Assembly: GCF_006345805.1 (NCBI RefSeq)
Contig: NC_043003.1
Span: 91,264,001 to 91,328,000 of the forward strand
DNA length: 64,000 nucleotides
From: Octopus sinensis
Taxonomy: Eukaryota
Direction of reading: 5' to 3'
The position numbers and the translations under genes are program-made. Below the pieces are notes generated by a model, which had not been told where the DNA came from, searched no databases, and was given only the letters and a program-made list of their open reading frames with translations. Shown here piece after piece: positions 1 to 64,000 of the stretch. Each line of letters begins with the position of its first letter. Positions within the stretch are counted from its first letter, which is position 1.

Positions 1-88
1 ATTTGCTTTGAAGTGAGAGGTGAAAGTAAAAGAGAGGAGAAAGTGAAAGATATACGTGTGTGAGAAAGAGAGAGAGAGAGAGAGAGGG

Positions 89-133
<45 letters not shown>

Positions 134-373
134 TGTGTGTGAGTGAGTGAAGGTATGTGTTGTGATGTATGAATTTTTTGCATGTATGTGTGTCACTCAC
201 TTCCTCTCTCTCTTTCTCACACATACACACATTATCTTTCATAAACACATACATAAATAGGCGGAGGTAAAGAATACGTACACCAACCATTTTCAGCGTA
301 ACCCTAACCTTAAACATCAGGTGCGCGCATTCTTTACCTTCGCCCAAAAATATATATGCATACATCTTTTTTG

Positions 374-423
<50 letters not shown>

Positions 424-700
424 TGTGTGTGTGTGACTGTATTACCTCATAACATATAGAGAAATGGATATCTTTTAATGCATTTTTTATATATGACTTA
501 TTTTAATACAATATTTCTGTGTACATTTTCATAAATGTTTGTCCGAGTAGAATTCTACGCATGCGTGAAATATTGGACGAAAGTGAAACATTAGAAGCAA
601 ATTGAAATATTGTCCGAAAATGACCTCAAAATTGTGCGACCGCGTAGTTGCCGAGGTTATTTTAGTTGTAAAAAAGAGTTATTGAGTGAAAAACATGGTT
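1..700. repeat. Fragment of a dispersed MITE-like family (also 1262-1615, 1907-2262, 38920-39790)
   Basis: Shared blocks such as tttgaagtgagag..gaaagt, gttaatttccg.aaaa and ttgtccgagtagaatt recur at these loci; at 39295-39760 two copies are inverted. Confidence 0.55.
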
Positions 701-774
701 TATTTGGTAGATAGATAAGCAGCGGCTGTTTCGTTATAACTCTCAAAGTGTCAACGAACTGTTATCAGCTGTTT

Positions 775-988
775 TGTTACTCTTTTACTTGTTTCAGTCA
801 TTTGACTGTGGCCATGCTGGAGCACCGCCTTTAGTCGAGCAAATCGACCCCAGGACTTATTCTTTGGAAGCCTAGTACTTATTCTATCGGACCTCTTTTG
901 CCGAACCGCTAAGTTACGGGGATGTAAACACACCAGCTTCGGTTGTCAAGCGATGTTGGGGGGAACAAACACAGACACCCAAACATAC

Positions 989-1034
<46 letters not shown>

Positions 1035-1036
1035 TG

Positions 1037-1075
<39 letters not shown>

Positions 1076-1260
1076 ATGTATGTATGTATATACACATATA
1101 TACGACGGGCTTCTTTCAGTTTCCGTCTACCAAATCCACTCACAAGGCTTTGGTCGTCCCGAGGCTATAGCAGAAGACATTTGCCCAAGTGCCATGCAGT
1201 GGGAATGAACCCGGAACCATGTGGTTGGGAAGCAAGCTACTTACCACAGAGCCACTCCTG
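775..1260 (-). mobile_element. Full-length tRNA-derived SINE (head + microsatellite + tail)
   Basis: Minus strand starts GCAGGAGTGGCTCTGTGGTAAG (A box) then GGTTCATTCCC (B box); GT/TA array; tail ..gactgaaacaagtaaaag. Same family at 26270-26685. Confidence 0.85.
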
Positions 1261-1361
1261 CACTTGTTAGTTAATTTCCGTAAAAGAATTTTATTTATTT
1301 ACTTTTGTTTTAAAGTGAGAGAAGAAAGTGAAAAATGTATGAACGTGTATATGAAATGGAC

Positions 1362-1412
<51 letters not shown>

Positions 1413-1685
1413 ACCTACACATACATGAGAACACACACGTTCTCTCTCTCACACAGACGCGCGCGCGCACATGTACATACAAAAAAGATGTATGCATATA
1501 TATTGATGTATGTACGTATACATGACAACACACCCCTTCAGTCGCTCTCTTTCTCTCTCTCTCTTTCTCCCTTCTTATCTCTCTTCCTCTCTTCCGATTA
1601 TATAACTTGACGCTCATCAGTTAGCTAATATGAAAGGGAATATGGCAACTGCTTTCTATTATCGTGTGTGTGTGTGTGGTGTGTG

Positions 1686-1719
<34 letters not shown>

Positions 1720-2007
1720 ATGTATATACACATATATACGACGGGCTTCTTTCAGTTTCCGTCTACCAAATCCACTCACAAGGCTTTGGTCGTCCCGAGG
1801 CTATAGCAGAAGACATTTGCCCAAGTGCCATGCAGTGGGAATGAACCCGGAACCATGTGGTTGGGAAGCAAGCTACTTACCACAGAGCCACTCCTGCACT
1901 TGTTAGTTAATTTCCGTAAAAGAATTTTATTTATTTACTTTTGTTTTAAAGTGAGAGAAGAAAGTGAAAAATGTATGAACGTGTATATGAAATGGACGTG
2001 TGTGTGT

Positions 2008-2056
<49 letters not shown>

Positions 2057-2310
2057 CCACCTACACATACATGAGAACACACACGTTCTCTCTCTCACAC
2101 AGACGCGCGCGCGCACATGTACATACAAAAAAGATGTATGCATATATATTGATGTATGTACGTATACATGACAACACACCCCTTCAGTCGCTCTCTTTCT
2201 CTCTCTCTCTTTCTCCCTTCTTATCTCTCTTCCTCTCTTCCGATTATATAACTTGACGCTCATCAGTTAGCTAATATGAAAGGGAATATGGCAACTGCTT
2301 TCTATTATCG
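1021..2310. repeat. Near-identical tandem duplication, ~645-bp unit
   Basis: 1021-1663 and 1664-2310 repeat GT array + SINE head + MITE fragment + unique 60 bp; differences mainly in microsatellite length. Confidence 0.9.
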
Positions 2311-2327
2311 TGTGTGTGTGTGTGTGT

Positions 2328-2349
<22 letters not shown>

Positions 2350-2360
<11 letters not shown>

Positions 2361-2530
2361 ATCCCCCACCACCGCTTGACAACCGGTGACGGTGTGTTTA
2401 CATTCACGTAACTTCGTGACTCTGCAATAGAGAGCGATAGAATTAGTACTAGGTTTCAAAAAATAAGTCCTAGGGTCGCTTTGTTCGATTAAAACTTTTC
2501 AAGGTGGTGCCCTAGCAAGGCCGCAATCAA
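2350..2530 (+). mobile_element. Diverged SINE tail (family of 775-1260)
   Basis: cccccaccaccgcttgacaaccg..gtgaaacagg is the reverse complement of the 775-985 tail. Confidence 0.7.
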
Positions 2531-2544
2531 AAGAGTGAAACAGG

Positions 2545-2700
2545 TGTACAGACGAGAAGCTTCCTTCTATCAAACCCATTCACAAGGATTTGGTCAACTC
2601 GGGATCATAGTAGAAGGCACTTGCCCAAAGTCGCACACATTGGGATCGAACTTGGAACCATATGATTGGGAAATAAACTTGTTACAACAAACCCTTGCCT
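2545..2700 (-). mobile_element. Diverged SINE head (family of 775-1260); similar heads at 22495-22640 (+) and 30960-31105 (-)
   Basis: cacaagg.tttggtc..tagtagaagg.acttgccc..gaac..ggaacca aligns to 1105-1260. Confidence 0.65.
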
Positions 2701-2916
2701 ACATAAAATGTGTGTTCGTGTGTGTTTGTGTTTGTGTGTGTATGTAATATATATGTTCTATCTATCTATCTATCTAATTGTCCGTCTGTCTGTCTGTACA
2801 TAGACAGACACACACACACACACGTGTGTGTGTGTGTAACGTTTTATGTACCATATAAATGACAGGAGAAATTAATTAGTAGATATGCCTTTATTTTATT
2901 GTTACAATGTAATTAT

Positions 2917-3130
2917 ATTTCTTTACTACCCACAAGGGGCTAAACACAGAGGGGACAAACAAGGACAGACAAACGGATTAAGTCGATTATGTCGACCCCA
3001 GTGCGTAGCTGGTACTTAATTTATCGACCCCGAAAGGACCTCGGTGGAATTTGAACTCAGAACGTAACGGCAGACGAAATACGGCTACGCATTTCTCCCG
3101 GTGTGCTAACGGTTCTGCCAGCTCGCCGCC
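2917..3130 (-). mobile_element. tRNA-derived SINE (Meta-domain-like family) with 15-bp target-site duplication
   Basis: Minus strand GGCGGCGAGCTGGCAGAA..GAGTTCAAATTCC..TTTCGGGGTCGATAAATTAAGTACCAG; ttgttacaatgtaat on both flanks (2899-2913, 3131-3145). Confidence 0.85.
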
Positions 3131-3483
3131 TTGTTACAATGTAATATAAGATACGACTTCAAAGAGTTGCTGTTGTACACAGAGTATTTGTAGTTCCGTT
3201 ATCCATTCTGTAGGTTGTTAAGTTCGTCTGTGATTGACTGTTCGAAGAGGAATGGAAGAAGGAGAGAGAAAGAGTAAAAGAATTTACTTCTCCAGGTTGA
3301 CAAGTAGTGAGGGAAGTTCTGTAGTCCCGCGAAAACAAGCCATACGCGAAGCGCTCCTTTTGCCTGGGGATAAGCGAAAAAGGTAGAAACCGATTTCGGA
3401 TTCCGTATATACATGTTTAGGTCAGGCTAAACAAAGGATTTTTGGTCGAACTTTTGGTGACCGCAAATGTTAAAGAATAGAAC

Positions 3484-4042
3484 TGTCACATATAAATGGG
3501 ACGGTTGACTCATAGGGTTTTTGGTACAAATGCTGAGAGTAATAGGAAGGAGCTCGTAGTAAAATTTAGTTTCGGTTTCGAATCCTGGTTAAGAATCCAG
3601 AAATCGGACATACATATAACATACAGACGGATATCCGTGTGATATTTTGAACTCAGTACATCATTGTTGCTATGTGTCATCAACTTGCATATAACGTGAC
3701 AAAGCAACATTCAGTACAAATAATCCGTTCCTAAGAACAAACGTGTTTCATTCACAGACTGCCAATGTGTTTATATTGACTATATATCGTTTATATTAAC
3801 GATTGACTAATCGCTCATACTACAAGCTGTGTGTAAGGATAAATGGTAGATACTTGTGTGGCTTCAATTTAATTCTTGTTAAAATGAAACCTATTTCTAA
3901 CATGGTTTCTGATTCAGGCATAAATCCGGGATCTGTTCCATCTCAATCACTAATTATTTTTTTTTAAACTAAACAGTTTGAAACTTCGAATACTGGTAGA
4001 ATTGCTCACGTAGAACACGGTTTACTCTGAACGTTTTTGACA
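3484..4042. repeat. LTR-like direct repeat, copy 1 (TGTCA...TGACA)
   Basis: 559 bp, about 11 differences by eye from 5169-5728; both copies begin TGTCA and end TGACA. Confidence 0.8.
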
Positions 4043-4924
4043 AAATTTCGTATTTTAAGTTATTTTGTGTTAAAGTTGTCGTATTTGAGTAATTTCAATA
4101 GTAATCGAAGAGGAACAACTTCCGGGTCATCTCTACTAAATGTCATAAGTCTGTTCTATTCGCATGGCGCGCGAAGAAGATGCCTCCTTTATCCTTTCTT
4201 CCCTTCTAGTCAGCACCGTGCATTCCTTACTCTTTCCCTCCCTTCTACACTATCAAATAGCAACCAGCGAGCGAACTTGTCACTGCCACTACAATTACCG
4301 TAATTCCCAGTGTATAAGTTACTATTTGTTTTGATAATGTTTTTTTTTATCTAATAAAGACTTTTATATTGACGAAATGTGTTTGTTGTTGATTATAGTA
4401 AGATAAAATCATGACAATAACAATACATTTCATAATTGTAAAATAAGGCATTTTGAAACAACATATACGTCAACAACAAAAAAGCTACCTGCGGATTCGT
4501 TGCACTATAAGTCTTTTAAACACTGGCGCGCTTTATGTGTGGATGAAACACCGAGGTCGGGCAACGAATAAATATATGTAAATAACAATTCTTCCTTCTT
4601 GGTGTTGATTTTTCGATGGTGTTGATTCTTCGAACAGAGTGGTGACATTTTGTAGAGATGACCCGGAAGTTGTTTCTCTTCGATTACTATCGTAAACAGC
4701 AGTAGCTTTATTCAACCGAATACACGTCGTTGATTGGTTGAAATTACCCAAATACGACAACTTTAACATGAAATAACTTAAAATACGAAATAATGTAAAT
4801 AATGTACATAATTCCTCATCTCTTAAATAAGTACCAGTTGAGCACTTTGATAGATATAATTGTCTTTCCCTCTCCTCCAAAATTGCTAGCCTTGTACTAA
4901 AATTTGAATCCATTATTATTATAA

Positions 4925-5105
4925 AGGTAGTGAGGTGGCAGAATCATTAGTGCATTGGAAAAAGAAAAGAATGTTTTGCAGTATTTGATCCAGCTCTTCA
5001 TGTTTTGGTTTCAAATCCTGCTGATGACAACTTTGCCTTTCACCTTTCGTGGTCGATAAAATAAAGTAATAGTCGAGAGCTGGAGCCGATGCTATCAGCT
5101 AACTA
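4925..5105 (+). mobile_element. Diverged SINE, family of 2917-3130
   Basis: gaggtggcagaatc..ttcaaatcc..ctttgcctttcacctttcgtggtcgataaaataaagta. Confidence 0.7.
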
Positions 5106-5168
5106 ACTAAACTCCCTACCTTAACATATCGGATTTAGGATCTATTCCATGTCAATCACAGAGTCAAC

Positions 5169-5728
5169 TGTCACATATAAATGGGACGGTTGACTCATAG
5201 GTTTTTTGGTACAAATGCTGAGAGTAATAGGAAGAAGCTCGTAGTAAAATTTAGTTTCGGTTTCGAATCCTGGTTAAGAATCCAGAAATCGGACATACAT
5301 ATAACATACAGACGGATATCCGTGTGATAGTTTGAACTCAGTACATCATTGTTGCTATGTGTCATCAACTTGCATATAACGTGACAAAGCAACATTCAGT
5401 ACAAATAATCCGTTCCTAAGAACAAACGTGTTTCAATCACAGACTGCCAATGTGTTTATATTGACTATATATCGTTTATATTAACGATTGACTAATCGCT
5501 CATACTACAAGCTGTGTGTAAAGATAAATGGTAGAAAATTGTGTGGCTTCAATTTAATTCTTGTTAAAATGAAACCTATTTCTAACATGGTTTCTGATTC
5601 AGGCATAAATCCGGGATCTGTTCCATCTCAATCACTAACTGTTTTTTTTTTAAACTAAACAGTTTGAAACTTCGAATACTGGTAGAATTGCTCACGTAGA
5701 ACACGGTTTACTCTGAATGTTTTTGACA
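5169..5728. repeat. LTR-like direct repeat, copy 2
   Basis: 560-bp copy of 3484-4042 with the same termini. Confidence 0.8.
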
Positions 5729-5777
5729 TATAGTATATACATATATATATACACACATCTATATACATTTATGCGTG

Positions 5778-5809
<32 letters not shown>

Positions 5810-5848
5810 CATACATACATACATACATACATACATACATACATACAT

Positions 5849-6402
5849 AAATGGTGGCTGCCCCCTCGTTATCGAGTATGGCCATTGCACGAAGCTTAAT
5901 CAATGTTGTTATCGTGCAATGCCTGCGCAAGAAGATTTTTTTTAAAGTGAGGAAAGGCTGTGCACTGAGTCAATCCCACTCACTAAGCAACAGCAGCCAT
6001 AATCCGAAAAGAAGAACAAGTCAACATCATCGGTAACCACTGAGCCGCAGGTTTTATGTCGGAGTTATCCCAGTTACCTGAGTTACCTTCTCCTAGAAGG
6101 ATGCCCTAACAAAGGCTAGGAGTCCTTCACTCCCAATGGTTTAACCGCGCGATCGGGTATTCAGTCCAATTATTTCTATGTCTCCGCGCATGATACAGCC
6201 TTAAGGCATTTATTTGATGGCCGTTGACTCTCAAGAGTTCCTCCGCCCTTTGACGGGTTTTGTTTTTCATCCTGCCGGGTGTCCAATAAACACCCTCCTC
6301 ACCAAGCAAGCTTGGTGGGGTTGCCGGTTTAGTCGCCAACGACCCGACCGTGCAACAGGTTGTACTGGGTTACATGTTACCAGCATTCGAAAGTGATCTG
6401 AC
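5849..6402 (-). mobile_element. ~550-bp non-autonomous RTE-derived retroelement, copy A
   Basis: Reverse complement of 21268-21825. 3' end gcaatggccatactcgataacgagggggcagccacca matches the tail of the RTE fragment at 13333-13525; (ATGT)n flanks. Confidence 0.75.
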
Positions 6403-6439
6403 ATACATACATACATACATACATACATACATACATACA

Positions 6440-6470
<31 letters not shown>

Positions 6471-6661
6471 CGTGTGTGTGTGTGTGTGTGTGCAAAGATA
6501 AATAAATGTACTTGTGTAATCAATGTAATACACCTGTTTCTTCTATAAGACGTAGTGCACTCGAGTTAATTTGATGTTCATCATACAGAGAAAAGATCAC
6601 CATCACGAATATTTGAATACATAAGTATTGGAGTATAGAGTTTGAGGGCTAGAAGCCACTC

Positions 6662-6723
<62 letters not shown>

Positions 6724-8254
6724 CGCGTGTTAATCGATATGCCTATATAGGTAAACGGAAGCTAACATATTAAATGAACCAGTCAGTATATTGTCAGTAC
6801 ATTAAGCAGCTGTCTCTTAAAGCTTTTTAACAATTCACTAATTAATTATTAAACAGGAAACCAAATGATACTTTTAAAATTGAGCATGAATTCGGGTAGT
6901 TTTTTTATTTCATTATTTTTTTTTTTTTTTAGCAACAAAACGAAAGTTGGCAATGGATTAATTTACGTGTAAAAGAGGAGTTTCTAGATAAATATTTCCC
7001 TGGAAACCAGAGATATTGACGTTCTTTAATAGGTATCCTATGTTTAGCTATAATTGCGATCCCAACGTGAAGAAAATGATTTCAGGTAGACTCACCTAAT
7101 GGAGTGTTCCAAATTATACTTGAAAGAAAATGCAAAATGGTGCCTGTTAGATCAGGTATGCAATGTCAAAATCAGTGGTACTCGAAGTTGAATTCACCTC
7201 AAGCACTTGTAGCATTTATTTTATCCAATTAGAAAACACCTCTTACACTGGGATTTCTACACTACAATTTTCCAGATCAGCTTTCTGTTTGCATACTAAA
7301 ATTGCATACCAAATTTTCACATGCAAAACACACACCTCTACATTTTGAGATATCTTCAATTTTTGGGTATATCAGCAAAGCACCATGACCACCAGATATT
7401 AATAGTTATACATCTCAACCAAATATGACAACGCATATACTAAAGATAAAAGCAAAAACTTAAATTAGATACAACATAATATGTCTATGAAATTCTTTTT
7501 CGCGTTTTTAATGAAGTTTTTAATTTTTATAATGAACTAATTTGCTGACGATCCAAAGGACGCAACTTAGGTTTTGAAATACCATATTCCCACCCTTTCC
7601 AGGTGAGGGGAGCATTCACATTCATTTAACGTTTTCCCCTCAAATATTCTCGTAAGTGTAGCCATTGTGTAATCAAACCTAATGATTGCCGAGTAAAATA
7701 GCAACGACCTTAACTAACCTAAGCACGATATCTTCCTCGCAGTGGGAAACTTAAATAATTGGGTGCAAATAATATACTGTCTGTCTGTCTGTATGTATGT
7801 ATGTATGTGTGTATGTTGTATGTATGTATGTATGTATGTATGTATGTATGCATGTATATACACTGAACCGCAAAAGAAACGCGATTTTTTCAAATGTCAT
7901 TTTTATATAGTAAATTCTGAAAATTTATTTCGCGGATGTAAGTGTAAATATTCTAAGAGATGCTGGTTTATACTGAGACCCAAATTGCAGGTAACCTTTC
8001 AACTTCCCCTGAAACGAGACGCCAAAATGCAGCTGCGTTGATGCCGTGAGTGGCAGTCGCAAACAAATGTCATGAAAACCGAAATGCACGTGCATCTCGT
8101 AGAGGTTATGGGTATAAGAATCAACTTGAACCGCGTTCCTGGCATTCTAAATTTCTCACTTCTTGAGTTCGGACATGGTGTTTCAAAGTGCCAAGGTTTG
8201 TAAGAAACATAGAAAAAGAACTGTCTAAGCATGAAAAAGAATTTTTTTTAAATT

Positions 8255-8822
8255 ATGAACCTATTAATATGGATAAAAATCTGAAAAATTTTGCAGCTGT
8301 GGTGGAGTTTCCTAGGAAGAAGTCAATTTCGAGAGGCGGGAGCTGGCGAAGTACAGAGACCAAATGAAAAAGGAGGGGCATGAAAAGTTAAAGTGACCCC
8401 TCCTAGCGAAGTTACACATAGTATAGAAAGAAAGACGATTATTTTTTAAACTTTTGACATCAAATAAAAGAAATTAGAAGTAGTTTCAAAGGAACAGGTA
8501 GAAAGTTGATTAAATCCCAATAGGCACGACATTACGTATCTTGCCAGGAGAATGAAATATGCAACGGTAGAGGTGCGGTTTATAACTGAAAAGAAGACCA
8601 GGCAACACTCCATGGCCTCCCTGAAGTGGCTTTATTCCCAACTTACCTTGGAAGACGTGCTTCCAGGGTAAGAGTGAATGAAATTCCACCGAAATATTGC
8701 GGACACCATCCCGGTGGGTAATGATGCAAGATTAAGAGTTGTAGTGGAGGGCAGGAAGCCTCGTTGCTTCAAGTGTGGCCAGAAAGGCCACATAAGAGCA
8801 GAATGTCCTCCGCCTCCTGTAA
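8255..8822 (+). pseudogene. Tx1/L1-type LINE ORF1 remnant, 5' part, with CCHC zinc knuckle
   Basis: Translates ..LRVVVEGRKPRCFKCGQKGHIRAECPPPP; upstream frameshifted NFAAVVEF / SEVTHSIERKTIIF. Confidence 0.7.
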
Positions 8823-10105
8823 TATTGGGTCAAGTATGAAATTTATAGAAAAGAAAAAAGTTTGCTAATGTTTTATAAATACAGGAATAGTTTTATTCAT
8901 CAAAGTTTGCACCCATGTTGTCAATAAACTTTTGCCATTTCAGCGGTAGCTTGTCCAGCCTGCAAAAACTGTAAAAGCCTGGCAATCTAGAGTCAATAAA
9001 ATCTTGGAAGGGTTAAGGTTAGGGTTAGGGTTTTACAGCATCAACGGAATTAAATTTTTTTCCTATCAAAAAGTTATCCAAATTCTGGAAGAAGTGGTAG
9101 TCAGTGGGGGTAAGATTAGGTGAGTATGGTGGATGATGGAGAACTGCCAACTCCGAATCCCATAGTTTCGCCAATGTCATTTTTGCAATGTGTGGTCTGG
9201 CGTTGTCTTGCACTAAAATAGGAGTTGATCTGTTGAGTAATCTAGGATGTTTTTTTTTTTTTTGTAAGCTTCTGCATCAGTTGGTCCAGTTGTCTGCAGT
9301 ATACTTCGGCCGTGATTGATGAGCTAGGTTTAATGAAATCATAATGGATCACACCTGCGCCAGACCACCAAACACACCCCATCAGCTTATTTTAATGAAT
9401 TATGCTTTTTGGACTGTGTTTTGGTGACTCGTCTTTGTCCAACCATTGTACCGAACATTTACGGTTGTTGTATTGAATCCATTTCTCAACACGTTACAAT
9501 TCGATTCAATATTATTCAATTTTGTGACGAGAAAGTAGCATAACGCAGGCTTCCAAACGTTGCTGTTTCTGATTTTCATTGAGTTTATGTGGAACCCACT
9601 TATCCAACTTTTTTACTTTACTATTGTTTGCTTGCTAACACCAAACAACAACGACAATTCACGGGCACTTTGAGATGGATCTGACTCGACAGTGGCTTTC
9701 AGTTTGTCATTATCCACCTTTGTTTCTGGTCGACCACGTTGCGCATTTGTAAGATCAAAGTTACCAGAACGAAATTTTGAAAACTAAATTGATACTGTCT
9801 GCTGTGTAATAACATTAGTATGAAATACTCCATTAATTTTCCGAACTGTCTGTGATACTGTATTTCTAAGAAAGAACTCATATTTCAAAACTGTACGAAT
9901 TTCCGACTTATTCATCTCTAAACAAAAATAGCCAAAAAACGATTTATAAATACTTTATAAAGCGCAAAATGAGTTAGAATAAAGAAATAGATGTGTCAAC
10001 CTTCTAACAAAAAAATATTGTCAAAATATAATAATGGCGCAAAATGAGCAGCTGTCAAAGTTTACCATGTACCTCACTACAAATATCATATTTGACGATC
10101 TAATA
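8823..10105 (-). mobile_element. Decayed full-length mariner (DD34D)
   Basis: QDNARPH..HPPYSPNLTPTD with 34 residues between the two D; degenerate TIRs tattgggtcaagtatgaaatt / atatcatatttgacgatctaata; TA at both ends; ~1.28 kb. Confidence 0.9.
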
Positions 10106-10410
10106 GCACCAGTGGCCCCACCAGCTGAAAAAGTAACCGCACCTCCACCTCCTGCGAAAACAGAAAAGGTGAATGCGGAGGAGCTAAGAGCACAAGTGGA
10201 AAAAGCGGCGGAAATTGAATGGTCTACGGTCTCAAGAAGGAAAAGAAGAAGGAGGAAAAACACTCACTCCACTGATACTAGTTCCCACCCTACCCCACAG
10301 ACACTAACAACATAACAACGACCCGTGGACTATGGTCAAAATGCATCCAAGAAACTGACTTTATCAGATTTATCAAAATTTATCTCTGATATAATGAAAT
10401 TAAAACATAT
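10106..10410 (+). pseudogene. Tx1/L1-type ORF1 remnant, 3' part
   Basis: Removing the mariner restores the frame PPPPVIAPVAPPAEKVTAPPPPAK..EWSTVSRRKRR. Confidence 0.7.
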
Positions 10411-10419
10411 TTCAATATC

Positions 10420-10447
10420 ACACACGTATATACATATATATATGTAT

Positions 10448-10508
<61 letters not shown>

Positions 10509-10755
10509 CATATATATATACATATAGTATATACATATATATATATACATATATATATACATATAGTATATAATATATATATATATATATACATATATAT
10601 ATACATATAGTATATACATATATATATACATTATATATATACATATATAATATATACATATATATATATACATATAGTATATACATATATATATATATAT
10701 ATATACATATATATATACATATAGTATATAATATATATATACATATAGTATATAC

Positions 10756-10806
<51 letters not shown>

Positions 10807-10925
10807 AGGTAAAAAATTATCATGCTGGCCACTTGATAATTTCGACACTTAAATATCGATGTATCCTCATATATAAATTTATATACATATATATATACAT
10901 ATAGTATATACATATATATATATAC

Positions 10926-10997
<72 letters not shown>

Positions 10998-11044
10998 TAT
11001 ACATAAATGTATATATAGTATACACACACACACACATATATATA
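10420..11044. repeat. Compound (TA)n microsatellite with recurring atatatacatatagtat subunit; similar arrays at 13135-13332, 35765-36090, 56820-57310
   Basis: Direct inspection. Confidence 0.95.
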
Positions 11045-11880
11045 TGCTGAGGATATGCGTAAGCTCGCAAGAAATGAAGCCAGTATGCTCCGATGGATGT
11101 GTAATGTCAGTGTTCATACTCGACAGAGTGTAAGTACCTTGAGAGAAAAGTTGGACCTAAGAAGCATCAGTTGTGGTGTGCAAGAGAGACGTTTGCGCTG
11201 GTATGGTCATGTGACGAGAATGGCTGAAGATAGTTGTGTGCAAAACTACCACACCCTAGCGGTTGAGGGAACCTGTGGAAGAGGTAGACCCAGGAAAACC
11301 TGGGACGAGGTGATGAAGCACGACCTTCGAACTTTAGGTCTCACCAAGGAAATGACTAGAGACCGAGACCTATGGAAGTATGCTGTGCATGAGAAGACCC
11401 GGCAGGACAAGTGAGACCATAACCCATGGCCTCTACCTGGGATGTAGCCAGTCAACTTATGCATACCTTTCCTTCTTGGGACACAAAACTCCACTTGTGA
11501 CGACCTGTTGAGGCAAGAGGAAATCAGAACCAAAATCGAAGTCGATCAACATCAATGGAAATTGCAGCTGTGATACCAGTGCCAGTGGCATGTAAGCGAA
11601 CCATCCAATCGTGGCCGTTGCCAGCACTGCCCCACAGGCCTCCGTGCCGGTGGCACGTAAAAAGCACCATCCGATCGTGGCCGTTGCCAGCCCCGTCTGG
11701 CACCTGTGCTGGTGGCACATAAAAAGCACCCACTACACTCACGGAGTGGTTGGCATTAGGAAGGGCATCCAGTCGTAGACTGGACCTGGTGCAGCCTTCT
11801 GGCTTCCCAGACCCCAGTTGAACCGTCCAACCCATGCTAGCATGGAAAGCGGACGCTAAACGATGATGATGATGATGATG
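11045..11880 (+). mobile_element. 5'-truncated RTE LINE (ORF C-terminus + 3' UTR + (GAT)n tail)
   Basis: [27 protein letters not shown] nearly identical to 34890-35253; ends ggacgctaaacgatgatgat. Confidence 0.92.
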
Positions 11881-12069
11881 ATATATAGTATATACATAGA
11901 TGTAAATGCATACCAAAACAACTATACAACTTCATATATATACAAACAAATACAAGTATATAAGGAATATATACATACATACACATGTATATATAACCCC
12001 ACAAGTAATTATACATCATAGTTTAAATATGTAAAAACATAATACCAATACCAGTATAAGCCAGACTAC

Positions 12070-13075
12070 ATGCATACACATACATGTCAGTATATACCTA
12101 TATATATATGTACATACATACACACTCATACACATACACACACACACACAGACATACATCTATGCACACACATATATACACACATACTCACATACATTCA
12201 TCGGACACACTGCCACCCAGACATATACACAGACACACTCACACATCCACACACATACATACTTACGCGCATACTCGCAGGCGCGCGCACACACGCGCTT
12301 GCGCCGGTTCGCGCACGCATACGCGCCGCATGCACCTCGCTCTTGGACCCGACGAGGCCTCCCGCTCGCCTGGGACCGTCGCTTGTCGTTGGGTTTTCCC
12401 ACGCCCGTCTCCGCGGGACCACTCTTCCATCTTCCCCTCAGCTGGAGTCCTTTTTCCTTAACCCACCCCCCCCTTTTTGTTACACACACGCGCACACATA
12501 TACACACATTGCTTAAATATATACATTACTCTTACACACATTCAATCTACTCGCCATTAATACTACCACGACACTGGACACACACACACACTACTACTCA
12601 ACACACGCTGGCACGCTACATACGCCCCCACCCCTTCCCCTCCCTCCCTTCCTCCTTCCTTCTTTTTCTTACTACTGACCATTGTCTGCTATGCCGACCA
12701 CTGTCTCGCCCTACCTCACACGCCTACACACAGACGCACACACTAACACATACATATATTTTTTGTTTTTTTATCTCGCCTCACACACACACATACACAC
12801 ACGCACACGCACACACTCACACATACACACACATCTGTTGCGTTACCAACCTTGTCTCCACTCTTTTGCCTTTAAAAACCTACTTTGCTCTTGTTATCGT
12901 AAACTTCCGCCTTTCACCATGTGTAACTCGTAAACACCAGTCGTTTTTTTCTCTATCCCTGTTGCCCGCTTTGGGATCTTTCTTTCCTCTCTCTTCCTTC
13001 TTTATGTTTCCGACGAAGAGCTCCGCTCGAAACGTCATACCTCCCTGCTTCCATTTCCTGAGCGCCTATTAATAA
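12070..13075 (+). mobile_element. Probable Penelope-type pLTR-derived non-autonomous element ending in a minimal hammerhead
   Basis: CA-rich and GC-rich body followed by the hammerhead motif at 13004-13040; family assignment inferred from that motif. Confidence 0.4.
13004..13040 (+). ncRNA. Minimal type I hammerhead-like motif
   Basis: CCGACGA-A-GAGC(UCC)GCUC-GAAAC-GUC|AUAC; palindromic helix III ACGU, GUC triplet; U4 replaced by C. Confidence 0.6.
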
Positions 13076-13178
13076 TAATACTGTAATTGTTCCATTGTTG
13101 TTGTTTTTTTGTTTTCCCGTTTGGATTAAAATTATATATATATATATATATATATAATATACATAAATATACATATAC

Positions 13179-13209
<31 letters not shown>

Positions 13210-13275
13210 TATAATATACATATACATATATATATGTGTGTAATATATATATATATTATATATATATATATATAT

Positions 13276-13332
<57 letters not shown>

Positions 13333-13335
<3 letters not shown>

Positions 13336-13525
13336 GGCTGCCTCCTCGTTATCGAGTATGGCCATTGCATGAAGCTTAACTGTTATTGGTGCTGTGATCG
13401 AATGTGACTTTTTAGCCCAGCTAAAGATCTACAATGTCTTGTACAGAATTGGCAACTACAACCTTTACTGGTAATAGCCGGCTGTAGTTGTAACTAGGCT
13501 TCATGTACCTTTGCATGTCATTTAA
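13333..13525 (-). mobile_element. RTE LINE 3' end fragment
   Basis: Translates [22 protein letters not shown], followed by tail gcaatggccatactcgataacgaggaggcagcca. Confidence 0.75.
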
Positions 13526-14126
13526 GTCCTAATATATATATATATACATATATATATATACATACATACATACACAGATATATACACATATATACCCCTA
13601 CATACATACAAACCAGTACAAACATCACATACACAAAAGTGTACTGAAGTCTATACATAATATCTAATATACAAGAAAGATAACATAAAATATTACTTAA
13701 AACTACCACATGCATGCACACAAATATACCTACATGAATAAATAAACATATATATATATACATATGCATCTACATATATACAAATCCAATAGTGACCACA
13801 ATATGTTTAGTACATTGACACATACTTTGTGCATAACTATATACTAAAAAACAAGTGTAAATATATATCGATATACATAAATATAAAGATATATTTACAA
13901 ACAAGTACAAGTATATAAAGAATGTACAAATATGTACACACAAATAAACATTTATATAAAAATATATAAATATATAAACATATTCATATACAAATACATA
14001 TATTACACACATATACATACATATACAAAAGATGATATGCCCATAACCCATTACAATTTCTTACTCCTAAATATAATAAAGTAAAAATGCTCATAATAAC
14101 TATTTGCATCTATTTCAAAGGGTATT

Positions 14127-17100
14127 TTATACTAAGTATTGTTTGTATCTAGAGAAAGTATACCCCAATTTATGAAGACATGAAACATTCCATTCCTTAA
14201 GATTATTAATAATCGGTAAATTAGTCCTAATTATAAAGAAAATCTCATTAATGCATAATGAGCATTTTCTGTTCCTATTATTATATGCTGGTGCAGATAT
14301 AAGTATTTTCCATTGCAAATTGTAATTGAATTTTTTATTCTTAAGCTCCCATATATATGCACTTAACCCTGTAGAATTACTCCTATTTCTATTTTTAAAA
14401 ATATTCTGTGATAATTAAGTCTCTGTTTCAAATTATTCTTAGTAGTCCTAATATAGACTCTATTATCATATTGTGTACTTTTCATGCAGCCATTATTAAA
14501 TACACAATTTTCTCTAATTCTACAATTGCACCTATTAGCTTGTTGTAGTTGCTTTATTTTATTATGATTAATTTCTACTGCATTATTTTTAATATTATTA
14601 TTGTTAATATTATTATCATTAACACTTATTATTCCCATATCCATCGGCATGTTATTATTGATAATATTGCTCTTATTTATGTTATATTTTATGTTATTAT
14701 TATTATTACCTATGGTGTTATCATTACTAATTCTATTAATATTATCCATTCTATTATTATTCGTTATAGTATTACTATTACTATAGTTTCCATTTCGATT
14801 ACTATTACTTATATTGTTATAATTATATCTTAAGTTATAGTAAGGCACATTTGTGTTACCTAAATTATTTATTTTATTTAGATAGAAATAATCAAGTTTT
14901 TTATTATTAATTGAGGATATTGATGGTGGCCAGATTATGAGTAAGGCTGTATCCTATTCTAATAGTTTTATTATTAATTATGTCACAATATTTGTTCTTT
15001 CCTTTTCCAAAATGCTTGTTTATTAAATTGAAAATATTTCTTACTACGTTAGTTTTAATTTGCATGGCATATGGAATTATTAACCACAGTGTATCAGTAA
15101 TGTTATATTGATTACACGGCTTACCTATATTATTTATAAATTCCCTATTCTTATTATTTCTTCTGTACTTTCTACAATCAGTAAAATTGTTATTATTATA
15201 ATTTTGACTAAATGCTTTATTGTAGTTATTATTGTTATCATAGTTCTTATTAACTTTACTATTTCTATTATTATTATTAATATTATAATTATTAATATTT
15301 AATATATGATCTTTAATCCCGTTTACACTATTATTAGTATTATTTCTATTCATATTAATATTATATTTGTGATTATTCTTTTTATTTGGATTATTGTTAT
15401 GCATGTCTAACCAATGTTTATTTGTAGTTGTTAATTTATTCTTAGTATTAAGGTTGTTATTGGGGATATATTTTATTTTAACATTATATCCTGCCCTATG
15501 TAATGCTGAGTTATACTTTTCACTGGGTCTATTAAATATCTCTTCATTCAAGGAAAGATTAGAAATCCTTTTACTTATGTTTAGTAGTAGTGCTTTTTTA
15601 ATTTGTGGAGGGTGATTACTAGAATTTTGTTTCACATAAGGTTCATGGAGTCCAGTATTGAGGTTACAATTAACATCGAGATAATTAATAGAATAATTCT
15701 CATTTTCAATAGTAATGGATAGGCCGAAACTCTTAAAAAATTTATGCAATCGTTTCTTGAGTATTTCTAGTCTTCTATTCGATAGGTTCTTAACTAAAAA
15801 TAAAGTGTCGTCTCTATAGAGGCCGCCATTTAATTCAGGGAATTCTCTACTTAAATTATCTAATAAATAACTCCCTACTAAATCAGTCGTTTCCGCTGAA
15901 TCCGGCAAACCCATTGTAATGTCAAATAAGTCAGGCATATCCTTCCTAGCCCATAATTTATTATCGAATTCTATAACTGTTTTTCTTGCCGTCAAAATTA
16001 CCTTAATTTCTTTCATGCTAATATTAGTATATTTTCTTACAAAAATTAAAACTTTGTTAAGTATTATTGGGTTAATTGATGAGTAATAATTTTGGATATC
16101 AAATTGAATTAATTTATGGTTAATACTGTTATAAACCTTAATACTGGAAAACCATTCCCAAGCACCTTATGTATTCTTCCATAAATTAAGCTTAATTTTA
16201 TTTCTTATAATAGGTATGTATTTATCTAGAATTAATTTACTTAATTTACCTAAGTCCGATTTATTTGGACAGATTAATCTAACCTGAGTAATATTAGGGA
16301 AATTATCTTTATGGTCTTTAATCATTATTCGTGGTCTATTTATCTTCTAGATTATAATCATACATAATATTTCTAGCTTCCAAATTCAATTTTCTAAGTG
16401 TATCAAAATTGTAATTGAATTTTTTATTCTTAAGCTCCCATATATATGCACTTAACCCTGTAGAATTACTCCTATTTCTATTTTTAAAAATATTCTGTGA
16501 TAATTAAGTCTCTGTTTCAAATTATTCTTAGTAGTCCCAATATAGACTCTATTATCATATTGTGTACTTTTCATGCAGCCATTATTAAATACACAATTTT
16601 CTCTAATTCTACAATTGCACCTATTAGCTTGTTGTAGTTGCTTTATTTTATTATGATTAATCTCTACTGCATTATTTTCAATATTATTATTGTTAATATT
16701 ATTATCATTAACACTTATTTGTAATTTCTCTGAGTAATAACTCATGGTAAGTCTGAGTGTCAATGTTGTATATATTACTAGTTTTATCCGAATGAGTTAA
16801 GATACTATCTTTACTCTTAAGAGTTCTGATAATTTCCTTCAATTTCCTTTGGTATGGATTATTCCTTAGTGGGTGATTCTTGAACTTAATATTCCTAATG
16901 GTACTCCATAAATCCTGCTCGAAGTTATCCAAGTATTTATTGGGTGGTGGTGCTTTTCTTGATTTAAAAGAATTACTAGTAAATTCAATTATTTCTTCAT
17001 AATTACTTCTTATTCTAGTGTAGTTGTGGTCGTTTTTATCTTCATAGGTCAATTTTGTGATATTTTTCTCATGGTTGTAGATTTTCCATCTAATCCTGTG

Positions 17101-17217
17101 GATAAATTCATTAATCCTATATATTAGTTCCTTGGTGTAATGGTCCTTGGTTGGTATGGGTATATCTTTCAGTGATGAATCAATCCATATTTTCTCCATT
17201 TTTCCAACAGTATTCAT
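14127..17217 (-). pseudogene. Penelope RT + GIY-YIG endonuclease ORF (frameshifts, stops, internal duplication)
   Basis: ORFs 16708-17217, 14907-16016, 14363-14848 and 14127-14318 are consecutive parts of one PLE protein. Confidence 0.88.
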
Positions 17218-17682
17218 TTTCAGGAATTAATATACTATACTTAAATGCATTCACTTATACTAGCAATACTTCAAATATTGCATAGATAATTCATACATAT
17301 ATAAGTATTAGCAATAGATATTCCTCAAATAATTAACTTTATAGTACAAAGTAAGATAGGGGTTATGGGTATAACCTACTATGGGATATCAATTATCCAA
17401 TATACTGTTGGTAAATTACCCAAATTCTTAATAAATAAATGTTTTTAATTGCAATGCAATTAATTCATTCATTGTATTAAACGGGTGAAAGTAAAGAAAT
17501 ATTTTTACCTTAAATTTATAATACAAATAAGAAAATGGAGAAACAAATTTAGTTTGTTCATCAACTTATGGATATTATAATGTTAGATTATCAAAAGCTT
17601 ACAAAATATTATGTAAATCAATGATAAGATAATAATACAAATACAGATTTTAAAAATCATATTATAAATTATTGAAATCCAT

Positions 17683-17832
17683 AAACTACTTCTTACAGCT
17701 GTTTCAGCCTATGATCAAATGTGAATCCACTTTACATTGCCTATAGATGTCAACATATTAGGGTTGTAGGCATTTAAAAAAATATATAATACTTATATGT
17801 TAAAAGAACCATAGGCCTCGTCAGAGGTTATA
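17683..17832 (-). ncRNA. Type I hammerhead-like motif with long helix II insert, upstream of the PLE ORF
   Basis: CUGACGA (17824-17818), helix II GGCCUAUGGU/GAUCAUAGGCU, GAAAC-AGCU-GUA; helix I weak. Confidence 0.65.
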
Positions 17833-17934
17833 ATTAACTTTAAAAATATAATAATAATATTAATATACTAAACATGCTGCAAGTATTACTTAATATATAC
17901 AGATAAACAATAAACAGATATCCAAATATATATA

Positions 17935-17973
<39 letters not shown>

Positions 17974-18261
17974 AAAAGTACATATATACATACATATACA
18001 TACATATTAACTTAGTTTTTGCAGTGTTGCGCCAATCAGCTCATTTGCATACGCAAGTCGCTGTAGGATCGACTACCTACGACTGGCTAGCGCGGATGCG
18101 CAGATGCGTGTGTGCGCAAACCGGGTCCAGTCTACGCAACTAATACCCAATTCACATATACACAAGCATACATTCATACATGTGAATGAAAATACTCTCG
18201 CATGCTGTCCTCCATTTTCTTACTTGTATTATATATATATATCTATATACACACACACACA

Positions 18262-18812
18262 CGAGGATGAGTCAAAAAATAACGCCATTTTGTTTAGGAC
18301 AGGTATAATTACCAACACAGGAACATGTGTCATACATCAAAATGAAGCTGGTCCTCTGTGGATCACATCCCTACTTCTCAACATAGTCACCATTTCTCTC
18401 AACAGCCATGTTTCACCTTCGAATGAGAGCATGTATCCCTGCCCTATAAAATTCTGTTGACTGTTCTTTGAGTCACTTTTTCACTACAGTTTTCACTGCC
18501 TCCTCATGGACTATCATCTCTTAGGCCCCATGAAAGAGGGCTTGAGAGGCAAACATTATTCCAGTGATTAGGAAGTGAAAACTGTAGTGAACAAGAAGTG
18601 GTTCAAAGAACAGTCAACAGAATTTTACAGGGAAGGGATACATGCTTTCATTCGAAGGTGGAACATTGCTATTGAGAGAAATGGTGACTATGTTGAGAAG
18701 TAGAGATGTGATCCACAGTGGACCAGCTTGATTTTGATGTATGATACATGTTCCTGTGTTGGTAATTATACTTGTGCTAAACAAAATGGCATTACTTTCT
18801 GACTCACCCTCG
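18262..18812 (+). mobile_element. Internally deleted mariner
   Basis: TIRs cgaggatgagtcaaaaaataacgccattttgtttag / ctaaacaaaatggcattactttctgactcaccctcg; internal HLLGPMKEGLRGKHY..RWNIAIERNGDYVEK. Confidence 0.85.
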
Positions 18813-18985
18813 TATATATATAGGGAGAGAGAGAGAGAGTAGAGAGATTATGAGAGGTAATGGTGTCAATAAGACCCAAAGGTGTCAAGTAATGCTGAGT
18901 AAGTGCTATGGACTGACTATAGTTAAGCTCCAGGTTCGGTGATTATACGAATGAGGAGCCCAACGCAGGTCATATATTTGCATGT

Positions 18986-19205
18986 GTCATCATCATCATC
19001 ATCGTCGTTTAACGTCCGTTCTCCATGCTAGCATGGGTTGGACGGTTCGACCGGGGTTCTGGGAAGCCAGAAGGCTGCACCAGGCTCCAGTCTAATCTGG
19101 CAATGTTTCTACAGCTGGATGCCCTTCCTAACGCCAACCACTCCGTGAGTGTAGTGGGTGCTTTTTACGTGCCACCTGCACAGGTGCCAGGCGGGGCTGG
19201 CACCT
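18986..19205 (-). mobile_element. 3' UTR fragment of the RTE family at 33757 and 11045
   Basis: (CAT)n then cgtttaacgtccg..ggatgcccttcctaacgccaaccactccgtgag, the reverse complement of that 3' UTR. Confidence 0.85.
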
Positions 19206-19235
19206 GTATATATAAAAAATTTTGAAATATTTTGG

Positions 19236-19605
19236 AACATTTATAAATAGGTCTTACAGCTGTTTCTGCGGAGAGGGTGTGAGAAAATGGTTAAGCATAA
19301 GATATGAAATGGAGGAATGAAAATAGACATGAGATATACAGGGATATTGCATCTGTAGATCCATTATTTAGGCAGAATGGTATACATATAAGATTCCAGT
19401 ACCTCGTGAGTAAGTTCCAATAGTATTTAAAATCTACAGATACAATATCCCTGCATATCTCATGTCTATTTTCATTCCTCCACTTCACTCTCTATTTCAT
19501 ATCTTATCTAGAATAACTATTGCTTAACCAGTTTCTCACAGTGTCTCCGATGAAGGGATATATAAAATATTCCGGAAACAGCTGTAAGACCTATTTATAA
19601 ATGTT
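19236..19605. repeat. 370-bp fold-back whose arms end in hammerhead sequence
   Basis: Perfect 31-bp terminal inverted repeat (19236-19266 / 19575-19605) plus further inverted blocks inward; plus-strand core at 19541-19590. Confidence 0.85.
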
Positions 19606-20338
19606 TACAGCCGTGGTTTGTTTTTTATCTCATTCTGAAAATTTATATACATACATACATACATGCATGCATGCATATATACATACATACATACATACAT
19701 ACATACATACATACATAAACTGGGATTTTCAGAAAGAGAAATCGACCGGCTAATTCGTACATCACAAGTGCAATCTGTGAGTGAAATAGTAAAAATATGC
19801 AAGACTTTCTCAAGTTCCAAGTGTGAATTTGTCTGTGCTAACTACATCCCAAAGATGGAGCCTTGTATCTTTGTTGGAAACCGGTTCCCTTCTCTGTGAA
19901 AGATTTATAATAATTAAAAAATAGAAGAGACATACATACCAGCTTTCTGTCGTAGATATTGAATCAATAAAACGTGTCAGGTGAAACAAATAAATATAAG
20001 CAATATAAACAAAAGTTAGATATCCCAATCTTTACATGTGTTTGCAATGGTGCATACACTTAAATGAATCAACGTTTGAAATCTAGGTATTACGTATAAC
20101 ATCATTATAGATTTATTCCATTATATCCTAAAACCATTGGCTAAGTACCTATTCATAATAAATCTTAATTGCTATGAAATATTCTTGTTGTTTTTCTTTG
20201 ACTTTTTCTTTAATCTGTATCAGAAAACGCCAGGATCAGTCTATCAAATTTCCAGAGGCATGCAATGAGTCATCATGGTCATATGCTAATTCCGCATTTT
20301 CTGGAGAATCAGGCGTAAGTATATTTTTACATATTGTT

Positions 20339-20703
20339 CTAGCAGTATCACCCGGCTTTGCCCGAGATTAAGTTAGGATTATTAAGCTAATGAAGTTGTT
20401 TTTTTTTTCAAACAAAACTAACATCAACGTCAAATTTGGGCGAAATCCGTTGAAATTGGTTTATATATATATATATATATACATATATATAAATGGAGTT
20501 TAACGCAGGTGCAATTCAAACACTCTTATTTTTATTTGAATTACACCTGTTCAACTCCATTTATTTATTTATATTTCACGTAAACCCGAGGTTTCTACCT
20601 TTAAAAGAAAAGAGTTACAACCTCTTTACTTGTGTGATTTTTTGCTACCCTGGTAACTATCTATTTTTTCCGTGTTAATTGTTAACAAGGGGAAAATAGA
20701 TAG

Positions 20704-20761
<58 letters not shown>

Positions 20762-21217
20762 CGGTTAGTTTATTGACTACTGTAGTTTATTAACTGCAGA
20801 GTAATTTCCGATCTCAGCGCGCCAAAGTGAAGGCATTTGAAAGATACACATAAATATAATTTGTGGAACTCTATGCAATGCTAGATTTCAGTCGAGCGCC
20901 CTGTATCTAGTTCTAGAAATTGCGTTTCATAAACGACAGACTATGCTGATGATCTTGCAGATGTTTATGTATTCATATACGTAAATTATTAACAAGTGAA
21001 ACTAATTAGTACAAAGTTAATCGTTTTTTATTTTGGATATTTTCATTTGTCTTGCTTATTTTTACGCTTTGGTTTTTTGCTGAATTTCTTCTTGAGAACA
21101 CAATCTCCGTGGAAAATGGCGATTTTGACGTCTATTTTTAGTATGCAGGCTGTCCACTTTTAGTGGTCAATCCTCTAAATTTTGTATGTACATATATATA
21201 TGTATGTATATATATAT

Positions 21218-21265
<48 letters not shown>

Positions 21266-22292
21266 TATGTCAGGTCACTTTCGAGTGCTACTGGTAACAT
21301 GAAACCCAGTACAACCTGTTGCATGGTCGGGTTGTCGGCGACTAAACTGGCAACCCCACCTAGCTTGCTTGGTGAGGAGGGTGTTTATTGGACACCCTAC
21401 GGGATGAAAAACAAAACCCGTCAAAGGGCGGAGGAACTCTTGAGAGTCAACGGTCATCCAATAAATGACTTAAGGCTGTATCATGCGCAGGGACATAGAA
21501 ATAATCGGACTGAATACCCGATCACACGGTTAAACCATTTGGTGTGTAGGACTCTTAGCCTTTGTTAGGGCATCCTTCTAGGAGAAGGTAACTCAGGTAA
21601 CTGGGATAACTCCGACATAAAACCTGCGGCTCAGTGGTTACCGATGATGTTGACTTGTTCTTCTTTTCGGATTATGGCTGCTGTTGCTTAGTGAGTGGGA
21701 TTGACTCAGTGCACAGCCTTTCCTCACTTTAAAAAAAATCTTCTTGCACAGGCATTGCGCGATAACAACATTGATTAAGCTTCGTGCAATGGCCATACTC
21801 AATAACGAGGGGGCAGCCACCATTTATGTATGTACGTATGTATGTATGTATGTATGTATGAGGGGGCAGCCACCATATATATATGGGCAACACACACACA
21901 CAAACACACACGTATGTACGTACACCTATTGCATACATGTTTTGTACGCAATAATGTCCTTGTGTGTGTGTGTGCTGCTCGTATATCAACAAAACACTTA
22001 CCTCGATGGATAAAAAACAAAAGTCTTAACAAAAACTTACTCATCGCTAGACTTCTGTTTGCAAACAATGGTGATTTCTCCGACTTCAAAAATTGTTAAA
22101 AGTTTTGGTTGAAACTTTATTTTTACTGCTATTTGCTGGTGCCTCTGGGGAAAATAAGTTGACGAAAATACTGCTAGGATCATGACGAATGTCCTCCTAA
22201 AATTTGAGCGACATGCGTGCTAATTTGTGGACGTGCATAAATTACATTCATGCACACAAACACACACACATCCTGTCTTTTATATATACAGA
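20339..22292 (-). mobile_element. Non-autonomous Helitron-like element carrying later insertions
   Basis: Minus strand begins A|TC at 22292 (tctgtatatataaaagac) and ends with GC hairpin ctcgggcaaagccggg then CTAG at 20339. Confidence 0.5.
21268..21825 (+). mobile_element. ~550-bp non-autonomous RTE-derived retroelement, copy B
   Basis: Inverted copy of 5849-6402, roughly 90% identical by eye. Confidence 0.75.
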
Positions 22293-22855
22293 TTATAAAA
22301 TCCAATGACTAACAACCACGATACCGTGACTTAGCGCATAGGAAAAGGATTAACTACATTTCTAAGCTCGATTTCACACATTGCGGGGGGTGGGGGTGAG
22401 TGTGCTGTGTCTGTATATATGTGTATGTACACACACACATATACACACACATACACACACACACACGTGGACACATATCTGGATATACTTGTTGAGGGCG
22501 TGGCTGTGTTTGAGAAGCTTTCTTACCAACAATGTGGTATCGCGTTCCAGTCATTGCACCCAGTCTTGAGTAAGACTATAGCCCCAAGCCGACTACAGCT
22601 TTGTAACTTGTGAGTGAATTCGGTTGACGGTAACCCATAGTATACGTGTGTGTGTGTGTGCGTATGTGTGTGTGCGCATGCGTATATGTGCGTATATATA
22701 TGTATGTATGTATATATATATATATATACATGCATACACACACACATATATATATACATACACATGCATATATATATAAATATATATATATATATACATT
22801 TGCATGTGTAACGTAACAGTTTAGAAAAAAAACAGAATGTATGTATGTATATATG

Positions 22856-23700
22856 TATATATAAAAAATACAAAAATGGGACAAAAACGCAAAATATCCA
22901 GATAATTAGGTGATACAAAAAAGGAACAACAAAACATCCAGACAGACGTTACAATGAAAACAAGGACGGGTCATTCGGAGTTTTCTTTTCTCAGTCGAGT
23001 TCCAGATTATCTTTGCAATTTCGGCTGGTTATGCTCGAGATTGCTCCAATCTGGCCAGCCTCAAAGAAAAACTAAGCTAAGAGCACTAGATTCCTTGGAA
23101 GAAAGCAGCAAATGTATGCGAAAACAAGAACGGAAATAAACAGAGAAATGGTACACAAATACAAATAACAGGACATTAACAACGGGTGTCTTTCGACTAG
23201 GAACAAATTAGATTAATCTGGTATGTGTGGAAGTAAGGCCTTATGGCAGGGGCATAAGATTTGACAGGCACAGGGAGGAATATAGATGTTGCATGGATGG
23301 TAGTCGAACCAAGAAAGAAAAGTCAGGCTTGACCAAACACCAGTCACATTGGGAGAGAAGAGAGAGAGGTAGAGGCAGAGGAATAGAAGAATTAAGGAGG
23401 GGCGAGGAAAAACTGAATGGGACAGATGAACGAAGTAAGTGCGAAGGGGCTGATAGAAAAAATGAAAGAATGGAAAGAATAATAGAGTCGTACAAAATTT
23501 AGATGTATATATACTTACATATAAGAAACCAAAGTGTATGTACGCTGCTATACTTTTATATATAAAAAATACAAAAATGGGACAAGAACGCAAAACATCC
23601 AGACAATTAGGTGATACAACAAAGGGATAACAAAACATCCAGACAGATGATACAAAGAAAACAAGGACAGGTCATTTGGAATTTTCTTTCCTCAGTCAAG
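22856..23700. repeat. Unclassified repeat bounded by ~145-bp direct repeats; partial copy at 27925-28078
   Basis: tatataaaaaatacaaaaatgggacaa..ttttct..tctcagtc at 22856-23000 and 23557-23700. Confidence 0.6.
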
Positions 23701-24207
23701 ATGTATATAAGTACCTATTCATAATAAATCCGAATGTATTCTCATGCATGTAGTTGCATATCTAGACATGTGCATTATACTTAAATGATAAACTTCTGCA
23801 AAGTATTACAAATCTTTACAGTTCCAGGATGGCTTGCATCGGTTGTCTTCAAATGTATATGCATATGAGTCATTGTGCGTCATTGTGCACAATTGTCTTG
23901 ACATCATATTATGGCTGTAAATAAGCATTACCGTTGTATAGGCAGAGTTGTTTCCAGTCTTCCATGTAAAACATGGCTGGGGAGAGATTACCTTACCTAG
24001 AAACAGGTGAGGGTTAAGGACAAGAAGGTATCCTGCAGTAGAAAATTTGCGTCAACAAATTCCATCTGATCCATGCATGCATGTATGTATGTATGTATGT
24101 ATGTATGTATGTATGTATGTATGTATGTATGTATGTGTATGTATGTATGTATGCATGCATGCATGTATGTGTGTATGTATGTATGTATGTATGTATGTAT
24201 GTATGTA

Positions 24208-24238
<31 letters not shown>

Positions 24239-24357
24239 GTGTGTGTATGTACATATGCATGTACATTCCCAACCAAACAATAAAAAACATAGTTCAATAA
24301 AAGATAAAACACATTACTTAAGATATAGAATTTATATATTTATATATATATATACAC

Positions 24358-24392
<35 letters not shown>

Positions 24393-25637
24393 CAGTGTGT
24401 CCCAAAAAATGTATGCACACTCTAAACAATTGTAAAGTAGTTGTTTATTAAAAGACACTTCATTTTCAAAATTTAATAGAATCTACAGACATTATTTTAT
24501 TGTTTTGTCAATGCCTGTTTTCAAACTGATGTCCGGTCTGGTCCAGGCACTGCTGACAACGCAAAGGAATGGAATCACAAATATCACAAAAGAATTTGTT
24601 TGGTATTTGTGTGCACTCTCATCTAATGGCTGCTCTCAAATCAGCGACTTGTAGGTTTCATAGCGTAGAATTTGTCTTTAAGGTATCCCCATAAAAAAGT
24701 CTAGTGGTATGAGGTCTGGTGAATTCAACCATACCTCTTCATCCAATCCACCTGTTTAGCAAGATCTCATCAAGGAAGGATCTAACATAGCAATGGTAGT
24801 GTGGGGATGCCCCATCTTGCTGAAAATAAAACTCCTCATCTTCAAAGTCTTCTCTAATGCTTGGCATAACAGACTGTTGCAACAAGTTCAAGTAAACGGG
24901 ACCAGTCACAGTAGCATAACAAAAGAATGGTTCAATTAATCCTCTTGATGATAAACCACACCACACAAATATCAAATTAACATGGTGTTTCACCATAACA
25001 TGCAGATTCTCAGGACCCCAGTAGGTGCAATTGTGGCAGTTAATTGAACCATTTAATTTAAATGTGGCTTCATCACTCCACACAATCTTTATTGGAAAGT
25101 GTGCAGCTTCTACACATCGTTCCAAGTACCACTCGCAATGCTGCACTCTTTCGTCTGGATCATCATCATTAATAGCATGGACTAATCTTGGAATGTAACT
25201 TTTCCATTGACAATGCTTCAAAATGCATTGGACAGATGATTTTGGAATACCTACCTCATGACTCGCTTTAACGCACAGATTTTCTTGGACTTTGGTGATT
25301 CATTTCCAGTACTCCTTGCTTTGTTGGGGTTGTTGATGTTCGGGGTCTTCTGGAATGCTTATCGTGGACATTCTGAACAGTTCCATCAGCTTCAAACTTA
25401 TCTCTAATTCAAGTGATAGGGAGTTGCATTGGTGGATCTGTTTGAAACTCCCTCCCCAACTGTTTTTGCACTTCAACTGCATTTTCACACTTCTAGTATC
25501 ATTTTAGAATGAATTTTCTTTGTTCAAAGCTTAATCTGACTGCCATCATTAAATCCTATAGGTTTCATCTGGAAAGAAAATATATCAATTGAGTTATCAG
25601 CTGCTAAAGTGTGTATACATTTTTTTGGGACACCCTG
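24393..25637 (-). mobile_element. Tc1/mariner-superfamily transposon, rosa (DD41D)-like, decayed
   Basis: TIRs cagtgtgtcccaaaaaatgtatgcacac / gtgtgtatacatttttttgggacaccctg in TA arrays; [32 protein letters not shown] spacing not countable because of a deletion. Confidence 0.85.
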
Positions 25638-25668
<31 letters not shown>

Positions 25669-25977
25669 TATATATACACACACACACATGTATGGGTGAA
25701 TGTGTTGTGTGTATGTGTGTGTGTAGTTGAAATAATCACAGAAAACAAATTGTTTATATTTTGTGTCTTTCGCTACTATTGTTTTAATATCCTTTCACAG
25801 ACCATTGTGTCAGATGAATGCATCGAAATACGAAAACAGAGTAAAAATAAATTGTTTCTGTGTTTAGTTCCACTCTATGCTGCGCTTGATAATGCATTTA
25901 TAGCCTGAGCCATATTTAAGCTACTTTGTAGAATGCATTCGAACGACGCTTAACACAGTTCAAACATTGAGTCGTTA

Positions 25978-26009
<32 letters not shown>

Positions 26010-26269
26010 CGTGTCTTATCACAAACATTATCTTGTAATAGCTGACTCACGTTTATTTGATCTTCAGATGCTATTTTGCTGATAACATATATCCTATTCC
26101 ACTTATCTATCTAATCCATCTATCTGTCTATCTGTCTATCTGTCTATCTATCTGTCTGTCTGTCTGTCTGTCTTATCTATCTTCCTAACTACCTACCTAC
26201 CTACCTAACTAACTAACTAACTAACTTTTTATCTATATTCTGTTATTCTTGTATTCCTTTACTTATTTT

Positions 26270-26685
26270 AGACATCTGAATGCGGCCATGATGGAGCACT
26301 GCCTTGAGGAGTGTTAGTCCAAAAAATTAATCCCAAGATTTATTTTTAAGTCCCAGAACTTATTCTATCAATCTCTTTTGCTGAATCGCTAAGTTACAGA
26401 GACATAAACACACCAACACCGGTTATCAAGCAGTGATGGGGGACAAACACAGACTCAATGAGACACACACATAGGTTCACACATGCAAACACACACACAC
26501 AAACACATGCACAGACACATACATTATATATACAAAGGGGTTCTTTCAGTTTCCGTGTACCAAGTCCACTCACAAGGCTTTGGTCGGCCCGAGGCTATAG
26601 TAGAAGACACTTACCCAAGGTGCCACATAGTGGTACTGAACCCGGAACCATGTGGTTGGGAAGCAAGATTCTTACCACACAGCCA
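26270..26685 (-). mobile_element. tRNA-derived SINE, family of 775-1260
   Basis: Head (26540-26685), CA array and tail align to 775-1260. Confidence 0.8.
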
Positions 26686-26793
26686 TAATTTTTAATAAGT
26701 CTTCTGGCTATTACTGACATCAGTGTCTGAAAAGATGCTGATATTTTATATATCATAACAGCACGATTTGACTGGTATATGGTGACCAGACGC

Positions 26794-26839
26794 CTCCCAC
26801 TGATGATTTCCAGTGGAATGAAATCATGTGATATGGCAG
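26794..26839 (+). ncRNA. Compact type I hammerhead-like motif
   Basis: Helix I CUCCCA/UGGCAG (5 of 6 pairs), CUGAUGA, helix II UUCC(AGU)GGAA, GAAA, helix III AUC(AUGU)GAU, AUA triplet. Confidence 0.7.
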
Positions 26840-28258
26840 TTCCGATGCCCATGACAGAGGATAAAATAAATACCAGTTGGGCACTGGCCTCGATGTAGTC
26901 AACCTACTCCCTGCCCCAAAACTGTTGGCTTTGTGCCAAAATTTGAAAGTATTGTCATCATCATCATCATTATACGTATGTATGTATTTTTGTTTGTTTG
27001 GGATAACAGAAATCTGCTCTGCTCGTTTAGAGTTTATCCTAACCAGCAAAAAAGTATCCAGAATTGTGTGTGATTGTACAGTAAAACCACTTGGAGAAAG
27101 AAACCTGAAATCAAAAAATTAAAAAATGAAGCAGAAAATAAATGACTCAAGAGTGGCATCTTGTCTTTCTCATTCGCAAAATTTTTCTTCTGCTCAGATT
27201 GCTTTCAATTTTAGTATATCGATGCAACTCTGGATTTTGATTATGATCAACCAATTACTCTATCTCATAAATTAAAGAGTCTGATGTTATTTGGAATTAA
27301 AGTTGGGAAATTTGGGTAATTTTAGCCAATCAACAGACAGCATGGCATTAGCAGCTGGTTACCATGACAACCGCATGCTGTGTTGTGGTTCACTGTTGTC
27401 GTGCTACTGTTGTCTATGTTGATTTTTTACACTTGATTCTTCACATCTCAAGATTCTTTTCACTCGTGTGTTTTGTTTTAATTTCTACTGTGTGTTAGTA
27501 TATTACATACTTTTCTGTGCTTTTTCTGTGTTAGTATTTTCACATACTTTTCATTTCATGTAGTTTTGGGACTCATTGACTCAGATAGCTGGATTTATTG
27601 ATTTCACTAGGTTAATTCTATTCATAAAAATTTTAATTAGGACTATTTCTTAAACCGTTAGCTTCACAGTTCAACAGCTTAGCTGAAATTTAGCCCACGT
27701 AATAGGAACTGAGAGGGATATCGTGCAACAGAGAAACTGTGGGTGACACAGATAATTTGACATTTTTTAAATTCTGCATGCAAAAACATATAAGATACAG
27801 GTATTCTTTTCCTTGGGACAAATTCTTTGTTGACCAGTGTTATCCTTATCATAGTTTACAAATCCAAGCATGAAAACATTACTCAACTTTGGAATATTTA
27901 TAAAACTGAAGAGTGGAATGAACAAAGAGTGGAATGAACGAAGTAAGTGCGAAGGGGCTGATAGAAAGAATGAAAGAATGGAAAGAATAATAGAGTCGTA
28001 CAAAATTTAGATGTATATATACTTACATATAAGAAACCAAAGTGTATGTATGCTGCTATACTTTTATATATAAAAATAGTCATTGACTCTGTCCGTTGCA
28101 GCTCTGATAACAGATAGTCAACGACTATTCAAGAGGCTGGAAGACGCCAGGATATAGGTAAATGAATTTACCTATTTCTACTTAGAGCATTTCGATTAAC
28201 AGTATCGAATGCTTTGCTCAAATCAACAAAGCAATGGTAAAGGGCAAGATTCTGTTCA

Positions 28259-29846
28259 ATTGCTTTGTTGATTTGAGCAAAGTATTCGATACTGTTAATC
28301 AAAATGCTCTGTGGCTAATTCTAAGTAGAAAAAGGTTGGCCAGAAAAATTTGTAAACATGGTCAGGGCTTTGCATGAAGATATGAAAGCTTGAGTTAATT
28401 TTGGTGGTAGGCTCTTTGAATCTTATGTTGTGGAAAATGGAGTGGAGCAAGGAGACCTTGATGCACCCACCCTCTTTGCAATACACCTTACTGTTGTGTT
28501 GTCACATGCTTTTCAAAACTCTGAGGAGGGTATTTACATAAAATATCAAACAACAGGGTATGTTTTTAATCTGACCAGACTGAAATTCAATTCCAAACGA
28601 AGGTTTTTACTTCACTCATTAGGAAACTTTTATACGCTGACGATTGCGATCTTGTCAGTCACTCTGAAACAGGTCTGCAATCTCTTGTGTCTGCATTTGA
28701 CTCGGCTTGTGATGATTTTGGCTTGACCATCAACTTGAAAAAAACAGTTGTTATGCATCAACCTGCATGTGGTGCTGTTTGAAACCCACCTAAAATTATT
28801 GTTAAGGGTAAGTTACTTGAGGTTGTCTATTCGTTCGTCTACCTTGGAAGCTCTGTTCAAAATGATGGAAATCTTGATACCGAAATACAGCTGCAAATTC
28901 AAAGGGCAGCAAAAGCATTTGGTGGCTTGGAGCCACACATTTGGTGCAGTGATACATAAATAAGAATACAAAGCTGGCTCTTTACAAATCATTTGTCTTG
29001 CCATCCCTGTTGTATTCTTGTGAAATTTGGACTTGTTATGAAAGGCATTTTAAACTGTTAGAACAATTCCACCAAAAATGCCTTAATCATATTTTAAAAA
29101 TTAAGTGGAGTTCTTTTACTCCAAACACAGATGTCCTTGCATCTGCAGGCATCACATCAATTAAAGCTATGATTTTGAGGAACCAACTGAGATGGTGTGG
29201 CCATGTTCGAATGGCAGATGAACGCATGCCTAAACAATGTTTTATGGTGAGTTTGCACAGGGGAAACGCTATCGGTGTAAACCTACAAAAAGGTTTAAGG
29301 ATGGCATAAGGACTACTATGAAATCACTTGGAATGATTCCAGAAGTTATAGAAACCCTTGCTTCAGATCGAGTTGGATGGCGAACAAAGGTGTGGAGTGG
29401 GGTGAAAGCATTTGAAGAGGCCAGGATAATGCAAGTAAGACTCAAAAGAGATCTAAGGAAGAATGTAATGATCGAGAAAGTGAATGACGATGACCTTTTT
29501 GTGTGCACAGTCTGTGACAGACCATGCCTGTCAATTGCCTCAAATCTCATCTGCGAACGCAAGGAAAATGAACCTCCACCAACTATTCTGCCTATATATC
29601 TGTGCACACCTTTGAATACAGTGTATGTCAGGTTTGCAAATCCAACGGAGGCCTCAAGAGACATTTTAAGATCCACAAAGAACAGAACTTATCTGTAGCT
29701 CTTGGTGGTCCAAATCGAAGGTGTAATCTAGGTTGGTGTCTTTTAGAACATTGTCTGGTTTAAAAAGTCACATCAAATGCCATGATGGTGTTAAGATGTA
29801 GATACAGGAGGTGGCCAAACTCTACATAAGGAGTAGACAACCACCA
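28259..29846 (+). mobile_element. Decayed 5'-truncated RTE LINE
   Basis: FVDLSKVFDTV, GVEQGDLDAPTLF, LYADD, GLTINLKKT, YLGS, LRWCGHVRMADERMPK, CTVCDRPC; tail ggccaaactc..accacca. Confidence 0.9.
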
Positions 29847-29862
29847 TATATATATATACACA

Positions 29863-29915
<53 letters not shown>

Positions 29916-30354
29916 ATATATATATATATATTATAATAATAATAATAATAATATTAGGGAGTAAATCCAAACTTACAGGGAAAAATTAGATTTAGGATTA
30001 AATCTAATTTTATAGTATAAATATATATTATATTAAATTAGAGATAAAACTACTACTAGGCAAATCAAACAGTGAAAATCATAAGCCAATACATAGAAAT
30101 AAAATTAATTAAAAAATAAATAAAAAATATAAAATATAAAATATAAAAATCCAATTAAAATATTTAAATTAAAGTTAAAATTTTTTTTAATTATTTAAAT
30201 TAATAATTTAAACTTATAAATTATAAATATATATTTTTTTAATTATTATTTTATTTAATCATTTATTTTTTTAATATTTTTTTAATATTTTTATATTTAT
30301 TTATTTATTTTTTATAAACTATCAAAAAGTATTAAAAGTTTAATAAGATAAAGA

Positions 30355-30500
30355 GTAAAAACCACTACTAGGCAAATCAAACAGCACATATGCTAGGACA
30401 CAACAACCTCCTAAGCAGACCGAGTGCAGATATGAGTAGCATATGGGAACCGGTATTAAGGAAGGATAGGAAAAGATTAGATTTATAAGCCCTTAAATTC
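30355..30500 (+). mobile_element. Possible Penelope GIY-YIG C-terminal remnant
   Basis: One frame reads AHMLGHNNLLSRPSADMSSIWEPVL, resembling PLE C-termini; short. Confidence 0.3.
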
Positions 30501-30518
30501 ACTCCATAATTGCCCATG

Positions 30519-30775
30519 TGCATATGGCGTAGTGGTTAAGAGTGCGAGCTACTAACCCCAAGATTTCGAGTTTGATTCCAGGCAGTGACCTGAATAATAA
30601 ATAATAATAATAATAATAACATCGAAAAATACTTTAGGAATGAGAACCCAGGTTCGAAATTTCCCCAAGGCACCTGATGAAGGCTGAAACGTGTTAACGA
30701 CAAACAAGATGAGGACAAATATCCGTCAAATGTAAATAATGTATATAATTCCTCATCTCTTAAATATAGAACTGT
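30519..30775 (+). mobile_element. tRNA-headed SINE with (TAA)n spacer
   Basis: A box TGGCGTAGTGG, B-box-like GTTTGATTCC; its 3' segment also occurs at 4792-4829. Confidence 0.7.
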
Positions 30776-30900
30776 ATTACAGAGAAAATGTATTTTTATC
30801 CTTATGGCATCTTTTGATAAATAAAGTTATTATCGGTTATGTATCTGTGTTTTTATAAACATAAATTTGTCCTCAAGTATCTTATGCACTCTGTATACAC

Positions 30901-30932
<32 letters not shown>

Positions 30933-31718
30933 TAATGTGTGTGTGTGTGTAGGTTAGGGTGTTAATGACAGGCTTCCACATAGTGTCTGTCTACCAAATT
31001 CACTTACAAGGCATTGATTGGGTTGGACCTAGTGTAAAAGATATTTGCCCAAGGTGCTGCACAGTAGGACTGAACTCAAAACCACGTTGTTGCGAAGTGA
31101 GCTTCTTAACCACACTGCCAAGCCTTTGCCTGACCCTTTACATTACCCTCCACTATTATTCAGCTGGTATTTATTTTACTGAAGGATGAAAGGTAATTCA
31201 ACTTTTAATATACATACAGGTTTTAATTTACATATTCAAGGTTAACAGTCAAACACCATGCGTTGTTCAACAGATTTTAGTTATTTACCACCATTCAAAA
31301 GCAGACAATTTGCGAAATATATTGTATTTTAAGGGATGAAAATGAAATGTTTATCTTGACTGTTCATTCTTTCCATGAAATTTTTCTTTACACTCAATAT
31401 TTTCTATTATTTTCCTTCTTATTTTACAGGAAAACAAAGCATCAGAAAGTAACTAAAATAAACTTGCATCTTTTTACAATATACCATCCAAATCAGTTGG
31501 TGGATTTTGAATATGAAATAAAAGAAGACTGTAGTGTTATCATGGGATAATTCCGAGATCCTTATTGCTTCAAATATGAATTGCCACGAAAATGTTGTGT
31601 ATTATTTCGACATCACATCAAGGAAGTTGGAACTGTTGATGACTAAAACAAAATATATGAAGTGCAGACTGGGATTTTGTTGATGATGTTAGTATGGTGG
31701 TGGTGGTGGTGGTGGTGG

Positions 31719-31752
<34 letters not shown>

Positions 31753-32735
31753 AGAGTGGTACATTGTAAATGCACAGAAAAGAAGTAAAATAATATACAG
31801 AAAAATTGAGAAGGAAATAACGGAAATATATAATATAAATATGACTGACTGGCATTGATTAAACGAAGGCCTTTTAAGAACTTCTCTAAGAAAGTTTTGT
31901 ATCTTTATATTTTCCATTTAGATCTTTAATGAGGGGTGGGGGAGGATTTTTAGACTGTTGGAATTACCCTTAATAACAAGGAAAGTGATTAGCCGTAATA
32001 ACACTTCTTTTCGAAAATAGTAAGGGAGAAAACTCAGAAATTTAATTGATTAAAAGTTAAATGGAGATATGATTTCAATTTCGTTTCACTAAGTTCACAT
32101 CCAATTCTAGTTCTAAACATGTCTTTAGAACTTTGAAATTGTTTTACTGCTACTATTCTATTGCTCCCAGTGAAATGAATGCGGGAGTTTCAATGAACGA
32201 ATTTTAATTTCAAATATGTGGGTTCAAATTAAATATTATAAAGTATTTCGTCAGACAATCTATGGTGGTTGAGCTTCTACCAACACATCGACTTGCATGT
32301 GTGTTCATGTGGACACAAGATACATAAAGAGGGGTAGAAAAAGTAGGAGAATTTATTCTTTGTTACTAAATCATATCAAACTGCACTTGTCATTCTAGCA
32401 TCTATGTCCATATTACTATTAAGATTTCATGCAATAGGCGGCTCTAGATATTCGTCACTCCCAGCTATTCTTCTACATTATTATGCCACTCGGAGTACAT
32501 CAATGAAAAGAAGCTACAGTCATTCTAAAATCATTAACAAAAAGAAACTTTAGTCGTTCTAAAATCTATTCATTGTGGTTACGTTATGTTTCACTGATGA
32601 GACCTAAAAAGACCAAAATATGTTCAGAAATGTCACTATACTACCAAACATCAGATTTCCTCTCCACTACATTCATATTGAATTTTAATTACTATTTCTG
32701 GGTTGTCATCTTTGCTTTCTCTCTCTCTGTCTCTG

Positions 32736-32808
<73 letters not shown>

Positions 32809-33108
32809 CTCTCTCTCTCAGATAATGATTCACCTTGAAACTACAGAAATAATTTTAATAAATTAAATTTCTTATTGTAGAAAAATTCTAGAGCTTATGT
32901 TATTTTCCTCTTGTCCTATACACACACACACACATACATATATATCAAAGAAGGTAAAAGGAAAGAAAATGGAAAGCTTCTAACAATGTGGAAACTTTAA
33001 TAAAACCTTTATCTTTCAGGTGCAAAGGCCCATCTTCAGAAGGAAAAAAACAGTCTGAGAAAAATCCAGTTATGTAGGTTCCAGTAACCCATTCAGATTC
33101 CCTAACTT

Positions 33109-33166
<58 letters not shown>

Positions 33167-33204
33167 TGTGTGTGCATGTATGTGTGTGTGTATATATATA
33201 TATA

Positions 33205-33560
33205 TTACAAATAAGAAAATGGAGAAACACATTAGTTGGTTTATCAGCTTTAAGATATTAGAATGTTGACTTATTTAATTATCAAAACTACAACCGTAAT
33301 AACATACATATATACAGTATAAAATTCAATACATTTAAGATAAGAATACATGTAGTTATTAAAAAACATTAATATAAATTATTAAAATCATAAAATCACT
33401 AACAGCTGTTTCAGCCTATGGAAAAAAGTAATTTTTTGTGCCTATACATGTCAATTATATTGAGGTTTTAAGCAGTTAAAAATGAGGTACTTATATATAT
33501 CCATAGGCCTCATCAGAGATTATAAAGCACTTTCAAAATATAAATATATGCATGAAACAC
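33205..33560 (-). mobile_element. Solo copy of the Penelope 5'/pLTR segment with hammerhead (33392-33526)
   Basis: Aligns to 17520-17870; CUGAUGA, GGCCUAUGGA/UUCCAUAGGCU, GAAAC-AGCU-GUU. Confidence 0.7.
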
Positions 33561-33701
33561 GATACACGTACAATTTAATATATATATAAATATATATCCA
33601 TATATACATATATATATATACATAGGCAAATATATACACCTATACATGTACATAAATACATAAATAGGCACAATTAAACATACGTACAAGCATATAAACA
33701 A

Positions 33702-33756
<55 letters not shown>

Positions 33757-33758
<2 letters not shown>

Positions 33759-35253
33759 AGTCATTCCCAATGACTGGTGTAGCAGCATAATAGTCAACTG
33801 CTACAAAGGTAAAGGTGACGCCCTAGATACAAATAACTACAGGGGCATGAAGCTGCTGGATCAGGTAATGAAGGTTACGGAGAGGGTTATAGCCCAACTA
33901 ATTGGAGAGAGAGTTAGCTTAGATGAGATGCAGTTTGGGTTCGTGCCAGGGAAAAGTACTACTGATGCTATATTCCTGGTAAGACAGCTGCAGGAGAAAT
34001 ACCTAGCCAAAGATAAGCCCCTGTACCTGGCTTTTGTTGACATGGAGAAAGCCTTCGACAAGGTCCCCCGATCCCTTATCTGGTGGTCATTGAGGAAACT
34101 AGGGATAGATGAATGGTTAGTGAGAGCTGTGCGAGCCATGTACAGAGACGCTGCTAGTAAGGTGAGGGTTGGCAACAAGTACGGTGAAGAATTCCGGGTA
34201 GAGGTTGGGGTCCACCAAGGTTCAATCCTCAGTCCCCTCCTATTTATCATAGTCCTCCAGGCAATAACAGAGGAATTTAAGACAGGATGCCCCTGGAAGC
34301 TCCTCTATGCTGATGATCTTGCTCTAATTGCTGAGTCACTATCAGAACTGGAGAAGTTTCAGGTGTGGAAGCAAGGATTAGAATCGAAGGGCCTTAGAAT
34401 CAACCTAGCCAAAACCAAAGTCCTAATAAGTAGGAAGGTAGACCAATCACAAACGCCTTCAGGTAGATGGCCCTGCTCGATCTGTAGAAAAGGTGTAGGT
34501 AGAAACTCTATAAGATGCACCAAGTGTAAGCTATGGACACATAAGAGGTGCAGCAATGTCAAAGGAAGGCTAACTAGGAAGATGGTTTTTGTATGTGGCA
34601 GATGCTCAGGAGCAATAAACACTGAAAATGTGCAGAGACCAACTTCTACAACATTCCAGGGAGAAAAACTAGTAGTTGATAGCTTCCGTTACCTAGGTGA
34701 CCAAGTCAGTAGTGGGGGTAGGTGTGCTGAAAGTGTAACGGCTAGAATAAGAATAGCCTGGGCAAAGTTCAGAGAGCTCTTACCCCTGCTGGTGACAAAA
34801 GGCCTCTCGCTTAGAATAAAAAGCAGACTGTATGTTGTATGTGTACGAACGGCCATGCTACATGGTAGTGAAACATGGGCTGTGACTGCTGAGGATATGC
34901 ATAAGCTCGCAAGAAATGAAGCCAGTATGCTCCGATGGATGTGTAATGTCAGTGTTCATACTCGACAGAGTGTAAGTACCTTGAGAGAAAAGTTGGACCT
35001 AAGAAGCATCAGTTGTGGTGTGCAAGAGAGACGTTTGCGCTGGTATGGTCAAGTGACGAGAATGGCTGAAGATAGTTGTGTGCAAAAGTGCCACACCTTA
35101 GCGGTTGAGGGAACCTGTGGAAGAGGTAGACCCAGGAAAACCTGGAACAAGGTGGTGAAGCACAACCTTCGAACTTTAGGTCTCACCAAGGAAATGACTA
35201 GAGACCGAGACTTATGGAAGTATGCTGTGCATGAGAAGACCCGGCAGGACTAG
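33757..35253 (+). CDS. RTE reverse transcriptase (5'-truncated) with Cys-rich PHD-like insert
   Basis: Open frame from GVIPNDW; NYRG, QFGFVPG, FVDMEKAFD, GVHQGS, LLYADD, YLG; CSIC..CTKC..H..C..CGRC. Confidence 0.9.
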
Positions 35254-35762
35254 TGAGACCATAACCCATGGCCTCTACCTGGGATGTAGCCAGTCGACTT
35301 ATGCATACCTTTCCTTCTTGGGACACAAAACTCCACTTGTGAAGACCTGTTGAGGCAAGTGGAAATCAAATCAAATCAAATCAAATCAGATATCAGAAAT
35401 CAGAACCAAAATCGAAGTCAATCAACATAAATGGAAATTGCAGCTGTGATACCAGTGCCGGTGACACGTAAGCGAACCATCCGATCGTGGCCATTGCCAG
35501 TGCCGCCCCAACTGGCCTCCGTGCGGGTGGCACGTAAAAAGCACCATCCGATCGTGGCCGTTGCCAGCCCCGTCTGGCACCTGTGTGGGTGGCATGTAAA
35601 AAGCACCCACTACACTCACGGAGTGGTTGGTGTTATGAAGGGCATCCAGCCGTAGAAACACTGCCAGATCAGACTGGGCCTGATGCAGCCTTCTGGCATC
35701 CCAGACCCCAGTTGAACCGTCCAACCTATGCTAGCAAGGAAAGCAGACGCTAAATGATGATG

Positions 35763-35765
<3 letters not shown>
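33757..35765 (+). mobile_element. 5'-truncated RTE LINE with open ORF and complete 3' UTR
   Basis: Starts at the edge of a (TA)n array and ends in (GAT)n; RT ORF inside. Confidence 0.95.
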
Positions 35766-35825
<60 letters not shown>

Positions 35826-35978
35826 ATACATATATACATATACATATATACATACATATATACATATATATATACATATATACATATATATATACATATA
35901 TACATACATATATACATATATACATACATATATACATATATACATACATATATACATATATACATACATATACATATA

Positions 35979-36028
<50 letters not shown>

Positions 36029-36194
36029 TGTGTGTGTGTGTATGTGTGTATATATATACATGCACACACACACACGTGTGTGTGTGAGTATGTATATAGA
36101 TGAGTTCAGCAAAAATTTAGATTCAGATGAATATGGTAAAGTTGAGGCACCAGAATTTAGTATGGTATTATCCATACAATTCCAAAGTAAGGTG

Positions 36195-36770
36195 ATTAAA
36201 ATCAAAATAAGCAACAAGGATATCCAGAGGTAATGCAGTACAATCGTTTCATGCAACTCCATTTAATTTAACAATGCAATCATTACATCAATTTAAAATG
36301 CAGAGCAATCCTCAGCTGCACAAAAACAGAATTTAATGATTGCATTGTTCAATTAAATGGAGTTGTATTAAATGATCATACTGCATTACCTCTGGATATC
36401 CTTGTTGCTTATTTTGATTTTAATATGAAAGGATTTGATAAACTAGTCTATAAATTAAAACTGACCCCATAAAAAGAAAAAAAATCAGTGACAGGCAGAG
36501 TCTGTAACAATGTATATCTTGTTGATAATTTAGCAACTTCTATGCTGGAGTGGAGACAGTATGTTATTTGTCTATCTCCTTAACTTCTTGGATATTTTAG
36601 GTATAATTATACTAATGAGTCCTTCTGTTCTAATTTAATTAAATCTTATGTCTTTTTGCAGCTGAGGATTGCTCTGCATTTTAAATTGATGTAATGATTG
36701 CATTGTTCAGTTAAATGAAGTTGCATGAAACGATCGAACTGCATTACCTCTGCGTATCTTTGTTGCTTAC
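36195..36770. repeat. Nested inverted repeats
   Basis: 46-bp perfect arms 36195-36240 / 36379-36424, inner arms 36255-36288 / 36334-36365, further inverted copy at 36650-36770. Confidence 0.85.
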
Positions 36771-37716
36771 AGTAGTAGTTGAATAATATTCTTAATGTAG
36801 CTTTTTGTCACAGTCGGCATCTTCCAAGCAGTCTCACTAATTCAAATTTAGTTTTTTGAATTATGTTTGACTACTGATATGTGACATTTAGACATAAAAT
36901 ACTTAAAAACTGGTGCAGTAGAACAAAAGTTAAGACAAAAAATGTATAGACAAAACTGGTTGACTGACGGGTAGTAATGCCCAACATCTACACTTTGAAT
37001 CCACACCATTCTTTTAATTTTGATTAAGAATTATTTTACTGATATCAACATGAAAGAGAAATGTTAAGGAATATATTGGTAAAGGTTTCATAAAATTTTA
37101 TCCATTAGAAAAAATGATATTTAATTTTAATCTTCAATTTTTTATAAATTTTCTGCGTGATCTTAAAGGGACACTACTCATTTATGAAACAGGCGCATAC
37201 ACAACAAAAGATAAAAGACAACACAAATTGATACAAAGAGTTCTAATATTTCTTTTCATTAGTCTAAATTATTTTTTATAAAAAAAAGGAATTTTTCTGC
37301 TTAATTTCTTATAGTATGGCTTTTTAAAGTCCATTTTTGAATAAATTATTTTAATAACAAGATTATTTAATAAAATATTTTTATTTTTTTTATTTTGTCT
37401 CTACTGAATCATGCAGTAGGGCTTTTCAGAAAAGCTAAATGACAAAAATTCAAATATTTTAACACTCAATTTTCCCTATTTTTGAATTTTCAAACATGGA
37501 GTTAATTATTTTCATACTAAAAAATGACCTTATAATTTATTTATTAATTTTATAGTAAATATAATATGATTAAAATTTTTATTATCTTCACAATGCTTAC
37601 TGTTTTACAAAATCAAACTAGAAAATTGGACAAAACAGAGAACACAATTGTAAAAATTAAAAAGAAAAAAACAGAGAAATAAGAAAGAGAAAAAAGGGGG
37701 AAAAAAACAAAATAAT

Positions 37717-38030
37717 TCACCACCTTGGGTTAAAAAGTTGGGGGACTGGGAAACCTTTCAAATGACTATTGCGACAGGCTAGCACGTTTACAGCTTTGCC
37801 ACGAGTGAAGGCGAGGCTGATGCGCTGGAGCAGCCAAGCGCCCTCATGAGCCTCATGATTTGCCAGTGAAGACAGGAATCTCATAAGTGGTCCGACCCCA
37901 CCAAAAATCTCGAACACCACAGGATGGAAAATGTAGTTGGCCAACAAATTGTGGTATTTCAGGATTTTGTTCCGCTCGGCTGCAAAAGCTGTGGATCTCG
38001 CCATCACTGCAGCATCCAGGATATGAGAAG
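37717..38030 (-). mobile_element. CRE-like non-LTR retrotransposon, restriction-like endonuclease C-terminal fragment
   Basis: AAERNKILKY..YIFHPVVFEIFGGVG..LLQRISLAFTRGKA matches the E..K..KY..F.P..E..G..QRIS.A..RG pattern of CRE-clade elements. Confidence 0.65.
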
Positions 38031-40821
38031 CAAAGGAGGCACTAACTGTGACATCCCACTAAATCCTACTAATCTCATGTGAGGAGTAGCACCAGATTTA
38101 AACTTGAAAATCAGTTTTGAGGCTGCTTAAATATGGTGTTTGGACATTGAAAGTATGTTTCTTCTTAGCCCAATTTTGAATATCAAGCTGTAGTTTAACG
38201 TGCGTAAATCTGGCAGTGTTAATTGGCTGAGTGTTTGTAAAGCAGAAAAGACACTATACTTGCCAGATATTGAACTCGTGCAAAGGGGAAAAGCCAGATA
38301 CTGAACAAGAGCAATGGGGAAAAACTAAGTACTTCTACCACATTTACACTGTAACCCGCAAGTTTTCTTGCGAATGGGAAATAAACTTCAATCGTTCTGA
38401 ATTTATATACAAGTATATATAATTTAAATGTAATCGTTTCAAATGATTCTCTTAAATGTCGCTGTACTAAAATTAGTTTAGGAAGACAATTCAGGAATAT
38501 TTTAAAATTCATTGATTTTAATAAATTTCAACTTATTTACTAAATTTGTGCAAGCGTTTTCTTGTATTAAGTTTCAAAACCAATTTTAAAACCATAACTA
38601 ACCACTTCATAAATCTACCATTTCACCATAGGTGGAGGAAGTAGAATTTAAAGCTCAGTTGATTTTTATCGTGTTATGATTCTATCACAGAATCCTTTCA
38701 ATTACAAAGAGAAAATTGTTAGAGTACAATGATATACTCACAGCATCCCATCCATCGAAGAAACGATTAAATTATTTCACGGATGAATCAACTTTATAAT
38801 GTGGTCTTGATTTTCCTGCCCGTGGGAAAAAAACGTAATGGTCACGTCTGCAGTGCCTTCAGTTTGTCCAATCAGCACCAACTCGCTGACTGGAAAATGT
38901 CTTATTTACAAGACCATTGTTAAATACAATAAATATTGTAGTTGTCCGAGTAGAATTGCACAAGTGTGACTACGTATATGATTACACAATGAGACGCTTC
39001 TTGAAAAAGTCAAAAAGACTCGATCAGTTTGTTTACGTTCAATGTACACTCACCTCACATTTTGCTTATACCTATATGTGCACACCTGTAAACACACGCA
39101 CGTGGTTTGTTTTACAGATAAAGTCCATAAAAATTCAATGATTGGAACCCCACTTTTGACAATAGGTTTGCTCAGAGTCAACCTGTAGCTAAACACTGAT
39201 ACAGTGTATTTGAAAAGGTTGTATGTATACAATACACACGCGCGCGCGCGCGTGTCATTTTTCGTTTTGACTTGCAGAATTGTCATTTGGATCAGCTAGT
39301 TTTGTTCGTTAATTTCCGCAAAAATTTTTTTATCTATTTACTTTTGTTTTCATGGCGTGTAGAGGCGACATTTGCTTTGAAGTGAGAGCAGAAAGTAAAA
39401 TGTAGCTACGTCAGAGAGAGAGAAAAAAAAAACACCCATTATCTTGCATATACACGTACATATATAAAAACATATGCATACATCTTTTTTATATGTATGT
39501 CTGTATATATTTAAGAGAGAGAGACAGAGGGCCACTTAAACATGCAAAAAAAAATACGTGAGAACACACACACAAAAAGGTGTATGCATATGTATTTATG
39601 TATGAACGTATACATAACACCCCTTCACTCGCACACACGTCCATACATCTTTCACTTTCTCCTCACTTTCTTCTCTCACTTCAAAGCTAATGTCGGCTTC
39701 CACACGCCTTGAAAACAAAAGTAAATAAATTTTTACGAAAATTAACGAACAATAATGACATGTATGCGAGTTAAAACGAAGGCTCGTCATACATAGACAC
39801 ATACACGCATATATACCGTAAATCCTCAAGTATAGTCCGCCGGGGATTTTTAGGGGGTTGTACCTCTGAAAAGCCTAAACCTTGTGTATAATACGCACCC
39901 CTCCTCTAACTTGAGTTAAGGAGGTCTATATAACGTCCTTGGTTTGTTAAAAACGTATACAGTAACGTCCTTTATTATTATTGTATATATAACATAATGC
40001 AAACGTGTAGCTTTTTTGTGCATTTTGTTTGCAGAAAATAAAGAAATAACAGTAATAACGTCAGTGAAAAATAAATATTAAGTAAATTGCCATTACATAT
40101 TTATCACTATCAGTTACAAAAGCAAAAGCAAAAACATTTATTCAAATCCTTCAAATTCAACATCACTTTCAGCATCAAATAACTGTTCCATTTGTTCCTC
40201 CGAAAACATGTCAGCATCATTGTAGTGCAAATCTCCATCATCGTCAGATTCATAGTCAACATCAGAAGATTCACTTTCATTTGTTTCATCTTTCCATACA
40301 ACATACACTGGATGGTACTGGAGTACCATCCAGTGCAGACGATATAAAACATTAGATAAAACTTTTCACAATAATCTGAGGATCAAGTTCATTCCATGCA
40401 TACACGATCCATTTGCTTATCAAAGTCAGGTCGGGAGTGCGAAACCTTCCACTTTTAGTGAACGACTTTATGCCTAGCCATGTGATGCTTTAAATTCTGA
40501 CTCATTAAGTTTTATCTTTTTAGCAATGAGTTTTGCCTGTAGCCTCAAATGTACTGTATTAATGGCTATTTATTTCTTCTCCTTAACCTGACATTGCTTT
40601 CGTCAACATCAAATTTTCTTCCGGCGACCCTATTACCATGCTCTTCAGCATATGATATAACTTCAAGTTTAAACATAGCTGAATAAGATCTACGAAGCAT
40701 TTTATGGACATGTAATGTATAAAATGTTTTATTGGCGATTAATGTACAGGTTTAAGTCCCGCTTATAAAAACCTAGTAAAGACCCACAGTTGTTCAAACA
40801 TTTAATACTGGCATTTGGCTA

Positions 40822-42520
40822 CCGACGCTTACCGAAATAAATCCGTAATCTTTCCCTGTTATTTTCTGTGGGTGGTCCCACACGCACTCCGTTATAGCGA
40901 CGCGCACGCTGTCCCTCCAGGGTCGTCCCGCTGTGCCATTGCCAGTGATATTAATCGCGGCCTTGGACATCATTTCGGCGGATGTCTTATTCGGTCATTT
41001 CTTGTCTGGTAAACTCCCGGATCACCTTGGGAGTGGCGTATATTCCGGTGGGGACCCCGCAGGAGTATAAGCGCTTCGACTGCGGGGAGGTTATGTTATT
41101 GGGCTGGCTCACGTACAAGAGGGCAGGTCCAGTCGTCCCGCACCCTCAGCCCTGCGGTGAACGGCGCAGGGACCCTGAAGCTCAATACTCGCCTTGCTTC
41201 GGGGGATCCGCGGGGGGAACTGACAGGGTGACCGACAGAATCGCGTGGTTTAGTTTGTGATAGGCCTCGGGAAATCGAATTCGAAAAGGCTGATGTGGAG
41301 ATCAACCTAACCTCAAGTAACGGCGCCCGGGCGTGGGTCTCGCCGCCTGATCCCCGTCACTGGATCAACTCCTCAGCATGTTAAACGTGCAGAGCATCGC
41401 AGTTCTGCTTAGCAGTCGCATAAAGCGCTTGTCAATAATACGTAGCGCGGCCAGCGCCTCCTCGGCCTCGGCGCTCGAAGCGCCGCAGGCTCCTATCGGA
41501 CAACCGAACACGCGTACCGGTAGACCCAGCTCCCTTTGGAGGAGTGGTATCAGCGGCCGGTACTTCCTTTCTTTCTCGCGTGCGGCGTCCCTCAGCGCCG
41601 TGTCTTGCTCGTACCTGACGGTCACGTCTATAACGACTACTTCACTCGAGTTGCGGAATACTAAATCGGGGATTAACCTGGACCCCGATACTCGATAGAC
41701 CGGTTCCCAGCCGGTCATCCAGCCGTACCGCTCGGCTTCCCTAGCCACCAGCCGGCATAATCGATTGTGCCTGGCCAGCCTCTGCGTTTTGAGGCGTGAG
41801 CACTGGCCACTGATGTGGGAGATCGTCTCCGACGCGCTTTTACACTTCCTACAGGTGCTATCGCCTCGGCCTCCCCGAGTGAGGCATTCGCGGGTGGGAA
41901 ATGTATTGGTCCGCATCTTGAGTATCCCCAAGTAGCATTCCTCAGATATCCCGCCCGGTCGCGTCATCCAGCTATTACCGATCTGGTCCGATTTGAAGGC
42001 GGCAGCGCAGACACCCTGGACCGGTTGCGATTCCCACCTCTTGGCGTGGGTGAGGCGGAGGTCCGGGGCGTACAGGTCGCCGTCATTTTGGACAGACGGA
42101 ACATCGTATAGGGCGGCCAGCTCCGCGTTCTTAGTGGAGAGCCGGGCAGCCTGAGCTATCGTTCGAACGGCATCGTAATCTGAGTTCAATAAACGCTGAT
42201 TCCTGCGAATCACGTTTTTTGGAATAGCGCGCGCTAACTGACAGAGGCTGAGGCCCCCGTCCCTTCTTGCACTATACAGGAAGCTTTTTGACGTTGAATC
42301 GGGGAGATGGAGCATCCTACGCGCCCCACCTCTTATTGCCATATCCAGTTCATCAAGTCCTACTTTTGGTGGTATCGCCTGTGTTAATCCGTAAAACAGG
42401 CTCGGCAGGTAGTACTGCTGTAGCATCATGAACTTTTGACGGGGCTTTAGCGAAGCCCGGCATATATCGTCTATGCATCGTGATACGGTCTCCACCGATG
42501 TCTCTCTGTTCTGTGTCGAC
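40822..42520 (-). mobile_element. 5'-truncated R2 retrotransposon outside rDNA
   Basis: GC-rich island; ORF with LKPRQK, GGLSL, CCHC knuckle and PDLVF..DVT..EKERKY nuclease; ~543-nt 3' UTR followed directly by TAGCCAAATGCC. 5' boundary approximate (42497-42521). Confidence 0.88.
41365..42495 (-). CDS. R2 protein C-terminal part (post-RT region, zinc knuckle, restriction-like endonuclease)
   Basis: 376 codons without stop: CRKCKSASETISHISGQC, RHNRL, IPDLVF, VIDVTV, EKERKY. Confidence 0.9.
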   Translation of the reverse strand: METVSRCIDDICRASLKPRQKFMMLQQYYLPSLFYGLTQAIPPKVGLDELDMAIRGGARRMLHLPDSTSKSFLYSARRDGGLSLCQLARAIPKNVIRRNQRLLNSDYDAVRTIAQAARLSTKNAELAALYDVPSVQNDGDLYAPDLRLTHAKRWESQPVQGVCAAAFKSDQIGNSWMTRPGGISEECYLGILKMRTNTFPTRECLTRGGRGDSTCRKCKSASETISHISGQCSRLKTQRLARHNRLCRLVAREAERYGWMTGWEPVYRVSGSRLIPDLVFRNSSEVVVIDVTVRYEQDTALRDAAREKERKYRPLIPLLQRELGLPVRVFGCPIGACGASSAEAEEALAALRIIDKRFMRLLSRTAMLCTFNMLRS

Positions 42521-43149
42521 CAGAGTATCTATTGTTTGCCACGGTAATGATGCAAATTGTCAATACAAACAGCAGGATGAACTATTTAGCGCTAAACTAT
42601 TAAGGACAATTCGTGCGTAATTAAGCCAGCAACACCTAGTTGAAAAAAGCACTTCCACGCATGCGTAATACAATAATGGTGATGTTCTTAACTGTTATAT
42701 GGGAATGTAAATATGTTTGCAAATTGTTTTTGTTACATGTTATTCTGTGTTCTGAATACTTTTATTTTAATAAATGTTGCTTACTGCAAGTTATGGATGA
42801 TTCTTTTATGACTTCATTGCTTTCAGGCTTAGCTTAAGGTATTTTCGCGCCCGACATCAGAAAATGCGTCTGAATAATAATTACCGGACAGCAAATAGAG
42901 ACTCGGACATTGCATAGAAAATATTTTTCATTTTTAACCTCGTATATAGTACGCACTAGGGATTTTGACCTATAAACTTTGGGGAAAAAATGCGGATTAT
43001 ACTCGAAGATTTACGGTATTTATTTATATATATATACATACATAAACACATATATATATATATGTGTTTATGGAGTAGTCTCACAAAATATATAATGCAA
43101 TAAAGGAAAGAATCTTGTAGACACGATATTTTGAGAACGGATCCTCATG

Positions 43150-43700
43150 CCAGATACGGTGGTGAAGGATTTATTAATGTCAAGTGCTAATTATTAATGT
43201 CAAGTACTCGTTTGTGGGAAAGATGATAGCAAATCTCTTGACTATTGGTCAACGAGAAGGCGAAGAGACTCAATGTAATAAAAGTGGTAGTAAAGAGACG
43301 TCCATTTTTTTCAAATATCATTGTGTAAATATTAGTGATTGGTCGATAACTGACAAAGTCTAACAATTTACTCGTGTATGCTGGGATACACACCCAAACA
43401 TTTTCATAGGTTGTTGTAGATACACGGAAAAGTTGAAGAATTCATTAAGGCTGTAGTCCCGTTAGGAATACAGTGTGGGTGGACAAGTCAGCTCGGTACA
43501 GCTAAGTGGGGTCAATGACCAAAATTGTTTTTGCAGTGAGTAAATGTCTACACAAAGTAGCAAGGAGAGTACGTGAATAGGAAGAGATGTTGGGATGGGT
43601 TTTGATTCGTGTGCGCAAAGTGGAAGTAATATTCGAAATTGAAACAATTAAACTACATAATTTGTTCTGGTAAGCTAAACAAAGGATGGGCCTATTGTCT
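43150..43700 (-). mobile_element. Possible highly decayed LINE RT fragment
   Basis: DFVSYRPITNIYTMIFEK resembles RT motif YRPIS..K.FEK; otherwise degenerate. Confidence 0.3.
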
Positions 43701-44573
43701 TCGATGTACTTGAAATGTTTAGTTATATAGTGTATCTTAGGGTACAACAGGAAACTTCCTCGCTTTAATACAGATATATTGAGTTGACCAAAGCACATTA
43801 GTGATGGTAAAGAAAAAAGTTCCTGAAATTCTTTGGTCATTAAATCAACATTAGCAGTTTAAATAGGTGAACTTTTATAGAAAAGAGAAATATAAACGCA
43901 AGTGCGGTAAAAACCTCTTAGAATCATCACTCTTGATAAGTCTTTTATTGGTAAGAGCACGTTGTACACCAATTTAAACCACGATGGTTTCTAAGAAGAT
44001 AATATGAAGACATCCTTTTCACCCATCTAACTTTATTGGGGCTCAGCAACGGCCGTGTAAAATATGGGACTGTTTCTGATCGTACCCTGCATTAACAGCG
44101 TAAAGTAAATTCCTATAGTTGAACTATGCATTACATTAAAAGAAAAAATACCGTTCAACAAGTCTTTTCGTATATAACACTATGAAGGGACTTCCACTAG
44201 AAAATGAACTCGGAACACCCATAACGATTAATATTCTAAAATATTGAACAATGTTGAATGATCGTAATTTTTCTCCGAGTGTGTAAATTAAAAATTAAAA
44301 AAAACGCATTGACTTTATTTGAATTAGATTCGACAAAACATTTAAAACCGTTTTTAAAAAGAATAAATTTCCAAAACATTGAACGGAAATGATACCAAAA
44401 CTTATTCATTTCTTATCAATGAGATTTAATTGTTAACCGTCGCCTAAACAATTTTATGTTTAATTTCGATACGAAACATTATTGAAATAGAAAATAACAA
44501 TGTCTGTGATGAGCGTTAAAAACTAGATTAGGTTTACTATGGGGAGTTCTTTGCGATTACAATTTCGCTTTAG

Positions 44574-45522
44574 TTAACTTCGAGCGTTCAAACCCGGTGA
44601 AAACAGCCGTCTCGGAAAAGCAACCGATTTTTCAACGATTGAAGGTTTTGTTTGAGTGCAAATGCAATGTGTTATTGTGTTTTCAATGTCAAGAATTTCT
44701 TTATTTGAACAATTTGGCAACTGTTCACTAAATTCAAATTTGTTGTAGTCGTTTTCATTTTTGTTCACACACTGAGATTCTAACTGAATTTCTTCATTCT
44801 GTTTCAACTTTCCTCCCACTTCTAAAATATTAGTAATACCCATTTCTGTTCTATTGGAGTGAATATTATTTTGGTCGAGTTCCTCCGTTTGGGATTCATG
44901 TATTTTGACCATACTTTTGACACTACACTTCTCAACATCAGTTTCAGTCAAATTTTCGTTATCTGGAGTTTTGTCGGAAGATGTCCAGATCGCCTGGAAC
45001 GAAATTTCGGGGGGATCGCGCCAATCAGTTAATACGGAAAGCCCCAGTGATATGGGTTTTCCAATATTTGGGGTAGTTTTTACATCGTATCCCCAAAAAT
45101 CTTTCTCTTTTAAGTACATGATTGATATTGGTGCTTTAGAGTCTTTCGTCGCAGACAAAGTTGCATCGGATTCGAGCTTCTTGGGCCAACTGGATTCTGA
45201 AGGTTCACATTCTGAAATGGCTACCGGATGTACAACTGGATCAACTTCACTTTTGAATATGTCCCAGAGTTTTTCAGAACGGATTAACCACTGGCTTTTC
45301 GTTCTAAGAGATTTCACGATGTGATTAATTTCCAGGTGTTGCTGTCTCTGGAAAACATCGAGTAATCTATGAAAATGAGCCATTTCGTTAATGTTGGATT
45401 CATCGCTTTTACTGCTTGTCCAATAACAGGAGTCGGTTTGCCGTAAATGCTTTTTCAACTCCAAAAGATCGTGTCCAAAAAGCGATGGCTGCGTGTGCTT
45501 TCCTAGAGATAACATCAGGTTT
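44574..45522 (-). CDS. Probable terminal coding exon of an unidentified host gene
   Basis: 313+ codon non-repetitive ORF; acceptor tttctatttctttttcag at 45523, exon entering in phase 2; TAA at 44574; ATTAAA downstream near 44460; no TE motifs recognised. Confidence 0.6.
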
Positions 45523-47345
45523 CTGAAAAAGAAATAGAAAGCTATATTACAAATGCTCGTTAACTTTCAGAATGAGGAATAGTACTGTAACAGCCATAAT
45601 CGAGGAATAGTTTATCATTAAAAGAGGGGTGGCTAATGTAGTCACAAAGGTTTGTTTTTCGCAGGAGTAATCGTCAGGAAGTTTTGATCAAAAAATGTTT
45701 TACTGGTGAGAGAGAGAGAGAAATGCTTTATATGTAGAATAAAGAGACGAATTACAGCTGACGAGAAGAAACCGTTTAATAATAAAAATGAACAAATGAA
45801 TTACATTTTTTATAATTGCTTTCTTTATTAACTTTGTTTTGAACATCGGTAAGTGAAAGACTAATACTTAAATCATTCGTAATGTTCTCTGCTACTAGAT
45901 AATTCTCCCAGGTTGCGATCTCAACTTAAGAGTTCTCTAGATATAGGAATAAATTGGAGTTTTACAGTCATTTTCTGATTTTAAAAAATATTTAAAAACA
46001 AACTGGCAATTACTTTATGCGATAATAAGCTGTTAATTTTAGTTAGATCCTTTGCTAATTTAACAAACGCACAAACATCGCATTCCTAAGTTTAATTACT
46101 TATTCAAGTGGTAGGAATGATATTGAATTTTTAAATCGGGAACATAGTAACATAAACCAAGCTTTTTTTTTCTTTTTTCTCATTAAAGGCATTCCTTTGT
46201 TTGATGTAAATCAATGAAAATAAACCTGCCTGATATATGTGTCACACAGACTGTATATTGTCTTCGTATTTTAGTCCTGGTCACCGGATTCTTCACACCG
46301 CTTATGATGATTGGTATAAAACTTAATGAAGTTAACAGCCTCAGAAACCTTTAAATCTTCAAGTAAGACAAATAAATAGTAATGAATTTTAAGAGGCTGT
46401 CTGATATTTTGCATTTAAATATGAAGTATCTGGAACAACGTATTATATGAGAAGAAATTAAATTAGTTCTCGCTTTAGAGTTAAACTATTAGATTCGTTC
46501 AGGTGTGGAGTCAGGTTCAATATCTACCTTTTCATATGGAAATAAACAGAAAATTCATTATTTCTTATAGCTTGTCACAAAATCAGGTTTTTTATTCAAC
46601 CATGAGAGGGTGATGAATTGACGGAATCGTTAGAGCGTCGGACAAAATGCTTTGTCGTATTCATTCTGACATTTTACGTTCTGAATTCAAAACCTGCCAA
46701 GATGAACTTTGATTTCCATCCTTTCGACAAAATAAAGAACCAGTTAAATCTTGAGGTCGATGGTGCCGACTAATCCACTCCCCTCAAAATAGTTGGTTTA
46801 ATGTGTGTAGTATTACTAGTAAATAGTTATTGCCGAGTGACAACATTTTGTGGGTTGCATGTTGTGTTCGTCATGATCTCACTAATACTTAGTTTTCGTT
46901 GATACCCGGAACATATGCATTGACATATGTTCAACAGTTGGATAACTAGAACAACATTAAAACGATATCCAATGAAATAGTTGAAAGTTTTCTGTATAAG
47001 ATACTATGCAAGAAAATTATATGAAAGTAGTTCATAGTTACTGAAAATAAGTAGGAGTGACAACTATTGCATGTAAGTAACGAGTGCATAATTCGGCCTT
47101 ACAACCCAAGGTCGGTACCGTTTGCCGAACAGGACAAAAACATGTTAAGGGAAAAGTAGAAAGCGGTGAGAGATCACCTCATGGAGCAGAGCGACATGGC
47201 TCCGTGCGGACTGCTGAATGGCTCTGCCTGGGTTTCAATTCGCCAGTTTCTTATAACCCAACGAAGTTTTTCTTGAAAGTTCGACCAGACTATTTGGCCA
47301 GAATGATTGGTCAACTGTCTGAATGACTGGCCAAGCCATATTTAC

Positions 47346-47482
47346 CTTTGATGGCGATACAATTAACTTTTCGTAACTAGCTTTGCCTTTCATCACAGCA
47401 TAGTAGGCCGTGGTCTTGAACTGGGTAACCTGAGCTTCACTACACTGGCACTGTGACTCGATCAGAATCAATATTACTGAGA
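47346..47482 (-). CDS. Candidate 137-nt internal exon
   Basis: Acceptor cattttcatcttcctag, donor AAG|gtaaat, one open frame (SVILILIESQCQCSEAQ..SPSK); no homology recognised. Confidence 0.25.
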
Positions 47483-48212
47483 CTAGGAAGATGAAAATGA
47501 TGGTCGATCTTCAATGAAGTGAATTGCATAATGGCGGGAGAAGCTGCTGCTACTACTACTACTACTACAGAAAGGTGGGGGTACTCATTCCTCTTTGGGC
47601 TATTAATGATCTGGAACGAAACCAGCAATTATGGAAGAAGAGGCCGGTCGATACCATAGTAACTGACCCCAGTCCTTTCGTGGTGTTTTACAAACACCGA
47701 AAGGATGAAAGGTAAAGTTGATCTCATCGGATTTAAACTCAAAATACAAAGAGCCGGAAGAAATACCGTTTAGCATTTTGTCCAACACTTTAACGATTCT
47801 GCCAGCTCGCCGCCCTCCTTTAGGCTGTTGATAATTGTTTCAAATTTTAACACAGGGTCAATAATTTTAGAGGAGGTGCTTAACTGATACTTTATTTTAT
47901 CGACACCGAAAGGATAAAGGCAAAATCGACCTTAGCGGAATTTGAACTTAGAACGTATAGTCGGAAGAAATGCCGCTAAGCATTTTGTCTGGCGCAGTAA
48001 CATTCTGCCAGCTCACCGCATCCCCTTTTGGCTATTGATGATGACCAGAATTCGCTGTCAACAGAAATCAACATGTCCAAATGACGTTATTACTTTTGGC
48101 TGTCGAGATGTTTGAGTTTTCTTTGAACCATTCTGTAATGAGACTGATGCATTGTGAGGAACAAGAGTTAATGCTGAGTGTTAAATTATCTTAAAATTCA
48201 TTCTCGTTAATA

Positions 48213-48428
48213 CGAGTGCGTGCTGAAAAGTTCCTGACTTTGGGTAAAAGAAAAGATAGGAGGTTCAATTAGTTATGATTTTATTCAACATATTCGCTTC
48301 TCAGATTCACACACTTATTGCAGCTGTCCTTCACCTTTTCTAAGCCCGTAGAAGAACTGGGAAAGTTGAGCCTCCAACAATACCTTTCGCGACACTCTTA
48401 AAGCCAGGAACTTTTCAGTACCCCCTCG
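48213..48428. mobile_element. Mariner-type MITE
   Basis: TA-flanked TIRs cgagtgcgtgctgaaaagttcctgacttt / aaagccaggaacttttcagtacccccctcg. Confidence 0.85.
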
Positions 48429-49542
48429 TATAATTCAAACTATTATAAATCAGAAAGCTCATAAAATATACCAAACTGGAAAATTCAATCAAAATTACTC
48501 AACAAAGATGAAAATATATGTCGCGTGTGTGTCTATAGACTGTGAGAAGCGTTTAGAATGAAGATGAGTGAGAGAATTATTATTTAAGCGCGTTGCAGAC
48601 GACCAAAAGAAAGTTTGAGGGGAGACAAGACAATCTCTACAGAGAATTCAGATTCCAGAAGCGATTAAATTGTGGTAAAAGGAAAAAAACAGCTTTTAGA
48701 ATGTTTGATAGTCTTTTCACGCATAAACGTGCCACGCCTTTGCAAGAGCAACGCCACAAGCGCAGTTGCACAGGGCATAAAATTCTTAGGGTTGCAAAAT
48801 TTCAAAAGAAAAACAAAAATGTAATAATTAATATTGGTTTCAAATTTTGGTACAAAGCCATCAGTTTCGGGAAAGGATGTAAGTCGATTACATCAACCCC
48901 AATGCTCAACAGCTACTTATCAAAAGTTTTGAGGAAGTGTACTCGTCGATAACATCTATCCCAGCACTTGATCCTTCATTTATCGACAGCCGAAGGGACG
49001 AAAGGCAAGCTGGTCTCGGCGAAACGTAGAGCCGGAAGAAATGCCTCTAAGTGTTTTGTCCGACATGCTAACAATTCTGCCAGTTTACTGCTTTATGATA
49101 TTCTAGATTTTAGCACAAGGCCAGCGATTTTAGGGAAAGCGGACTTAGTCGATTACTTGACTGGTACTTTATTTTATCGGCCCTGATGGGATGAAATGCA
49201 AAGTTGACCGCGTAAGATTTGAACTCAGAATGTAAAGAATTGGAACAAATACACGAGCCTTCTTTCTTTTTTCTTTTGTCGATGTTCTAACGATTCTACC
49301 TCTCCACCGTCACTTAAATATACTGCTCCTCCCACCCCCACAAGTCTATCCCAGTGTGTGCGTGAGCGCGCGCGTTTATTTTGTTGAAGATTACTTATGT
49401 TTATCGATTCTGGAAGGATGAAAAAATAAAGCCGCTAGGATTTGAACTCAGGATGTAAAGCACTGTGATTAGATACCGTTTGGAAATGATTAAGTATTTT
49501 CGAAGGGAAGAAAAAACAAAAGCCATTTTTAAGTTTAAATAA

Positions 49543-49930
49543 GGGGGGGAAGCACTCCGTCGGTTACGACGATGAGGGTTCCGGTTGATCCGAATCAACG
49601 GGACAGCCTGCTCGTGAAATTAACGTGTAAGTGGCTGAGCACTCCACAGACACGTGTACCCTTAACGTAGTTCTCGGGGATATTCAGCGTGACACAGAGA
49701 GTGACAAGGCCAGCCCTTTGAAATACAGGTACAACAGAAACAGGAAGTAAGAGTGAGAGAAAGTTGTGGTGAAAGAGTACAGCAGGGATCACCACCATCC
49801 CCTGCCGGAGCCTCGTGGAACTTTAGGTGTTTTCGCTCAATAAACACTCACAACGCCCGGTCTGGGAATCGAAACCGCGATCCTATGACCGCGAGTCCGC
49901 TGCCCTAACTACTGGGCTATTGCGCCTCCA
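49543..49930 (-). mobile_element. tRNA-derived SINE, third family, with ~12-bp TSD
   Basis: Head GGCGCAATAGCCCAGTAGTTAGGGCAGCGG..GGTTTCGATTCC; flanks aagtttaaataa / aagtttaattaa; second copy at 59547-59898. Confidence 0.85.
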
Positions 49931-51187
49931 AGTTTAATTAAACACTATTTATCAATATGTAATTGCGATCATTATCAATGACAGGAATTACATTAGTGAT
50001 AGGCAAAATTTCGATTCCTCCATTAAAAAATTCTGCGTAAGCAATGGTGAATATGCTGTGATTTAGAATTATTGCGTGGCTGTTCGTCCTATTTTCTTTT
50101 CTAGATGTTCTTATATTAGGTAAGGCTATTAGGTTGCCTATGTTGACAATAACCACTCTAAGATTCGTTTGAGTTTCCAAATACACTGCACTATATGACA
50201 GCTGAAACATGTGTGAACATGTTGAAATATGACAAACAAGGTGAATATTGTTATAAATAAAAAATGTTTATTTTAAAACGTTTACAAATATTATGATTTT
50301 GAATAACTTCTGATCCAAGTGAGCATGTTTTGTTTTGTTTTTCCATCAGAGGTTAAAAATATTAGTTACGTATGTGACATGTAATCACTTAAGTTGGTGA
50401 AGTCGTGTTGAAGATGGAGGCGAGTGTAGTCCTTGATTGCCTTCATCGTGGTGACGAAGGAAGATTTTGTCTGTCGTAGGCTATAAAACCTTGTCTCTTC
50501 GTGCTGAAAGCGCAATAATCATAGCCTAATTGGTCTAGAGTTAAAATGTCATCCCTGTGGCTGTGTTGGTCGGAAAGAGGAAGGCCAATTGCTGGGAATT
50601 AACTTTCTTGTCTTATAATATAAAGTTAATATATGAATGATGAAACAGCGGTCGCGAAGATCGATCAGAACTTGCAAAAATAGGTTTCTTTCTCCGTTGT
50701 AGATAAAACTGTTGGCAATACAAACAACACCGGTGGAACAAACCGAGATGTACTATAAGCGAATCGAAAGGATACTAGATCGAATCTAAGCTAAATTAAC
50801 CACTTAACACTAAAAACGACACTATAGAAAAGGTGATTCTCAAGACCTGGACGTAAATAAATATATTGTCGCACCCAAGTTGACATGCTAAAATGACCCC
50901 AGCTTAATATTCACAACATCCTGCCACTCAGTCACTTTCAATCCCTCCTACTAAATTCCCTCCTCTCCCCCTTTCGTTTTCTTTATTCTTAACATCTTTA
51001 GACAATTACCCACTCCCATAATTTTGACCTCCTCCTTTTCTATTACCGACCATTTTATCTCTCCATACATGTTTTTTTGTTTTGTTTTTTTTTTGCTCGT
51101 TCTTCCGGCTTCGCCACACATTTCAAATTATATCTCCGGGGAGTTAACTTGGGATCCCTTGGCTACAATGTAACCTTCATTTAACTA

Positions 51188-51292
51188 AGGTATCTTCGGT
51201 CTGATGAGCAGCTAGTAGATCATCCCTTATTGAGTAATTATTACTTCCAACGTTCTGCTTGCTAGGAAACGTATGTAGCCTGGCTTTTACCT
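51188..51292 (+). ncRNA. Degenerate type I hammerhead-like motif
   Basis: CUGAUGA 51201-51207, AGUAGA/UCUGCU helix, GAAAC-GUAU-GUA, helix I GGU/GCC plus AGGUA/UACCU; base of helix II imperfect. Confidence 0.5.
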
Positions 51293-51714
51293 GCTCCATT
51301 CCCTCAATTTGGACTCGCATTCATAGCAACCTTAGTTGTTAACCATGAAGTATAATATTTTTTCAGTTTATCGAACTTCGATATGGGAAAAACCTACAAC
51401 CTTCTACGTCAATAAACTATTGTTGTTCCTGAAAGATGTTTTTATACCTACGATGGACAGCTCAAAATTTACTAACTTCTTATACCTAGATCCATGGATC
51501 TTAATCATTATACATAAATGCATATATATGTTTGTGTGCGCGCGCGTGTGCAAAATAGGGTCTTTATATTCGAAGATGATCCTTCCCTGTTTGTTAACCA
51601 AAGAAAGAACATAAATATATATACATACAAAGTGCGATGGGTAAATTATCACCATTTTATATTTTTAATTTCGCGCATGCACATTGATTTTTTAATATTT
51701 TGTCGACTACACAG

Positions 51715-52472
51715 TATAGTAGGGTCAGTTGGGCATCGTCTGTGAGAAAAACAACACCATGACGCAATTCACTCCGCCAGAAATTTGGAAACTATACACT
51801 GTATTGCTTGGCATTCGCGCCGGAAGCTCCAATACGAACAGATGATGGTGGACACACAGAACAACCTTTGGCTGTATCCCCAAAATTTGTACCAAGAGTA
51901 ATAAAAATCAAACATCCAGTCAACATCATGGCGTTTGGAGCGATCACTTGTGGTGGCACCGTTATGCCTCCATTAATCTTCCCACGCGGCCTCAGACTCA
52001 ACATAGAGGCCTACCCTGGGTCAAGATGGTGACTGCTGGAAGACCCCCATGTCTGGCAACAGGACTCTGCACCGTACCACACAAGCAGCAGAACACAGTC
52101 ATGGCTGTCAGACAATTTCTGCGACCACATCATCCCTAACATCTGACCACCTAACTCCCCAGACTGCAACCCCCTTGATTATTTTGTGTGGGGCGCAGGT
52201 GAGTGAGAGACTAACAAAACTCCTTGTAACACCAAAGATGAACTGAAGGCAAGGATTATGGTAGCATTCACCAACTTAAAAAAGGACGTGTCCAGAAGAG
52301 TTGCAGGAAATTCCGAAGTCGTCTGGAGGACGTGGTTGAAAACAGATTTTATTGAATAACTTTACTCTTTGGTATTTCAAGACAATTTTATGTAATTTTA
52401 GTAAATATATCTTATGTCAGTGTTATTTTCATATTTGCGTTATTTAGGCGACAATATATTCACCGCACCCTG
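51715..52472 (+). mobile_element. maT (DD37D) transposon remnant
   Basis: QQDSAP..PPNSPDCNPLDYFVWG with 37 codons between the two D; 3' TIR tcaccgcaccctg; 5' boundary approximate. Confidence 0.8.
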
Positions 52473-53717
52473 TCATGCGCGCGCGCGTGTGTATGTGTTT
52501 CCCCTATGACTTGCTTCTGTTGGTTCTACGTCTCAGCAAAATTATATGAGAAATATCATTATTTTCGACTTAAAAAACGGATATTTCCAAGCTACATAAG
52601 ATGCGTAAATGAACATTAGCGAGCCGTTCGGACACTCTCCCCCAACCACTTATATGCGTGTGTAGTCTATTCGTCGTTTGTCTTTCAAATTTCGGATCGT
52701 TGGCTGAGCATTATTTTCTTTAGAAAAATTGTTCGCTATACAATTTATTCATTTAGCGTATTCATTTATGCTACCCCCAGTACTTATACGAGTGCGTAGT
52801 CTACTCGTGGTTCGTTGATCAAATTTCAGCTCGTTATACGAATTTAATTTTCTTCAGAAAAGCTGTTCGTTATTCAATTTGTTCGTATATGGGTATCCCG
52901 CTGATATACACCATGTATATCTGTATTTATATTAGGTCCTTCTCTACACTGTTGCTCGACTTGCTAGACATATCAAACAAATCAATCCTACGGTCTTAAC
53001 ATAGAACGGATGCATTTGATAATACAACCCTAAATAAACTATGCTGAAAAAACTGGAATCGTTATTACGGCTGGAATGCTTTTCATCATCTTCATCAGGA
53101 GTAAAACAACAAAAACATTTATGCGGTTATAACTAACTACAAAGATAGCATTACGACGCAATAATTTGCCTTATAAACTGCGTAGTCTTAAAAATGAGTT
53201 GACAACGCTTTTGCGTCTTCCAAAATCATCATTATACATTATGCATGCACAAATAAACTTAATTGGTTTTTTTTTTTTAAATACGAGATTTAAAAATCCA
53301 AATCTATATTTAAGCTTGATGTAACATGTAGAGATGTGACAAGTTGATAATTGCAGTAATGAATCAAAGGAAGTTAATCCATACATATTGCGCATTTTAT
53401 TCAATCGTTACGTAGTTAAACAACTGCGACGAGTAAACAAAAAAGGTTATGACAGTCAGTTTTGCTCGGGAAACTTTTGTTCAGTACTTGCAAGTCTACC
53501 ACTAAGGTTTTGGAATATAAATGATGCAAGACTCAGCCGGAAAAAATGTGTGTGTGTGTAAAAATTAAATCTCAAACTTGCATAATGATTGTAGCCTGTA
53601 TGGAAGAAGCAGGAAGAATCAAAGCGTTTTTCACAGTCTTGCGCAATACGTACCTGCACTGTGACTGAACTGAAGATAGAGTTGAATGGATTGGCGGCAA
53701 ATTTGTGAGGTTAAATA

Positions 53718-54330
53718 TATACTTCACGGCAGTGATCCAACCACGGAAGTCCGGGCCTAGTCCAGCCGCCTTGAGTACTGGTGGTCTACCCTATCAAAAG
53801 CTTTACTTTGGTCCAAATGGGCCAATGCCCCACTTTTACCGGATAATTTACCAACCCTATCTAAGGTGTAGCGTAGGTGATGGAGATTGTCCTGGATCGA
53901 CCTGCCTGGAATGGCGCATGTTTGCGCCCTCCCAACAAGTTTCTCCGCGACACGCGCCAACCTCTTTGCCAGCACCTTGGCCAAAATTTTAAACTCTACA
54001 TTAAGTAGAGTTATGGGCCTAAAATTACTAATATGGTCCCCCTCGCTCGGATCTATTCTGATCAGCGTCACCACTGCCCGACTCACTGAGCTGGATATCC
54101 TTCCATTCTGCTGCCAGTTTGTGTAGACGCAGGACAACAAGTATCCGAACAAGTCCAGCATGCTACAATAAAATTCATAGGTCAGACCATCCAGCCCCGG
54201 CGATTTGTCCTGGATGCACTCAGCCAGTACCTCTTCAACCTCCGTAGCCGTAATTGGCCTACATAGCATTCCGCCTCCCGCGCCCCCGTGCATCGGCCGT
54301 GACATTCCTTCTACCACGGCCAACGTACAC
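53718..54330 (-). pseudogene. Tx1-clade LINE RT fragment
   Basis: KSPGLDGLTYEFY, NFRPITLLNVEFKILAKVLAKRL, QTCAIPGRSIQDN, LDQSKAFDRVDH. Confidence 0.9.
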
Positions 54331-54398
54331 AATTTTGTTCCATTTCAGTTACTTCATTTTTACATATTACAATCTTTTTTTCCTTTATATTATATGTC

Positions 54399-54640
54399 TT
54401 ATATACCACCGTTCTCGCAGCTATATTCTGCACAATTTCTTGCGGAGGAAGCAATTTTGTATCGTTTACATTTTTTTATTATGAGATACCTATACTTGAA
54501 TAATTCTGCTACAGTCACCTCCGACTCTATCATATTACCGCCTACGGCGGCCGAAAAACTTGCTTTTTTCTTGAGTACTTGTTTCACATTATCGGTTTCT
54601 TTTCTTGGTACCTTTTCCATTTCTGGGAAATCCTCCTGAG
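54399..54640 (-). pseudogene. Possible Tx1 ORF1 N-terminal fragment
   Basis: KASFSAAVGG..SEVT resembles NFAAVV..SEVT of the ORF1 at 8255. Confidence 0.35.
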
Positions 54641-55195
54641 ACAGTTAGTTGTACTCCACAATGAAATTACACAGAAAAATAAATTCCTTCAAAAAGAATA
54701 TACAAAGTGACAAAAAATAATTTTTTCCAAAATTATTTAACACAAATAATGTTTTTTAACCATGCAAAGGGTAAAAAAATCAAAGAGTTCAAATCACAGT
54801 TGTTTCCAACAATATCAAAAATTCCACAATTTTCTGACCCGCATGGCGAAAATAACAGTTCACAAATTAACAGCAGTTCGAATTTCAACAAGTGCAACAA
54901 ACAGTGCAATAACAATGAACATTAGATAATAACAAATTAAACTCACAAATACGCAGCAGCCAAAATGAGAGGTACTTAAGAGATGATTCTTTATTACGAT
55001 CATTGTCACACATAGGTGGCACAATACAGGACATCACAAACAAATACTGCATTTATGAGTGCTTTTCCAAGTGGTTTTTAAAATATAATGCTGAATGTTA
55101 TATTTTAAAAATTCACAAATTTTTCAAGTTTACCCTTGGCCATGAATCCCAACAGCTACACCATACCTTTTTTTTTTTTTTTACCATGGATGAGA

Positions 55196-55640
55196 TTAAG
55201 TAGGGTTATTCATATCCAACTTCTTTGCCACATCCTTCCATCTTTTCCCGAATATACTTCGAGACAAGTGTCTCCTCTCCAGCTCTATCTCGCTCTTCAG
55301 ACGATATCTGAAAGAATATAGCAAACCAGTGCCGCAGGTGAAAATTCCCGTCGCGACTCCTTTCGTTCTAGTTTTCCACGTACACTCTTTCACTACTGCG
55401 ACAATGCATAAAAAAACATGCCTCACCTTCCTTTGATAGTCCGGGTGGTGGTACAATCTCGATCATGGACTCAGCACGTGTTCTACGTAAATTATCAAGC
55501 CCGAAAGCACTGCCAGGTCAGTGAGTTCTGATAGTTATCCAGATACCACGGCCTGAAAGTTCTTTGAAACAGGTTGGCTAGTTGCCTTTCATCGAGCCCC
55601 AAAGTTTCTTCTAGGACGTCATTCCTCTTGAACTCTAGGT
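55196..55640 (-). pseudogene. Tx1-clade ORF2 C-terminal fragment
   Basis: SLTWQCFR and VFLCIVAVVKECTWKTR..FRYRLK..ERRHLS..F.KRW. Confidence 0.65.
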
Positions 55641-56454
55641 ACATCTCATCAGCAAGAGTCAAAAGCTCCCTCGGACAGAAGCCCCATAGTTAATGTGTGA
55701 AAATGAACAAAAGCCCCACGGTTATATTTTCGGGTTTTTTTTCTTTTTGTTTCTTTTTTTCACCTTTTGTGTTTCAGTCATTAGACTGCGGCCATGCTGG
55801 GGCACCACCTTGAAGAATTTTTAGTCGAATGTATCTACGCCAAAATTTTTATTTCTACTTGTTCCAGTCATTGGACTGCGACCATGCTGGGGCACTGCCT
55901 TGAAGAATTTTTAGTCGCAGTAAAATCAGCATTTTAAAATTTAAATTTAAAGTCTTTTGTTTTCTTCTCTCAGCACTTACAGATAAATGAGAATGAGCTG
56001 ACCTTTTGAACTTTCTCCGGCCGTTGAATGTCTAAACAGAATTATGGCGTCGAAGGTTAATCATTCAAACGTACTTCTTATCGTTTTTATGTTTCTACGC
56101 ATTTCTTGAAGTAAATGCTTTCCGTTTATTAGAATTCAGACAATATATACATTGAGTAGTAAAGAATCGTGTGTTCTGTTATTCTATTCTACTTATTTAT
56201 TTTCGATTGAATATATTTTGTTTACTTAAAAATTGGAATTTTGGAAAATAAAAGTTTTTTTACAACCGCGATTTCCGCTTTTGTTTACGTGAAATTATTA
56301 AATCTTTTGTTAAAATTTGGCTGATATTTCTAGCACGTGGAGAGACCTTCTAAGCTTAACTACATATGCTGGTTGAAAATCACCTAAAAATGACTCAGAG
56401 ATCGATACATCTGCTGACTGCAACGAGTAAAAAAAAATACGAAAAAATGAGCGA

Positions 56455-57345
<891 letters not shown>

Positions 57346-57534
57346 TTTCCCCTAAATCCCTATATACTCTGAATCCACAACATCTAAACAGTATTTGTCG
57401 AAGATTTTGTTAAAAGTATCCATTTTTGTGGATGTTATGAGGTAACAAAGTCGGGGGCGTATACATCTGTAGTAATGCCCTTTTATTTATACGATATTTT
57501 TATTTCATGCTTATTTCATTCATTGTTTGCAATA

Positions 57535-57573
<39 letters not shown>

Positions 57574-57944
57574 GCACGCACGCACTGCAAAGCTTACCGA
57601 TGGGCTGCTGAATTGAAATCTCTATGTGAGGGGAAGGTAAAACTTGACAAACTGCTTCTCCCTCAGTTGTTGGACTACCATGATGTTCATTTAAAAAAGA
57701 GAGATTATGACTGTCATAAAATAATGAAAGCAATATTTACTAAGCAAGTGTGCACTTATTATACTAGTATATATAATAAACATATATGTACATGGGTTTG
57801 GAAGTGTGCAAGTAATGATTGTAAGTTTGTATAAGCCGGTGCGCGCGCGCGTGTAAATGATGACTATATACATAGTGTCATATAAGCATATACATACATA
57901 CGTAAAAACTTTATTCTACTTCTTTTGCCAATAGTCTATATTTC

Positions 57945-58575
57945 AGTAAGCTTATGCCAAGAGCGTCGCCTAAACATCTTTCACCTGCGCTGCCTCCGGA
58001 AAATCCTCCGCATCCAATGGCAGAATCATATTCCCAACAAAGGTGTCCTCAAGCAAGCAGGAATACCAAGCATGTTTGCACTCCTCACACAAAGACGTAT
58101 GAGATGGCTTGGGCATGTTAGCCGTATGAAAGATGGCAGAATCCCCAAGGACATACTCTACGGAGAGCTTGCTAGGGGTACTAGGTGTGTGGGCAGACCG
58201 TTCTTACGTTACAAGGATGTTTGCAAAAGGGACATGAAGGCCTGCAACATCAATATTAGCGGTTGGGAAGCAATTGCCAGCAACCGTGGAGATTGGCGAC
58301 GTACCGTAAAAGAGGGAATACAAAGGAGTGACAGAGAGAGAGAGAGAGGAGAAATGGAAAGACAAGAAAAGACGTCAACAAGAAACTATGACATTACAAC
58401 CTGCCAGGAACAGTCTTCGCTACATTTGCGGTACCTGCCAGAGGGAGTGTTTGTCCAGGATAGGACTACACAGCCACAGCAGGAAATGTATCAGGACATG
58501 AAATGTAAAAGCCGGACTAGACTATTTTATGCGCAACTCCATTGTCTCCCGAGACAAAAAGGATGCCAACAACAA
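57945..58575 (+). mobile_element. RTE LINE 3' fragment
   Basis: ERRLNIFHLRCLRKIL, RMRWLGHVSRMKDGRIPKDILYGEL; tail ccattgtctcccgagacaaaaaggatgcc(aac)n. Confidence 0.9.
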
Positions 58576-59037
58576 TGCCAGTTTTACCAATTTATTTCAA
58601 TTGTGCCATTCTAACCTCTGCCATTATTACTGTTCACCGTACAGATACATATATAAATTTTTTTAGAAACGTGTGATAGATGTTCCTCTGTGAACACTTT
58701 ATTGTATCAAGTTACAGATAACTATCTCCTTCTATGTTTGTACTAGTGTGTGTGTGTGTGTGTGTGTGTGGAGAGAGAGAGAGAGAGAAACAGAAGTTTT
58801 ATGTATATATATATATACGCGCACGCGTCTGTCCCAAAGAAGGTAATATATCACCATGCCCAGACATGCTTTTATGGAAGGTTAGAAACAAAGGACAACG
58901 CTTGCATGACACTTGCTTACATATATCACGCGATATGAAGCCATGGAAACAGTAAAACACACACACATATCATCAATAAATCATAAATCCGGAAAAGAAG
59001 CACACTAAGTTATAGAGCATTAGATTATGTGAAGGCT

Positions 59038-59196
59038 GATATGGCCGGTTTATCGGGTTACCCGGGATTTCACGTCCATAAAACGCTTTGCTTTACAGTG
59101 GCCATAAGCCAACAGGTTTAGAGTCTGAAGAAATGCTGTAAAGCTAAGCGCTTTGTGGACATGAAACCCCGGGTAGCCCCATAAACCGGCCATATC
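59038..59196. repeat. Hairpin with 61-bp arms (7 mismatches) and 37-nt loop
   Basis: 59038-59098 versus the reverse complement of 59136-59196. Confidence 0.9.
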
Positions 59197-59258
59197 TATC
59201 TTTATCTATATGTAACGTTATATGTAGTGGTTGTTTAAGCAACGAGTTCGTGGATGAT

Positions 59259-59321
59259 AAATGGGTGCTGATGAAGAAGCAAAACCTCCCGAAACGTGGC
59301 ATATATGCCCATAACCCATTT
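59259..59321 (+). ncRNA. Degenerate type I hammerhead-like motif
   Basis: AAAUGGGU/ACCCAUUU helix I, CUGAUGA, CGAAAC, GGC(AUAUAU)GCC; helices II and III have mismatches. Confidence 0.5.
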
Positions 59322-59546
59322 TTTCATCTTCAATCTCATTGTTTTACACCTGACGTCTCAGGTACGGAATTAGAGCTGGCTAAAATTTCTATAGAAAATC
59401 TGTAGAGAAGATCTTAACACATGATTTAAGTGCGCTGCCAACACAGCAGTACACGGTATTGACTTACAAAAACGCTTATTGTACTTTGTAGCATGTAATG
59501 GTTTCATAACGAAACACCGTATGTGTGTCTATATGTATGTGTATCG

Positions 59547-59898
59547 TAGAAGCGCAGTGACCCAGTGGTTAGGGCAGCGGATTCGCGGACGTATAATCAT
59601 GGTTTCGATTCCCAGACCGGGCGTTGTGAGTGTTTGGGCTAAAACACCTGAAGCTCCGCGACACTCCGGCAGGGATGGAGGAAAACTCTGCTGTACACCT
59701 TCACCGCAATTTTCTCTCACTCTTTCTTCCTATTCCTGTTGTAACTATATTTCAAAGGGTTAGCCTTGTCACACTGAATCTCACCGAGAACTACGTTAAG
59801 GGTACATGTATCTGTGGAGTGCTCAGTCACTTGCACATTAATTACACGAGCAGGCTGTTCCGTTGATCGGATCAACTGAAACCCTCGTCGTCGGACTT
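59547..59898 (+). mobile_element. tRNA-derived SINE, family of 49543-49930
   Basis: gcgcagtgacccagtggttagggcagcgg..ggtttcgattcccagaccgggcgttgtgag; body colinear with the other copy. Confidence 0.85.
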
Positions 59899-60322
59899 CT
59901 AAAATATAACTACATGTATATATACAGTTATCTTTTATGTTGTCTGTATGTTTCTGTATGTCTTTCAACATACAGACTTTCACTATAATAACAGGTTATT
60001 TATTGTTGGGAGAGAAATATTGTAAGAGTAGGTAGGTAGGTAGATAGTGTTGTCACCATAGTAACAATTTTGATTAAAATCTTAGGAATTTTAAGTCCAA
60101 GTCTTATCAGTACAAAGCAACTCAGACTTCAAAAGAGACTATATGTATATATAATACATACAGCTGTCTTTTTGATTGTTTTTGTGTGTTATTTCTCACA
60201 AAGGTTTATCGTCTCTGACTGTTACTCACTCCCACTCCGTTTGTTGTTTATCTTCCTTATACAAGCTGACCGACTCGAAACTCATTGCATTTTATTAATA
60301 TGTAATAGATCTTCCTGGTTTG

Positions 60323-60378
<56 letters not shown>

Positions 60379-60444
60379 TTATATGTACGTATGTGCACGC
60401 GTGTGTGTATGGTTGAATTGAAGTCATAAGTATTATTTGTGCTA

Positions 60445-61084
60445 GGATCTTTTCCTTTTGAAGGCCAACACAATTTCTAGTTAACTAAGCACTTTAAAAC
60501 TTCGTATACTGGCAGAATGTTTCAAAAGAAAACATTATTTTCACTTGGCTTTCTTGATAAATTTGTAATTCGTTTGTTTAACGTAGTTTAATTTTTCGAA
60601 TTTTAACCAATGAATCGCCTCTATTTGAGCTGAAATCATTTGCTGCGTCTAAAAACTGAGACAACATCCTGTAACTAACCCCAACCCTAATTTTTTTTTC
60701 TTAATTGTTACGCGTGTAAAAAAAACTAAAGCAATGGAAAATAATTTAATCAGTTATCATACAAAATAATTCTATAATTTTTATACACACGCTTTCCGTA
60801 TACGTACGGAAAATTAGGGTTAGGGTTAGGGGGAGGATTAGGGTTAGTTACAGGATGTTGTCTCAGTTTTTAGACGTAGCAAATGATTTCAGCTCAAATA
60901 GAGGCGATTCATTGGTTAAAATTCGAAAAATTAAACTACGTTAAACAAACGAATTACAAATTTATCAAGAAAGCCAAGTGAAAATAATGTTTTCTTTTGA
61001 AACATTCTACCAGTATACGAAGTTTTAAAGTGTTTAGTTAACTAGAAATTGTGTTGAAATCTGGCCTTCAAAAGGAAAAGATCC
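60445..61084. mobile_element. Fold-back/MITE with ~245-bp TIRs and inner TTAGGG repeats
   Basis: ggatcttttcc..taaccccaaccctaat versus attagggttagggtt..ggaaaagatcc; no TSD found. Confidence 0.85.
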
Positions 61085-62479
61085 CAAAAGTCCATAAAAT
61101 AAATGACAGGCGAAACAGGTCATACTTAGCTTAACTTTTATTGGATCGTTACCGATTATATTCTCAATTTCTTTGAGTTGAAAGTAGATTACAAATACTG
61201 GTCTGTTCGGTGAAGCATCGTCATTATAGTTGTAGAAGGCTTAGTTAATGTGAAAGGAAGTTGATAGCAATAAGGCTCACACGATGCCATTAATGACATG
61301 ACGAAAGAGAGAGGAGAGGCACTGCCTCTGATATAGCTGGTAAGTAAGAGAGGCGAGTGTTGGCCTCTGACGCAGCCAAGGAAAGAAGAGACGTGTTAGC
61401 TCTGCAACAGAAGTCGAGTAAAAGAGGAAAAATTCTACTTAGCATTCCGTAATCATGACAATTCCATAACTAAACTGGGTCAATGGCTGTACCCCAGCAT
61501 ATCCCTAGCTATCGAGCTGAAACAAATAAAAGGGAAAAGGTAACAGCGGATATTTCGTGACTGAAATAATGGTCTTGGCCCAAAATGGTGAGGAAGCTGT
61601 TCTCGACCAGTAATACAAGAAAGATTTCGAGCGAAAAGTGAGCTAACTTGTGAAGGTGCCTTAAAGGACGTGCAGAGTACAGGTGTGTCTGGTGCTGTGG
61701 TCGTATGTAACTGTTGTGAGCAAATAAGGACGAAAAACTGAAAGAAGATATCAGGGTGTTTTGAACCAGGTAAACTTATTCTATGAACAACGTGACCAGT
61801 GAAAGTGGAAGAAGTGGCTGGACGCGAGGGCGCATGGTTTCTCTTCTTTTTATGTGATAATGCCAAGATCGGTGTTAACAGCTTTGGTCAAGGTCAGCTA
61901 AGAAGCGAGTTCAATGCAGTATAGGGTGAAGTGACGCAGTATCAGCGAATTAGAGCTGAGTTGATACAGACATAGAAACAAATTGCTGAATATACATATA
62001 GTAGGGTGCATGCGTGTATTTGGATGTATGCGTGTATGCATAAACATTGTTTATGCCAAAAAGCAAAAAACAAATAACCTTAGAAAATTGTAAGCATTCA
62101 TGCGAAAGTCACTGGGGTGTAGTCCATGCATGCGAAATACTTGTTTTGTTGCATTTCGTTGTTTTGTAAAGCTGACCGAGGTTAGTTAGCAGCAGCGAGA
62201 ATCTTAGGCGACGTATTCGGGAGTGCAGCTACATATTCAAATGGGTTTTAATAGTTTGCCGTATTGCTTGTGTACGTGGCCCAGCTTATACATGGGAATC
62301 GCAAATTTTCACCGGATTATTTTCAAATGGGTTGTTTTGCATGCTGACGACGAAAATAACATTCATTTTTTTCTGGAAATTAATATTAAAGAATTTACAT
62401 CAATGTTGAAAATTTGAGAAAATTTATGTTATTGATGGGCATCATTTTTTTTTTCATATTAAATTCCGATACCACCTAC

Positions 62480-62945
62480 AGGGTATTTATAGAAAATTCT
62501 ATCCAAAAATATCTATTTTTCTGAAAGTTATGAGGAAACGAAGTTCGAAGTAGGAAGCATATTTGCGTATGTATGTATATATATATATATATAAGTAGTA
62601 TCGAAAGTTTCTGTAGAAAGTCAGTGCTTGGAATGAACGTATGTAGCGTGTGATCGTCGCATTAGACATGACAGAGAAAGTTGTCATGGTGATACCGGCT
62701 CAGAGGCCTACGCAAAGTTGCAAAAAGTGTAATGGAAAGGAGTGTATGAACCGCTCACAAGTGTACGAATGATTCAGACGTTTCCAAGATGGCCGAAAAA
62801 ATGTCGCTATAGACCCGCAACCAGCAGAACTGAGAAAACAATGCAGCTGTGAGGGGAAATCGTCGAATCTGTGAGTTATCAGAGGATGTGCAGATTAGTT
62901 ACGGTTCAGTTCTAGTCCATTATCACTGAAAATTTAGGATGTTAT
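62480..62945 (+). mobile_element. Mariner 5' fragment; continuation at 63750-63870 (+) and inverted 5' copy at 63870-64000 (-)
   Basis: SEAYAKL..NRSQVYE..RFQDGR, SIITENLGM; MRRVSAKLVPKLLSADQK; minus strand EQRICIKFCQKYGDTCSEAY. Confidence 0.75.
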
Positions 62946-62946
62946 T

Positions 62947-63747
62947 ATAGTATGCGATCCACCACGGTGCCAAACAGGGTTATCTACCTTATCTTTCAGA
63001 TATTCTAGAGATAAAATACTTGAGATATTTCAGATCATTTTTTTTTTTTTTTTTTTTCAAAATCATAGTTTTAGCAACTAACCATGATCACTCAATGGCC
63101 TGAGCGTGTGCTCCAGTCACTGGATCCACATAATGTCATTGATGGTTCGCTGTCAGATGGTGGTAACCTATGGCATTTAAATTATTATAAGCGGGCCACT
63201 CATCTGAATGAATTAGTGAACATTTTTCATTCTTTTTCAATAATTAGTATCAGACTGTTCCACACAGAAGTATCGACAGTCTGCGACCAAAAACCTACGG
63301 CCCATTAATTCTACGTCTATGGTTCCAGTTGTGTAGTTGTTCCGCATTACTGTCTTCGAAGAGAGGAGCGTTGTCGCTATTCAGCATTCTTCCTCAATTG
63401 TATTTTCCTCGACCAGCAAATCTTGTTTCTTCCATCTGAATGGAGTTATCGTTTGTTTCAACCATCTGCCCTCGTCATTCATGATAAACTATGACTCCAC
63501 ACACCCCACGGCACATACTGTACCAGTCATTTATGTTTTTAGATTTTACTGTTAGAGTCACTCCTATGGTCATGGGTAGATCCATGACAAAGAAAAATAT
63601 TAGTTCTAAATTCTCACTGAGACTCAACTTGAAGTTTAATTTGTTAATGTCCGTATAATGGAAAACATTGGTTTCCTTTACTAACTAAACATGTAAGGTA
63701 GATAACCCTGGCTATACTGTTTGACAACGTGGTAGACTGCATACTAT
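62947..63747 (-). mobile_element. Merlin (IS1595/ISXO2-like) transposon, deleted and decayed
   Basis: TIRs atagtatgc..cacgg..caaacagggttatctacctt; IQMEETRFAGRGKYN.GR and IHSDEWPAY..GYHHLTANH..YVDPVTGAHAQAIE. Confidence 0.8.
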
Positions 63748-64000
63748 TAGCATAAGATTTGATTATGAGACGCGTGTCTGCCAAGTTGGTGCCAAAACTG
63801 CTTTCAGCTGACCAAAAAGACATTCAGGTTTCATTTGCACAAAATGTTGATTGTATCGAAAACGATGAAAACTTTGCGTAGGCCTCTGAGCAGGTATCGC
63901 CATACTTTTGGCAAAATTTGATGCAGATTCTTTGCTCAACTTTCTGTCATAGCCAATGCGATGATCACACGCTACACACCTTCCTTCCAAGCACTGCTGT

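What the first reader, a model, noticed from the sequence alone, without database searches (positions are those of the whole stretch)
40810..42530. R2 retrotransposon inserted outside rDNA at a 28S-target-like site
Seen: a GC-rich R2-type ORF (zinc knuckle + PD..D nuclease, no stops) and 3' UTR end at ..gcgtcGG|TAGCCAAATGCCagtatt on the minus strand, and neither flank is rDNA. Known: R2 inserts in 28S rDNA at TTAAGG|TAGCCAAATGCCTCG. The 14-nt match lies exactly at the junction. TCGGT also occurs at the candidate 5' junction (42494-42498), and ACTCTGGT near 42521 is an alternative. Inferred: either off-target insertion at a natural mimic in the pogo, or 28S read-through copied from the RNA template. 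The open ORF suggests a recent event and an active R2 lineage.
Basis: partly seen in the sequence, partly recalled or inferred. Interest (0 to 1): 0.9.

Follow-up and report, generated by a model that had tools for sequence, protein, structure and literature searches.

The report
Stray R2 copy with 28S tail
A dead, front-truncated copy of the ribosomal-gene-specific jumping gene R2 sits inside an old pogo transposon far from any rRNA gene, and the 12 bases of 28S rRNA at its end came in with it, most likely copied from a read-through transcript, so the landing site is not a 28S look-alike.

Summary
On the minus strand a GC-rich 1,717-nt block (42526..40810) interrupts an AT-rich, decayed pogo/Tigger element (39816-43016). 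It holds the last 386 codons of an R2 protein, a 543-nt 3'UTR, then TAGCCAAATGCC, the 28S sequence just downstream of the canonical R2 site. There is no rRNA in the 64 kb.

The 3'UTR is 88-89% identical to the published 28S-resident R2-1_OVu and R2-1_OSi of Octopus, so the family is known.

Three related pogo copies that keep this region run straight across the insertion point and have nothing like the 28S motif. The pre-insertion site resembles the 28S target no more than random positions. The "natural mimic" reading is therefore not supported.

Two other 5'-truncated R2 copies, in O. bimaculoides and O. sinensis, also lie outside rDNA. They end in 28S tails of about 90 and 14-16 nt. This favours reverse transcription of R2-28S read-through transcripts at ectopic sites, analogous to LINE 3' transduction.

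The true 5' junction is 42527|42526, not the TCGGT at 42494-42498. There is no target-site duplication and no poly(A). The open frame and undepleted CpG suggest a fairly young, dead-on-arrival copy.

It is an ordinary kind of element in an unusual place, of moderate interest.

The parts
40822..42526 (-). 5'-truncated R2 retrotransposon fragment (1,705 nt): C-terminal ORF remnant plus complete 3'UTR. It lacks the ribozyme/5'UTR, the N-terminal zinc-finger/Myb DNA-binding region and the RT core through motif 7.
   Evidence: GC 57-60% against 33% in the flanks. PDB R2 hits E 1e-53 to 1e-45. tblastn with full-length R2 proteins covers only their last ~400 aa. Pogo homology stops at 42527 and resumes at 40809.
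41365..42525 (-). Open reading frame remnant: 386 codons (LWSTQNRETS...FNMLRS) plus TGA. Covers the RT thumb/linker region, the CCHC zinc knuckle and the RLE (PD-(D/E)xK) endonuclease.
   Evidence: The W at 42522-42520 aligns without gaps to the conserved PW of the YLG....PW motif in 16 R2 proteins. There are 1,216 relatives at E<=1e-10, mostly 1,100-1,350 aa R2-length proteins.
41800..41853 (-). CCHC zinc knuckle CRKCKSASETISHISGQC.
   Evidence: Motif located. Weak Pfam zf-RVT hit over aa 195-234. Aligned to the same motif in R2 structures.
41560..41673 (-). Restriction-like endonuclease core motifs: IPDL ... VIDVT ... EKERKY.
   Evidence: Aligned column-for-column with 'KPDLIF...VVDVTVRFE...EKVRHYK' of 9nl2.
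40822..41364 (-). R2 3'UTR (543 nt). It ends ...GGTAAGCGTCGG. The final GG (40823-40822) could be the R2 terminus or a 2-nt 28S match.
   Evidence: 87.9% (320/364) identical to the R2-1_OVu 3'UTR and 88.8% (318/358) to R2-1_OSi. It shares the block GTGGGACCACCCACAGAAAATAA.AGGGAAA, 24-28 nt before the 28S junction, with octopus loci L006 and L007. No Rfam hit and no significant fold.
40810..40821 (-). 12-nt 28S rRNA tail TAGCCAAATGCC, the first 12 nt downstream of the canonical R2 insertion site, brought in with the R2 sequence.
   Evidence: Unique in the window. Absent from uninterrupted pogo copies. The same sequence follows the R2 3'UTR in L006 (tail ~90 nt), L007 (14-16 nt) and all published R2 entries. 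Window sequence diverges from 28S immediately afterwards (AGTATT versus TCGTCA).
42527..43016 (-). 5' part of the host pogo/Tigger-like DNA transposon (TIR CCGTAAATCTTCGAGTATAATCCGC at 43016..42992; TA duplication at 43018-43017).
   Evidence: Inverted repeat I6. 86-89% identity to the 5' ends of five pogo copies L001-L005. TA precedes the TIR in every copy.
39816..40809 (-). 3' part of the host pogo element. It carries decayed, internally deleted transposase remnants (BrkDBD N-terminus at ~40690, HTH_Tnp_Tc5 remnant, C-terminal acidic tail to ~40140) and the 3' TIR at 39840..39816, with TA at 39815-39814.
   Evidence: Three-frame translation. Protein hits P0005-P0008 with PF09607, PF03221 and PF03184. 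Nucleotide matches of 79-92% to L001-L005.

Best explanation
This is a dead-on-arrival, 5'-truncated copy of the octopod R2-1 lineage, whose functional copies live in 28S rDNA. It was inserted by reverse transcription into an unrelated AT-rich site inside an old, internally deleted pogo transposon.

**Proposed mechanism:**
1. R2 in rDNA is co-transcribed with 28S, and the RNA carries downstream 28S sequence at its 3' end. This is established R2 biology.
2. An R2 protein-RNA complex used a DNA 3'-OH at a non-rDNA position, either from an off-target nick by its own endonuclease or from a pre-existing break. This step is inferred.
3. cDNA synthesis began 12 nt into the 28S tail. It copied the tail, the 543-nt 3'UTR and 1.16 kb of ORF, then aborted just after RT motif 7. 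This is shown by the anatomy.
4. The cDNA was joined to the upstream DNA with no, or at most 1 bp of, target-site duplication, no poly(A), and no loss of target beyond a few bases. This is shown by alignment to uninterrupted pogo copies.

The 28S motif is therefore cargo, analogous to LINE-1 3' transduction, and not a target mimic. The copy has no RT core, no DNA-binding N-terminus, no ribozyme and no promoter, so it cannot move or function.
For: - **R2 identity.**
- **Family.** The 3'UTR is 88-89% identical to the published 28S-resident R2-1_OVu and R2-1_OSi.
- **Clean insertion in a pogo.** Both flanks are colinear with five related pogo copies. With the 1,717-nt block removed, the joined flanks align straight across the junction with L002, L003 and L004. 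Those read ...CAAAAGATCATTAATTACCTCAGG...; the window reads ...CAATAGAT|AGTATTAAATG....
- **No mimic.** None of those copies has the motif. Site-to-target similarity is 17/55 against a null of 14.1 +/- 3.2.
- **Independent precedents.** O. bimaculoides locus L006 is a 5'-truncated R2 on a 117-Mb chromosome, with 83/90 nt of 28S tail followed by unrelated DNA. O. sinensis locus L007 has a 14-16 nt tail. Neither has upstream 28S or other rRNA within +/-5 kb.
- **Tail lengths.** All three tails start exactly at +1 of the R2 site and are short (12, 14-16, ~90 nt). All three copies are 5'-truncated. This is as expected for RT starting near the 3' end of a read-through template.
[quoted passage not shown] Rare non-rDNA R2 copies exist in five Drosophila species (PMC2718515).
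- **Youth.** The 386-codon frame is open, with P(open) <0.06 at 2% divergence with indels. CpG o/e is 1.09, against 0.78 for the window and 0.36 for another RT ORF.
Against: - **Empty sites are not orthologous.** The uninterrupted pogo copies come from other assemblies. They are 95-98% alike but only 86-88% identical to the window copy. The site region is indel-rich, with the window copy carrying extra 10- and 21-nt segments nearby. A copy-specific 12-mer cannot be formally excluded without the orthologous empty allele.
- **RNA versus DNA origin.** One locus cannot separate the two. A broken R2/28S DNA fragment captured at a double-strand break would look the same.
- **No detectable microhomology.** The pogo flank (AGTATT) shows none with the 28S bases that follow the tail (TCGTCA).
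- **Precedents are a different lineage.** L006 and L007 belong to a more decayed R2 lineage (49-56% aa identity), so they are precedents, not siblings.
- **Parent not in hand.** The same-species parent was not available, so the copy's age rests on indirect arguments.
Confidence: 0.78

Rival explanations
1. Off-target R2 integration at a natural mimic. The pogo copy already contained (GG)TAGCCAAATGCC, the R2 protein recognised and nicked it as if it were 28S, and the motif is target DNA.
For: The motif is a perfect 12-14 nt match placed exactly as in a canonical 3' junction. R1 elements are known to insert outside 28S at sites sharing 4-9 bp with their target (PMC2718515). A Gb-sized genome would contain on the order of a hundred chance copies of any 12-mer (own estimate).
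Against: Three related pogo copies that retain this region go directly from ...AAAGAT to CATTAAT... with nothing resembling the motif. There is no upstream 28S half (...CTCTTAAGG) at the 5' junction. Overall similarity of the reconstructed site to the 55-nt target is at background. L006 carries a ~90-nt tail that cannot be a chance mimic, which shows that tails travel with R2.
Confidence: 0.06
2. DNA-level relocation. A piece of an R2-occupied rDNA unit, broken inside the R2 ORF and 12 nt into 28S, was captured at a double-strand break or moved by recombination, without reverse transcription at this site.
For: There is no poly(A), no target-site duplication and no microhomology that would specifically mark TPRT. 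rDNA fragments do disperse in many genomes (general knowledge). L006's ~90-nt tail is equally compatible.
Against: In three of three independent copies (window, L006, L007) the downstream break falls within 12-90 nt of the R2 3' end. None retains upstream 28S, and all are 5'-truncated. That is the signature of synthesis starting at the 3' end of an RNA, not of random DNA breakage.
Confidence: 0.12
3. Assembly artefact. A chimeric join of an rDNA/R2 read with a pogo-containing region.
For: rDNA and R2 are notoriously hard to assemble, and only one copy is seen in the window.
Against: Both sides of the block continue the same pogo copy in register, with TIRs and TA duplications intact at 39814-39840 and 42992-43018. 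A chimera would not restore colinearity on both sides. Analogous copies exist in two other assemblies.
Confidence: 0.02
4. The element belongs to an R2 sub-lineage with relaxed or lost target specificity (R2NS-like) that carries a 28S-derived stretch as a fixed part of its own 3' end.
For: Non-specific R2 families exist (R2NS-1_SMed, R2NS-1_CSi). The oyster R2-1_CGi has copies both next to and away from 28S. R2Hm-B may carry 15 nt identical to 28S at its 3' terminus (PMC5035012). R2-like fragments occur on ordinary chromosomes in two Octopus species.
Against: The closest characterised relatives, R2-1_OVu and R2-1_OSi, are canonical 28S residents. Tail lengths differ among the three dispersed copies (12, 14-16, ~90 nt). 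Only one copy lies in this 64-kb window.
Confidence: 0.08

Closest known systems
R2-1_OVu (Octopus vulgaris) and R2-1_OSi (O. sinensis), 28S-resident R2 elements listed in Table S2 of Genome Biol 2026;27:174 (PMC13188248)
   Same: Same lineage. The 3'UTR is 87.9-88.8% identical over ~360 nt starting at the stop codon. Both are followed by TAGCCAAATGCC....
   Different: Those are full-length elements between 28S halves. This copy is 5'-truncated, sits inside a pogo transposon, keeps only 12 nt of 28S, and is 11-12% diverged in the UTR (another species or an older copy). Their last ~150 nt of UTR and their C-terminal protein sequence were cut in the stored table, so they could not be compared.
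Non-rDNA R2 copies in Drosophila (Stage & Eickbush 2009, PMC2718515)
   Same: Rare, often incomplete R2 copies that are not inserted in a 28S gene and cannot seed the rDNA population.
   Different: Found in a different phylum. In the passages read, that paper does not report a short 28S 3' tail or an empty-site reconstruction for R2.
R1 insertions at non-28S sites with 4-9 bp target mimicry (PMC2718515)
   Same: An rDNA-specific non-LTR element found outside rDNA with an intact 3' junction.
   Different: R1 cases show target similarity and 3-14 bp target-site duplications. Here the target shows no similarity above background and there is no duplication.
LINE-1 3' transduction (read-through of flanking DNA carried to the new site; general knowledge)
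   Same: Downstream flank of the source copy is co-transcribed, reverse-transcribed and deposited at the new locus, marking the source.
   Different: L1 uses poly(A) priming and makes 7-20 bp duplications. Here there is no poly(A) and no duplication, and the transduced flank is the universal 28S sequence, so it identifies the kind of source (rDNA) but not a single locus.
[quoted passage not shown]
   Same: Members or relatives of the R2 clade found at non-rDNA positions, including in a mollusc.
   Different: Those are families whose normal behaviour is dispersed insertion. Here the nearest relatives are canonical, and the 28S tail shows the template came from rDNA.

Membership tests
R2 non-LTR retrotransposon (R2 clade, RLE-bearing) | C-terminal restriction-like (PD-(D/E)xK) endonuclease downstream of the RT | tested here: met
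   IPDL...VIDVT...EKERKY at 41673-41560 aligns to the nuclease of solved R2 proteins (query 149-364 against 9nl2 residues 874-1093, E 1.8e-53).
R2 non-LTR retrotransposon (R2 clade, RLE-bearing) | CCHC zinc knuckle between RT/thumb and endonuclease | tested here: met
   C-x2-C-x8-H-x4-C at 41853-41800, aligned.
R2 non-LTR retrotransposon (R2 clade, RLE-bearing) | Single ORF with a reverse transcriptase domain and N-terminal zinc-finger/Myb DNA-binding motifs | tested here: not met
   This copy starts just after RT motif 7 (YLG....PW), at about residue 690-970 of full-length relatives. The absence is explained by 5' truncation, not by a different architecture. The family's full-length members have these domains.
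R2 non-LTR retrotransposon (R2 clade, RLE-bearing) | Insertion at the canonical 28S site ...TTAAGG|TAGCCAAATGCC... | tested here: inconclusive
   This copy is not in 28S, but its 3'UTR is joined to 12 nt that begin exactly at +1 of that site. Its closest characterised relatives are in 28S at that site. The feature is met for the source and not met for this copy.
R2 non-LTR retrotransposon (R2 clade, RLE-bearing) | 5' HDV-like self-cleaving ribozyme | tested here: not met
   No Rfam hit in 40600-42700 at E<=10. The region is missing because of 5' truncation.
R2 non-LTR retrotransposon (R2 clade, RLE-bearing) | Lineage-specific 3'UTR used for protein binding | tested here: met
   88-89% nucleotide identity to the R2-1_OVu and R2-1_OSi 3'UTRs. 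A conserved terminal block is shared with L006 and L007. Protein binding itself is not testable here.
pogo/Tigger (Tc1-mariner superfamily) DNA transposon (the host element) | Terminal inverted repeats, TA target duplication, transposase with BrkDBD/CENP-B-type HTH and DDE_1 domains | tested here: met
   25-nt TIRs with flanking TA on both sides. The window copy keeps BrkDBD and HTH remnants and has lost DDE_1 by internal deletion. The full-length relative P0008 has PF09607, PF03221 and PF03184.
   L002, L003 and L004 lack it. The caveat is that they are 86-88% identical relatives, not the orthologous allele.

The most novel reading that the evidence does not exclude
Octopod R2 elements may escape rDNA repeatedly, not as a one-off accident. 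R2 complexes loaded with 28S-tailed co-transcripts would insert at non-rDNA nicks. The retained tails (12, 14-16 and ~90 nt in three species) would then be a natural fossil record of where reverse transcription starts on, or where the 3' end lies of, the in-vivo R2 template. How R2 RNA 3' ends are formed is still poorly defined. A genome-wide census of tail lengths would make that question directly testable. It would also measure the real off-target rate of an R2 lineage related to those being developed as gene-insertion tools.
Probability: 0.3. Interest if true: 0.6.

Novelty: new member of a known kind. Interest (0 to 1): 0.4.

Why it matters
R2 is the textbook site-specific retrotransposon, and avian R2 proteins are being engineered for transgene insertion at rDNA. 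Its value rests on near-absolute target specificity.

A cleanly resolved natural off-target event is useful for three reasons:
- The empty-site comparison shows the target had no resemblance to 28S.
- The template carried 12 nt of read-through 28S.
- Analogous events exist in two other octopus genomes.

Together these give a concrete view of what R2 escapes look like. They also suggest a simple census, tail length by locus, that could reveal how R2 templates end in vivo.

For genome annotation, this and similar "uncharacterized protein" gene models in Octopus (XP_052824441.1, XP_029656870.1) are dead R2 fragments.

Tried and rejected
- **TCGGT (42494-42498 and 40827-40823) as a target-site duplication: rejected.** Pogo homology ends 30 nt further upstream at 42527. 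The intervening codons LWSTQNRETSV are in frame and align gaplessly to R2 proteins.
- **ACTCTGGT as residual upstream 28S: rejected.** It is R2 coding sequence (L-W-S).
- **Second copies in the window.** None of the pogo or the R2.
- **Exact-protein look-ups.** The window ORF and P0001 were not on record.
- **Rfam.** Run at gathering threshold on the whole window and at E<=10 on the insert. There was no rRNA, no R2 3'UTR element and no ribozyme.
- **RNA folding of the 3'UTR.** Not better than shuffles (z +0.70), so uninformative.
- **Comparison with P0004 (Epinephelus).** No useful overlap.
- **Pattern scan of JGI metagenome contigs** for the conserved 3'UTR block plus the 28S junction. No hits.
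- **Logan contig L008** (closest protein fragment, 69% aa). It ends before the 3' junction.
- **L006's upstream inverted RT segment as a twin-priming inversion: rejected.** There is no nucleotide-level inverted repeat.
- **Site-to-target similarity at shifts of -8..+8.** Best was 17/55, within the null.
- **Host species.** Not identified. Shared repeats with O. sinensis and O. bimaculoides loci are 77-88% identical, and the R2 UTR is 88-89% identical to O. vulgaris and O. sinensis. This indicates an octopod, but not which one.

Full report
**1. What is in the sequence**

Read on the minus strand, an AT-rich region (about 33% GC) is interrupted between 42526 and 40810 by a 1,717-nt block of 57-60% GC. 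The block opens with an uninterrupted reading frame of 386 codons (42525 to the TGA at 41367-41365). The ORF listing reports it as 376 aa from an internal GTG.

A 543-nt untranslated stretch follows, ending ...GGTAAGCGTCGG. Next comes TAGCCAAATGCC (40821..40810), and then the sequence turns abruptly to AGTATTAAATG.... The 14-mer GGTAGCCAAATGCC occurs once in the window. No rRNA or any other Rfam family is detected in the 64 kb.

**2. It is an R2 fragment of a known octopod lineage**

- **Solved structures.** The ORF matches solved R2 proteins at E 1.8e-53 (9nl2), 7.7e-46 (9nl3) and 1.3e-45 (9dou, R2Tg). It matches Bombyx R2 (8gh6, 8ibw) at about 1e-26. The alignment covers the region after the RT, the CCHC knuckle and the restriction-like endonuclease.
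- **Motifs.** CRKCKSASETISHISGQC lies at 41853-41800, and IPDL...VIDVT...EKERKY at 41673-41560.
- **Wider search.** An exhaustive HMMER search finds 1,216 relatives at E<=1e-10, most of them 1,100-1,350 aa, the length of R2 proteins. They match only through their last ~380 residues. tblastn with five such proteins confirms that the window holds only their C-terminal third.
- **Named relatives.** The nearest named proteins are "uncharacterized" gene models of Octopus bimaculoides (XP_052824441.1, 56%) and O. sinensis (XP_029656870.1, 49%).
- **Published family.** Table S2 of a 2026 survey (PMC13188248) lists 28S-resident R2-1_OVu (O. vulgaris), R2-1_OSi (O. sinensis), R2-1_ORu and R2-1_ECi. The window's 3'UTR, starting at the stop codon, is 87.9% (320/364) identical to R2-1_OVu and 88.8% (318/358) to R2-1_OSi. 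Those two are 96% identical to each other.

The insert therefore belongs to that lineage, about 11-12% diverged. It comes either from another octopod species or from an older copy. Other repeats in the window match octopus loci at 77-88%, which is consistent with an octopod host.

**3. The host sequence is a pogo element, and the insertion is clean**

- **Transposase remnants.** Downstream of the block, the minus strand encodes decayed pieces of a pogo/Tigger transposase: MFKLEVISYAEEHGNRVAGRKFDVDESNV......FKASHGW..., and an acidic C-terminus.
- **Ends of the element.** 25-nt inverted repeats (CCGTAAATCTTCGAGTATA(A/G)TCCGC) at 43016..42992 and 39840..39816 are each flanked by TA.
- **Related copies.** Protein searches found the family (BrkDBD + HTH_Tnp_Tc5 + DDE_1; full-length P0008, 443 aa). 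Five genomic copies were fetched from ENA assemblies as L001-L005. Both window flanks are colinear with these copies at 79-92% identity.
- **Empty-site comparison.** With 42526..40810 removed, the joined flanks align straight across the junction with the three copies that retain this segment:
  - L002 and L004: ...GCCAAACAAAAGATCATTAATTACCTCAGGTCTTT...
  - L003: the same with one extra A.
  - Window: ...GGCAAACAATAGAT|AGTATTAAATGTTTGAACAACTGTGGGTCTTT...
- **Junction features.** There is no 28S-like sequence in the uninterrupted copies. There is also no target-site duplication beyond a possible single A, no poly(A), and no appreciable target loss.
- **Not an assembly artefact.** The restored colinearity on both sides argues against an assembly chimera.

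**4. Where the 5' junction is**

Pogo homology ends at 42527 (...AATAGAT). From 42525 the frame reads LWSTQNRETSVETVSRCIDDICRASLKPRQK. The W aligns, with identical spacing to the LKPxQK motif, to the conserved W of the YLG....PW motif in 16 full-length R2 proteins and in 9nl2.

The junction is therefore 42527|42526. The TCGGT at 42494-42498 is internal R2 coding sequence, and its recurrence near the 3' end is a chance 5-mer. The copy is truncated just after RT motif 7.

**5. Mimic or cargo?**

- **Empty copies.** They lack the motif.
- **No upstream 28S.** None of the upstream half of the 28S target is present at the 5' junction.
- **Background similarity.** The reconstructed site matches the 55-nt 28S target at 17 positions at best, against 14.1 +/- 3.2 for random window positions.
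- **Independent precedents.** Two octopus loci fetched through the nearest protein relatives show the same anatomy.
  - L006 (O. bimaculoides chromosome CM046606.1, 77.3 Mb) carries an R2 truncated at about residue 300-360. Its 3'UTR is followed by 83/90 nt of 28S, with differences including three C-to-T changes at CpG sites, and then by unrelated DNA.
  - L007 (O. sinensis) carries an R2 truncated at about residue 530-600, followed by TAGCCAAATGCCTC(AT) and then unrelated DNA.
  - Neither has upstream 28S or other rRNA within +/-5 kb.
- **Shared terminal block.** All three 3'UTRs share the block GTGGGACCACCCACAGAAAATAA.AGGGAAA, 24-28 nt before the 28S junction. The junction in the window is therefore a genuine R2 3' end at the canonical site.
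- **The GG.** The two octopus copies have AA where the window has GG.

A 90-nt tail cannot be a chance mimic, so 28S tails demonstrably travel with R2 to non-rDNA places.

**6. Mechanism**

R2 has no promoter and is co-transcribed with 28S. [quoted passage not shown]

The simplest account of the window is as follows. An R2 ribonucleoprotein carrying such a co-transcript used a 3'-OH at an unrelated site. It started cDNA synthesis 12 nt into the tail, either because the RNA ended there or because it was primed internally. It then aborted after 1.7 kb.

- **Shown:** the content and limits of the insert, the absence of a mimic in relatives, and the recurrence in other genomes.
- **Inferred:** that the nick was made by R2's own nuclease and not by a pre-existing break, and that the intermediate was RNA and not a DNA fragment of an R2-occupied rDNA unit.

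I favour RNA. In all three cases the downstream boundary lies within 12-90 nt of the R2 3' end, the copies are 5'-truncated, and upstream 28S is absent. This is the polarity expected of reverse transcription, not of random breakage. Three cases are few, however, so DNA capture keeps about 0.12.

**7. Age and activity**

- **Dead on arrival.** The copy lacks the RT core, the DNA-binding N-terminus, the ribozyme and a promoter.
- **Open frame.** In a simple simulation the frame stays open with P<0.06 at 2% divergence if indels occur at a tenth of the substitution rate. With substitutions alone, P is about 0.05 at 8% divergence.
- **CpG content.** CpG o/e is 1.09, against 0.78 for the window and 0.36 for another RT ORF at 33847-35253. 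CpG decay is visible in L006's tail.
- **Host element age.** The pogo copy is riddled with stops, internally deleted, and about 12% from its relatives.

The insertion is thus clearly younger than the pogo copy and probably recent. This cannot be quantified without the same-species parent. An "active lineage" is plausible, since intact R2-1 elements are published for related species, but it is not demonstrated here.

**8. Comparison with what is known, and novelty**

- **Non-rDNA R2 copies.** Reported as rare and often incomplete in five Drosophila species (PMC2718515).
- **R1 at mimic sites.** R1 inserts outside 28S at sites with 4-9 bp of mimicry and makes duplications (same paper).
- **Relaxed-specificity R2 families.** Truly non-specific R2 families, and an oyster R2 with copies both in and out of 28S, are known (PMC5035012). 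R2-like dispersed elements exist in cockroach (PMC7650587).
- **Literature gap.** The searchable literature returned nothing on R2 copies outside rDNA in cephalopods, or on short 28S tails at such copies. The library is incomplete.

I therefore class this as a new member of a known kind: an ectopic, truncated R2 copy. It has a tidy, LINE-1-3'-transduction-like feature that recurs across three octopod genomes.

**9. Limits**

- The empty sites are paralogous or heterospecific relatives (86-88% identity), not the orthologous allele.
- The same-species parent and the last ~150 nt of the published R2-1 UTRs were not available.
- The host species is not identified.
- RNA versus DNA origin is argued from three loci.

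No step needed to be referred.

Noticed in passing
L006:3233-5976 (O. bimaculoides CM046606.1, ~77.30 Mb) and L007:4347-6198 (O. sinensis VCDQ01002200.1): Two further 5'-truncated R2 copies lie outside rDNA. They are annotated as 'uncharacterized protein' genes (XP_052824441.1, XP_029656870.1). Each ends in a 28S tail (~90 nt and 14-16 nt) followed by unrelated DNA. They belong to a more decayed R2 lineage, 49-56% aa identical to the window copy.
   Followed up: partly
window 33847-35253 (+): A 468-aa ORF with a reverse-transcriptase domain (RVT_1, E 1e-26) plus a PHD-like finger. CpG o/e is only 0.36. This is a different, older retroelement.
   Followed up: no
window 53757-54332 (-): A 191-aa ORF with a partial RVT_1 domain. 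It also matches L006 at 72-82% nucleotide identity, so it is another dispersed retroelement fragment.
   Followed up: no
window 39261-39780: A set of nested inverted repeats (arms 39261-39396 against 39665-39780, 81-91% complementary) forms a ~520-nt palindromic, MITE-like element just outside the pogo 3' end.
   Followed up: no
window 11384-11893, 18990-19201, 35226-35783: Copies of an interspersed repeat shared at 77-88% identity with both Octopus loci (L006 7741-7946; L007 627-1204 and 6639-6817). This supports an octopod origin for the window.
   Followed up: partly
window 1264-1545 and 1900-2191: A direct duplication with ~636-nt spacing, visible as paired BLAST hits. It is related to low-complexity sequence near 39300-39730.
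   Followed up: no
window ~10400-11050, 13130-13340, 35760-36020, 56800-57300: Long microsatellite-like blocks that all cross-match the 43017-43072 TA/CA-rich stretch next to the pogo 5' end. Several long spurious ORFs overlap them.
   Followed up: no
window 14907-16016 (-) and 44574-45515 (-): ORFs of 369 and 313 aa with no Pfam match. The second lies 1.5 kb from the pogo 5' end and has CpG o/e 0.99.
   Followed up: no
L001-L005 (ENA assemblies ERZ22157276, ERZ25067576, ERZ25067582): The pogo family is young and probably active in whatever organism these assemblies represent. Copies are 95-98% identical, and an intact 443-aa transposase (P0008) has 18 near-identical cluster members on contigs of up to 1.7 Mb.
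   Followed up: partly
L006:2516-3223 (-): An inverted RT-like segment abuts the truncated 5' end of the O. bimaculoides R2 copy. It is not a nucleotide-level inverted copy of that R2, so it is probably a separate retroelement and not a twin-priming inversion.
   Followed up: partly
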